A stretch of 64,000 nt of DNA from Octopus sinensis. Its lineage: Eukaryota. Of this stretch, positions 1-64,000 are shown piece by piece (position 1 is the first letter of the stretch; every line of letters begins with the position of its first letter). The notes beneath the pieces were generated by a model. It was not told the origin of the DNA. It did no database searches and saw nothing but the letters and a program-made list of their open reading frames with translations. The stretch lies in NCBI RefSeq assembly GCF_006345805.1, contig NC_042998.1, forward strand, positions 35,464,001 to 35,528,000, given 5' to 3'. The position numbers and the translations under genes are program-made.

Positions 1-262
1 CAAAAATTAAGTTAAAAAAAAAAAACAGGGAAAATAATCTAGAATCCTTATCCTGTACCAGATTGATCCGAAAATCTAATCAGTGCGTGCGAAGTTATGT
101 CGTGAATTTATTGTGGGATTGCTTTGCAGTTTACGAGGAGGTGGGCGTTTTATTGTTTTGAACTTTTGAAAATGTTATTTGTTGAAAGCATTTGGTTACT
201 TGTTGAAACCATTGTTGGATTATTTTTGAAAACTTTTTCTTTCGTGTGGGGAAGCTTGCATT

Positions 263-1588
263 ATGGCAAGCTCGAATGAACTAAATATAGAACGGTTATT
301 GAGTGAAGAGGAATTGGAAAGGATTGTGGAAAAAACATTAATAAAAGAAGAAACTGAGAATACCCCACCTAGACCATCGACGTCAAAAAAAATATTGACG
401 TTGCAAGTTTGTGTACAAAAGAAAAAAATGAGAAAATAAATCGAGAAAAACGGATTTTGCTGCTGCGGCAGGCACGAAAGTTAAAAAGCTTAACCTGAAC
501 AACATAGAAAAACACAAGGAATTATTAACGAAGGAGGGGAATGAAGTTAAAGTAGCCCCTCCAAAAGATATTCAACAAGATTTAGAGAAGAAAACTCTCA
601 TTTATAAGAAATACAAGGTGAAGGAAAAGAAGATAGACTATGTTGTGGGGAGTGAAATTGAGAAGTGTCTAAAGCCTATATGGCACCTGGGGAAATACGT
701 AAACAGAGGTAGGCGGTATGCAACCGTCGAAGTAAGAATGGAGTCAGCAGAGGCAGCCCGACTAAATTCAGTCGACCCTTTAAAAACCGAAGAGGTGGTA
801 CGTCAAGAGCTACAATAAGTAACATTCTCCCTGAGGTGAACCCAGAGTGGCTCGTCGCAGCAGTTATTATGGATCTAGAAGACAAAATATCCGTATTGGA
901 AGCTGCCATGATGGAGCCACGCAACTTACATGGCCAGGGCCTTCGAATTGTGATGCAAGCCGAGCAGACCACGCTGGAAGAAATAACAGAGATTATCGAG
1001 GTTGGTGAGACCCGATTTGGTGGTCGTGATAGAGGGTCGCCAACCTCGATGCTTCCAGTGTGGTAAAAAGGGCCACCTCAGGACGGACTGCAAGGCTAAT
1101 GAATCCGAGAAAGCAAAGGAAGTAGAAGAGAATGCAGCGACACCGGCGGAATGAATACCGATACCAGAGGAAAAAGCAGGGGAGGGGTGGGAACTGGTAA
1201 AGTACAAGAGAAAAATGAATCCACCCCCACCCCTGAAAAGGAAAGGGAAAAACAAAAAATAATATCTGAATCGAGACAATTTAAAAAACCAAGAAAGAGA
1301 GAAGAAAATTGCTACATAGCGGTTTGCAGCTCGAATCGAGATCTAGCGAACCGCCTGGCAGTGATTCATGCCAAAAAAATAGAAAACACAGAAAGTTCGA
1401 ACGGATTTGATATTTACAAGACTGATAAGAAAGGCTATAAAATGTTGGCTAACGAATTTCGCAAGGATGTAGGCCTTCTCAGAATGGACATTACCGATAA
1501 TCTATATGAGGGCCTCGTCACTCCGGCACCGCGAGCCCGACAAAAAGAAACAGAGACGGATAACCCTCCTTCTCCAGACACCGACTGA
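263..1588 (+). pseudogene. Frameshifted LINE ORF1 (gag-like nucleic-acid-binding protein)
   Basis: ATG at 263. Pieces lie in several frames (track ORFs 618-818, 836-1066, 1151-1588). VVIEGRQPR-CFQCGKKGHLRTDC (CX2CX4HX4C at 1050-1091) is typical of Tx1 ORF1. Confidence 0.8.
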
Positions 1589-1605
1589 GGTAAGTCGCTT
1601 TATTG

Positions 1606-2193
1606 GCTCTTCACGTAGGATTTATAAATGTACGTAGTCTGGCGTGGAGCTGGAAACAAGGACGTTTCCTAAATTACGTCTGAGCACGAGGTTAAGATGT
1701 CATTGTTGCTACTGAAACTCGTTTAAAAGGGCCAAGAGATCTGCTCCCGCTCCTGTGTGCCTACGAGGGGTTTACTTCGTCAGGCCCGCAGGGTGACAGG
1801 GTGGGGTGTTGGTCCTACTTAAAAGAAACCGAGTTTCAGAGAAAAAGTTGAATATTTTTCTGATGCAGAAGGTAGGCTGGTCGTTTTAGATCTGACGTTC
1901 GGTGGTGGTAAGGAAATCAAGCTGGTTGCAGTTTATGCACCTAATTCAAGTCAGACTGATTATTACTGAGATTTAGAGAAATTTCTCGGCACGTCACGTT
2001 CACTAGTTGTGTTAGGGGACTTTAACACTATTCTTGATGCGCGCGTGGATAGTGTTGGCTCGAAACCTAATTGAAAACCGAACATAGGCTTCCGGGATCT
2101 ACTAAGTCACTTTCAGCTAGTAGATTCCTACTAGAATTCCCGAACGCTCCATTGTGGACATGGTCAAATGGCGACGGGTCTTCTAGGTCTTAC
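1606..2193 (+). pseudogene. Truncated ORF2 apurinic-like endonuclease (APE/EEP) domain
   Basis: Manual translation gives FINVRSL, VIVATETRL, EGRLVVLD, LVAVYAPN, VVLGDFN, VDSY, WTWSN and SRSY, with stops and frameshifts. It breaks just before the expected (L/I)D motif. Confidence 0.85.
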
Positions 2194-2344
2194 ATTTTGT
2201 AATTACTGTTTGTAATATATTGTGTTGTAATTCATTCGACTTCATTATGCACGTAAACTTTTATTATATCATCCGTTTGTATGTGACCCCGATCATGTTG
2301 TGTTGTCCCCTCTATGTTGGCCCGCATAGGTAATATAAAAAACA

Positions 2345-2503
2345 GATCCCAAAATCTAATCAGTTCGTGCCAATCACGAGGCCAAACATCTCTGAAAGTT
2401 TCATTCGAATCCATCCCGCGGTTCTTGAGATATCTAGTCCACGGACCAACAAACAAACACGACTGAAAACAATGCCTCTGCCTTAGCGAAGGCGGAAGTA
2501 ATA
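2345..2503 (+). mobile_element. 3' part of a non-autonomous Helentron/HINE-like repeat interrupted by the Tx1 (5' part at 1-90)
   Basis: aagtttcattcgaatcc motif, (acaa)n tract and terminal stem-loop tctgcctt-agcg-aaggcgga-agtaat. The family assignment is from recalled architecture. Confidence 0.45.
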
Positions 2504-2699
2504 ACAGACCAAAATATAATCACCTCATAGACAGAAAGAGAATATTGTAACTGCTGGGGGGAGTGGAGTATCCAGTGTCCTAAAATCCTGTGAACTGGTA
2601 CCCATGTTAGAAATCTTTGGACTGGAAGAATCATTGGAGAATCGGACAAAATCATATTGGTATTTGCTCCTAGTCTACTTTCTAAGTTCTAACCTCATT

Positions 2700-3120
2700 A
2701 ACGCTAATTTTTCCTGCCTTTCTTTTAGGGTCAATAAAATAAGGTACGAGTTAAGTATTGGGGCCAATGTCATTGACTAACCTCCCGCTCCCCTAATAAT
2801 TTACTAGTTTTTATGCCTAAAGTAAAAGCAATTATTATTTTTGGTAAAATCGTGAGTGCGTCGAACAAAATGCCTTGTGGTTTACATTGAGTTATATTTT
2901 ACCATTTATGATTTCAGGATTAATAATTGTCAGAAGGCCGGACATGTTGTGTCTGTCTTTGCATTCTGAATTGAAATTACCCCGATGTCCACTTTGCCTT
3001 TTATCTTTTTGGGGTCAATAAAATAAGTACCAGCTGATTACTGTGGTCGATGTAATCGACTGACTCCCACCCCGCCCCCCGAACTTGCTGGCCTTGTAGC
3101 AAACTTTGAAACTAATAATT
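2700..3120 (+). mobile_element. Two decayed copies of SINE family M
   Basis: Degenerate ttgcctttcatcctttcggggtcgataaaataagtacc core at ~2715 and ~2994. Confidence 0.6.
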
Positions 3121-3929
3121 TAAGATAACATTCAAGTACTAGGGTCAGTCTGTCTATTCTAGCTGTCTTTTCCGAACAAATTTCAGTCTTGTATGTTTAG
3201 AAATAATCTTTTTTTCTTTCCTACGTCCTTTCCTCATTGCTTCATACGATTCTGTGCTTTGACCGTGTGTGTATGTATGTGCTTGTATTCATGTATGTTT
3301 GTGTGAGTGTGTACGTTTATATTTGTGTATGCGTATGTGTGAGCGCGCACACATGTGTGATATTTTTTTTATTGCTATTTATGTAATGTTTCCAATAATA
3401 CTGTTTTTTTTTGTATGCAAAATGTATGTCTAAACGTTGGGTGTTTGATTACATATTTTATTTCATCAAACATTCTACCTATTTTTGTATATAGATTGTT
3501 TCTGCTTTCAACGCCGACATTCAGGCTATTTCTTTTTCCACTCCTTTGGATGAGGAGAATCTCTCCAATTTTCTTCGCTGATATAATGTTATCTGCTGTG
3601 ATTGCTATGCCTACCAGAAGAAATTGTTTTTCATGATAGTTTTATGTAATAACATCTGTTCATGAGAACTGGCATCTACTTTTACTTTCACTTCCACACA
3701 TTCCTGTGATTTATATTAACATCACTTTCCTCCGATCGGAATTTTATAAAACAACGGTTTTTAATTGTTATTGTTGTTGTTTTAGCCTCAGATTGAATTA
3801 TGCTTCATTATTCAAGGAGCGACAAAATAATACCAATCGGTTTTGTATCGATTAAACTGACCCTCGCCTAATCTCAAAACGTATGATCTTATATCGATAT
3901 GAGAAACTATTACTAGCGTATGTCTAAAT

Positions 3930-4270
3930 CAGAGGTTCTCATCCTTTTCTTTTTTACCTGTGGACTCCTTATAATTACTATTCTATTCTGGTGGATCCCC
4001 ATAGCCTTTCGATGTTTTAAAACTAGTTTTATAGATAATTTCTTTCAAAACTATTTTTCACACTTTAACTTGTGGAGGTTGAACTATGTAAACGTGAGAA
4101 AAAGAATTCTGTTTCTTGCAATAAATACATCAAAAACAAAACTTTATCATTGGCCCTTAATATATCACTGTGTGTCCCCAATTTACTATTTTGCTTATGT
4201 GGGCAGCCACCCCAAAAAAAAATGATATGGACCCCTAAGGGGCCATGTGGACCTCAGTTGAGAACCACGT
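3930..4270. mobile_element. hAT (Charlie-like) MITE
   Basis: Ends cagaggttctca ... tgagaaccacgt. The 8-bp TSD-like flanks gtctaaat (3922-3929) and atctaaat (4271-4278) match the NTCTARAN pattern. Confidence 0.6.
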
Positions 4271-5098
4271 ATCTAAATGATTGAGTTACTTTTATTATGA
4301 TTATAATTTTGTTTTCGGGTTCATAATCTCCTCTTTACAAATTAGGAATTATTTTAACATTTGCATTTACTCTACGTTTTGGCTAGTTTTATTTCCTGTC
4401 GCCATCGAAAGTAGGCATAGAAGAGGATTTGATTCGAACTCAGAACTTTTCTTTCTCATTCCTTTTTAAAACTATAGAGTGTGCTCCTCCTTTGCAAGGA
4501 CACTAGCTGCTAGAAATATCAACCAAAATCTCCCTCAAAACACACACGCTTTTAAAAGGAAGATTACTTTGAATAAAACAGTCTGAATTTTAAAAAATGA
4601 AATGGTCACGGCTGGAATGTCATTGCCCATAGATCGGCTGGATCAGGGCTAACTTTGGCTGAAAATAAATATCAACAACGAACAAATGAAACGTCAGCAA
4701 ATCCATCAACAACAACAGCAGGCTTCATATGGCGCTGTTACGCCATCACCTTCAGTCAAAGTATCGCCGCTCCCAAACGAGAAGCAGATGAAGGCTGGAA
4801 AGACCATTGCTGGAGGTGAGCACCAGTGGAATGCCTTTAAGAGGATAGAAGAGGCTCTGAATTCACAAGGATCCAAAAGAAAAACTGTGTACAGTTTAGA
4901 AAGGGCAATCTTGATCTCCAACTTAAAGTGGAGGTTGTGTCATTAACACAGACTTCTACATTATTTATTTTGATAGGATCTTTCATACGGACTCGTGGTG
5001 AATAGAAACACACGTAATTATATCATTGGTAGGCGAAAATCGTCTACGATGACCGCCGGAACTGCCAGAATACGTGATTTTGGCCTCTTTGTGGCATT

Positions 5099-5336
5099 TC
5101 AGTGACAGACATCGGGTCACGTCATAACTGCCGAACCTCCCGTCAACGATGTATATAAATGTCGTCGCAAATAGCAAATGGGTTTATTTTTAAAAATTAA
5201 TAGCCACCGAAGTAGTATTAATACCAATAGCCTATTGGCTATTAACGGCACCAGTGCCTGAGTGGACGCTGATAATCTACATATCATTGATGGGAGATTG
5301 CTGGCTGTTATGACGCAACCGAATGTCTGTCACTGA
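5099..5336. repeat. Imperfect inverted repeat (MITE-like), ~60-bp arms
   Basis: tcagtgacagacatcgggtcacgtcataac... pairs with ...gttatgacgcaaccgaatgtctgtcactga. Confidence 0.6.
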
Positions 5337-5481
5337 GAGCTCGATTATTCGGATAATCCGGATAATTGGTTCCATATCTGCTCACCTGGATTCGTCGTAT
5401 AGCCACTCTTTAACCCGTGGAATTGGTCCCTCGTAAAGACATCGGAGTCTTAGTTCGAATCATTTGAGCGCTAGATGTGCC

Positions 5482-5532
<51 letters not shown>

Positions 5533-5806
5533 CAGAGAGAGAGAGAGAGAAAGGGAAATGTCCTACTTATTTGAAGACTATGGAAATATTTACAAACCAT
5601 TTCATTTAATTCTTTCTTCAATTTAATTGTTCTTCTTCTTAATTAATATCCACCTTTGTTTTACTCTTAGTTGAAAAAGTCAAAAAGGCAGAAACCGGTA
5701 CCAACCGTCACAAAATGTATTTCGTGATAAAATTATTTTAGCATTTTCTACCTTGTCTTATATTCCTTATATGTGTGTGTGTGAGTGAGAGAGAGAGTGT
5801 GTGTGT

Positions 5807-5841
<35 letters not shown>

Positions 5842-6053
5842 TGTGTGTGTGTGTATGTAGACCGGGGCTGTAGTAGAAGACACTTTCCCAAGATGCTACG
5901 CAATGTAACTGAACCCCAACTATGTGATTAGGAAGCAAATCTCTCACCACGAAGTCATTTCTGCGCCTATATTATATTATATTTATCATATAACATCTTT
6001 TCCCCCTTCCCAACACACATCGTGTTTTTGACCCTCTGATAGCAAATAAAGGC

Positions 6054-6109
<56 letters not shown>

Positions 6110-7903
6110 GTATTGCTAGTGGGGGGGGCGGTCCTTAGTTCTTTGATCCGTACACGTTTCATCTTCTTCAATGTTTTATGCCTGTGCAAGCTCATAACTA
6201 AAAACTCACAGCTCTCTTTCTTTCGACTGCAAAACTGAGAAACACTCCTCTACCGAATTATGGAACGCTAGCATTCTGGTAATGGCAATGGATTAAAAGA
6301 TAAAGCTTCTGGAAAATACGGCGTTTACGCATTTAGTCATTTATCTTATATTTTCAGATGCATTTCACTTTTCGTAAAAAGCAAAACGCGAAGAATGTTA
6401 ATGTACAATGAGAGAAAGAATTATTTTACCATTTGACACAGAGTGCTTTTTCGAATAAACCCGTCACTCTCCGATAAGTGGTTCTAAACTTTATGAATGT
6501 TTTGTTTTATTTTTTCTCGACACGTTAAAATTCTTTGTTTTTTTTCCCCCCTTTTCTTTTCATTTTATTGATTTTTTGCTGATGTAGTCTTTTCGAATTC
6601 TGGCGATTATCTCTTAGAGTGATTATATTCTATTAATTTTCCTTATTTTCCTTTAAAGAAAGTGAATATTGTTGATGATATATTTCAAGCTAACTACCCC
6701 CAAACGAAAGTTAGATCTATAAACATAAGAATGATTTGTATACTCATTCTCAATAATCGATTTACGATAAAAAGACACAACGCAGCTTTATATTGATCTC
6801 CCTCTTTTGTGTTAATGATTCAAAGCGGCGATTCGTTCGCATGTACTTATCCCTTGCCTTACGCCACTGAATTCAAGATTGGTTAGGCTGACCGAAATTT
6901 GTGTGCCATAACGGAAACAGCTGTAAGGTCTTTCCGTAGTTCTCATTGATCCGTAACACTACTTTGAAACTAAATTTCCAATGTGGACACCTACAAAGCC
7001 AGCGTTTGGGTGCAGCACGTCAAATATTGTTCTGATCTCTTTACAGATATTCTCTAAATTGTAAGATTCCGATTTTATATGGGTGTTGCTTCAATTTTAA
7101 GATTCTTATAGAAGATTATAAAGAAATAACTTGCAAGTAGATTATCTATAGTCAATTGATTTCTTATATAATAGGATGCGCCTTCCTGGAAATCGAAATC
7201 TTGCCATTATTGATTGATGACTACATTACTTAGAACAATCAGTCTTTTATCTTAATTCACTGGAATTAAACCTCGACATTTATAAAGGAATTTAGATTTG
7301 TACTACAAGTAATTAACTTCGTTTCGACAATACCAAATTTCTGTGACTGGAAAGTTCCGTTGTTAGCGAACATTAATTTTGGCGCTATCTCTTTCTCGTT
7401 CAAAGAAGATAACATACAAAATCACTAAGTATTATTTGCAATAATAAACATTAATAATTAATTAGCTGCACTGTATAACAATGATAAAAGCACAACCACA
7501 GACACAGAGGGCAGTTTGATCTATAAATTAATGCGCAAACATCTAAATGAAACCCAAATTGGGCAATCCTTATCCTGCACTACAGTAAACTTACAAGAAG
7601 GAGAAGTTAATGAAGACAACTACTCTGGCCATAGCATTAAACTTAACACAAAACGACTTATTTATAGCGTCATTATCCGACATAAGATTAGAGTGAGGAT
7701 TAAAGACTTCTCCCGATAAATAGTTGGCGTTATAATGAAATAAAGGAACCACTTTCCTCAACAAGTAAGGAATTCACTTTAACAATAGAATATGCATAGT
7801 CCCCCTCCACTGGGATTTGGGGCAATAATGCCGTTACTCAAATGCCCTACGGAATTTAGCATTACACATAGCATTCGTTTGTTTGGGTTAGGAAAATCTT
7901 AGA

Positions 7904-8278
7904 TGGCGGCAAGGTGGCAGAAACGTTAGCACGCCGGGCGAAATGCGTACCCGTATTTCGTTTGCCGCTACGTTCTGAGTTCAAATTACGCCAAGGTCGA
8001 CTTTGCCGTTCATCCTTTCGGGGTCGATTAAATAAGCACCAGTTACGCACTGGGGTCGATGTAATCGACTTAATCCGTTTGTCTATCCTTGTTTGGTAGT
8101 AAAGAAATAGGTATTTCGTCTGCCGTTACGTTCTGAGTTCAAATTCCGCTAAGGTCGACTTTGCCTTTCATCCTTTCGGAGTCGATTAATTAAGTACCAA
8201 TTACGTACTTGGGTCCATCTAATAGATTGACTCCTCCCAAAAAATTTCGGGCCTTTTGCCTAGAGTAGAAAAGATTCT
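7904..8278 (+). mobile_element. SINE family M dimer (tRNA-like head, core, shortened tail A, core, tail B)
   Basis: Head ggcggcaaggtggcagaaacgttagc, B-box-like gagttcaaatt, core gcctttcatcctttcggggtcgat, internal junction aaagaaata|ggtatttcg at ~8109. Confidence 0.85.
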
Positions 8279-8542
8279 TTAAATGGTGGCGAGCTGGCAG
8301 AAACGTTAGCAAGCCGGGCGAAATGTTTAGCGGTATTTTGTCTGTCTTGTGCTTAGTTTAGAAAAGTCCGACGCGTGTTGGTTTAACAGTCGGTAGTTCA
8401 ACAGTGAATACCAAGTATCGAACCTACGTCCGAGTAGTACGGAATGCGTTTCTGTGTTAACATGTATTTCTGCAATAAGTTATTGTTAGATTACCACAAT
8501 CAACTATTTATTTGCATAATATCATTTTATCGTGGCACTCCG

Positions 8543-8912
8543 TCGGTTGCAACGACGAGGGTTCCAATTGATCTGATCTATGGAACAGCCTGCTCGTGAA
8601 ATTAACGTACAAGTGGCTGAGCACTCCACAGACACGTGTACCCTTAACGTAGTTCTCGGGGGAGATTCAGCGTGACACAGAATATGACAAGGCTGGCCCT
8701 TTGAAATACAGGTACAACAGAAACAGGAAGAAAGAGTGAGAGAATGTTGTGGTGAAAGAGTACAGCAAGGTTCGCTGCAACCCCCTACCGGTGCCTCGTG
8801 GAGCTTTAGGTATTTTCGCTCAATAAACACTCACAACGCCCGGTCTGGGAATGGAACCCGCGATCCTACGACCGCGAGTTCGCTGCCCTAACCACTGGGC
8901 GATTGCGTTTCC
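8543..8912 (-). mobile_element. tRNA-derived SINE family R, full length
   Basis: Minus-strand head with A-box (cccagtggttagg) and B-box (ggttccattcc). Near-identical to copies at 26734-27081 and 53831-54170. Confidence 0.85.
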
Positions 8913-9105
8913 AATGCCATTTTACACCAGACGTGTATACCCACGTCATGACTCACAGTCAAACTTGCATCAAACAATTTTTACGAACAAAAATTTAAGA
9001 GTGATTCTGTGTGTCGGTTTGTCCGTAACAAAATATTTTCGTGATCATAGTAACTAAGTTTTCCCACGCAGAGAGACTGATTTCGACCAGCAGTAATACA
9101 TTCTT

Positions 9106-9290
9106 CAGTTCTATATTTAAGAGATGATGAATTATGTACATTTATTATATTATTTGCATTATTTACATTTGACGGATATCTGTCCTAGTTTTGTTTGTTG
9201 TTAACACAGCGTTTCGGCTGATATACCCTCCAGCCTTCATCAGATGTCTTGGGGAAATTTCGAACCTGGGTTCTCATTCCTAAGTTATTT
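9106..9290 (-). mobile_element. Penelope-like terminal repeat fragment with hammerhead motif
   Basis: Reverse complement of 10040-10215. Contains CTGATGA-aggctg...cagcc-GAAAC on the minus strand. Confidence 0.65.
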
Positions 9291-9309
9291 TTCGATGTTG
9301 ATATTATTC

Positions 9310-9371
<62 letters not shown>

Positions 9372-9858
9372 GAGAGAGCAGTGCATGCCATCAAAGTGAC
9401 ACTGGGGTAAAATGTACACTAGGCACATGCATCACAACCATATGAGCAAGACATGATGATCTCATATCACGATAAACATCACATGATCTTGCAGGTGGGG
9501 CCCAGTTAGAATTTTCTTCTGGTCGAGTAACCCATCCCACTCAAAAGGTCCCTGAATAACGGTTGTTTAAGGATGTTGAACGAAACACCCATGTTTCCAA
9601 AGGTGAATTATTCAAACCTCAAAGAATCCTTCTCAACACATGGCTTTGATGCTCCACCACTACTTCTACTCGTGATCAGAGATGCACATATCGTCAGCCA
9701 CTAAGGGACATGCTCAACTGGTTATGGTCAAACAACTGACAAACAAATCTGTGGTATCGAGCAGAATATTTGCTGTAACACATCTTTTATACCAAGACAA
9801 AACAATGTACATGTTAACACTTCTAATCAGTTAAGATCAGAAGCCACGAGAGCCACTG
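9372..9858 (-). mobile_element. Repeat inserted in a (TTA)n tract, probable 3' fragment of an R4/Dong-like LINE
   Basis: Bounded on both sides by (tta)n. A second partial copy at 30803-31093 also follows ttattatt. Dong elements are known to target TAA repeats. No coding motif was recognised. Confidence 0.4.
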
Positions 9859-9862
9859 ATTA

Positions 9863-9925
<63 letters not shown>

Positions 9926-9957
9926 TCACTGCTGAGTTTGATTCCATGCATTGACCC

Positions 9958-10027
<70 letters not shown>

Positions 10028-10039
10028 AACAACAACAAC

Positions 10040-10215
10040 AAAATACCTTAGGAATGAGAACGCAATTTCGAAATTCCCCAAGACACCTGATGAATGCTGG
10101 AGTATATATCAGCCGAAACGTTGTGTTAACAACGAACAAAATGAGAACAGATATTCGTCAAATGTAAATAATGTAAATAATGTACATAATTCCTCATCTC
10201 TTAAATATAGAACTG
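10040..10215 (+). mobile_element. Penelope-like terminal repeat fragment with hammerhead motif
   Basis: gacac-CTGATGA-atgctg...cagcc-GAAA-cgTT-gtgtt at 10082-10127. Confidence 0.65.
10082..10127 (+). ncRNA. Minimal type-I hammerhead ribozyme motif
   Basis: CUGAUGA and GAAA cores, stem I gacac/gtgtt, stem II gctg/cagc, palindromic minimal stem III (acgt). Confidence 0.65.
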
Positions 10216-10864
10216 TATTATGCATAAAACAATTTCAACTAACAAAAATTTTAAAGTGATTCCGTGTGTCGGTTTTTCGGTAACAAAATATTTCCGTGAT
10301 CATAGTAACTATGTTTTCCCACGCAGAGAGATTATTTCGACCAGCAGTTAAACATTTTTTTCTTGTCTTAATTTATTTACGAGTTAAATTATGATTTCCT
10401 GAGATATCAATTCAGTTCAGTGCGCTGCATTTTACCACCTGGAAAACTAATCAATTTTTCGCTTCTTCTGTTTGTCGTTATTCAGTCATTCATTTTTTTT
10501 TTATACCCGCCAACGTAAAAACATTCAAATTTTGTGAGATACGACATTGTCTAACTCTGTGTGTGTCTTTTTTTATCAAATATCTCACTCTTGTTGGGTT
10601 GAACACCTGCATAGGTTCGGCAGTTTATATAGATAATTTTTAACATCTTCCAGCACAAAAAAAATTCGTAGCAATACCAGGGTGCCACCATCATTACCAC
10701 CAATCCGTCTCCCCAGTTCCTTCTTGATAATATTTTAATATTCAATACCATTTTATATAGTCGATTGTTTTTTCTTTTTAGTTTAGTTTAACTTTTGTGC
10801 CAAACTCCTGATCCCACATTTATGTTCGAATGCGAGTGATCACCTTCAATTTCTTGAGAGTAAT

Positions 10865-11446
10865 AAGGCGGCGAGCTGGCAGAATCGTTAGCACGCCGGA
10901 CGAAATTCGTTGCCGTATTTCGTCTGCCGCTACGTTCTGAGTTCAAATTCCGCCGAGGTCGACTTTGCCTTTCATCCTTTCGGGGTCGATAAATTAAGTA
11001 CCAGTTACGCACTGGGGTCGATATAATTGACTTAATCCGTTTGTCTGTCCTTGTTTGTCCTCTCTGTGTTTGGTCCCTAGTGGGTAGTAAAGAAATAGGT
11101 ATTCCGTCTGCCGCTACGTTCTGAGTTGAAATTCCACCGAGGTCGACTTTGCCTTTCATCCTTTCGGGCTTGATAAATTAAGTACCAGTTGCGCACTGGG
11201 GTCGATATAATTGACTTAATCCGTTTGTGTGTCCTTGTTTGTCCTCTGTGTGTTTAGCCCCTTGTGGGTAGTAAAGAAATAGGTATTTCGTCTGTCTTTA
11301 CGTTCTTAGTTCAAATTCCGCTGAGGTTGACTTTGCCTTTCATCCTTTCGGGGTCGATAAATCAAGTACCAGTTGCGTACTGGCGCCGATCTAACCGACT
11401 GGCACCCTCCCGCTAAATTCCGGGTCTTGTGCCTAGACTAGAAAAT
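10865..11446 (+). mobile_element. SINE family M trimer with 17-bp TSD
   Basis: head-core-tailA-core-tailA-core-tailB. aatttcttgagagtaat is present on both flanks. Confidence 0.9.
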
Positions 11447-11542
11447 AATTTCTTGAGAGTAATTCCCTTGTCTTGCACATAAAAAGGTTTTATCGTTTCT
11501 CATGCTTGTGCAATATGGAACTAAAACAAGGTTCTTAATTCT

Positions 11543-11832
11543 TTTATTTGCTTCAATCACTTGACTGCGGCCATGCTGGAGCCCCACCTTTTAGTCGAAC
11601 AAATCGATCCCAGGACTTTTCTTTGTAAGCCTAGTACTTATTTTATCGGTTTCTTTTGCCGAACCGCTATATTGTCAAGTGATGGTGGGGTTGTAAACAC
11701 AGACACAGACATACACACACACACACACAAACATATATATATAGGCGCAGGAGTGGCTGTGTGGTAAGTCGCTTGTTTCCCAACCACATGGTTCCGGGTC
11801 CAGTTCCCCTGCGTGACACCTTGGGCAAGTGC
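11543..11832. mobile_element. SINE family C fragments (3' part on minus, head on plus)
   Basis: ttgactgcggccatgctggagc (tail, minus) and gagtggctgtgtggtaag...accttgggcaagt (head, plus). Confidence 0.75.
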
Positions 11833-11996
11833 ACAAAAAAACTGTTACTCAGAGTTTCACGTTCCCGTTCGTAACTCCGAGTAATAGATTTTTTTGTGAT
11901 GTTTTTGCAGCTTTAATGGTAAACCATATAACTCAACCTCCGGTATTCGAGTACTATTTCTTCCCACCTTGTTTCATATTCATGTGCTTACTTTAA

Positions 11997-12030
<34 letters not shown>

Positions 12031-12113
12031 TAAGGGTAGAAATTGATATTAATCAATTAAAACCAGTGGCCTAGCATATTATTTTAAAAATCCGAAGATT
12101 AAAAATTTTATAC

Positions 12114-12428
12114 ATACAAAAATTAAGAGGAATGACCACTAATAGTGGACAGCCTGTATGCTAGATATAGACGTCAAACTCGTCATTTACCACGAAGAAT
12201 GTGTTCTCAAAAACAAAATTCAGCGAAAACGAAAGTTTAAAAATAAGACAAATGAAAATAATGTTTTTTTTTATTTTCGTATATTTTCATTTGTCTTATT
12301 TTTAAACTTTGGTTTTCGCTGAATTTTGTTTTTGAGAACACATTCTTCGTGGTAAATGACGAGTTTGACGTCTATATCTAGCATACAGGCTGTCCACTAT
12401 TAGTGGTCATTCCTCTTAATATTTGTAT
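12114..12428. repeat. Near-perfect inverted repeat, 147-bp arms and 21-bp spacer
   Basis: 12114-12260 is the reverse complement of 12282-12428 with about 2 mismatches. Confidence 0.9.
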
Positions 12429-12487
12429 ATATATATATATATATATTATATATTATATATATATATATAATATATATATATATATAT

Positions 12488-12700
12488 AGTTAATCTAAAC
12501 ATGAAAACACAAAGAGAAAACACAACAACGCGAGGACGTGGAACAAGTATAGTGTTATTGGACGCTCAGGAAAGGAAAGAAAGAAGGAGGATTTAACGTT
12601 TCGAGCGGAGCTCTTCGTCAGAAACATAGGAAAAGGAAAGATCCAAGGAAGGGAAGACGGAGGAAAAAAATCGCCAACGATACACACGCGGTCACATTTT
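12488..12700 (-). mobile_element. Hammerhead-bearing ~210-bp repeat (family P, Penelope pLTR-like)
   Basis: Near-identical to 21505-21711 and 50621-50832. Contains ctgacgaagagctccgctcgaaacgtt and abuts (TA)n. Confidence 0.75.
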
Positions 12701-12702
12701 GA

Positions 12703-12735
<33 letters not shown>

Positions 12736-13486
12736 TGTATGTATCTATGTTTGTCTTTGTTTCTATGTTTGTCCCCACCAATACTTGACAACTGGTGTTG
12801 GTGTGTTTATGTCCCAATAACTTAGAGGTTCGGCTATATACATCGATAGAGTAAGTACCAGGCTTTAAATAAATAAGTACCCCAGCATGGCCGCAAGCTA
12901 ATTCCTCAAACAAGTAAAAGTAAAAAAGATAAAATATATTTGGACAACAACATCCTTATTATGGGTTCTCGGAACTAAACGAAAAAAAAGACTTACGCAA
13001 ATCAGGCAAACTGGCGGATTTCATAAAGCGTCGAGCTAAGGGCTGTCGGAAATCTCACAAGAACGTGAAGGAATATCAATAATAAAACCTGATGCTTTAG
13101 TAACAAAATTACAAGAAAGATTGTTTGAAAAAATTGTTTTAACAGAAAAATACAGAAAAATGGACAACTATTATCCTTCGCCCAAATTTACTCGAAAATG
13201 AATGAAAAGGAAAAAAAAGAGAGAGAATATTTTAGGCAATAGTTCTGATTACAATGAGAAGAGATAACAATGTGATTTTTCTAGTGCTTCTTGGAGAACG
13301 AGTAGAAATAGAATGAGAAAAGCGTTGGAAGCAGAATTGTGCGTAGGAATTCTATCGGTGATTGAATCAAGAAAGATGGAGATGCAGACGAAATGAAATA
13401 ATAGGAGCGAAACTGAGTTTCAAAAATGTGAAAACAAGATTTCCAACTATGAAATAGAAATAATATATGCGTTCATTGTGTGAATC

Positions 13487-14212
13487 GTTTCTACTATAGG
13501 CACAAGGCCTGGAATTTGGGAGCGGTTAAGTCGATTGCATCGACCCCAGTACTCAGCTGGTACTTAATTTATCGACCCCGAAAGGATGAAAGGCAAAGTC
13601 GACCTCGGCGGAATTTCAACTCAGAACATAAAGACAGACGAAATACTACTAAGCATTTTGCCAGGCGTGCTAACGTTCCTTATTTCTTTACTGCTCACAA
13701 GGGGCTACACACAGAGGGGACAAACAAGGACAGACAAAGGGATTAAGTCGATTACATCGATCCCAATACGCAACTGGTACTTAATTTATCGACCTCGAAA
13801 GGATGAAAGGCAAAGTCAACCTCGGCGGAATTTGAAAACAGAACGTAAAGACACAAGGCCTGGAATTTGGGAGGGGTTAAGTCGATTGCATCGACCCCAG
13901 TACTCAACTGGTACTTAATTTATCGATCCCGAAAGGATGAAAGGCAAAGTCGACCTCAGCCGAATCTGAACGCAGAGGCAGACGAAATACCTATTTCTTT
14001 ATTACCCACAAGGGGCTAAACACGGAGGGAACAAACAAGGACAGACATAGGTATTAAGTCGATTACATCGACTCCAGTTTGTAACTGGTACTTAATTTAT
14101 CGACCCCGAAAGGATGAAAGGCAAAGTCGACCTCGGCGGAATTTGAACTCACAACGTAACGCAGACGAAATACCGCTAAGCATTTCGCCCGGCGTGCTAA
14201 CGATTCTGCCAG
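13487..14212 (-). mobile_element. SINE family M composite (four cores, mixed tails A and B)
   Basis: Four copies of atcgaccccgaaaggatgaaaggcaaagtcgacctc. Head at ~14160-14212. Confidence 0.85.
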
Positions 14213-15099
14213 TATCCGATAATTATCGAGTGTTTTGTTCCTAAACCGTAACACCCTCCAGCAGAGGTTGCCAAATCACTGCTCACCATCTTCTCCTGGT
14301 TTCCAGCTTAACTCCTTTCTTGCTCCATAACCAACAAGATGCTCTTTATGTTGCCTCTCCGATCCTCTGAGTACAGCGTCGCTTCGCTCTTTTCCTCTCA
14401 TTCCAATGGCAGTAAGTATCGTCCGTACTGACTGGGTTGGAAATTCCCAACAGCCAACTTAGATCGGGAAAGGTCATGACTGTCATTTCAAAAAGAAAAT
14501 GGGTAACACGATTAGACAGAGCTAAAAGCGGGCTTTAAAATGATATAAAAAGTCAAAGCAATTTAACAAAAATTAACGAAAATTAATTTGAGAATACATA
14601 TTTAAAACCAAAATTTAAAATTCCGCAAGAACTTTCTTAACCTAATATAAGATAGCAAATAATATCGAACTATAGTATTAGATACAAGGTGTCTGGAGGA
14701 AAAAGATGGATTGGTCCTGTTCAGATTGTCATTGATCATAGGTTTGGTCAATCAGGACCGACTCCGAATAAATAACATAACGACAACACTAGCACTACGG
14801 CCAGAATTAACATCAGTTAAGTTCCTCCAGATCTCCTTTTGACTATAGTTGTACCTCATTGAGTTAAAAACAAACAGACGTTCATATTTCTTTTCTAGCG
14901 GAAGAAAACAAAATCTACTTTAAATATTGAAAATACAATGTCACCTATCGTTTAATTCGTTAACAATTCTTTTAGCGTGGCAGTAATTTATCTTTTTGTC
15001 AGACAGAATCAGTCAAAGAATTAGCGGTACTGAAAGTATTTTAGAATTTCGGTTCTTAAAATTAAACACTAATGATAATACGTTCAAACTTGTTAACAG

Positions 15100-15300
15100 T
15101 TCAAACATGCTTGAGGTGTATTCGAGCCCGTTAGAAAGCTATTCACTGTATTTTGTCATGGAGGAAATTTCTCGCTTTGGACAAATGGATGTAAATGCAC
15201 CAAATCAGCTCACAGCGCCACCTGTTCAGACTGTTGGATGCATGTATTTCAGAGTGATTAGCTCCTCTTCAGCAACAGAAACCGGAAAGGCAGATGTGGC
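15100..15300 (-). repeat. Dispersed repeat with hammerhead motif (second copy 36712-36915)
   Basis: Minus strand ctgttg-CTGAAGA-ggag..ctct-GAAA-tacatgcaTC-caacag (15231-15278). Confidence 0.6.
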
Positions 15301-15329
15301 GTCATGAGTTCAGGAAGGAAGCCATGAAT

Positions 15330-15696
15330 CGGAACAAGAAATATTTTGTGCTGCAAAAATAGCCGGCTTTGGTTAACAGAAATCAAACTATTCTGCAACG
15401 AGAGAATGCAAGACCTCATACCGGTCGAACAACCTGGAATAAACTCTAGGAACTTGAGGAAATCGAACTAATACTGCACCCAGCATATAGTCCGGACCTA
15501 CCTCCCTCGGATTATTACATGTTTCCAGCTATGGATCTCTTCCTGCGCTCGCGACGCCTCATCAACCAAGAAGGGGTGGAAACATTAGTGAAGAATTTCT
15601 TCGCCTCGAAGGACAAGAACTGGTATCAGTATTAAAGAACTGGCAGAAAGATGGTTTCAGACGATGCAACATGATGACCTCTTCTTTGAATGCTAG
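15330..15696 (+). pseudogene. mariner transposase C-terminal relic
   Basis: Manual translation: PALVNRNQTILQRENARPHT...HPAYSPDLPPSDYYMF...LAERWFQT, with a stop and frameshifts. Confidence 0.85.
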
Positions 15697-15762
15697 ACTG
15701 CTTTTGTTGTAACTTGACCAATAAAGCAAATAAGTTACCAAAATATTACAAAAACTGGTGAC

Positions 15763-16143
15763 TGAGTGGCTATGTGGTAAGTAGGTTGTTTACCAACCAC
15801 ATGGTTCTGGGTTCAGTCCCACTGCATGGCACCTTGGGCAAGTGTCTTATACTAAAACCTTGTGAGTGGATTTGGTAGACGGAAACTGAAAGAAGCCTGT
15901 CGTATATATGTATGTATATGCGTGTGTGTGTTTGTGTGTCTGTGTTTGTCCCCCTAGCATTGCTTGACAACCGATGCTGGTGTGTTTGTGTCCCCGTTAC
16001 CTAGCGGTTTGGCAAAAGAGACTGATAGAATAAATACTGGGCTTACAAAAGAATAAGTCCCGGGGTCGAGTTGCTCGATTAAAGATAGTGCTCCAGCATG
16101 GCCGCAGTCAAATGACTGAAACAAGTAAAAGAGTAAAGAGAGA
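15763..16143 (+). mobile_element. SINE family C (tRNA head, CORE-like accttgggcaagt, CR1-like tail), near full length
   Basis: Matches copies at 28636, 38463, 51841 and 58903. Tail gtgctccagcatggccgcagtcaaatgactgaaacaagtaaaagag. Confidence 0.85.
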
Positions 16144-17147
16144 CTCAACACAATATTTTAGAAATTCAAATTTTATATGTCATAGAGATTTATTGATTTT
16201 TTTTTTGCGATGGTAAAAATTTGGGAACAGCTGTACTATGTAGTTGTTCAGCTTGTTAGAAAGAGCAGTGAAATCCCCTAAGCATATAAACTTAAACATA
16301 TAATAAGGAGGATATTTAAGATAATAGAGGATAATGTAGTATTAAACACAAGATGTCTTGAAAGACAGGACAGGTTGATTCTGTCAAGAAAGCTTTTGAC
16401 CATTAATCTGATCAATCAACGCCGACCTCGAACTAAACAACAACCGACAATGTAACCAACGCTAACATTTCCAGATATCATTTAAGTACAGTTAAGCCTT
16501 ATTATGTTAAAAACCGTTCTTTTTGCTGGAGGGAGAAAAGATACAAATCATTGAAGATGCAATCAATGTCACGTGTTCCTCCGTAGAACCGTTCTGTTAA
16601 CGTCACAAGGAATTTATCTTTCTCTCGGAAAGAATCACAGCGAGAGAATTAATGATATCGAAAAATGTTTTAGAATTTCAATTCTTCATAAAATTAAGTG
16701 CAAATGATAATGTATTCTTTCCTAGATAACACACTTTGCTTTGGAGCATTAGATTTTTAATTACGATAAAGCTGAAAGAAATAGATCAGATGTGCTCTAT
16801 ATTTGAGTAAGATCACACAATACACACACACACACATCATATATATGTTCAGTTAATATTACCATATTTAATGCAGTGATGAGGAAAAATGGATTTTAGC
16901 TCAGTGACCAATAACATATTATTAATTATTTCTGCAATTACGGCAGACAGCTTCACAGATGCAAGAGTCTCATTAAACATCCTCAACGAAGCATAGACTT
17001 CAGTGCAGCGATTGATGTAGCGGTGAGAGAATCATTAAGTAGAGATCTAACACTGTAGAGGAGAACGCCTGATAGAATTAACATATTCAAAGATTAATCA
17101 CAGACGCCAGCAACATGAAAAATAAAACTGTCTCCTATATACTTTAT

Positions 17148-17390
17148 GTGGAGGCGTAATGGCCCAGTGGTTAGGACAGCGGATTCGCGGTCGTAGGATC
17201 GCGGTTTCGATTCCCAGACCGGGCGCTGTGAGTGTTTATCGAGCGAAAACACCTAAAGCTCCATGATGCTCCGGCAGGGGGTGGTGGCGATCACGGCTGT
17301 ACTATTTCGCCACAACTTTCTCACACTCTTTCTTCTGTTGGCCTGCTCGCTTAGCCAGCAGGGTGGCGTCACTCGAAGGCTAAAACAATC
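17148..17390 (+). mobile_element. SINE family R head with an alternative tail
   Basis: gtggaggcgtaatggcccagtggttagg...ggtttcgattccc. It diverges from the standard copies after tctttcttc. Confidence 0.75.
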
Positions 17391-18980
17391 CATCACTGAA
17401 ACTGTAAAAATCTGTAAAACTTTCCAGAAGTTTATCATTTAAATATATGTCTAGATATGTAACTATATGCATGAGAGTACATACATAAAACATACAAATA
17501 TGCACATACGTACATACATGCATACATGCATGCATACATACATACATACATACATACATACATACATACATACATACATACAAACAAACAAATGAGAATA
17601 CATACATGAAACATACAAATCTGCACATACATGCATACATACTTACATACATACAAAAATACCCTGTTGTTGTTGAAATCCCAATGACGTTGCCTTGGAT
17701 CTAGGTTAGAAACCGATTCTTTCTCTATTGGCAAGAAATCTTGAAATAAACTGAATAATGACATACATATGCTAACGGCGTGTTCTTGGAGAGACTATCC
17801 AGTCTATTTTTATATCAGAGACTCGGTCGGGAACCCACTTGGGGGCTCTGTCGGTAGCTTTTATGGGTACCAGTATATATGAACACATGGATGGATGATC
17901 TGTGTGTGGATGGACATGTTAATCACCTACATGTAAGAGTACCGTCGCGTATCATCTGAAGAATCGTTGTTTGGTATCGAATCAACGATACAAAGCTGTG
18001 TCTGCGGTAAGGACTGTTAACGTCCCTTCTGTTGAACTGTAAATATGAGCCGTTGATAGGTCTTGGCAGTTAATTCCCTTTAGTTCAAACAAGATAATAC
18101 ATGCGGTGGTTATTGTTGTATAACATACGTGAATTCTGATCGAGTAAAATTATGATTCAAAGCATTAAAGAGGGGCAAATTCCACGAAACTTTCTCTAGA
18201 ATCGCTGTAGTCTTAATCTTTGCTTCATAAATGTATGTATCGCGTGTGTAGAAAGGGAATGTCTAGGTGAATAATCTATTGTGTTACCAAATTACAGATT
18301 CTTCCAAATAGTCGAAGCTGGTTTATTGTTTCTAAATAAAGGACTTCGCTGTTTTGTCTCGAACTTGAATACAAAATATCACATTGGCATCATCTTCAGC
18401 AGACTTTCGTCTCATCCGTGCAGAGTCGATAGCGCTCGTCCAATGGACGTTAGTCAATCTGTCACTTTTTATGAGATTCGCCCAAAAATAATTCCTTCAA
18501 ATAAATCATAAATCATAGTTTATGTCGTTGAAAATGGAAGTGTAGCGATGCTAAAGATATTGATCTCAATAGTCAAATAATTTTATTTATTTTTTTTGGT
18601 ATAACGAAATTATTTAAAGACCTCAGTATTGCATAAATCATGAAATTTCAGTCTCAAAGTCAATAAATGCTGCTATGTAAGTATAGGTGCATGGTGTGTA
18701 GGTGTCGCTTTTTATGATAGGCATTCTTGTGAGATCAGGGTAATTAAAAATTGATATCTTTTTCTACGCCGAGAAAATATATTTCAGCGAGAGCAATACA
18801 ATTTTTTTCATATCGTTTCGTTCATCTTAGTTATCATATTATAAGTTCCTGAAATATCGATTCTTATTAGTTCGCTGTATTCCGACACGTAAAAAACTGT
18901 TCAACATCTGACATAATTAGTTTTTGTGTGTGTGTGTGTGAATGTGTGCGTGTGTGAGTGTGTGTGTGTGTTTTATATAT

Positions 18981-19081
<101 letters not shown>

Positions 19082-19125
19082 CATATGCGCGCGTGTATGT
19101 GAATACATATACACCTATGTATATA

Positions 19126-19511
19126 TTCTTTTCTACTCTAGGCAAAAGGCCCAAAATTTTGGGGAGAGGGAGCCAGTCGATTATATCCACCCCAACTGGT
19201 ACTTATTTTATCGACCCCGAAAGGATGAAAAGTAAAGTCAACCTCGGCGGAATTTAAACATAAAGACAGACGAAATACCTATTTCTTTACTACCTACAAG
19301 GGGCTAAACACAGAGAGGACAAACAAGGACAGACAAACGAATTAAGTCGATTATATCGACCTCAGTGCGAAACTGGTACTTATTTAATCGACCCCGAAAG
19401 GATGAAAGGCAAAGTCAATCTCGGCGGAATTTGAACACAGAACGTAAAGACAGACGAAATACCGCTAAACATTTCGCCCAGCATGCTAACGGTTCTGCCA
19501 GCTCGCCATCT
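19126..19511 (-). mobile_element. SINE family M dimer with 15-bp TSD
   Basis: acctatgtatatatt on both flanks. Internal junction cgaaatacc|tatttcttt. Confidence 0.85.
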
Positions 19512-19699
19512 TATACCTATGTATATATTAAAGTATTAATTTGAAAGGGACAAGTTCCAAGGTCAATAATACTTCTCATCAAAGCCGACATATATCTAAA
19601 CACAGACCCTCCTTAATTCAGGCTCAAATATACTAGAAATAGCAGCCACTTGAACTATAGGATTGCAGGGAACCCAAGTCTGAGCAGACAACCTAGTAA

Positions 19700-20220
19700 T
19701 AAAACATCTCCAAAACGAGATATAATCTGGTTTACCCCTCCATTTTCCCTTCAAATTGGGAACCTCCCTAAAGTGTTTTTTTTAATAGTTTAATTGATAG
19801 GAACTTCCCCTTAGAACATAAGTACCATCCTATATTCAATAGATCATCTTTGACATTATCCAATTCTACGACGCCAAACTTGGGATCCATTATAGCAATA
19901 TATATAGGAAAATATATACAGTGAGTACTGCTGACTTCAAAGTCAGGTACAGGGCGCATTTAAACTCGTTTATAAGTAAGGGATCTAAAAATTCAACGGT
20001 CCTGGTTATTTATATCAATAAATTAAAAAATAGTAATAGCAAATACAATTTAAAATGATCTCTATAATGTTTGAATCCACTCTATAATACTCATGCAAAA
20101 GTTTAAAAATTATGCATCAAGGAAGCCATTAGCACGCTTCAAACGGATAAAAAAATTATTGATTAACAAGATCTTAGAGTGTTTGATCTCATATCGACAT
20201 AAGTACTTTTCTACATTTAA
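19700..20220 (+). pseudogene. Penelope-like (Naiad-like) RT C-terminal/GIY-YIG relic with internal deletion
   Basis: Manual translation: KRDIIWFTPPFS..IG..F..LIDRNFPLEHKYHPIFNR....S.STTPNLGSII; STADFKVRYRAHLNSF....NSTVL..YINKLK; KLCIKE; LINKILECLISYRHK. The motifs match recalled PLE RT-linker and GIY-YIG consensus. Confidence 0.7.
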
Positions 20221-20552
20221 ATTTTTCTCAGGATAATAATTATTTAATCTATACATTTTAATCATCTTATCCCACCAAGTTTTGAACTTGTCTTAGCTTA
20301 CATTCGCGCACATTTCACGGACTAGCTAAACGTATAAATGTCATTTTTCTTTTTTCCCCTAATTCTTTTTTTTTTTGTAGGTGGGTAATTTTTCTCAGTA
20401 ATTTTACACTATGAACATTCGACCAGACATGGAATCTCGGAATTCATGAAATGTTTATACTTGTATATAATTGCTGTATGTTCTTAAACATATTTTTTAC
20501 AATCCCACGAATACTTTTATGATTTTGTTTAAAAATTCCAAATCCGTACATG

Positions 20553-20640
20553 GTCTCTGATGAAGGAACTGTGGATTACCGAAGTTCCAAAGGCCTTACC
20601 TACACACTTCTTCGCACATTCACGGAAACAACTGTAAGAC
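20553..20640 (+). ncRNA. Hammerhead motif with extended stem II region, downstream of the PLE relic
   Basis: gtct-CTGATGA...GAAA-caactgTA-agac. Confidence 0.5.
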
Positions 20641-20836
20641 TCTTTCTTTTTATTGGATTCATTGAGGACTTCCCTTCTGGATTATTGTGAATTATTCTCA
20701 TCAGCTTGGACTTCTATCTGTATGTATTTATGCAATTACTTATCCGACTTTGATTTAAGCACGGAATTACACTATTATGTATATATATATGTTTTTGTAT
20801 GTTATGTTCTCGCATGCTTATAATGGCTTATATATA

Positions 20837-21068
20837 TTTCTTTACTACCCACAAGGGGCTAAACACAGAGGGGACAAACAAGGACAGACAAACGGATTAA
20901 GTCGATTATATCGACCCCAGTGCGAAACTGGTACTTTATTTATCGACCCCGAAAGGATGAAAGACAAAGTCGACCGCGGCGGAATTTGAACTCAGAACGT
21001 AACAGCAGACGAAATACGGCTACGCATTTCGCCCGTCGCGTTAACGTTTCTGCCAGCTCGCCGCCTTA
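20837..21068 (-). mobile_element. SINE family M monomer (tail A) with TSD
   Basis: ataatggcttatatat on both flanks. Confidence 0.9.
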
Positions 21069-21504
21069 TAATGGCTTATATATGCCCTCTGCTTTTAGAT
21101 ATACGGCGGCTTTTGATGAGGAGTATTATTAACTTATGTCTCTTTCAAATTAACACTTTGATCGCTCAATAAATTGAGCCCTACGCTGTTGTTTCTTAAA
21201 AAGAATTCACCTCTATAATTTTTCATTACTTACCTATGTATTGGGTTGGTGTATAATTATTATTGCGGCTTTTTACATTTTTTTTCCAACAAATTTTATT
21301 CAACAAAAACAATAACAATATTTAACAAAAACATCTTTAAATGGCCGTCTGACCGTCTGACAGGCAAATGGGAAACAGTAATTGAAGTAGATATAATCCT
21401 CTGCTAATACTTTACATATACCACGTACTCGCGTTATTATTTTTTCTTTTGTGTTTGCTTTTCTTGGGTGGGGGGGATTTATATATGTGTGTGTGTGTGT
21501 GTGT

Positions 21505-21711
21505 GTGACCGCGTGTGTACCGTTGGCGATTTTTCCCTCCGTCTTCTCTTCCTTGGATCTTTCCTTTTTCTATGTTTCTGACGAAGAGCTCCGCTCGAAA
21601 CGTTATATCCTCCTTCTTTCTTTCCTTTCCTGAGCGTCCAATAACACTATACTGGTTCCACGTCCTCGCGTTGTTGTGTTTTCTCTTTGTGTTTTCATGT
21701 TTGGATTAACT
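21505..21711 (+). mobile_element. Family P hammerhead repeat
   Basis: CTGACGA-agagctccgctc-GAAA-cgtt at 21578-21604. Confidence 0.75.
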
Positions 21712-22388
21712 AAGGAATATATCTTTTTTTATAAGATTAAGTCCGAAATTGATTCAATATAGAGATAACGAAATTTAAATTTTCTAAAGGTTAGTTGCCC
21801 GTTTTCAGTTTCAATTTTCCTGTAACAAGCGGATTATAAGTGGATAAAACAGTGTATTTGGCTTTAGAATAACCCTCTTTAGCCCTTAATTATATGATGT
21901 ATATTGCAACCGTAACGGTTTTTTTAAATATACTGCCCACGCTTCCTGATGGATTCCTTTGCTGTAGAGTAAGGGACTTCATCCTATATTGCTTAGTAGT
22001 AAACTCGATGCTTGCTACAGGAGGATTGGTAACCATTACAATTTGTAGCGGCGAAAGGTCTGGACGTTGTTTTCTGAGGCTGACCAAAGAATTTTTATTT
22101 TTAGATATAAGTGATGTACTCAAGTGTAGTTATGTTTTTAGCTTGTGCTTTTTCCATGATCATACGTGAGTATTTTATTATATCCCATCGAAAGTTCTAC
22201 TGAAGAAGGAATATATCTTTTTTTATAAGATTAAGTCCGAAATTGATTCAATATAGAGATAACGAAATTTAAATTTTCTAAAGGTTAGTTGCCCGTTTTC
22301 AGTTTCAATTTTCCTGTAACAAGCGGATTATAAGTGGATAAAACAGTGTATTTGGCTTTAGAATAACCCTCTTTAGCCCTTAATTATA

Positions 22389-22392
<4 letters not shown>
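21712..22392 (+). repeat. Partial tandem repeat (494-bp period, identical 187-bp direct repeats) containing a hammerhead
   Basis: 21712-21898 equals 22206-22392. tcta-CTGAAGA-agga...tcc-GAAA-ttgattcaaTA-taga at 22196-22257. Confidence 0.75.
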
Positions 22393-22436
<44 letters not shown>

Positions 22437-22682
22437 CAGAGAAGATCAAAGTATTGATTCATGTTTGTCAATTGTTTATCCTCTCCGTTTTCTTATTTGC
22501 CTTATAAATCCTGGGTAAATTTCCATTTTACCCCCACCCATACCTTATACTCAATTGCGATATTGCTATGCAATACTAAGCACTTGGTTATAAATAATTA
22601 GGTACACATCCAGTAGTATATTGAATATCCCTCACATGGTTTCTTAACCTCTAACTCATACAGAAATATATATACAGACAGG

Positions 22683-22910
22683 AAGGCGGCGAGCTGGCAG
22701 ACACGTTAGCGCGCCGGGTGAAATGCTTAGCTGTATTTCGTCTATTGTTATGTTCTGAGTTCAAATTCCGCCGAGGTCGACTTTGCCTTTCATCCTTTCG
22801 GGGTCGATAAAGTACCAGTTTCGCACTGGGGTCGATATAATCGACTTAATCCCTTTGTCTGTACTTGTTTGTCCCCTCTATGTTTAGCCCCTTGTGGGCA
22901 ATGAAGAAAT
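22683..22910 (+). mobile_element. SINE family M monomer (tail A)
   Basis: Full head, core and tail A, ending aagaaat before (TA)n. Confidence 0.9.
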
Positions 22911-22911
22911 C

Positions 22912-22954
<43 letters not shown>

Positions 22955-23046
22955 CACACACACACACACCACACACACATACACACACACACATACACAC
23001 ACACACACATACACACACACACATACATACATACATACATACATAT

Positions 23047-23335
23047 GAAGGTGCCCGGCCAAGTGGTTAAGGTGTTGCATTTGCAATTGCTGCGTCGTGT
23101 GTTCAATTCCCGGACCGAACGGTGTGTTGTTGTTGTTTTTTTTTGTGGGGGGGGGGCAAAACACTTCATTTCACGTTGCTCCGATCCACTTGGCTGCAAA
23201 TGAGTGACCTTTCCACGGACTAGCCTTCCGATCGGGATGGGTGGGTGATAGCATCCTTAGAAAGCTAAAACAATACCAAGCGCATTGTGACCAGCGATGA
23301 ATAACAGCATCCGATAGTCTGGTCGGTCAGGTGAT
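23047..23335 (+). mobile_element. tRNA-derived SINE with CORE-like body (related copy 37616-37850)
   Basis: ggccaagtggttaagg...gttcaattccc followed by gggcaaaacacttcatttcacgttgctc. Confidence 0.6.
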
Positions 23336-23796
23336 ATATATATATATGTATATATGGTGGGACCGTACGTATAGGTGTGTGTGTGTGTGTATGTATGTTT
23401 GCCTGTATGTATGTGTGCTGCATGTGCATGCATGTGTTCGCCTCCCCTGGTCGTCAAAATACATGGGCAACATGGAGACAAGGAGAGAAAAGTCACGGGT
23501 TAGAAGAACGAAATGACATTGCTGAGATTCACAAACAACGAAAATAAATCGAAATATTTCGAAGACAACTATTAGCTGATATTAAGATATGAAAAAATTA
23601 AAACGTTTATATCAAAAAACTAATTAAAGAAAGATAGTTAAAAATGATTGCAAAACAAAATAAAATTGTTTAAACAGATTAATATGACAAAATTTAAAAT
23701 TTGGCACACTTCATGTCTAAAGTCAATGAAAATGGAAGAGAAATTATATTAATTTGAACAACGGATTAGGTTAGGTTTCCTGAAAACGGCACACGA

Positions 23797-23804
23797 GACA
23801 CACA

Positions 23805-23836
<32 letters not shown>

Positions 23837-24660
23837 TACACACACATACACACACACACACACACATACATACACACACACACACACATACACACACATA
23901 CACACACACATACACACACATACACACACACATACACACACATACACACACACATACACACACACACATACACACACACATACTCACACATACACACACA
24001 TACTCACACTCACACATACACACATACACACTCACACATACACACTCACACACACACACTCACACATACACATACACACAGTCACACATACACACAGTCA
24101 CACATACACACATACACACAGTCACACAGTCACACAGTCACACAGTCACACAGTCACACATACACAGTCACACAGTCATACAGTCACACAGTCACACATA
24201 CACACATACACACAGTCACACATACACACAGTCACACATACACACAGTCACACATACACACAGTCACACATACACACAGTCACACATACACACAGTCACA
24301 CATACACACAGTCACACATACACACAGTCACATATAGTCACAGTCACACAGTCACACAGTCTCGCTCACACATACTCGCTCACACATACTCGCTCACACA
24401 TACTCGCTCACACATACTCGCTCACACATACTCGCTCACACACACACATTCGCGCACACATTCGCGCACACACATTCGCGCACACACTCACACACACACA
24501 TTCGCGCACACACTCATACACACATACTCACACTCACTCACACACACATACTCACACTCACTCACACATACTCACACTCACTCACACTCACTCACACACA
24601 CATACTCACTCACACACACATACTCACTCACTCACACACACTCACACACACACACACATA
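23797..24660. repeat. Complex (CA)n-derived microsatellite/minisatellite
   Basis: Successive blocks of cacata, cacagt, catactcgct, cattcgcg and cact variants. Confidence 0.95.
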
Positions 24661-24913
24661 TATATTTTTATTATTCTAGTCATTTGACTATGGCCATGCT
24701 TGGGCACCGCCTTGAATGAGTTTTATCCGAAGGGGTTTAAGACGAACAAATAGACTCCAGGATTTATTTTTAAAGCCTAGTACTATTCTTTCTCTTTAGT
24801 GAACCGCTAAGTTACGGGGACGTAAACACATCATCACCGGTTGTTAAGCATTGGTGGGGAACAAGCCCAGACATAGACACACACATAGATATATACATAT
24901 ATACGTATAAATT

Positions 24914-24947
<34 letters not shown>

Positions 24948-24951
24948 CACA

Positions 24952-25470
24952 CGAGCAAAACTCCCTCCCCCCACAGTCAAATGGACGGTGCTGAATAAAA
25001 AGCAATCAGTGTTTTCTTTTCATCAAAAAATAATTAAGCATGCCTTTATTTCAATAAAATTTTCGGTTTTGTTAAACGAAGTTAAGGCAAAAAAAAACTT
25101 TTTGAGAAACCAAATAGTCTTTCCTTCCTTCATGCCAAGTTTGAAGAAAATATCTCTTTTGCATCATACATTTTTTGGTCTCTAAAATATACTGCATTTT
25201 TGGCATTATTTCAAGCCACCCGGCGTGCATTTCCTCGCGTACGCGTAGTATCGATCACAACAGCTGATGTACTTGTGCGTACAAATGCACGTTCGCACGG
25301 CTTTATCGATCGCATTCTCACCTGGAATCAATTTTTGTAATTTTTTCAAGACTTATACGCGCCCTGATACCGTCGGTATCTACATATCTAATTTGAGCGC
25401 AAACCGATGGAGGATGCCCGAGATCCTAGAAGACACACACAAAAACACACAGAACGGATTTTATATAATA
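24952..25470 (-). mobile_element. Non-autonomous Helitron-like element (same family as 63266-63636)
   Basis: Shares both end segments with 63266-63636 (gagcaaaac...atggacggtgctga and tcgatcgcattctcacctggaatc...cagaacggattttatat). Confidence 0.6.
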
Positions 25471-25656
25471 TATGTGTGTGTGTGTGAATACGATGGGGCC
25501 CTTTCATTCCATTTATCATATCCCCACATAAGGCCTTGGCCCGAGGCTATAGTAGAAGAATCTTACCCAAGCTGCCACGCAGTGGAACTGATCTTGGAAT
25601 CATGTGGTTGAAAAGCAAACTTCTTACCATACAGTCACGCCTGCGCTTATAAATAC

Positions 25657-25687
<31 letters not shown>

Positions 25688-25741
25688 CCCATACATACAT
25701 ACATACATGTGTGTGTGTGCGTGTGTGTTTATATATATATG

Positions 25742-25788
<47 letters not shown>

Positions 25789-26733
25789 AAATTAGGGAGT
25801 AAATCCAAACTTACAGGGAAAAATTAGATTTAGGATTAAATCTAATTTTATAGTATAAATATATATATTATATAAATTAGAGATAAAACCACTATTAGGC
25901 AACTCAAACAGTGAAAATCATAAACCAATACATAGAAATAAAATTAATTAATAAAAAATATATAAAATTCAAAAGTTAAAATTTTAAAAATTCTTAATAT
26001 TAATAAGTTTCAAAATATATTCTTTTCTAGAAGGTATTGGAATATCCTTCAAAGATGTCCAAATTTGCCGAGGTTGACTTTGCTTTTCATCCTTTCGGAT
26101 GAAAGGCAAAGTCGACCTCGGCGGAATTTGAACTCAGAAAGTAACGACAGACGAAATACCGCTAATGTATATACAATGTTTATAGTTGATAAAGGTACTA
26201 AATTAAATATGTTATAGAGTAAAGAATTAGGACAGCGTTTACTTCAACAACGCCACAAAATGAGGAAAACTTTTCCAAGAAAAGCAAGAAGGAAGTATGC
26301 AATGGTTTTGTGACCAGGAATTAAAACTTTGGTCTTCATGTTCTTTTCCAAATTCGCCATCTTATGTGAATCTATATAATCCCAAACAATTCTAATTTCG
26401 GTGACTTAATTCGGCTTTAACACGGCTAAGTATTCGCGATACCTGTTAAAAAAAAATTAAAGAAACGGCGAATCTCTTCGGTCGTTCTCGCACAGTTTTA
26501 CCTTTTAGTTACGAAGAGAGTTTTTTACACACGAACACAAACATACAACTCACAAACACATACATAGACACACTCACACCTCACACACAAGCAAACCTCT
26601 TTCTCGCAAGCTTTGCTCCCTTTGCCTTCCTCCTTCTACACACTTAGTGGTGGACTACTATAAGCACTGGACAAGAGATTTTCAATGAAAACAGACTTCA
26701 TTTTCTTCCAACTTGTCACATTAGTGTACTACA

Positions 26734-27365
26734 GCACTCCGTCGGTTACGACGACGAGGGTTCCAGTTGATCAGGTCAACGGAACAGCCTGCTCGTGAAA
26801 TTAGCGTGCAAGTGGCTGAGCACTCCGGAGACAAGTGTAGCCTTAACGTAGTTCTCGGCGATTCAGTGTGACAAGGCTGGCCTTTTGAAATACAGGCACA
26901 ACAGAAACAGGAAGAAAGTGTGAAAGTTGTGGTGAGAGAGTACAGCAGGGATCGCCACCACCCCCTGCCGGAGCTTCGTGTTTTCGCTCAGTAAACACTC
27001 ACAATGCCTGGTCTGGGAATCGAAACCGCGATCCTATGACTGCGAGTCCGCTGCCCTAACCACTGGGTCATTGCACCTCCACAAAGGAGCACTCCGTCAG
27101 TTACGATTAACGGAACAGCTTGCTCGTGAAATTAACGTGCAAGTGGCTGAGTACTCCACAGACACGTGTACCCTTAATGCGTACCTTAATCTCGGGGAGA
27201 TTCAGTGTGACACGGCTGACCCCTTTGAAATACAGGGACAACTCATTTTTGCCAGCTGAATGGACAGGAGCAACGTGAAATAAAGTGTCTTGCTCAACGA
27301 CACAACGCGTCGCCATGAATTGAACCCGCGACCCGAATTCCCTAACCACTAAGCCAGGTGCCTCC
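26734..27365 (-). mobile_element. Two adjacent SINEs sharing the family R tail (R head at 26734-27081, CORE-like body at 27089-27365)
   Basis: Both start on the plus strand with gcactccgtc(g/a)gttacga...acagc.tgctcgtgaaatta. The bodies differ. Confidence 0.8.
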
Positions 27366-27788
27366 ATACAGTTGTGTAATTAACTAACAATTGAATAAGC
27401 ATTATCTTTTGTCAGTTATTCCAAAACATCTCCAGAAATTATTAACTTGTTACATCTCACTTATTACATCTCCACGTGTTGCATCCAACTTGTCACATAT
27501 TGATATATTATGTTTTTCGCATAATTGTTCTTTTATTTAAACATTTGTTTTTTAAAATTAATCTCAGATATTAACAAAATGAATCACGATGGAAAAAGTT
27601 TGAAAACAGCTTTTCTACAAATTACAATCTAAGAAGGCTATATAGTGTGGCTTTAGTTACTATTATCAAAAATAAAACGTTCCTAAATGACTCTAATATA
27701 ATTCTATAAGGTTGTGTTTAACGGGAAACAGCTAGTCTCCTTCCAGTCTTTTTTGACAAATACACAGAATCATAATTTTCAATTTCTG

Positions 27789-28178
27789 AAGGCGGCGAGC
27801 TGGCAGAAAGGTTAGCACGCCGGGCGAAATGCTTTGTGGTACTTCGTCTGCCGTTACGTTCTGAGTTCAAATTCCGCCGAGGTCGACTTTGCCTTTCATC
27901 TTTTCGAGGTCGATTAAATAAGTACCAGTTACGCACTGGGGTCGATGTAATCGACTTTATCCGTTTGTCTGTCCTTGTTTGTCCTTTCTGTGTTTAGTCC
28001 CTTGTCGGTAGTAAAGAAATAGGTATTTCGTTTGTCTTTACGTTCTGAGTTCAAATTCCGCTGAGGTCGACTTTGCCTTTCATCCTTTCGGGGTCGATAA
28101 ATTAAGTACCAGCTGCGTACTGGGGTCGATCTATTCAATTGCCCCCCTCCCCAAAAATTTCGGGCCCTGTACCCTGTA
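27789..28178 (+). mobile_element. SINE family M dimer
   Basis: head-core-tailA|ggtatttcg-core-tailB. Confidence 0.9.
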
Positions 28179-28635
28179 AAAAATAATGTTCAGTCTTTAT
28201 GTTGAGGATCAAAAGTTAGCGGATAAACAAGTCACATGATCAAGTGCCTTGCTTTCTTTATGGCAGTTCTTTTGTAGTAGCGACGCTTCCTTTAAATTAC
28301 ACCATAATTACTCCTTAATAAAGAAGTTATTTAAAAATATATTCAACGCCACCATGAGCGCTACATCATTTGTGTGATGTGGAAAATATTCCATCAATAT
28401 TGCTCAAATGATGTTGGCATCAATTTTAAAATCCACCCAAGACTTGGCCCCATGCTATCCGCCTACTACAAAAATTGAGCTCAAAATACATAACAACATT
28501 ACGTCACAATTACTTTACCTCAACCGGTTCAGCTCTCTTTAATATTATACCAAAATACATCAAAACGAAAGTGGATCCCATAAAATTCAAAAATTCTCTG
28601 GACAAATTTCTCAAAACAAATCCTGGAAGAGTTGG

Positions 28636-29013
28636 GGCTGTGTGGTAAGTAGCTTGCTTACCAACCAAATGGTTCCGTGTTCAGTCCCACTGCACGGTAC
28701 CTTGGGCAAGTGTTTTCTACTATATCCTCAGGCCGACCAAAATCTTGTGAGTGGATTTGGTAGACGGAAACTGAAAGAAGCCCGTCGTATATATATATGT
28801 AAATATGTGTATGTGTATATGTTTGTGTCTGTGTTTGTCCCCCCAACATCGCTTGATAACCAATGTTAGTGTGTTTACGTCCCCGTAGCAGTTCGGTTAA
28901 AGAGAAGGATAGAATAAGCACTAGGCTTACAAATAATGTCCTGAGGTCGATTTGCTCGACTAAAGGCAGTGTTCCAGCATGGCCGCAGTCAAATGACTGA
29001 AACAAATAAAAGA
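28636..29013 (+). mobile_element. SINE family C
   Basis: Full head-to-tail match to the other copies. Confidence 0.85.
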
Positions 29014-29459
29014 ACCTCCTACACCCGGATATGTCTCCAACAACAATAACACTTTGCTAGGGTGGGCCATGGTGCCCCGTATGTAACTAAGGTGTGAATC
29101 ACGATCTAAAAGACTTCACCCGGTGGTGCTATTAAGTTAGACACGGCCTGGGCCTATATGGCCGAAACCTATCTAAGTTATTGTAATACTGGGTTCAAAT
29201 TTTAGCAATGTAGGGGGATAAGATTGGTCAGTTACATTGACCTAAGCGTCCAACTGATACTTATTTTATCGACCCCGAGTGATAAGGCAAAGTCTAATAC
29301 GCAGAATTTGAACTCAGAACAAAAACGTATTTTACCAGGCCTGCTAACGATTCAGCCAGCCCTGCAACCTTTAGTAAAGTGTGACTACACCTAAACTACG
29401 CATAAATAAGGAAGTTATTTATAAGTATACTCATGTAATGTAATATTAGATACATAACT

Positions 29460-29802
29460 GGGCCTCACGGAGGCAAAGCAGCTGAGTTCCTTTCGAGTGT
29501 TGGACCTCACGGAGGCAATGACAGAACTCTGGCATTATGTCGTGCTTGAGAAGAAGGCCTGTCAAGTCGAGCAAAATCGCAGTCGTGGAAGATACCGGTG
29601 TCACGCCAATGGCACCCCTGCCGGTGGCACGTAAAAGTACCCATCACACTCACTGAGTGATTGATGTTAGGAAGGTTATTCAGCCAAAGAAAACCATGCC
29701 AAATCAGAGACTGGAATCTGGTACAACCTTCCAGCTTACCAGCCCCGTCCAACCCATGCCAGAATGAACAATAGACGTTAAATGAGGATGATGATGATGA
29801 TG
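29460..29802 (+). mobile_element. RTE-related non-autonomous repeat 3' part (second copy 52704-52838)
   Basis: gttaggaagg(g)catccagc...ccgtccaacccatgc...gacgttaaatga(tga)n tail shared between the two copies. The RTE link is recalled. Confidence 0.5.
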
Positions 29803-30367
29803 TCTCTGTGGAAAAAAATTAAGATATGGTAGATTAATCAAACAAAAACTGTGTGACCAAAAGTGGCACCAATTCTCGCCGAGGGAGGTTCTTCATAAGA
29901 GCAGTTAGACATTGTAAGATTAAAGAAAACCTGTTTCTTTCTTTGGTAGAACGAAATAGAAACAAAATAACAAAAGCATTAAACATGACTCCTTTTTGAA
30001 AATTCCCGAAGTCGACCTTCTTTCGCAGACAATCACTGTAAAAAAATTTCGATTTTGAATTTCGATTTTTTTTCGTAAAATTAAATGCTCATAATAAGGT
30101 TTCTCATTTAGATAAGTCATTTGATTAGAAGTGTCCGATATTTAATTACGATAACTGGCAAACTAAATGAAAAGTTAAGTAAAATTAAGATATTAGTATG
30201 GCCTATATTTGGTAAAGATTTCTGAAGCCCCGCACACACAAATATATGATGTGTGTGTGTGTGTGAAACTATAGACTTATGGTATTTAATGCAATTAGCA
30301 TTGAATATGTAATTAGAATTGCTTATGTGGTGAAAAAAAGATGGCGTAAGCTTTATTATCATAATTT

Positions 30368-30798
30368 TAGCGGTATTTCATCTGCAGCTACGTTCTGAGT
30401 TCAAATTCCGCCGAGGTCGACTTTTGCCTTTCATCCTTTCGGGGTCGATAACTTAAGTACCAGTGAAACACTGAGATCGATGTAATCGACTTAATCCCTT
30501 CCCTCAAATTTCAGGCCCTGTGCCTATAATAGAAAGGATTATTATTATTATTATTATCATCATCATTATTATTATTAAGGTGGCAAGCTGGCAGAATCAT
30601 TAGCACGCTGGACGAAATGCTTTGCGGTATTTCGTCTGCCGTTACGTTCTAAGTTCAAATTCCGGCGAGGTCTACTTTGCCTTTCATCCTTTCGGAGTCA
30701 ATAAATTAAATACCAGTTACGCACTGTGATCGATGTAATCTACTAGTCCCCGCTCCCAAAATTTCAGGCCTTGTACCTTTAGTAGAAAGGATTATTAT
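30368..30798 (+). mobile_element. Two SINE family M copies (tail B)
   Basis: Cores at ~30420 and ~30675. Both end agaaaggattatt. Confidence 0.8.
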
Positions 30799-32384
30799 TT
30801 TTGAGTGAGAGAGCAGCCCATGCCATCGAAGTGACTCTGCGGTATAAATATACGAAGCCCAGTATACCCATCATGACTGCCCGTCATGCATCACAAACAT
30901 ATGCGCGACATGGTGATCTCCTATCAACATATACCGAGCATGACCTTGCAGGTGGGGCCCAGTTAGAATCTTTCCTCAGGCCGAGTAGCCCATCCCGCTC
31001 AAAAGGTCCCTCCCTGATAAGGGTTACCTAAGGATGTTGAACAAAACACATGTGTTTCCAGAAGCGAATTATTCAAACCTCGAAGAATTCCTCATTGTTA
31101 CTTGACAACCGGTGGTGGTATGTTTACGTCCCTGTAACTAAGTATTGGGGTTGATTTTTTTCGACTAAATCCTTCAAGGCTTTGCTCCAGCATAGCCGCT
31201 GTCTAGTAACTGAAATAAGGTAAAAGATAAGGCAAACGATAAAAGGAAAATTATGAGACAACGAAATTCTAATGTCTGTGTGCATGATCTTGTCTTTTAT
31301 ATTATCAAATTATATGGACAAGATTGAAAGGAGGAGTTAAAGGATATGAGTAAAAAAAGCGAAAGAAATCCAAGAAGAGCCTGTAGAAATATTGAAATGA
31401 CAACCGCACATTCTTACAAGAAAACTAAACAGAATATTGTTAAAATAATTATAAAAATGTTTAACCAGAAGAAAAATTTAAGATTTGGAGTTTCAACAAA
31501 ATATTTCCAAAATCCATGAGAACGAAAGGAAAAGAGAAATGTATATATTGTGAACAGTGGAGCAGATTAAGCTGGATTAGAATAGCGCAGGAGGAAAATG
31601 TATTTTGCTAGTGTTTCTAGGCAAGAAATAAGAAAAATAGGAGGAGAAAATTTTGAAATATATCAAGCAGAATTAGATTTATGTATAGGAAATCTAACAA
31701 TGATTGAAACACACAACAACATAGCAAGACGGAGGCGAAAAGAAAAAGGATCAATAACAAAACAGTGTTACACGAATGTAAAAACAAAGAGATATTAGGA
31801 GAGGACGAGAGACAATATGTACGCATATTACACACACAGATTTCTTTTTATAAACTTATTTGTATATGTAAATTATATGTGCGAGGGTGTATCCATGTTT
31901 GTGTATGCGTGCGTACGTATGTTATGCAATGCGTCACATTTTCGAAGAAATTACGTTTGTTTAAATTCACATCTTTCTCGTTTCTTTTAATGTTTTCTTT
32001 CGAAACAAATCTTCCAACAACTTCTTTACAAACTTCCGCCATTTTGAACATATATTTCTGATATAAAACACAAAGCTTTAGAAAGGAACTGAACGGAATA
32101 TTTGATACAGTATGTCGCAACCGTTACGACACAAACTTAATACAACACCAAAAACAGGAAAAATTTCTCCAGAAAATGTCAAATGTTAAAGTAAAAAATT
32201 TAGGGGAAATATTTTTTTATTATTTAAATCTTTGAAAAGGGTTCTCGGTGGATTATTGATTCTCTGTAATGAATGCCATTGATAAAAAGGTCAGAAGTCG
32301 CTGCACTGTTTAGCTACTTAATCTCTGAGAAGAGGCAGCGAAATTAGGAACAGTGAAATTCTTCGCCCTGACCATATATTAATA

Positions 32385-32610
32385 TTGGTTTCAAATTGTG
32401 GCACAATGCCAGCAATTTCGGGGAAGAGTTAAGTCGATTTCTCAACTGGTACTTATTTTATCGACCTCAATAAGATGAAACACAAAGTTGACCTTGGCGG
32501 AATTTGAACTCAGAACGTAAAGACAGAAGAAATACCTATTTCTTTACTACCCACAAGAGGCTAAACACAGAGAGGACAGACAAACGGATTAAGTCGATTA
32601 TATCGGCCCC
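32385..32610 (-). mobile_element. Truncated SINE family M dimer
   Basis: Junction gaaatacc|tatttcttt at ~32537. Confidence 0.7.
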
Positions 32611-33095
32611 ATGTGGTTGGGGTGAAATGTAGCATACGTAGCCTAACATTGAGCCCCTGGACCCAGCACCCCACCCATGGCAACTGTCCAGTGTACCCCT
32701 GCGTTAAAGTGGTTATATGCCTTTAATGATTGTTCCAGCAAAGCTGACATCAGAACTAAACAACAAAAACGGTAGCAGCAGCAATTCATCCTGAAGAGAT
32801 GGACGTCCACATTTGACTAATGACATTTGAAATAGTATATAGAAGACCTAAACTGGATTTATATTTCTTACATTAACGCCGAACAGATTATTTGTATAGG
32901 AAGGAATGGTGTCGATTAAATTGCCATTCCTGTAGTAATGTTTATATTTTAAAATTTTCATTAGTACAAAAGACCACCAATAGAATTCGAACTCAGAAAA
33001 AAAATCAGAATTCAACACTAACTCGCTATATGTTCTGCCACTTCATTTCAATGCGTACAACTGGCATTGTGTGTCATTATCAATCTCCACGATGA

Positions 33096-33743
33096 AAGGT
33101 GGCGAGCTTGGCCAAGTCGTTAGCACGCTGGACGAAATGCTTAGCTACGTCGGTCGCTACGTCCGTCGCTACATTCTGCGTTCAAATTCCGCCGCGGTCG
33201 ACTTTGCCTTTCATCTTTTCGGAATTGACAAATTAAGTACCAGTTGCGTACTGGGGTCGATCTAATCGACTATTCCCCCTCCCCAAAATTTCGGGCCTTG
33301 TGCTTATAATAGAAAAGATTATTAATCTCCACGATGAAAGGCGACAGGCTGGCAGAAACGTTAGCAAGCTGGGCGAAATGCTTAGCGGTATTTCGTCTGC
33401 CGCTACGTTCTGAGTTCAAATTCCGCCGAGGACGACTTTGCCTTTCATTCTTTTGGGGCCGATAAATTAAGTAACACTAAAATACTGGGGTTGATGTAAT
33501 CGACTCGTCCTCTCCGCAACAATTTCAGACCTTGTGTCTATAGTATAAAGGATTATTGGCAATTTCGGGGGAAGGAGTAAATTACATCAATCCCAATTCT
33601 CAACTGGTATTTATTTCTCGACCCCGAAAGGATGAAAGGCGAAGTCGACGCCTGCGGCATTCAATCTCAGATCATAAATTCGGAATAAATGCCGCTAAGC
33701 ATCTTCTCCGATGCGGTAATGATTCTGTCAGCTTTCTGCCTTA
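33096..33743. mobile_element. Cluster of three SINE M copies (two plus, one minus)
   Basis: aatctccacgatgaaagg precedes both plus copies (TSD-like). The minus copy at 33557-33743 is flanked by aaaggattatt. Confidence 0.8.
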
Positions 33744-34539
33744 GGTAGAAAGGATTATTAGCCAATGCGAAGGCGGGGAGCTTGAAGAAGATTTACGGCG
33801 TCAGGCAAAAAACCGACATAAGTGCCAGTCGTACAGGAGGCAATATAATAGACGAAACCCTCTTTCTCTTAAAAAAAAGGCTGCTGACCCAGTGCCAAAA
33901 TTTGAAACAATTAGTAGGCCTAAATGACAATTTCTGATTTTAATATCTACTTAATGTAGAGAAGAAGTGTATTTGAAGATATTTCCATTAGTTTACCAAT
34001 GTAGAATTAAATGAAAAGATTAAACTCATCAATGTATTTGTTTCGTGTGTAAGGCGATTATATTAATCAGAGCGATTATATGAATCAAAATAGATGTCAG
34101 AAACCATAATAGTTGGCTAGCATCGGCGGCATCGACGGTGGTGTGAATATCAACAAAAACAATATTACAACAACAATAATGTCACAGGACTGTAATTCGT
34201 TTGAAAATTACTTCAAATCCTCATTCTTATCAAATTGTTCGCTTTCGTTCTCGCCTTCACCGCCATCCTGTAGTAAATACCAAGCAGTACTTTGATGATC
34301 TAAAGTGGTGCTATCATCTTCATCATTTCACCACTCTCATCGCTGCCGCCATCATGTCCACTGCTGCCATCGTTATTACTTTCGTTGAAATTTCCATCAA
34401 ACCAACAATCATCACCTCTGTAATCCCCAGACATTCGTCAATCAGTCTTACCTACACCATCAACGATTCTGCCATCGTAATGACACTATTATCACTATCA
34501 CCACCACTACTACTAAATATATTACTACTACCACTAGTA

Positions 34540-34774
34540 GGCGAGCGAGCGAGCTGGCAGAAAGGTTAGCACGCCGGGCAAAATGCGTAGCCGTATTTCG
34601 TCTGCCGTTACGTTCTGAGTTCAAATTCCGCCGAGGTCGACTTTGCCTTTCATCCTTTCGGGGTCGATAAATTAAGTACCAGTTGTGCACTGGGGTCGAT
34701 GTAATCGATTTAATCCCTTTGTCCGTCCTTGTTTGTCCCCTCTGTGTTTAGCCCCTTGTGAGCAATAAAGAAAT
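34540..34774 (+). mobile_element. SINE family M monomer (tail A) with ~20-bp TSD
   Basis: atatattactactaccacta on both flanks. Confidence 0.9.
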
Positions 34775-37546
34775 ATATATTACTACTACCACTACCATCA
34801 ATAGCAACAACGAGTGTTTCTCGACATTGGCTGTGTGATAAAGAAGTTTTCTTCCCAGCCACATGGATCTGAGTTCAATCCCACTGCGTGGCACTTATGG
34901 CAAGTGTCTTCTACTACAGACTCGAGCCAGCCAAAGACTTGTGAGGGGATTTGGTACACGGAAACTGAAAGAAGCCTATTGTATATATGTATGTATATCT
35001 GTGTGTTTTTGTGTCTGTGTTTTCCTCTACTACCGCTTGACTACCGGTGTTTGTTTGTTTATATCCCCATAACTTAGCGATTCTGCAAAAGAGTATTCTA
35101 CTGAATCTCTTCGTCTAATCCACTCGCTTGACAAAATCTCATCAAGTCAAGCCGTTACTTTACTTTAGTAATGTGGAGGTTTCTATTTGAGAAAAGAACG
35201 GGTAGATACAAGAGAATCAGGAATGCCGCATCTCAAATACGGTATCTTTGAGCGCAAAAGAGTTTTACAAAGAATTCGAACAATCAAAGTCAAAAACAAA
35301 TTTCCGTCAAGGTCGACTTTACCGTCTCAAATAAAATAAAATAACAAATATAAAATCAATCATGTGTTTTAACTTACTAGGAACAATCATTTTTATTTGT
35401 ATATTATTATATGCGATGAATATCCTCAACAAATCACAAAGATCTTGGCACATTATACTTCATTTTTGGAATTTGATCAAGACTTATAGGTACTTCCTTA
35501 AGTCTAATAATTCGAACATAATTAAAACACCCAGGATCTCTTCTTAATGATGATCAACTATATAATGTTATCGTCACAGCCCATTCATTCATGATAATTA
35601 TTTTTCTTGTTATACCCGTTATAATCGGAGGATTATATATTTATTTTATTTGCCGCTCCCACAAAATTTCAGGCCCTGTGCTTGTAGTAGAAAGGATTAT
35701 TATATTTATAATCAAAATATTCATCACACAAGCATTATAATTTTCTTTGTCCGAAAAGCAGGAAGAACAGCCAAACAAAACAGTGTGGATGTTTCTGCTT
35801 CAAATATAGTTAATTACCCTATATACATACAACCGTGGGCACGTACATAACACACGTATTTACAAACCCATATGTGCATATATCCATATATGCACAAATA
35901 TAAACACGTACATCCTAATATACATGTACCTGTATGCACGCATTTGTATATACAGAGGGCGCTAATGATTGTATACATATATATAGATAATTATTACGGT
36001 GAAAAATTTAAATAATGATGAATAAAGCTTGTATGGTTTATGCCTTGAACGATAAGGGTAATGGATCGGGAAAACACATAAAATGCAAAATATGCTGTGG
36101 GGAAAATTGTATGAACAAAATTCGACAATCGAGAAAAGACACACATAAAGTGTCCAACAAAGACTGGATTATTTTAAAAGATCGATATTTGATTGGCAAA
36201 GTTTATATGGAGCAACCAACCTGTTTTTGACGTTTATCGTCTGCTTTTGTCATTTGTCTTTTCTTACTGTTTTCCGGACAAAGAACATTTTTTATGTCTG
36301 TGTGATTAATATTTTCATTAATAATACATTATAATATAATATAATAATATATATCATAATATATAGATAGATAATATATTTTTTCTCTGTGCTTTTTTCG
36401 GGCCTTCTACACATTTTTTTTGCAAACTGAATATGGTTTGTCTTTTAGTGTGTGTGTGTTTCTTCGAGCCTTGCATTTTCATTACTATCTAATTTGGTTT
36501 ATTTAATATCCACTCAATGTTTTGTTTTGCCCTTCTGTTTATTGAAATCATCATTCTAACATTGTTTGTTATCAAATTACCTCTTCTCCCAGCCCTTAGC
36601 TGCAGGTTATAAATGATACTTGAATTTCAACGTTATGCAGCCATCTTGTGCTTCTTGCTTCCTTCCCTCTCTCTTCTAATTTATAACTTTAGTATTAACT
36701 TGTTACCGGTTCAACTATGCGTGAGGCATATTCGAACCCGTAAGAAAGCCATTCATTGTGTTTTGTCATGGGCAAAATTTCTTGCTGTAAACAAATAGGT
36801 GTAAATACACCGACTCGGCTCACAGCGTCCCCTATCCAGACTGTTAGATGCATACATTTCGGAGTGGTTATCTCTTCTTCAGCAAACGAGACCGGAAAAG
36901 CAGACGCTGCGAGCTGGCACGAGAGACGGCTATCCTTACGATATTCCCGCCATAAATAGTTGCACTTTAATATATTTCTTTCCATAGCGGCGAACTGGTA
37001 GAATCATTAAGCAATCGATTTAAACCCTTTCTCGAAATTGCTGGCCTTGTGCCAAAATTCGAGACTAATATTATATTTCTTTTCTCCCTCTTCTTTCTCT
37101 CACATAGCGGTTTGTTATTTTAATTCGTCCTTTTCTTCTTTTCCTTTAGTTTATCATTAGTAATTTTTCTGTAGCATTCATTCGCCCTTATTTCGATTTT
37201 TTGGCTTAATTCAATCATATTCTATTTTAGTCACTTGCAATATCTTATTTCAGACAATGTCTATCGTATTCTATATATTTAATTATATTAAATTATATGT
37301 GTGTGAGTGTGTACATATATGTATGCATAAGAATGTATGTGTGTGGGTGCGTATAAATGCAAACACACACATGCATTTTTGTGAAGGTGTATGGTCTAGT
37401 TGTCAGGACATACCAGTAACATCAGTGGGTCAGCCGTATAACGGACCAGTGTTTCGTTCAGGGAATAACCGTGAGCTTGCAGCCTAAACGCCTTGAAAAT
37501 TTGGATGACATCAGACTTCATGAACCTGTACACTCGAGGAGGCATG

Positions 37547-37612
<66 letters not shown>

Positions 37613-38064
37613 TATGTGAAAGTGCGCGGTTTACTTGTTGGGTGTGTTCCGCTCATGAACTTAAGATTGTGGTTTCCGTTCCTAGACTGGGCGATGCGTT
37701 CTAGAGCAAAGCACTTCATTTCACGTTGTTTCAATCCATTCAGCTGGCAAAAGTGAGCAATCTTCCGACAGACTGGCGTCCTGCCCTGGGGAAGATCATA
37801 TGCCACAGTATTCGGGAAGCCTGTGACACGGGAAAAGACCACTGATCCTTATATAAATAAATATGTGCGTGTGTGTGTTCAAAACTATGCAAAAGACAGA
37901 GGCAGGTAAAGGAACAACAAACAAGATTTTTGACGCTCAGGAAAAAATAAAAAATCTTCGACGTTTCGAGCCTACGCCCTTCTACAGAAAGGAAACGGGG
38001 GAAGAGAGGAAAAAAATGAAGAGAAAAAATACATTTAGATTAACGGTTGAAAAATGTTGAATTT

Positions 38065-38106
<42 letters not shown>

Positions 38107-38462
38107 TATATATATATACATACATACACACATTGAGAGAGAGATTAGTTATAGGATTCAGTAGCCTCTGCCACATCAAATATGTAGGACGGCAGAAATG
38201 GCTAGGTAACATAGCATAGGGTTCACAGTGAGGTGAAACAACCATGAAGGTATCGAGTGTTGGTAGGGTATGCATAGTTACCTCGGTTCCCTTGGTACAT
38301 ATTATAAGATGAGAAATACACGGGATGAAATACTCCGAAAAATCTTTCTAAGTAAAGTCTACTTTGAAAAATTTTTGATATTCTCCTGACATATTTGCTC
38401 ATTCAAAACGTCTTTACTTTACAATTCCTGCTTTAATTTTTTTACAGCAATGGTAAAACGGT

Positions 38463-38682
38463 ACTCTTTTACTTGTTTCAGTCATTTGACTGTGGCCATG
38501 CTGGAGCACCGCCTTTTAGTCGAGCACATCGACCCCAGGACTTATTCTTTGTAAGCCTTGTACTTATTCTATCGGTCTCTTTTTGCCGAACCGCTAAGTT
38601 ACGGGGACTTAAACACACCAGCATCGGTTGTCAAGCGATGTTGGGGAGACACAGACACACAAACATATACACACACGTACAT

Positions 38683-38717
<35 letters not shown>

Positions 38718-38882
38718 AATGACGGGCTTCTTTCAGTTTCCGTCTACCAAATCCACTCACAAGGCTTTGGTCGGTCCGAGGCTATAGTAGAAGACACTTG
38801 CCCAAGGTGCCACGCAGTGGGACTGAACCCGGAACTATGTGGTTGGGAAGCAAGCAACTTACCACACAGCCACTCCTACGCT
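38463..38882 (-). mobile_element. SINE family C
   Basis: Full-length reverse-complement match. Confidence 0.85.
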
Positions 38883-40384
38883 TTTATCTTTTTCCTTTAT
38901 CGGTTACAGTCAGCAAGAATGATATGACTTATTTGCTCTTTCGTAACCTCGCTAATTGGGATAGGTTATTTTATTAGTATTTAGTGTACACCTTCTGGCA
39001 TGATGAGACTATGATTAGAATGAAAAGTTCTCTGCTCAGCAGTGCAAAAGAAATGTCAAAATTTTGCGTTTTATCAAACTGATGCAAAACTGGAAAATGC
39101 AGTTAAAACATTTCTTCAATTATGACTTGAAATATGTAGGTAAATATATACGTGTGGGTGTGTGCGTAGGTAGGTAGATACATATATAGAGAGGGAGAGA
39201 GAGATATGTTTTTGACCCCCAGACTGAAGATAAACTATTTTTACTTGAAATTTTTATAAATTTTTTTCTGATATTTGATAAGATGAGATTCATCATTGAA
39301 CCCGGTAACATTTTCTTTATATAATTTTCAAATCATTTTATTAAATTCCTTCTTAAATTGAAAAGTCTTAGATTTACTTCTATGCCATTTCCACCTCCAT
39401 CTTGAGCATGTATATATACATACATATACACGTAAATGTCGAACGATGAAAATGAGTGCTCAACACCGCATTTTGTTAAAAAGAGACGATGAGCGATGGC
39501 TAGAATTCTGAGCTTTATTTGATAACTAGTCGATCTAGCAAGAGGGGGCTTATATCAGTGAGGGGGTCGGTACGCATTGGTGCTGTCGAGAGGTAGGCCC
39601 CAAAACGGCGCGCATTCTCTCCTGATGACCCCATACACTTGCTGGCTTCTGGTATGCGGAGCTCTCGACCGGTAGCATTTGCAAGTGCAAGTTGTTTGCA
39701 AAATATCATGTTACCTTTTACTAGTTTAAGTCATTGGACTGCAGCCCTGCTGGGTAACCATCTTGAAGAATTTCAGCTGAACGAATCGACCCCAGTACTT
39801 ACTCTTTTTTAAGCCTGGTGCTTACTTTATCGGATTCTTTTGCCGAACCGCTAAGTTACATGGACGTAAACACACCAATGCAGATTGTCCAGCGCATTGA
39901 TAATTAATAAAACAGAAATAAAATTTTTAAATATATTCTCTCTGTGCGGCCCGGTACTGGCCCGCGGCTCCCTTGGTTGGAGGTCCCTGCCTTATCGTAC
40001 AAACTATTGATCCATGTCATATGCTATCGGACAAGTCTAGCACATCACTCTGGTCTTGTTAAAATAATTCAATCACTCATCAGTCAACCTAAGGACTTCT
40101 AAAACTTCCACAATTTCTTTTCTTTTTTTTCTTTTTTTTTTCGAAGAATCATTTTCTGTCAAGATCACAGCATTTCCTACTTTCCTGTATTTCTATACCA
40201 TTCACATCTGTTGAACCAAACCATTGTCACACGTCTCGCACAGCTTTCACCCGAAGCATCACAATCCAATTCTCGTTCAACTTCTAATGTCTTGTGCATC
40301 AATATGGGACTTGTATTTGTTTTATATCCCCCATCGACTCTTCTACTGTAAGCAATTTCTCTCCCCTCTCTCCCCCTCCCTGTC

Positions 40385-40421
<37 letters not shown>

Positions 40422-40760
40422 AAGCAAAGTAGCTAGTTAGAGAATCTCTACAAGAGTTGAAAGCCGTAACTATACTGAGAAGTATTGCTTATAAACTGAC
40501 ATGACTACCATATATATTTTCTATATATTGCGTATCCATCACCTAGGATGAAGACAAATAGCACGAAACCGTACGGTCTGGTGGTCTCATGGCTGGAAAA
40601 CGGTAGGAGTTCACTCCCCTGCTTGCAATATATATCGAGTGCAGATTGCATCGAATAACCAGCTGGAGGAGGCGCATCCCTGGAGTTAAAATTGTAGTAA
40701 CGTCGGTTCCTACGGAACAGCCATGTTGAAGTGGCGATAAACATTACTTATGTGTGTGGT

Positions 40761-41660
40761 GGTCACCCCATAAATAATACGTTTTTTTTCAGTTGCATGA
40801 ACTAAGTTTCAATTGCAAATTGCATCAACTAGCTATTAAAGCAGGTAGTAATTTTGCATTGTCGTTATTCTTAGTGCAAGTTTTGAAAAGTGCAGTTAAA
40901 TTTTAAGTTAGTTCTTCAAAGCCAAAATGGAAGTGACAACGGAGCATATTCGGCATATTTTGCTTTATGAGTTCAATAAAGGCAACATCGCAAGGGAAAG
41001 TGCGAGGAATATTAATGCAGTATATGGGGATCGGACAATAAGCGTAAACCAGTCTCAACGGTGGTTTCAAAAATTCCGAGCCGGAAACTACAGCCTAGAA
41101 GATGACCCACACCCTGAAAGATCTGTAGAGCTCGACAAGGACCTCCTGCAAATCCTGGTGGAGCAAAATCCCATCGTAACTGTTGCGGAACTAGCAGAGA
41201 AGCTTGGATTTGGCCATTCAACCATTCATCGACACTAGCACTAGAAAAAAAAAACGACCATCTTTGGTTTCAAGACAAAAAGTATTCTTCCATCAGAATA
41301 ATGCTCAGCCAAATACTGGGAGGATGACATTCCAAAGTCTGGAGCAGTTTGAATGGGAAACAATACCCCACCCACCATATTCGCCGGACATTGCTCCATC
41401 TGATTATCATTTAATCCGCAGTCTTCAAAATCATTTGGACGGAAAAAATATAAATTCTGTAGACGACGTCAGAACAGTACTGGAGGAGTATTTTTCGTCA
41501 CGGACAAGTTAATATTGGAAGAGGGGCCTTGCAAGTCTAACAGATAGGTAGAAGAGCATTGTAGAAAATGAAGGAGAGTATATTTTAGATTAATAAAGAA
41601 CTTTGATTATCTTAATTTTGAATAAAAGATTATAAAACCGCATTGTTTATGAGATGACTA
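40761..41660 (+). mobile_element. mariner (Mos1-like) transposon with internal deletion
   Basis: Imperfect TIRs ggtcaccccataaataatacg / cgcattgtttatgagatgact enclose a transposase relic. Confidence 0.85.
40927..41593 (+). pseudogene. mariner transposase pseudogene (HTH N-terminus fused to C-terminal part of the catalytic domain)
   Basis: HIRHILLYEF...QRWFQKFRAGNYSLED...AELAEKLG..HSTIHRH, then FHQNNAQP and HPPYSPDIAPSDYHL. The region with the first catalytic Asp is missing and in-frame stops are present. Confidence 0.9.
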
Positions 41661-42099
41661 TATATATATATATATATATATATATTATGTATGTACGGGG
41701 TGAGGTAAGACTATTCCAAAACCTTTTAAACTGCTGTAGTAACCAACAATAACTGACTATTAAGACCAAATTATACACAACACCATCTATGGTCACTCAG
41801 TGATCAAATATCGTAGATTATGATCACTCATAATTATGTACGGATTTAAAAAGGCGCCAGACCATCAGTTGCCTGAAAAATTGTGTGTGTGTGTAGCTAT
41901 TCAGCATTACACTGAATGTTTGCTCAATACTTTTTAGTAGAATATATGATAATTTTTTCAAGGTGAAGTTGACAGCGATTTCGAAGTTTCAGCTTGCTAG
42001 CCTTCATCAGATAGTCTAATAACAAGAAAACAGAAACTTAGAAGTTACTGTCAACTTTTTCCTTGTAAAAGTTTATATATATATATATGTCATTTGACC

Positions 42100-42362
42100 C
42101 TGTTATCTCCCCTATTTTCGCTCTTGCGTCTCACGTTTGATCTCTGACTTCTGGCCAGAATCAGATCGCCATGTTGAATCGCTAGCTTCTGCACGCATTT
42201 TTTCTCTCCGTGTTTCTTTTCTGTGTATCTTTCTGTTGAAGAGCGTAGGCTCGAAACGTAAAAGACTTGTTTTATTTATATTCCTGAGCGCCATACTAAT
42301 ACAATTGTTTGTTTGTACTCCACCTGCCTTCGTTTTTTGTTTATTTTCATAAAACTTCCCGT
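42100..42362 (+). mobile_element. Family P variant (related copy 37880-38065 on minus)
   Basis: tcttt-CTGTTGA-agagcgtaggctc-GAAA-cgTA-aaaga. The core deviates from CUGANGA. Confidence 0.6.
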
Positions 42363-43068
42363 TATATATATATATATATATATATAAAGAAAGAGAGTGC
42401 AAAACTAAATGCTGTTTCCTTCTTAGCAATTAATATTTACGTACAAGTTGACAGGAATGTATTTGATACGTAAATATCTCCTCAATGGTGATACACCGCT
42501 AAACTTGGTGGGTATTTAAGTAATGCCTTCTTGAATAGTTGGTAGGTTGAATGTAGCGCTGATGAAAATGTAATAACTCTTGAAACCTGCATATATACCC
42601 ATTACCTATTGCTTTCTATCTGCAATCGCATTGTTTACATAGATATGTTCGTATACGAAACGTCGTAACTTTCAGTACTGATTCTGAACTCTCCAGAAAA
42701 TCTGCAGAAATACAATTAGATAGATAGACAGACAGAGAGAGGAGAGAGCAAGATGTGAACATATAGCGAACATATAGTAGCCCAGACCTTATCAACTTGT
42801 CCAAAAAAAATTTAATGTCATTTATAAAACAGATAGGCCATATCTGAAATCAAAACTGCAGGGAATGCCGTGTTTCATGGCATTGTTAATCTCCATAATC
42901 ACGAAAAATGCTATGCTTTTAAATTAATTAGAAATATTTTGATATTATTGATCAAAATTTTGGCTTAGAAAAAATGATGAACAAAACCACTGCAAAGAAC
43001 TTCTACATCATTTGCTTTATTATTGATGGTGTTTGGGTTAAATCTGGCGATTTTTTTATCTCCTTTTT

Positions 43069-43524
43069 TCAGCAACAGCTTGCTGCGTTGGTTAACAGTC
43101 TGCGGCGTTGGAGAGGATAACGATTGAAGTTGGAGTTGAGAAAAATGCTGACATCATGACTGCTTCTGATGTTTGCTTGTTGAGCGAAGCGGTCTTCGTC
43201 CCGTCTGTAGTGGGGGAAGTCCGAAACGTGGTCCTTTGCTATTCGTAAGATCCGCAGAAGAGAAAGCAGGTCAACCCCCGACACCGAGAGCATCGACGGA
43301 TGGATGAATGCGCATCCAGGCTCAGCGGTTGCATGGGAAGTCGGGGACAAGAAACAGGAAGAAAGAGTGAGAGAAAGTTGTAGCGAAAGAGTACAACAGG
43401 GGTCGCCACCACCCCCTGCCGGAGCCTCGTGGAGCTTTAAGTGTTTTTGCTCAATAAACACGCCCGGTCTGGGAATCGAAACCGCGAGTCCGCTGCCCTA
43501 ACCACTGGGCCAATGCGACTCCAC
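43069..43524 (-). mobile_element. SINE family R head joined to a different GC-rich 3' segment
   Basis: 43345-43524 matches the R head. 43069-43345 is unrelated to the standard R tail. Confidence 0.65.
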
Positions 43525-43559
43525 TGATTGCTGATGTTCTGTGGTCACTGTTAAGGCTG

Positions 43560-43785
43560 TAAGATGTGACATGGACAGCTGCAACAGAGACCATGAAGTC
43601 GTGACCAACAGGAAGGAATACAAGAGGCTTTCTGATTGCGTCTACACGTGCTGTTTATCCCGTCTTTGAAGATGGCCATGTGAAGCTGCTGGAGACTGTG
43701 GTCAAACCCTAGCTTGAGAGGGTTGCTGCTGAAAGGCCATATGAGTGGTAGCCGGTTTCGGCTCCTTGCCATACCCCCAGAAAGA
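43560..43785 (+). pseudogene. Tc1/mariner-superfamily (maT/DD37D-like) transposase relic
   Basis: Manual translation KLLETVVKP*LERVAAERPYEW*PVSAPCHTPRK resembles the recalled motif ...W.QDSAPCHT. Confidence 0.5.
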
Positions 43786-44864
43786 AATATACAATTTATA
43801 TTCATTTTTAATGACCAAATCAAGCTAATTCCATGCATATGTTGTTTATCTAAAGAGAAAATTTCGTATGTATGCTCCGAGTCGAAATATTGGTGTAACT
43901 TGATATTCTGGTGACCAGATGAGATAGCCTTTTTTTTTATCTGCATCGATTTGTTTATGTATAATTCTATTGTATAATGCGAAGCATACATATTAGTGCA
44001 AACACGTAAAATAATTTATTATACACAAAAACTATTATAACATGATGAAGGCTGTGAAACGACCATATTCCTCCTAAGAATGGCGTAGTTAAATAAATAG
44101 ATTCACCTCTCAGACCTCCTGACTTTTTTTATGGTTTATATATACAAATATATACATTGCTGGCGTCATAAGAATTTTACAAACTTTCGAAAGAATATGA
44201 AATATTTTTTCCAATCTCAAAGTATATACATAAAGCTATAAATAACGGTATTCAAATATTGGACGTGTGTGTGTGTGTGTGTGAGTGATGCTTCTTATAT
44301 TCTCGAAAGTCAATGATAAAAGACTTCGCTAAAATGACATTCAATCTACATGCCTCTCTTATAAACATCTCTGCCGACATTCTGACTTTAATCATGTATT
44401 AATTGTATCACCAGAAATGAATAGTAATAATAAATGAATGAATCTATGATCGTATATTTAGAAAACTTCGATACAGTATCGCAGAAGATAAATAACACGA
44501 AATATGTAGCAAGGCGATAAAGCACGATAAACGCTGACTAGCATAAATCTTCCAGAATTGAAACACGACGCAAACGACATAATTTTTATCTATATTTACA
44601 GACAGGCTTAAAAAAAGAATCGGTAAAATATTACTTATAAGAGTTATTCGTTCTCTCACATAATTTTGTGTATGTGTGTTGCCTATTGATTCATTGAACA
44701 CAATAGAAATACGATATTATTCCGGCTGTATCATAAGGAATGTTGAATATAAAGAAGTGTTAAAGCAAAATGATAAGTAATAAAAAACAAATATATATTT
44801 TTAATGGTTTTTAAAGATCCTTTACAAAAATTACTGAGAATTCGATTTCCTTTACTGATCCACA

Positions 44865-45260
44865 GCGTGGCTGAGAGGTAAGAAGTTTGCTTAGCAATCA
44901 CATGGTTCCGGGTTCAGTCCCACTGCGTGCCACATTGGGCAAGTGTGCTCTACTATAGCCTCGGGCCGACCAAAGCCTTGTGAGTGGATTTGGTAGAGGG
45001 GAAACTGAAAGAAGCCCATCTTGTGTGTGGGGGTTTGTGTTTCGGTCCCCCAACACCGCTTACCAACCGGTGTTGGCATGTTTACGTTCCCGTAACTTAG
45101 CGGTTCAGCAACAACAAAAAACCACCCTCAGAATAAGCACCAGACTTTACAAAAAGAAAAGAAATACAGGGTTGAGTCATTCGACTAAGACTCTTCGAAA
45201 CGGTGCCCCAGCATGACCGCAGTCAAATGACTGAAACAAGTAAAACATAAGACAAAAGAT
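44865..45260 (+). mobile_element. SINE family C
   Basis: Head, CORE-like segment and tail match. Confidence 0.8.
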
Positions 45261-45338
45261 ATCGTTTACCGAGCGTCAACCTAATCCGTTCATTGTGCAC
45301 CTCCTCATGCTGTCCGCTTTAATACATTTATTTGAATT

Positions 45339-45413
<75 letters not shown>

Positions 45414-45786
45414 CAACATATAATATTGGTAAACAAACCCGAAAAACTTTCTAAGTTACGACGAGAAAGCTATTAAGAAAGATTCTAGCTGGGGCTAGCT
45501 CATCATTTTTCAGTCATTTGTTATTAATTTGCTGAAGGAGAAATACAGGAACCGAGTCTTTATGTATATTCCTTTGGCTGGCAGTAATATTCAAATTAGA
45601 TGATTTGAACGAAAGAGAAACAGAGCGAAGGAAAATCAGACCTGATTAGATAAATATTGTTCTATTCAATATACAAACGTGACCAAATTCCTCCCTGGGT
45701 CCACAAAAGCCAACAGTTTTTCTACTTAACTTTATTGCATGTATAATCCCACTGCATGCTCTCAACGGAATACATTTTGATTATCT

Positions 45787-46208
45787 TATTTCTTTACTGC
45801 CCACAAGGGGCTAAACATAGAGGGAACAAACAAGGACAGACAAACGGATTAAGTTGATTACATCGACCCAGTGCGTAACTGGTACTTATTTAATCGACCC
45901 CGAAAGGATGAAAGGCAAAGTCGACCTCGGCGGAATTTGAACTCAGAATGTAACGGCAGACGAAATTCCTATTTCTATTTCTTTATTACCCACAAGGGGC
46001 TAAACACAGAGGGGACAAACAAGGACAGACATAGGTATTAAGTCGATTACATCGACCCCAGTGCGTAACTGGTACTAAATTTATCGATCCCGAAAGGATG
46101 AAAGGCGAAGTCGACCTCGGCGGAATTTGAACTCACAACGTAACGACAGACGAAATACCGCTAAGCATTTCGCCCGGCATGCTAACGATTCTGCCAGCTC
46201 GCCGCCTT
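45787..46208 (-). mobile_element. SINE family M dimer, both units with tail A
   Basis: tailA-core|junction (cgaaattcc|tatttctatttcttt)|tailA-core-head. Confidence 0.9.
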
Positions 46209-48629
46209 TATCTGTTAAGCTGTGAAAGCTGATTCGATAGGGTACCAGACAACTAACCGTTGGTATGGTGTTCGTTGTGTAAGCAATACAGTGCCCTCTC
46301 GTCTCATTTCATTCTCAAATAAAATAACCGTTTCTATTATAGGCACAAGGCCTGAAATTAGGGGAAGGTGGGTAGTCGATAACATTAACCCAGTGCTCCA
46401 CTGGTATTTATTTTTAGATTCCGAATGGATGACAAGCAAAGTCGACCTCGGCAGAATTTGATCTCAGAACGCAAGCAGCATTTTGTCCGGCTTGCTAACG
46501 ATTATGGCAGTTTGCCGCCCTATTCACAGACAACATAATCCTTTGCACTATATGCACAATGCCTGGAATCTGGGGGGAGGAGGGGGCCAATCGATTACAT
46601 CGATTCCAGTGATTCACTGGTGCTTATTTCATCGACCACGAAAAGATGAAATGAGAAGTCGAATTCATTGAAATTTGAACTCATTTCATAGATAAAGTAA
46701 TACGACGCTATAATCAATGGTTGTCATGTAAATTTGATGAGAATTTTACTAGCTGATGGCAGTGAATACGGGTCCTTCCTTCAATCACAAACAACGGAAC
46801 AATGTTTTCGACTGTATCATAACAAATTTGCAATAAATAATTCTATAACGGTATACTAAAAAATATTTTTATTCATTCAGATATTTTATTTTATAAAATA
46901 CAGAGTGACAGCGTGAAGCAGTGATGTACATAAATACAAACGTGTTACCAATTCTAGTATTTTATTTTATATACTTTTCCATTTTAAGAAAACACGGATC
47001 TTCCAATTCTGCTTTCGTTGCAGAAAATATCATGAGTAGAATGTATATAACTACATATGTGAATCTGGAATGCGTTCTACAATTAATCAATTCATTGAAT
47101 TGTAAAATTCTTTTACAACTGTTCTGCAAAACGTATTTCAGAGATTCCTAATATCAATCTAGTCATAAGAAAGTGATCTCAATGAATAACCTGAACTTTT
47201 TATTTATCTTACACTTAATCTGCGGTAATTCGTTGATATAAACTCTAAGTAGCTGTAGTAGCTAATCTTATGAAATTACTGTGAAGACTTCAATTCTAAA
47301 ATAGAAATGCATCCTGGTTATTATTTTTAGTTTTTTAACCGCTGTTATATCCTTCATGAATATTGATTTCTCTATCGATATATCCCGTTGTATGAAGAAA
47401 CATCGGGCACGTAGATTGGCATTGATGGATTTAATTCTTAATTCCTTGAAATTATCTCCCCTTTTGTTTTGGGAGCCACGAACAAGGACCAAGTTTTTTG
47501 TCTTTCCTCTCTCAAACTAAAAGGGAGATTTCAATTAATTAGGAATTATTTTCGTACAGTCTTTACTTTGTCATCTTTTAATTTATTTATCCCACAGCAT
47601 ATCTTGGCTTTTGCATCCATTTTACTGAAACAGTTACACCGAAAACTTTATCAAACTAGTTTCATTGGGGGTGCAGTAAGACGCGGATATAACATGTAAC
47701 ACAGGTTTTCATATTGAAGTAAAAAAAAAAAAAAGAATAATAAAATCTAAGAAAACTGTAATCTTATTTACAAAGAATTAGTTCAGGTTAAGCAGGAAGC
47801 CAAAGTTAATGCATTAAAACGAATTCTTCGCACTAAACGGATCTGCAGATCCGCTTTACGTCAGTCACAGAGCTGACATTAATCAAAGCACTCGGTAGCA
47901 TTTGGGAATCAGTGAAAATATATTGTTGTTATTGTCGTAGTTGTTGCTGTTTTATTGTTGTTGTTTTATGTATCAGCAACACGTACTCGACTGTGCTCTG
48001 TATATATTTTCTCTATTCGCATATCTAAACAAGTTTTATTTGCTGATCTTTGTTATTTACTTGTTAAGCTAGCCAAGGGCACAATAAGTTGGTTGGCTCT
48101 TTTGTTTTCTTGCCCATTCGGAACAAAAAGTTTGAAATTTAATTTTTTAATTTTCAATACAAAATCCTGGACAAAATCCTGAAGTTTTCGGAAAACACAA
48201 ATCTTAAAGATCATGACGTCTTTAAAGATCAACCAGCTGGAAGGAAAAAGTAGGTGGTAAATCTGAAAGGCAAGTAAAGCTCTCCAGTCAATCAATGGAC
48301 GAAGACTTCCCCCTCTTCAAATACAAAGCCTAAAAAAAAAAAACACGAGAGGACTCAGCAGTAGTAAGAGCAACAATACCGCCATTCCGACATCAGCAAC
48401 AACAACAGGAACGAAACAGCATGTAAAGCAGTGAATCTCGACAATGAATGCAACACCATCTCATCTACTGCCGCCAAGCAGTATATGACAACAAAGAAAG
48501 CACCTACATTACTATCACTAATCACTACTGCTTCTATAGCTGCTAGTTTTGCCACCGCTACTACGAATCTGACCGCCCACTACAGACAAACAAGAGTTTT
48601 AAAATGTGTCTCACTGAAAAATCGACACA

Positions 48630-49120
48630 TGTAAATGTGTATATATCGCCACTTGGGTACTTGGGTAAAAAATGGGCGAATATAGATTTCATAACTAGGA
48701 TCCGAAACGTCAGCGCCGGCAAAGTACAATTTCTCAGTCAAGTCTTCGCAGTAAAACATTCCGTTGTCCCTTGAAGAAGTGAGGAATTTGTTTTCTTTCC
48801 AACAAACCAAAGAAGACAAATAACGAGGGTAAAGATATCTGGTGTGCCATCAGAGCTAGACATCTGGTGGGTTGTAGAGTGCGCTATCCTGGAAGGAAGT
48901 GACACTCTCCTGGGCGTAAAAATTATAGGCAAGAAAATTTATCCGGAAAAGGACTGAGGCTGTTATGACAGGTGAATCCAGAACACCTGAAAAAGATCCC
49001 GGATCTAATTCAGCGCTGAATGAGACTGAATCTGCGTCATGGTAAATAATAGAAAACCCTGTATCAAATATGTGGTGATGTCAACCAGTTGAAAACCTTC
49101 TACCCACAATAGAAAGCGAA
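48630..49120 (+). pseudogene. Highly decayed Tx1-like ORF1 fragment
   Basis: SAGKVQFLSQVFAVKHSVVP*RSEE and TRVKISGVPSELDIWWV align by eye with ORF1 of the element at 91-2344. A decayed knuckle reads VMVNNRKP..QICGDVNQLKTFYP. Confidence 0.45.
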
Positions 49121-49602
49121 GGCATGGATACTCCACTACTTCGTGATTATCTGATATGTATAAATGATGGCTCAACTTTTTTCTCCAGGAAACTAACTTC
49201 ACCCATTCTTTGACCCAGGCTGGTTGGTACAGGTCCTTTCGTTCCAGTAATTACGATCATAAAATTGAAATATGATAGTACCGAATCCATATATATATAT
49301 ATATATGTATGCATATATGTGTGTGAATGTATATATATATATATAACTGTATATTGGCTGAAACAGTTGTGTATCAGTTTGTGAAATGTCTTGCACTATT
49401 TACGTTCCGAATTCAAATCTTGTTTAGGAGTCAATAGGTGCAAGCATAACTTTGCAATGACACTTTTTTCAGTTAAATATTTGCGTCAGAAATACAATGC
49501 ACAAGTGATTAACCTGTCAGGCATTGTTGGCCAACAACGATATTGTTTACAAAATGCACTGTGAAAGAAAAGAAAGCAATCTCGCTGGACTCCGACATTG
49601 CT

Positions 49603-49691
49603 ATGACTGTGTGGTAAGAGTTCTGCTTCCCAACCATATGGTTCCGGGTTCAGTTCCACAGCACAGCACCTTGGGCAAGTGTCTTCAACTC

Positions 49692-49722
<31 letters not shown>

Positions 49723-49915
49723 CCACCGCTTGACAACCAGTGTTGGCGTGTTAATCTTCCCGTAACTTAGTCTATCCGTCTCTTTTGCCAAACTGCTAAG
49801 TACTGCTTTAAAGAAAATAAGTACTGGAGTCGATTCGTTCGATAAAATGTTCCTCAAATGGATTCCCCAGCATGGCCGCAATCTAATGACTGGAATATGG
49901 TAAAAGGTAAAAGAC
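49603..49915 (+). mobile_element. SINE family C, diverged and internally deleted
   Basis: Head, accttgggcaagt and ccagcatggccgca tail. Confidence 0.75.
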
Positions 49916-50620
49916 TGCTTTTCATTCTTCGGAATGGTCAATAGAATGAAAATCCGTTAAGAACTTGGATCGATTTAAACGACAATTCTTCCCCACTTCA
50001 TTCCAATAACATGATTTGTGGATATTTTTCTTATGCTAAAGTGATTATTATTATTGAGTCTTGTGTGAAAAAAAAATCAATATTTAATCGATGTAAATAT
50101 ATAAAGCTCTTGAGAAGCCAAGACCGCGACTTAGTGACAAACCCCGCCTCCCGATCAAATCTATACCACCTGACATGTGCAGTTTATACTATAGAAAAAG
50201 AAATGGACGTGACAACATCCAACATCTCGTAAAATATTCTGCATTTTGATATATTTGAAGCAGATCGATATCATTCGATATTTCGTTGACCACAAATGGT
50301 AAAGCGCCAAATTAAATGCACGTGAATAATCAGTTTTTGACGAGAAGATTTCGAGTACAAATCCTGACTCGGATCAGTTTTATCTATCGTCCTTCATGAG
50401 TCGATATATAAAATTGATATGCAAAATATTAAAATAGAAGAGCATGCATATATATATACATATATATATATATGCATACATACATAAGTATGGGATTATT
50501 TATGTAGTAAATGTATGTAGATATACGTGTGGGATGATTTCCATATCGACAGCTCACCACCAACATTGTTATAACATTACATGGAAATGCGAACATATAT
50601 ACGTGTGTGTGTGTGTGTGG

Positions 50621-50832
50621 TGTGACCGCGTGTGTATCGTTGGCGATTTTCTTTCTCCGTCTTCCCTTACTTGGATTTTTCCTTTTTCTATGTTTCTGAC
50701 GAAGAGCTCCGCTCGAAACGTTAAAATCCTTTTTCTTTCTTTCCTTTCCTGAGCGTCCAATAACACTATACTTGTTCCACGTCCTCGCGTTGTTGTGTTT
50801 TCTCATTGTGTTTTCATGTTTGGATTAACTAT
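50621..50832 (+). mobile_element. Family P hammerhead repeat
   Basis: ctgacgaagagctccgctcgaaacgtt at ~50696-50722. Confidence 0.75.
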
Positions 50833-50917
50833 AGATATATATATATGTGTGTGTCACTCACCGGTTCGATTTCCACTCATTTAGTTATTTTTTTCTATAT
50901 ATATATATATATATATA

Positions 50918-50998
50918 CAGTAATCCATCAACTATCGCGAGTGTTACGTTCCAAAACACCCCGCGATAGTTAAACCGCGATGTGGCGAGGGATTACTG
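50918..50998. mobile_element. 81-bp Tigger/pogo-like MITE
   Basis: TIR cagtaatcc...ggattactg flanked by TA. A longer relative lies at 55915-56122. Confidence 0.7.
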
Positions 50999-51449
50999 TA
51001 TATACATACATAGATAAATGATAGAAAATGTAATAAACGACCTCCTCTATTTAAAATACCTACAATTGCTTCAACATATTTTTACCGGTGAGATGTTGTG
51101 TAATCATTATCATCCATCTAAGGTGTAAAATGCGATTCTTCAGGTGATTGTTTAAATAAGTTCTATGTTTGAGCCTGCCATCACTTCACCCAATGTGAGA
51201 ATGCAAACCCAAAGCAGTGTGTCATTTTCAGCAATTTACAGACAAAACTAAACCGATAGACGTAGTGACAGACGAAATACAATTATAATCAAAATTCAGA
51301 AATAGACAAAAAAGCGTCAGGATGACAATAAATTACGATTCTATCTTCATCGTCTGATTATGAGGAAGAAAGTGCTTAACAGAATGAAGAATAAATTTAA
51401 GTATTTAGACACAGTAAAGTGATGAAAATAAGGAAGACGGAGCATTTAA

Positions 51450-51840
51450 AATAATAATAATAATAATAATAATAATGAAATTATTGCATACAGTGCTCAG
51501 GTGCACCACAACTTGTCAAAAAGTACGTATAAAGCATATGCAGTAATGTAGAAATGCCTGGAAAACGAACAATGTATGAGTCAGATACATGCTTGTGTGT
51601 GTATGGAGGGGAGAAAATCAAGTGTAGTGTTGGCGAATCTCAGGAAGCATGGAAGTTTTGAAGGATGCAGTGCTCCAACAACTAACAACTGATGCCGGCA
51701 GTTTGTTCCATGCTTCAGCAACTCTTAGCGTGAAAAAATGTTTCCGAAAGTCATGTGCTGTTTTCTGACTTTGTAAACATGTCCACGGGTGTTAGACGGG
51801 TGGAGTTTGAAAAGGTGCTCAGAGTTATTGTTTGTAAGAT
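51450..51840 (-). mobile_element. CR1-like LINE 3' end
   Basis: Minus translation SNTRGHVYKVRKQH..DFRKHFFTLRVAEAWNKLPASVV..., then 3'UTR ending in (tta)n. Confidence 0.8.
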
Positions 51841-52209
51841 ACTCTCTTTTTACTCTTTTACTTGTTTCAGTCATTTGACTGCGGCCATGCTGGAGCACCG
51901 CCTTTAATCGAGCAACTCGGCCCCAGTACTTATTCTATCGGTCTCTTTAGCCGAACCGCTAAGTAACGGGGACATAAACACACCAGCATCGGTTGTCAAG
52001 CGATGTTGGGGGGACAAACACAGACACACAAACACACACACGCACACATATATACGACGGGCTTCTTTCAGTTTCCGTCTACCAAATCCACTCACAAGGC
52101 TTTGGTCGGCCCGAGGCTATAGCAGAAGACACTTGCCCAAGGTGCCACGCAGTGGGACTGAACCCGGAACCATGTGGTTGGTAAACAAGCTACTTACCAC
52201 ACAGCCACT
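51841..52209 (-). mobile_element. SINE family C
   Basis: Full-length reverse-complement match. Confidence 0.85.
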
Positions 52210-52489
52210 TCCATACTTATCCACTGTTTCTTTGTTTCTGTGAAGAATCCGAATTATCCTCCGTCTCTCGTGACAAAAATACTGGCTCCCCTCTACCCCA
52301 GAATCGGCCTCAATTTCAAATTAATTTATTAGCGTCTAGTTTTTATATGCCTTTTTGTAAGGATTTTAAAAAATAAGTTGGTAGGTATCCTTACTCCCGT
52401 CCCCTTAAATATAATCTACACCCCTTACACATATTCTTTTATGTACCCACCAACAAGGTAGTTTATATTGTCTTATACACACACACACA

Positions 52490-52573
<84 letters not shown>

Positions 52574-52954
52574 CTTTTTATTACTATTCTCACTATTTTT
52601 ACTGTTTATATCAATATTAATATACGTTGGGTTAAAAGGCTAACCCATATACGATGTATATTTTTATATATCCAAACTTGTGTGTGTGTATATATATATA
52701 TATGCGTTAGGAAGGGCATCCAGCTGTAGAAACACTGCCAGATCTGACTGGCCTGGTGCAGCCTTCGGGCTCCCCAGACCCCAGTTGAACCGTCCAACCC
52801 ATGCTAGCATGGAAAGCGGACGTTAAATGATGATGATATATATATATATATATACACACACACAATTACACACAAACAATGTTTTATATACAAAAATATA
52901 TCCATTTTGATATGCACATTTATATATATATTTCTTACATTCTTCCTATATATA

Positions 52955-52999
<45 letters not shown>

Positions 53000-53458
53000 A
53001 TTATACTCACACATTCACCCACACCCATCCATACACAAACATGCCCATACGCGCGTGCATACACGCATATACACACGCGCACGCGCGTATGAAATTGATC
53101 TAGGAATCCAGTACAATAAAAGTTTGAAATAAAGGAACCAACAAAGCCGCTTCCACTTTATATAGAAATATTTCGGGGTTAAAAGCCCATTATCAAAACA
53201 AAGGAAATAGTGGCGAGCTGCTATCTTTTGTAGATACCAACGTGTCTCCATGCTCCATTTTCAGTTAATAAAAGGGTTTCAACTCCCGAAATGCTAAAAT
53301 AAAACGTAAACTTTTGACTAGTTTAGCTCGTGTTGTTATTCCATTATTTCTAACTTGCATTTTATTAGCTTCATAAAAACTATTTTATCTCTATTTTTTA
53401 AAAAATATTTTTGTCTTGTTCGTTTCTAAATAGTAATCAACATAAGTTACATCTGCAA

Positions 53459-53496
<38 letters not shown>

Positions 53497-53830
53497 GAAT
53501 GCAATTCTGTATATAGGCATGCATGTATTGTGTATATTATGTGTGTATACATGCAAGTTTAGTTAAATAAATAAATAAAAATCCTCCATACGATCAATCG
53601 ATCTTTCAGAAATAGATACCACGTCGCTTTCAAACGACATGTCTTAAAAGAAGGACCATTCAATAATGTATGCTTGCAAAAGGTTTGGATAGGTATTGCT
53701 TGAGTGTCTTTAGTTATATATTTGCTCGATCAAAATTGATCTGGAGTTAAGCAGTAACTCGTTTGATCCTGTAGAGTGAATCCATGCCATTTCAACTGAC
53801 GACTCTGTATTGCAGACATACATGCGGAAG

Positions 53831-54170
53831 CACTCCGTCGGTTACGACAATGAGGGTTCCGGTTGATCCGAATCAACGGAACAGCCTGCTCGTGAAATTA
53901 AAGTGTAAGTGGCTGAGCACTCCACAGACACGTGTACCCTTAACGTAGTTATCGAGGATATTCAGAGTGACACAGAGAGTGACAATACGGGTACAACAGA
54001 AACAGGAAGTAAGAGTAAGAGAAAGTTGTGGTGAAAGAGTACAGCAGGGATCACCACCATCCCTGCCGGAGCCTCGTGGAGCTTTAGGTGTTTTCGCTCA
54101 ATAAACACTCACAACGCCCGGTCTGGGAATCGAAACCGCTGCCCTAACCACTGGGCCATTGCGCCTCCAC
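53831..54170 (-). mobile_element. SINE family R
   Basis: Matches 8543-8912. gcagacatacat occurs on both flanks (53812-53823 and 54171-54182). Confidence 0.85.
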
Positions 54171-54996
54171 GCAGACATACATACCTGGAGATTAACTCAT
54201 CTTCACAGCTGGTTGCTGTTTCTTTGTGCTGCCCCGTTGTCGATGGCATTTCTGGCTTTCCGTCCATGACCTCTCAAATCAGTTTGCCTGATTAGGTCTG
54301 CACAAGTTGCTACTCTTCCAGGGCTTCCAGTAGATGGCAGGACAAATGAGGTCACCAGAGACATCCGTACGTTATCGGATTGTAGTGATAGAATCTTGTC
54401 TCGGATGAGTTCCACACTTGGAGTTTTGCGATGAGGACCTAATCCATAGGGATGAGGTGACCAGTAATCAAGGGAAATCACAGGTTTTACATTCTAGCGT
54501 CCCTCTTTAAGAATTATGCTTTGACAGCAGCTGGGGATCCTTCACTCGCGGTGATTTTACAGCCTTTGGGTAACAGTTCTCTGCACAGTTCATCCGCCTT
54601 TTCATAGATTTTGATTTTCGTCTGGTAGAGTGTCCAGCAAAGCTCACTCTCCGATCATGAAATACGTTGTGCTGGGTTACATGTTTTCAATAGTACGAAA
54701 GGTGGCCAGACATACATACATACAGCTGCTTCTTCAAAATGTCCAGCTTTCATATTTTGTTTACAAATCTACCTTTATACCAATAATAATTGGTTTACTT
54801 GCCTATGTGAATAAATTCCCACCTGACATTCTGAATGAGAAAACTTCCTAACCGCATAGCCATGCCTGCACACTGACTCGCACACACAAGCACGCGCACG
54901 CACGCACGCACACATACACACATATTTAGACATTATATATATACTCCCTGGAAGAGTAGCAACTTGTGCAGACCTATATATATATATATATGGACT

Positions 54997-55897
54997 CAAT
55001 TTACAGATGGACTGAGGATAATAATATGCAGTTTACTGTTGAAAAATTACAACCCCTGCGCTACTAGCGTCCAAAACTGAATATGAAACTTGCAGGGTAC
55101 ACTGGTCCACAGCGAATTTCAATCCCAGAGCCTAAATCAGTGAGGGACCTGGGTATTGACATGAGTGATGATACCTCTTTCCAGGTGCACATTACCAGGA
55201 TGGCGACAAAGTGCAGACGACTAGATGAATGGATCCTGAGAACATTCAGAGCCAGATATAAGGAAACTATGATGGTCCTCTGGAGGACATTCGTCCTCAG
55301 CCGCCTGGATTACTGATCATAGCTATGGTCACCCAACAGTGTGAAATTAACACGGACCTTGAAGTAATCCAGAGAAGATTCACAAAGATCGTCTTTTTGG
55401 AACAGCTCAGCTACTGGGAAAGGCTGAAACAGTTAAGACTCTACTCCCTGGAGAGACGGCGGGAGATTCATACAGTAATATACATCTGGAAGATCCTGGA
55501 AGGAATTGTGCCAAATTTTGGCATTGAAAGCTACATCAATGCCAGAACGGGACGACACTGCATAGTGCCAAAGACCCCAGCAATGCATCGCGCTGCAGGA
55601 CCAATTACTGCAACAGCCTGGGTTTCAAGGGGCCACAGCTTTTTTAATATTCTCCCAATTAGCCTGAGGAACCTGCACAAAGTAAATATAGGCGTTTTAA
55701 AATTAAAGCTGGATCTCTTCCTGTCGAGAGTCCCAGATGAACCTACATCAAGGCAAGAGTTGCAAATGAGGGTAGCTATATCAAACTCCGTTCTTCACCA
55801 AGTGCGACATATTGGAGGAGACTCTCAGTAATAACAGTGTAGCAAAACGGCGGTGCATCAGCATGGCCGAAGCTCTGAGCTGAAACTACAGAAAATA
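54997..55897 (+). mobile_element. CR1-group LINE 3' fragment (RT C-terminal region and 3' tail)
   Basis: IYRWTEDNNMQF; VRDLGIDMSDDTSFQVHI; LWRTFVLSRLDY; LEVIQRRFTK; SYWERLKQLRLYSLERRR. Stops and frameshifts are present. Confidence 0.85.
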
Positions 55898-55914
55898 CAC
55901 ACACACACACACAC

Positions 55915-56122
55915 AAAGTAATCACTCGGCTATCACGTGTGTTACGTTCCAGAACCTCCCACAGAAATAATTAAAATCTAAAAAAAATATAAGTATCTAT
56001 CGACCGCAGAAACCCGTGTTATACTGAAGAGTCCATGATATAAATTTACATATATTAGCCCAAAAAATCCGCGATGTACCGAGTGTGCAATAGGTAAACC
56101 ACGATATGGCGAGGGATTACTG
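55915..56122. mobile_element. Tigger/pogo-like MITE, longer copy
   Basis: agtaatcactcggctatc...gtgttacgttcc and cgatatggcgagggattactg are shared with 50918-50998. Confidence 0.6.
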
Positions 56123-56314
56123 TGTGAGTGTGTATATATATAATATATATATTAATATATATGTATATATATATATGTTATGTGTATGTATGATATATGT
56201 ATGGGTGTATTATGTATATGTATATCTGTATGTGGTATGTATATGTGTATGTATATGTATGTATGTATATGTATGTATGTATATGTATGTATATGTATAT
56301 TGTAGTATGTATAT

Positions 56315-56348
<34 letters not shown>

Positions 56349-57556
56349 ATGTATATATTATTGGATATAAATGTATGTATATTCTATATATGTATGTATA
56401 TTATGTATATGTATGTATATGTATATATATGTATGTATATGTATATATATTATCTATGTATATGTATGTATATATATATATGATGTATATGTATGTATAT
56501 GTATGTATGTATATTATATATATATAGGTATATTATGTATATATATTATGTATGTATGTATATATATATATATGTATATGTATGTATATATATATGTATG
56601 TATATGTATGTATATATATATATAGTATATGTATGTATAATATTATATTATGTATATGTATGTATTATTATGTATATGTATGTATATATATATATGTATA
56701 TGTATGTATATATATATAATGTATAGTATGTATAATATATTATATGTAATGTATGTATTATATATATGTATATGTATGTATATATATATATGTATATGTA
56801 TGTATATATTATATTTATATGTATGTATATATATATAGTATAATGTTATGTATATATATATATGTATAGTATGTATATATATTATATGTTATATGTAGTA
56901 TATATTATATATGTATATGGTATATATATATATGTATATGTATGTATATATGTATCTGTATGTATATATGTATATGTATGTATATATATATATGTATATG
57001 TATGTATATATGTATGTATATGTAATGTATATATGTATGTATATATTAAGTGTATATGTATGTATATGTATGTATATGTATTATGTATAATGTATGTATA
57101 TATATGTGTGTATGTATGTATATGTATGTATATATATATGTATATGTATGTAATATTATGTATATATATATGTATATGTTATATGTATGTATATGTATGT
57201 ATATATATATGTATATGTATGTATGTATATGTATGTATGTATGTATGTATATGTATGTATGTATATATATGTATGTATGTATATGTATGTATATATATAT
57301 ATATGTCTATGTATGTATGTATATGTATGTATATATATATATATATATGTATATGTATGTATGTATATGTAGTATATATATATATATATATGTATATGTA
57401 TGTGTATATAGTATGTATATATGTATGTATATATGTATATGTATGTATATATTATATGTATGTTATATGTATATGTATGTATATATGTATATGTATGTAT
57501 TATGTATATGTATGTATATATTATATGTATGTATATATGTATATATGTGTGTATAT

Positions 57557-57587
<31 letters not shown>

Positions 57588-58723
57588 GTATATATGTATA
57601 TATGTGTATATGTATGTATGTATATGTGTATATGTATGTATATGTGTATATGTATGTATATGTGTATATGTATGTATATGTGTGTATGTATGTATATGTA
57701 TGTATATGTGTATATGTATGTATATGTGTATATGTATGTATGTATATGTATATATGTATGTATATGTATATATGTATATGTATGTATATATGTATATATA
57801 TATGTATGTATATATGTATGTATATATGTATATGTATATATATGTATGTATATATGTATATGTATATATATGTATATATATGTATATATATGTATATGTA
57901 TATATATGTATATGTATATATATGTATATGTATATATATGTATATATATTATATGTATATATATGTATATGTATATATATGTATATGTATATATATGATA
58001 TATATATGTATATATATGTATATATATATGTATATATATAATATATATGTATATGTATATGTATATGTATATATATATGTATATTATATTATATGTATAT
58101 GTATATGTAATATATATGTATATATATATGTATATATGTATGTATATGTATATATATGTATATATATATGTATATATGTATGTATATGTATATATATATG
58201 TATGTATATGTATATATGTATGTATATGTATATGTGTATATGTATATATGATGTATATATGTATGTATATATATATGTATATATATATGTATATATATAT
58301 GTATATGTATATATGTATATGTATATATATTATATGTATATATATATATAGTATATGTATATATATATGTATATGTGTATATGTATATGTATATGTATAT
58401 ATATATACATACATGTATAGTGTATATATACATATACATGTATATGTATATATATACATATACATATACATGTATATGTATATGTATATATATATGTATA
58501 TGGATATATATATAGGTATATGTATATGTATATTATATGTATATATTATAGTATATATATATATGTATATATATATGTATATATATATGTATGTATATGT
58601 ATATATATATATGTATATATATATATGTATATATATATGTATATATATATGTATGTATATGTATATATATATATGTATATATATATGTATATATATATGT
58701 ATGTATATGTATATATATATATG

Positions 58724-58754
<31 letters not shown>

Positions 58755-58900
58755 GTATATGTATATATATGTATATGTATATATATGTATGTATGTATAT
58801 GTATATATATGTATATGTATATATATGTATGTATATGTATGTATATGTATGTATATGTATATATGTGTATAATATATATATATATATATATAATATGTGT
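56123..58900. repeat. ~2.8-kb compound (TA)n/(TATG)n/(TATATG)n microsatellite field
   Basis: Alternating pyrimidine/purine sequence, almost C-free on the plus strand. Confidence 0.97.
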
Positions 58901-58902
58901 GT

Positions 58903-59300
58903 GCAGGAGTGGCTGTGTGGTAAGTTGCTTGCTAACCAGCCACATGGTTCCGGGTTCAGTCCCACTGCGTGGCACCTTGGGCAAGTGACTTCTGCTATAG
59001 CTTCGGGCCGACCAAAGTCTTGTGAGTGGATTTCGTAGACGGAAACTGAAAGAAGCCTGTCGTATATATGTATATATATGTGTGTGGTGTATATGTTTGT
59101 GTGTCTGCGTTTGTCCCTCTAGCATTGCTTGACAACCGATGCTGGTGTGTTTACGTCCCTGTCACTTAGCAGTTCGGCAAAAGAGATCGATAGAATAAGT
59201 ACTGGGCTTACAAAGAATAAGTCCCGGGGTCGATTTGCTCGACTATAGGCGGTGCTCCAGCATGGCCGCAGTCAAATGATTTGAAACAAGTAAAAGAGTA
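58903..59300 (+). mobile_element. SINE family C, full length
   Basis: gagtggctgtgtggtaag head, accttgggcaagtgact, and tail ggcggtgctccagcatggccgcagtcaaatga. Confidence 0.88.
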
Positions 59301-59734
59301 TATATTCACATGGAGAGAGATGAGAAAGAGAGAGAGATGTTTCTGGGTGAAGATTCAGCAAGTTGGAAGAATTCATTACCTTTGGCAAAGTGAGATGTGA
59401 TTTTTATTCACTAATTAAGGGATGCAAATGTGCTTTTGAGTTTTATAGCACTGCAGCTATTTGCACCGTAATAAAATCGAAGGCTGTTTGCTATCCAAAA
59501 GAAACCGAGTGATAATTTAGAAATTTATTCTTAACTTGACATTATCTCCATTTCGCATTGAGGGTCGTTAGCAATTACCCCCAGGAATTTGTCTTCTATT
59601 TCCCAACTTCAATAAATTAGGGAGGCACCACGTGCGGCAATCAGTGCATTATCAGTTCACTCGGGTTTCCAAGTTATGTTAATGGTTCTTTGAGTTATTC
59701 CTCTTAGGTCTTTTTTCATATCATTTAATTATAT

Positions 59735-59945
59735 ATGGCCCAGTGGTTAGGGCAGCGGACTTGCGGTCGGAGGATCGCGGTTTCGATTCCCAGACCGGGC
59801 GTTGTGTGTGTTTATTGAGCGAAAACACCTAAAAGCTCCACGAGGCTCCGGCAGGGGATGGTGGTGATCCCTGCTGTACTCTTTCACCACTCTAAAAGGC
59901 GGTGCTCCAGCATGGCCGCAGTCAAATGACTGAAACAAGTACAAA
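59735..59945 (+). mobile_element. Chimeric SINE: family R head plus family C (CR1-like) tail
   Basis: ...ctgtactctttcaccactct|aaaaggcggtgctccagcatggccgcagtcaaatgactgaaacaagta. Confidence 0.75.
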
Positions 59946-60076
59946 AAAAACAACAACAAAAATATGTAAACCCCCAACAATTTATGTCTGTCTGTCTGTA
60001 TTGTCCCCCTCGTCCTTCGCCCTTGAGACAAATAAATGAAACCATTATTATTATATATAGTAGCAGCAGCAGCGGC

Positions 60077-60850
60077 AAGGCGATGAGCTGGCAGAAACGT
60101 TAGCACGCCAAGCAAAATGCTTAGCGGTATTTCGTCTGCCGTTACGTTCTGAGTTCAAATTCCGCCGAGGTCAACTTTGCCTTTCATCCTTTCGGGGTCG
60201 ATAAATTAAGTACCAGTTACGCACTGGGGTCGATGTAATCGACTTAATCCATTTGTCTGTCCTTGTTTGTCCCATCTGTGTTTAGCCCCTTGTGGGTAGT
60301 AAAGAAATGGGTATTTCGTCTGCGTTACGTTCTGAGTTCAAATTCCGCCGAGGTCGACTTTGCCTTTCGTCCTTTCGGGGTCGATAAATTAAGTACCAGT
60401 TACGCACTGGGGTCGATGTAATCGACTTAATACCTATGTCTGTCCTTGTTTGTCCGCTCTGTGTTTAGCCCCTTGTGGGTAATAAAGAAATAGGTATTTC
60501 GTCTGCCGATACGTTCTGAGTTCAAATTCCGCCGAAGTCGACTTTGCCTTTCATCCTTACAGGGTCGATAAAATAAGTGCCAGTTAAACACTGGGTCGAT
60601 GTAATCGACTCATCCCCTCTCCCAAAATAGCAAAATTTGAAACCATTATTATTGTTGTTGCTGCTGCTCCTGCTCCTGCTGCTGCTGCGAGCTGGCAGAA
60701 TGGTTAGCACGCCAATCAAAATGCTTTGCGGCATTTCGTCCGTCTTTACGTTCTGAGTTCAAATTCCACCGAGGTTGACTTTGCCTTTCATCCTTCCGGG
60801 GTCGATAAATTAAGTTCCGTTTACGCACTGAGGTCGATGATATTGACATA
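60077..60850 (+). mobile_element. SINE family M trimer (60077-60650) plus a further monomer (60687-60850)
   Basis: Junctions aaagaaatg|ggtatttcg (~60309) and aaagaaata|ggtatttcg (~60492). Confidence 0.88.
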
Positions 60851-60869
60851 CATACATACATACATACAT

Positions 60870-61215
60870 CTTGTTTCACTCATTAGACTGCGGCCATGCT
60901 GTAGCACCGCCTTGAAGAAATTTTAGTCGAGTGAATTTACCCCAGGACTTTTGTAACTTGGCACGTATTCTATCGGGCTTTTTGACCGAACCGCTGTTTC
61001 GGGGACGTAAACACCAACACCAGTTAATTACACACAAACACACACATTCGACGGGCTTCTTTCAGTTTCCGTCTACTAAATCCACTCACAAGGCTTGTGG
61101 TCGGTTTGGAGGCTATAGCAGTTGACACTTGCTCAAGGCGTCAAGCATTGCAATTGAACCCGGGACGATGTGGTTGAGAAGCAAACTTCTTACCACCGCA
61201 AGAACGCCTGAGCCT
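60870..61215 (-). mobile_element. SINE family C, diverged
   Basis: gactgcggccatgct...gggcttctttcagtttccgtctac. Confidence 0.75.
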
Positions 61216-61960
61216 ACAATATATAAAAATCATAAAAAGATATGCAAAACATACAGAAGTTGTGCAATTATAAATAAGCGGTGGACATTAATAAATATAC
61301 GAATGCAAAGAAATAATAAAATGGAAAGGAAATTATATTAAAAGATGAATTAAGAGAAGAAAGGAATCTTCAAAAATTTTCAAAGAGAAAATATGACAAA
61401 ATCCGTGTGTGCCTGAACGTGAAGCCACACAAGGTAAATAATTCCAAAATATGTATCAAGTGGTTTCCTTTTGCTTAACTGAATCTATTTTTATTTTTTT
61501 CATTTTCCTTTATTTCTGTTTTTAAATTACATCAGTAAAAACGTGAATACTGTCAGTTGTGAGCTGCTATCCTCTGTGCGTGTGTGTTGAGTCGTCAAGA
61601 ATTAAAACGAACACAATAGAATTCTTTCAATCAATTTACAATTTGCATCAAGTTCTTTGCTAGTTTGCTGTGAAACTAGTATTCGTGCTCTCCGTTTATC
61701 TCTTATCATTTATTGGTTTCAGCCTGAGGCTATGCTACAACACCTTCTTTCTAAAGTACTGTGGCAGGGTTGGGTGGGGTTTTTTTTATCTTCCTTTATC
61801 TAACACTGCAACAACAGTTATATTCTTTGCAACTTCACCGTCAAAATACGGTCATAAACACGTCAACACCAGTTGTCAAGTTATGGTAGGGGCCAAATAG
61901 AGGCACAGAACACACGCACACACGTACGTATATATGTATGTATGTATGTATGTAAAAAGA

Positions 61961-62106
61961 AAAAGGCGATAGTCAGAACTTTGGATAATTATTTATTAGC
62001 GCTTTCATCTCGTTCGTTTCCGAGACTCGTCAGGTATGATTTCTTACAGAAAATTTCATGCTTTTTATAGAAATCTGGAAGACGATATTCTTTTGATATC
62101 TATATG
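61961..62106 (-). mobile_element. Hammerhead-bearing repeat (inverted partner at 63183-63709)
   Basis: Minus strand CTGACGA-gtctcg..cgagat-GAAA-gcgcTA. Confidence 0.6.
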
Positions 62107-62211
62107 CATGTATGTATGCTTGCACACACATATATACTAGCTTACGGAGGAAAAAAATCGCCAACGGTACACACGCCGTCACATTTTGACATATATATAT
62201 ATATATATATA

Positions 62212-62596
62212 CTAGCAGTATCGCCCGGCGTTGCTCAGGTTTGTAAGGGAAATAACTATAAAGCATTTTTAGAGAGTTATAGCCAAAAAATAGCAAAAAA
62301 ATGGGAAAAAAATGATGGTAAATTTTTTTTTGAGAGTAATAAAAGGTTGAGTTGCGTCCCCTAGACAGTCTGTGGTTTGTTTTTTTTTATTCTCGACCCC
62401 ATGTCGAATTTATCGATTTTTTTCAGAACTGGGGGAACTTTTCAAAATTTTCGCTGCGTTAGTTTTGAATTATGACATTGGGCTATGTGTGTGTCAAGTT
62501 TCATCAGAATCGGTTGAAAGCCGTGGTCAGGGTGAGGGTACGAGAAAACAGACACACAGAAACACGCACAGACAAACTGCCGTTTATATAGAGAGA
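62212..62596 (-). mobile_element. Non-autonomous Helitron
   Basis: Minus strand begins TCTCTCTATATAAA and ends with a GC-rich hairpin remnant (cctgagcaacgccggg) then CTAG. It sits between A and T with no TSD. Confidence 0.75.
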
Positions 62597-62786
62597 TATA
62601 TATATATATATATATGGGTGCATACATATTTGCTTGTATCTATCTGCGCATGTATGTGTCTGTGGTGAATTTTCGGAGACTTGGTTAGAAAGAAAGATAT
62701 CTGAGATGTCTTTCTCTTTCTTTCTTGTCTTTCTTCCCTCTAACCAATCCCTTAAAAATTCAACACGCACATACATACGCATGCAC

Positions 62787-62824
<38 letters not shown>

Positions 62825-63265
62825 TTAAAACAATAAGCAAATCAAAATTGATATCTTGGAATGTAATTAACCTCAAACAACTGTGAAACTGGCCATAAAA
62901 ATACAATAAAAGCCATCTCAGACCCCTTCCTCCTCCACTCTCCTTTTTTCCTTCCATTCTTTTTTCTTTCTCCCCTTCTTTTTCTAACAAGCGTCCGAAA
63001 TTCACCACACAATCACATGCATACGTACACATACACATATGCACAAACGCTTCCTTCTTTCCTGAGCGTCCAGTAATACTATACTTGTTCCACGTCCTTG
63101 CGTTGTTGTGTTTTCTCTTTGTGTTTTCATGTTTGGATTAACTATATATATATATATATACATACATATATATACACACACACATATATATAGTGAGCAA
63201 AATAACATTATTTTCCAGATTTATATAAAAGGCATAATATTGTCTGTAAAACTTTATATATCTGA

Positions 63266-63636
63266 CGAACAAAACGCTCCCCCCCCCCCGTCCAATGGAC
63301 GGTGCTGAGTTGTCAAACATTTAAACCAAATTTTCTCAAAACAACTAGTCCGACCGTCCCATAGGCCTCTCCTTTGAGAAACACTGATTTAACATTAATT
63401 TGAGACACCAGCAAAAGAAGAAATAAAGATAGACTTTTTTTTCTATTCCAAAGAATGCTATGTCGATCGCATTCTCACCTGGAATCGATTTTTGTAATTT
63501 TTTTCAAAACTTATATACGCTCTGATACCGTCGGTATCTACATATCAAATTTGAGCGCAATCGGATGGAGGATGCCCGAGATCCTAGAAGACACACACAC
63601 ACAGATAGACAGACAGAACGGATTTTATATTAGAGA
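63266..63636 (-). mobile_element. Non-autonomous Helitron-like element inserted into a hammerhead core
   Basis: Minus 5' TCTCTAATATAAAA, subterminal hairpin ccgtcca-a-tggacgg, A|T insertion site. The 3' end is TTCG (CTCG in the sister copy) and not canonical CTRR. Confidence 0.6.
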
Positions 63637-63781
63637 TGAGTCTCAGAAGCGAACAAGATGAAAGCGCTAATAAATAAATAATTATCCCAAATTCTGACTA
63701 CCTTTTTTCTTAATATACAAACTCTGTACACGACTTCAAATAATCTATACATACACACACGCGCACATATATACACACACA

Positions 63782-63940
63782 ACAGGCTTCTTTTCTGTTT
63801 CTGTCAACCAGATCCATTCATAAGACTTTGGTCAGCTCGAGGCTATAGTAGAAGATACTTGAAGATGGCAGGCAGTGGGACTGAACCTGGAACCATTTGG
63901 TTGGGAAGCAAACCTCTTACCACCCAGCCACGCCTGCGCA
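63782..63940 (-). mobile_element. SINE family C head fragment
   Basis: ggcttcttttctgtttctgtc...gcagtgggactgaacc...cttaccac.cagccac. Confidence 0.7.
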
Positions 63941-64000
63941 TACTCGTATACTATTTGCTGAGGTACTGTGGTGCTATGAACGACCACATACAGCGTTCTA

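What the first reader, a model, noticed from the sequence alone, without database searches (positions are those of the whole stretch)
10865..11446. SINE arrays that always re-enter their own head at the same position: a candidate self-targeting SINE
Seen: family M occurs as monomers, dimers and trimers. Internal units start at the same position inside the head, giving tailA-AAGAAATA|GGTATTTCGTCTG at about 8109, 11097, 11281, 13991(-), 19279(-), 28021, 32537(-), 45970(-), 60309 and 60492. Only tail A precedes these junctions, while the terminal unit usually carries tail B. TSDs (17 bp here, 15 bp at 19126-19511) enclose whole arrays. Tail-A monomers sit beside TA-rich sites. One exception is a tail A abutting a different head position at ~13679. 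Inference: tail-A copies insert site-specifically into existing family members and resolve the 5' end by homology, so arrays grow one ~185-bp unit at a time. Alternatives are amplification of one ancestral dimer with unequal recombination, or RT template jumping.
Basis: partly seen in the sequence, partly recalled or inferred. Interest (0 to 1): 0.8.

Follow-up and report, generated by a model that had tools for sequence, protein, structure and literature searches.

The report
Jumping gene that targets itself
A short jumping gene with tens of thousands of copies inserts at one fixed spot inside older copies of itself, likely because its RNA tail base-pairs with that spot, and this likely builds most of the head-to-tail repeat arrays seen across this genome.

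Summary
Self-insertion is seen directly: in 10 of 20 'head + duplication + full copy' loci the two target-duplication copies start at this site and share letters of an older resident copy. In seamless B/C-ended arrays the last unit is the older one (46 vs 5), trimers age 5'-to-3', and positions form no clades. So targeting likely comes from RNA-target pairing, not a site-specific enzyme. Inferred, not shown: the RNA extension, the seamless 5' join by homology, and the share of arrays copied whole. Arrays of five or more units grow further by local duplication. 'Terminal unit usually tail B' does not hold generally. New variant of known TPRT biology; resembles R2-type homology joins.

The parts
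10848..10864 (+). Outer TSD, left copy (17 bp)
   Evidence: identical to 11447-11463
10865..10913 (+). tRNA-like head, positions 1-49, A1-lineage type (G45, followed by C50); A-box-like motif 10877-10887; second self-target site C|AGAA at head 16|17 (10880|10881)
   Evidence: A/B-box labels are from recalled Pol III consensus; a sister copy folds tRNA-like, z -2.69
10898..10925 (+). 12-bp inverted repeat in the head; the main self-target site (49|50) lies at the 3' edge of its 4-nt loop
   Evidence: sequence; fold of sister copy 46100-46208(-)
10914..11097 (+). Unit 1: body (B-box-like motif 10941-10951, central conserved domain) + tail A1; youngest unit, divergence 0.000
11098..11281 (+). Unit 2: headless body + tail A1, begins at junction AAGAAATA|GGTATT; divergence 0.057
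11282..11446 (+). Unit 3: headless B-type body + tail B (CTTGT loop 11426-11430); likely the original resident copy; divergence 0.057
11447..11463 (+). Outer TSD, right copy
7905..8272 (+). Dimer A1|B, junction 8109|8110
13488..14212 (-). Compound array: A1|B-like unit (junction 13991), then a tail-A2-type unit joined to head position 17 (about 13680), ending in tail B
19129..19512 (-). Dimer A1|B with 15-bp TSD; both units start with the B-type TCTT
20835..21067 (-). Tail-A1 monomer (G45 head) at a TATA-type target with TSD
22683..22910 (+). Tail-A2 monomer beside a TA run
27789..28173 (+). Dimer A1|B, junction 28021|28022
32443..32611 (-). 5'-truncated A1 unit joined to a tail-C-type unit, junction 32536
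34549..34775 (+). Tail-A2 monomer with TSD overlapping the tail end (AAATA)
45787..46208 (-). Dimer A1|A2-type, junction with doubled GAAATA at 45969
60077..60650 (+). Trimer A1|A1|C, junctions 60309|60310 and 60492|60493

Best explanation
Copies of this tRNA-headed SINE carrying tail variant A1 insert at one fixed site (C|GGTATTTCG, head position 49|50) inside older copies of the same family, likely because their RNA runs on past the tail into GGUAUUU... and base-pairs with nicked target DNA, and a likely homology-based 5' join then leaves seamless head-to-tail arrays. Steps: (1) shown: A1 ends sit at target duplications beginning GGTA(TTT), in unique DNA and in SINE heads; A2 ends sit at AG(AA) sites. 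(2) shown for a minority of loci: full-length A1 copies flanked by a duplication of an older resident's GGTATTTCG... (3) inferred: a LINE endonuclease nicks mostly at Y|R steps and priming needs RNA-primer pairing; the extension comes from read-through of an existing junction, so each array can template more self-seeking RNA. (4) inferred: because the new cDNA ends in a head homologous to the 65 bases upstream of the nick, it pairs with and largely replaces the resident head, erasing the inner duplication; the outer TSD is the resident's. (5) shown: arrays of five or more units were then homogenised or extended by local duplication.
For: Target rule: 2,843 of 31,160 non-GGTATTT A1 ends continue GGTA[ACG] (9.1% vs 0.18% background); 15 of 30 such loci had a TSD, 11 with GGTA in both copies. 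In non-self A1 ends starting with G (53 of 91) matches to GGTATTTCG by position are 53,45,47,40,32,27,24,8,13. Variant specificity: A1 43.3% vs A2 4.3% (579/13,392) to GGTATTT; A2 8.3% (1,109) vs A1 0.24% (130) to AGAAWCGTTAG; unselected sample 36 of 71 vs 0 of 27, and 0 of 71 vs 6 of 27. Target class tracks lineage: G45 head in 16 of 17 TATA-target A1 monomers vs 16 of 63 G-target ones. Direct self-insertions: 73 genome-wide matches; of 20 distinct loci examined 16 have an A1 junction downstream and 10 share non-standard letters between the two duplication copies. Age order: seamless B/C-ended arrays last 0.072 vs first 0.034, 46 older / 5 younger of 57, p=4e-8; A-ended 40/18 of 65, p=0.005; trimers 0.023, 0.036, 0.064 (n=29). 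Outer TSDs of arrays differ at about 4.6% of sites vs 2.3% for A1 monomers (p=0.03). Residents are of all tails and ages, variants mostly singletons. No position clades: 71 changes vs 74.9 +/- 3.4 shuffled. An antisense site predicted by the rule (T|GGTACTT) is hit 261 times.
Against: The duplication-bearing form is rare (3 of 134 arrays outside the set picked for it), so the seamless majority is tied to self-insertion by inference. Seamless heads are mostly donor-type (C50 in 14 of 57 B/C-ended arrays vs 0 of 56 B monomers) and sharing of the resident's T16 is not significant (10/51 vs 8/77, p=0.19; binned test negative for dimers): whole-array copying from many source arrays would give the same. 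The antisense site matches 6 of 7 letters yet is used about 90-fold less, and heads are hit about tenfold more than unique GGTATTT (31 junctions/54 heads vs 4/101), so 7-nt pairing alone is not enough. At the second site only 1 of 8 head-duplication loci was a TSD insertion. The focal TSD is perfect and its units 2 and 3 are equally diverged. 75 of 150 arrays hold a run of 4 or more T that could stop Pol III. No RNA data; partner LINE not found. Many loci were picked by exact patterns (young bias); the tree has little resolution.
Confidence: 0.72

Rival explanations
1. Self-insertion only seeds source arrays; most arrays in the genome are whole multimers transcribed through by Pol III and retrotransposed as one piece by their last tail.
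For: One TSD encloses whole arrays; heads are donor-type; 75 of 150 arrays have no run of 4 T; L218 has three units between the duplication copies; 11 of 30 trimers have near-identical units 1 and 2.
Against: Last units carry twice the divergence, including CpG decay (0.114 vs 0.057), mostly as singletons; 11 of 11 arrays ending in the old tail C have an older last unit; outer TSDs are more diverged than those of A1 monomers.
Confidence: 0.15
2. Insertion is as described, but the preference is set by the enzyme or DNA structure (a different LINE endonuclease for A1 and A2, or nicking at the 12-bp head hairpin or in open Pol III chromatin), not by RNA-target pairing.
For: The site lies at the loop edge of a 12-bp inverted repeat; heads are hit about tenfold more than equal 7-mers and about 90-fold more than the antisense site.
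Against: A1 and A2 differ by two bases and keep the same CTTGT-loop hairpin yet have reciprocal targets; the A2 target AGAAAT repeats its own tail end; target class is linked to head lineage within A1; unique GGTA sites lack the hairpin.
Confidence: 0.2
3. One ancestral dimer was amplified and unit number varied by unequal recombination (the explanation offered for similar bivalve arrays).
For: Junction is invariant; arrays of 5 or more units share private variants along the whole unit.
Against: No position clades; last units come from tails A1, A2, B1, B2 and C of different ages; dimer partners are not each other's near relatives (median rank 0.67); duplication-bearing insertions at the same base exist; the same GGTA rule operates in unique DNA. 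It explains only the long arrays.
Confidence: 0.04
4. RT template jumping between two RNAs at insertion time makes the junction.
For: Template jumps are established for LINE RTs (PMC6895275, section 12 read); partial head duplications inside one TSD occur here.
Against: Both partners would be equally young at insertion; last units and outer TSDs are older; it does not explain GGTA-starting TSDs in unique DNA.
Confidence: 0.04

Closest known systems
TSD-(SINE)n-TSD arrays of the blood clam Scapharca broughtonii (Martelossi et al. 2024, PMC11481361; section 15 and passages read)
   Same: First unit with complete tRNA head, following units truncated at one head position, one TSD pair around the array.
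   Different: There internal tails are also truncated, about 3% of copies are involved, and unequal recombination is the suggested cause; here tails are complete, about half of A1 ends are junctions, and insertion scars plus age order point to repeated insertion.
SINE-derived satellites (sSat) of squamates; Dip multimers of jerboa (Vassetzky et al. 2023, PMC10702118; abstract, background, discussion read)
   Same: Tandem units shorter than the SINE, about 185 bp, longer terminal unit, homogenised long arrays.
   Different: sSats are ascribed to duplication by recombination and are subtelomere-biased; Dip multimers are of full-length copies. No self-targeted insertion is described in what I read.
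R2 (and R1) site-specific non-LTR elements (PMC6895275, section 12 and passages read)
   Same: Co-transcribed target sequence on the RNA; 5' join by strand invasion or recombination with homologous upstream target; RNA-target pairing noted for R1Bm.
   Different: R2 encodes a site-specific endonuclease and targets rDNA; this is a non-coding SINE whose preferred target is itself and whose specificity follows a tail variant.
L1/Alu priming by RNA-primer complementarity, 'snap-velcro' (PMC3649969, passages read); annealing-type 5' joins of LINEs (PMC4760211, passages read)
   Same: About 4-10 nt of RNA-target pairing shapes target choice; TSDs of about 15 bp; annealing can trim the 5' end.
   Different: The pairing sequence is not poly(A) but a mixed sequence identical to the element's own interior.
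CORE-SINEs, octopus OR1 (listed as CORE-SINE in PMC4824008, passages read)
   Same: tRNA-like head, shared central domain, exchangeable tails; the resemblance of the central domain to CORE and to octopus OR1/OR2 is recalled.
   Different: Not tested by alignment: no reference sequence could be obtained.

Membership tests
tRNA-derived SINE (SINEBase definition, PMC3531059) | short (<1 kb), interspersed, at least 100 copies | tested here: met
   monomer 215-233 bp; 54,934 exact tail matches
tRNA-derived SINE (SINEBase definition, PMC3531059) | at least 60% identity to a tRNA over 60 nt | tested here: inconclusive
   ARAGORN 0 genes; no tRNA hit in Rfam at E<=10; A/B-box-like motifs present and tRNA-like fold z -2.69
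tRNA-derived SINE (SINEBase definition, PMC3531059) | retroposition hallmarks: TSD, defined 5' start, tail | tested here: met
   TSDs of 7-23 bp, median 15 (n=41); 51 of 85 A1 monomers with TSD
tRNA-derived SINE (SINEBase definition, PMC3531059) | Pol III transcription | not testable with these tools
   no RNA holder listed
CORE-SINE / octopus OR1-OR2 | central domain homologous to CORE; identity to OR consensus | not testable with these tools
   recalled resemblance only; reference paper and supplements not held
Dimeric/trimeric (complex) SINE family like Alu | fixed multimer amplified from a master, units form position clades of equal age | tested here: not met
SINE-derived satellite (sSat) | at least four internal units, homogenised within locus | tested here: met
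   only for the long arrays (L031, 10 units); not for the focal trimer or dimers
SINE-derived satellite (sSat) | subtelomeric bias | not tested
   no positional analysis run
R2-type site-specific element | own site-specific endonuclease and single target | tested here: not met
   non-coding; many unique-DNA targets
R2-type site-specific element | 5' join by homology with upstream target | tested here: inconclusive
   seamless arrays with mostly donor-type heads fit it; not separable from whole-array copying
SINE with LINE-derived tail | tail shared with a partner LINE | tested here: inconclusive
   none of 11 orphan tail-A ends lay on a LINE; 3' ends of 4 RT elements did not match; three tails share a CTTGT-loop hairpin

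The most novel reading that the evidence does not exclude
A heritable, RNA-programmed self-targeting loop: one chance insertion of a SINE into its own head created a junction whose read-through RNA carries a guide to that same site, so the family retargets itself to roughly half of its insertions without any protein change, seamlessly rewrites old copies' heads with young promoters, and seeds 185-bp satellites genome-wide; target specificity is inherited through the 3' flank of each source copy.
Probability: 0.5. Interest if true: 0.85.

Novelty: new variant of a known kind. Interest (0 to 1): 0.72.

Why it matters
If right, it gives a concrete insertion-based route from dispersed SINEs to tandem repeats, where the papers read invoke recombination, and shows that a non-coding element can acquire and pass on target specificity through its RNA end alone. 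It also offers tens of thousands of natural cases for studying homology-driven 5' joining in target-primed reverse transcription, a safe-harbour strategy (jumping into oneself) for a very abundant SINE, and a warning for repeat annotation and SINE dating, since one locus holds units of different ages.

Tried and rejected
Laying Logan contigs of four other runs (X2, X4, X8, X12) on window 7600-14400 to find unit-number alleles: uninformative, contigs break at the repeat and joints come from other loci; no RNA holder listed. Partner LINE: not found among orphan tails or 3' ends of RT elements in fetched loci. Prediction that first and last unit share the resident's first 15 bases: not supported overall, so the simplest 'anneal at the TSD end' model was dropped. 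RNA-derived letters overriding the target at the 3' junction: 4 of 15 TSDs differ in the first 3 bases, close to what mutation gives, inconclusive. TSD form at the second site: 1 of 8. Tail hairpins are not more stable than shuffles (z -1.3 to 0.2). Rfam and ARAGORN gave nothing. Single master dimer and template jumping considered and rejected as main cause. Literature searches for a self-targeting SINE found none (octopus SINE searches); the library lacks most subscription papers, and PMC15861, PMC1448713, PMC1074724 and the SINEBase supplements were not available, so prior description cannot be excluded.

Full report
Observation. The array at 10865-11446 is a head (49 bp) followed by three bodies; units 1 and 2 end in tail A and unit 3 in tail B, inside a perfect 17-bp TSD. 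All ten junctions cited exist. The genome (G000, 2.72 Gb) holds 54,934 exact copies of the 24-mer end of the main tail variant (A1...GGGTAGTAAAGAAATA); 23,774 continue GGTATTT, of which only 959 continue with a purine, so at least about 90% are junctions into a SINE body. In 1.054 Mb taken without selection (79 spread 10-kb stretches plus the window and 200 kb beside it) tail-A elements were 57 monomers, 19 dimers, 5 trimers and 3 tetramers; the 27 arrays ended in B 11 times, A 11, C 3, unclassified 2. The host is probably an octopus and the element probably a CORE-type SINE related to OR1/OR2; this is recalled resemblance, not tested.

Anatomy. The head has A- and B-box-like motifs (labels recalled) and folds tRNA-like, with a 12-bp hairpin whose loop edge is the junction site, position 49|50. 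Internal units therefore lack the A box. Three tails (A, B, C) share a body and a small hairpin with loop CTTGT. Divergence from the commonest letter at 70 shared columns orders them: A1 0.031, A2 0.041, B1 0.087, B2 0.132, C about 0.13.

The target rule. Listing what follows every tail-A end showed that A1 monomers in unique DNA sit at TSDs that begin GG(TATT). Genome-wide 2,843 of the 31,160 A1 ends not followed by GGTATTT continue GGTA[ACG], 9.1% against 0.18% background; 15 of 30 fetched loci had a recognisable TSD, 11 with GGTA in both copies (10 had no head found, 5 no TSD). The base before the TSD is mostly a pyrimidine (31 of 41 counted). Matches to GGTATTTCG fade after position 7. Tail A2 (...GGGCAATAAAGAAATA) behaves reciprocally: 579 of 13,392 go to GGTATTT, 1,109 to AGAAWCGTTAG, a second site at head 16|17, which A1 uses 130 times. 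AGAAAT repeats A2's own tail end. A1 also hits an antisense site in its body 261 times. Within A1, TATA-target copies carry the G45 head in 16 of 17 cases and G-target copies in 16 of 63: target class travels with lineage. The simplest reading is that the RNA's 3' extension pairs with the primer strand, as shown for L1 poly(A) (PMC3649969, passages). Against a pure 7-nt rule: heads are occupied about tenfold more than unique GGTATTT sites and about 90-fold more than the antisense site, so longer pairing, the hairpin, chromatin or whole-array copying must add to it.

Direct self-insertions. A search for head end + GGTATTTCG + up to 10 bases + a new full head gave 73 places. Of 30 loci fetched, 20 were distinct; 16 have an A1-type tail followed by GGTATTTCG downstream and in 10 the upstream and downstream copies share letters that differ from a young unit, for example L216 (15 of 15 identical, 3 such letters) and L218 (16 of 16, 5 letters, three units in between). 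The resident is old (0.110 vs 0.034 for the insert, 9 of 10). Four loci did not fit (L210, L217, L222; L230 has a junction with a deletion), and several show tandem growth of the 65-bp head-plus-duplication unit. The same search at the second site gave 17 places; only 1 of 8 examined was a TSD insertion.

Seamless arrays. Only 3 of 134 arrays outside that set keep the inner duplication. In the 132 seamless arrays the last unit is older: 46 vs 5 of 57 ending in B or C, 40 vs 18 of 65 ending in A; 29 trimers average 0.023, 0.036, 0.064; the focal array reads 0.000, 0.057, 0.057. Outer TSDs of arrays are recovered less often (30-41% vs 60%) and differ at about 27 of 591 sites vs 17 of 729 for A1 monomers (p=0.03; counts summed by hand, test). 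On a tree of 135 tail-A units, position labels change 71 times vs 74.9 +/- 3.4 shuffled; first vs middle 23 vs 21.7 (short sequences, weak resolution; middle vs monomer 17 vs 21.9 and first vs terminal 18 vs 23.2 show slight structure). Dimer partners are not near relatives (median rank 0.67 of all units, n=43), 11 of 30 trimers and most arrays of five or more are; the 10-unit array L031 shares private variants across units. So short arrays look like successive additions at the front, long ones like later local duplication. Selection note: most arrays came from loci picked by exact patterns, which favours young arrays but not a within-array age difference.

How the inner duplication is lost is inferred. 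The head and first 15 bases are mostly donor-type: C50 in 14 of 57 B/C-ended arrays vs 0 of 56 B monomers, A21 in 32 of 57 vs 16 of 56, and the resident's T16 appears in the first unit in 10 of 51 arrays vs 8 of 77 (p=0.19). Head divergence is intermediate. This fits pairing of the cDNA end with the 65 homologous upstream bases and replacement of most of the resident head, as proposed for R2 with upstream rRNA sequence (PMC6895275, section 12) and in line with annealing-type 5' joins (PMC4760211, passages). It also fits whole-array retrotransposition from many source arrays, which I cannot exclude for part of the arrays; half of the arrays (75 of 150) have no run of four T.

Comparison and novelty. 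The architecture is described in a bivalve (PMC11481361, section 15) and SINE-derived satellites in reptiles (PMC10702118, abstract, background, discussion), both explained by recombination. A recent Octopus vulgaris repeat annotation (PMC13282606, passages) does not discuss SINE arrays in the passages found. PMC4758252, PMC4824008 and PMC3531059 (passages) gave definitions only. Searches found no self-targeting SINE; coverage of older and subscription papers and of supplements is incomplete. Each mechanistic step has precedent; their combination in a SINE that targets its own head at this scale was not found in print. Verdict: real, first reading supported with amendments, new variant of a known kind, interest 0.72.

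Noticed in passing
L203, L205, L210, L225; G000:C3430:1373-2203: The 65-67-bp head-plus-duplication unit left by self-insertion itself expands into tandem arrays (up to 11 listed matches in one contig), a second SINE-derived minisatellite.
   Followed up: partly
L301, L304-L308: Elements whose first ~30 head bases are duplicated inside a single TSD, suggesting re-priming or a template jump at the 5' end.
   Followed up: partly
window 33096-33549 (+): Two full-length tail-B copies in tandem separated by a third copy of the TSD (TSD-SINE-TSD-SINE form).
   Followed up: no
window 26057-26162: Two body fragments in inverted orientation joined at the central domain, forming a palindrome.
   Followed up: no
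window 45969 (-); L076: Junction variant with GAAATA doubled (9 of 189 junction strings), suggesting RT slippage at the tail end or a sub-lineage.
   Followed up: no
L144-, L222, window 13680: Tail B also appears to join at the head 16|17 site (AGAAAAGAAT + CGTTAG), so tail-target matching may hold for tail B too; B and C TSDs often begin AAT/ATT like their tail ends.
   Followed up: partly
L051:7718-8905 (-), L055, L069, L092, L066, L070: Other retroelements in fetched DNA: an RT with a weak PHD match and (GAT)n end, R4/Dong-like RT elements ending in (TAA)n (clade label recalled), an RT ending in (GAAAT)n, and an LTR-type RT-RNase H ORF.
   Followed up: partly
L239 and L241: Two loci 876 kb apart on C1 show the same array sequence: recent segmental duplication or assembly duplicate.
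   Followed up: no
window 56131-58902: 2.8-kb degenerate TA/TG microsatellite block.
   Followed up: no
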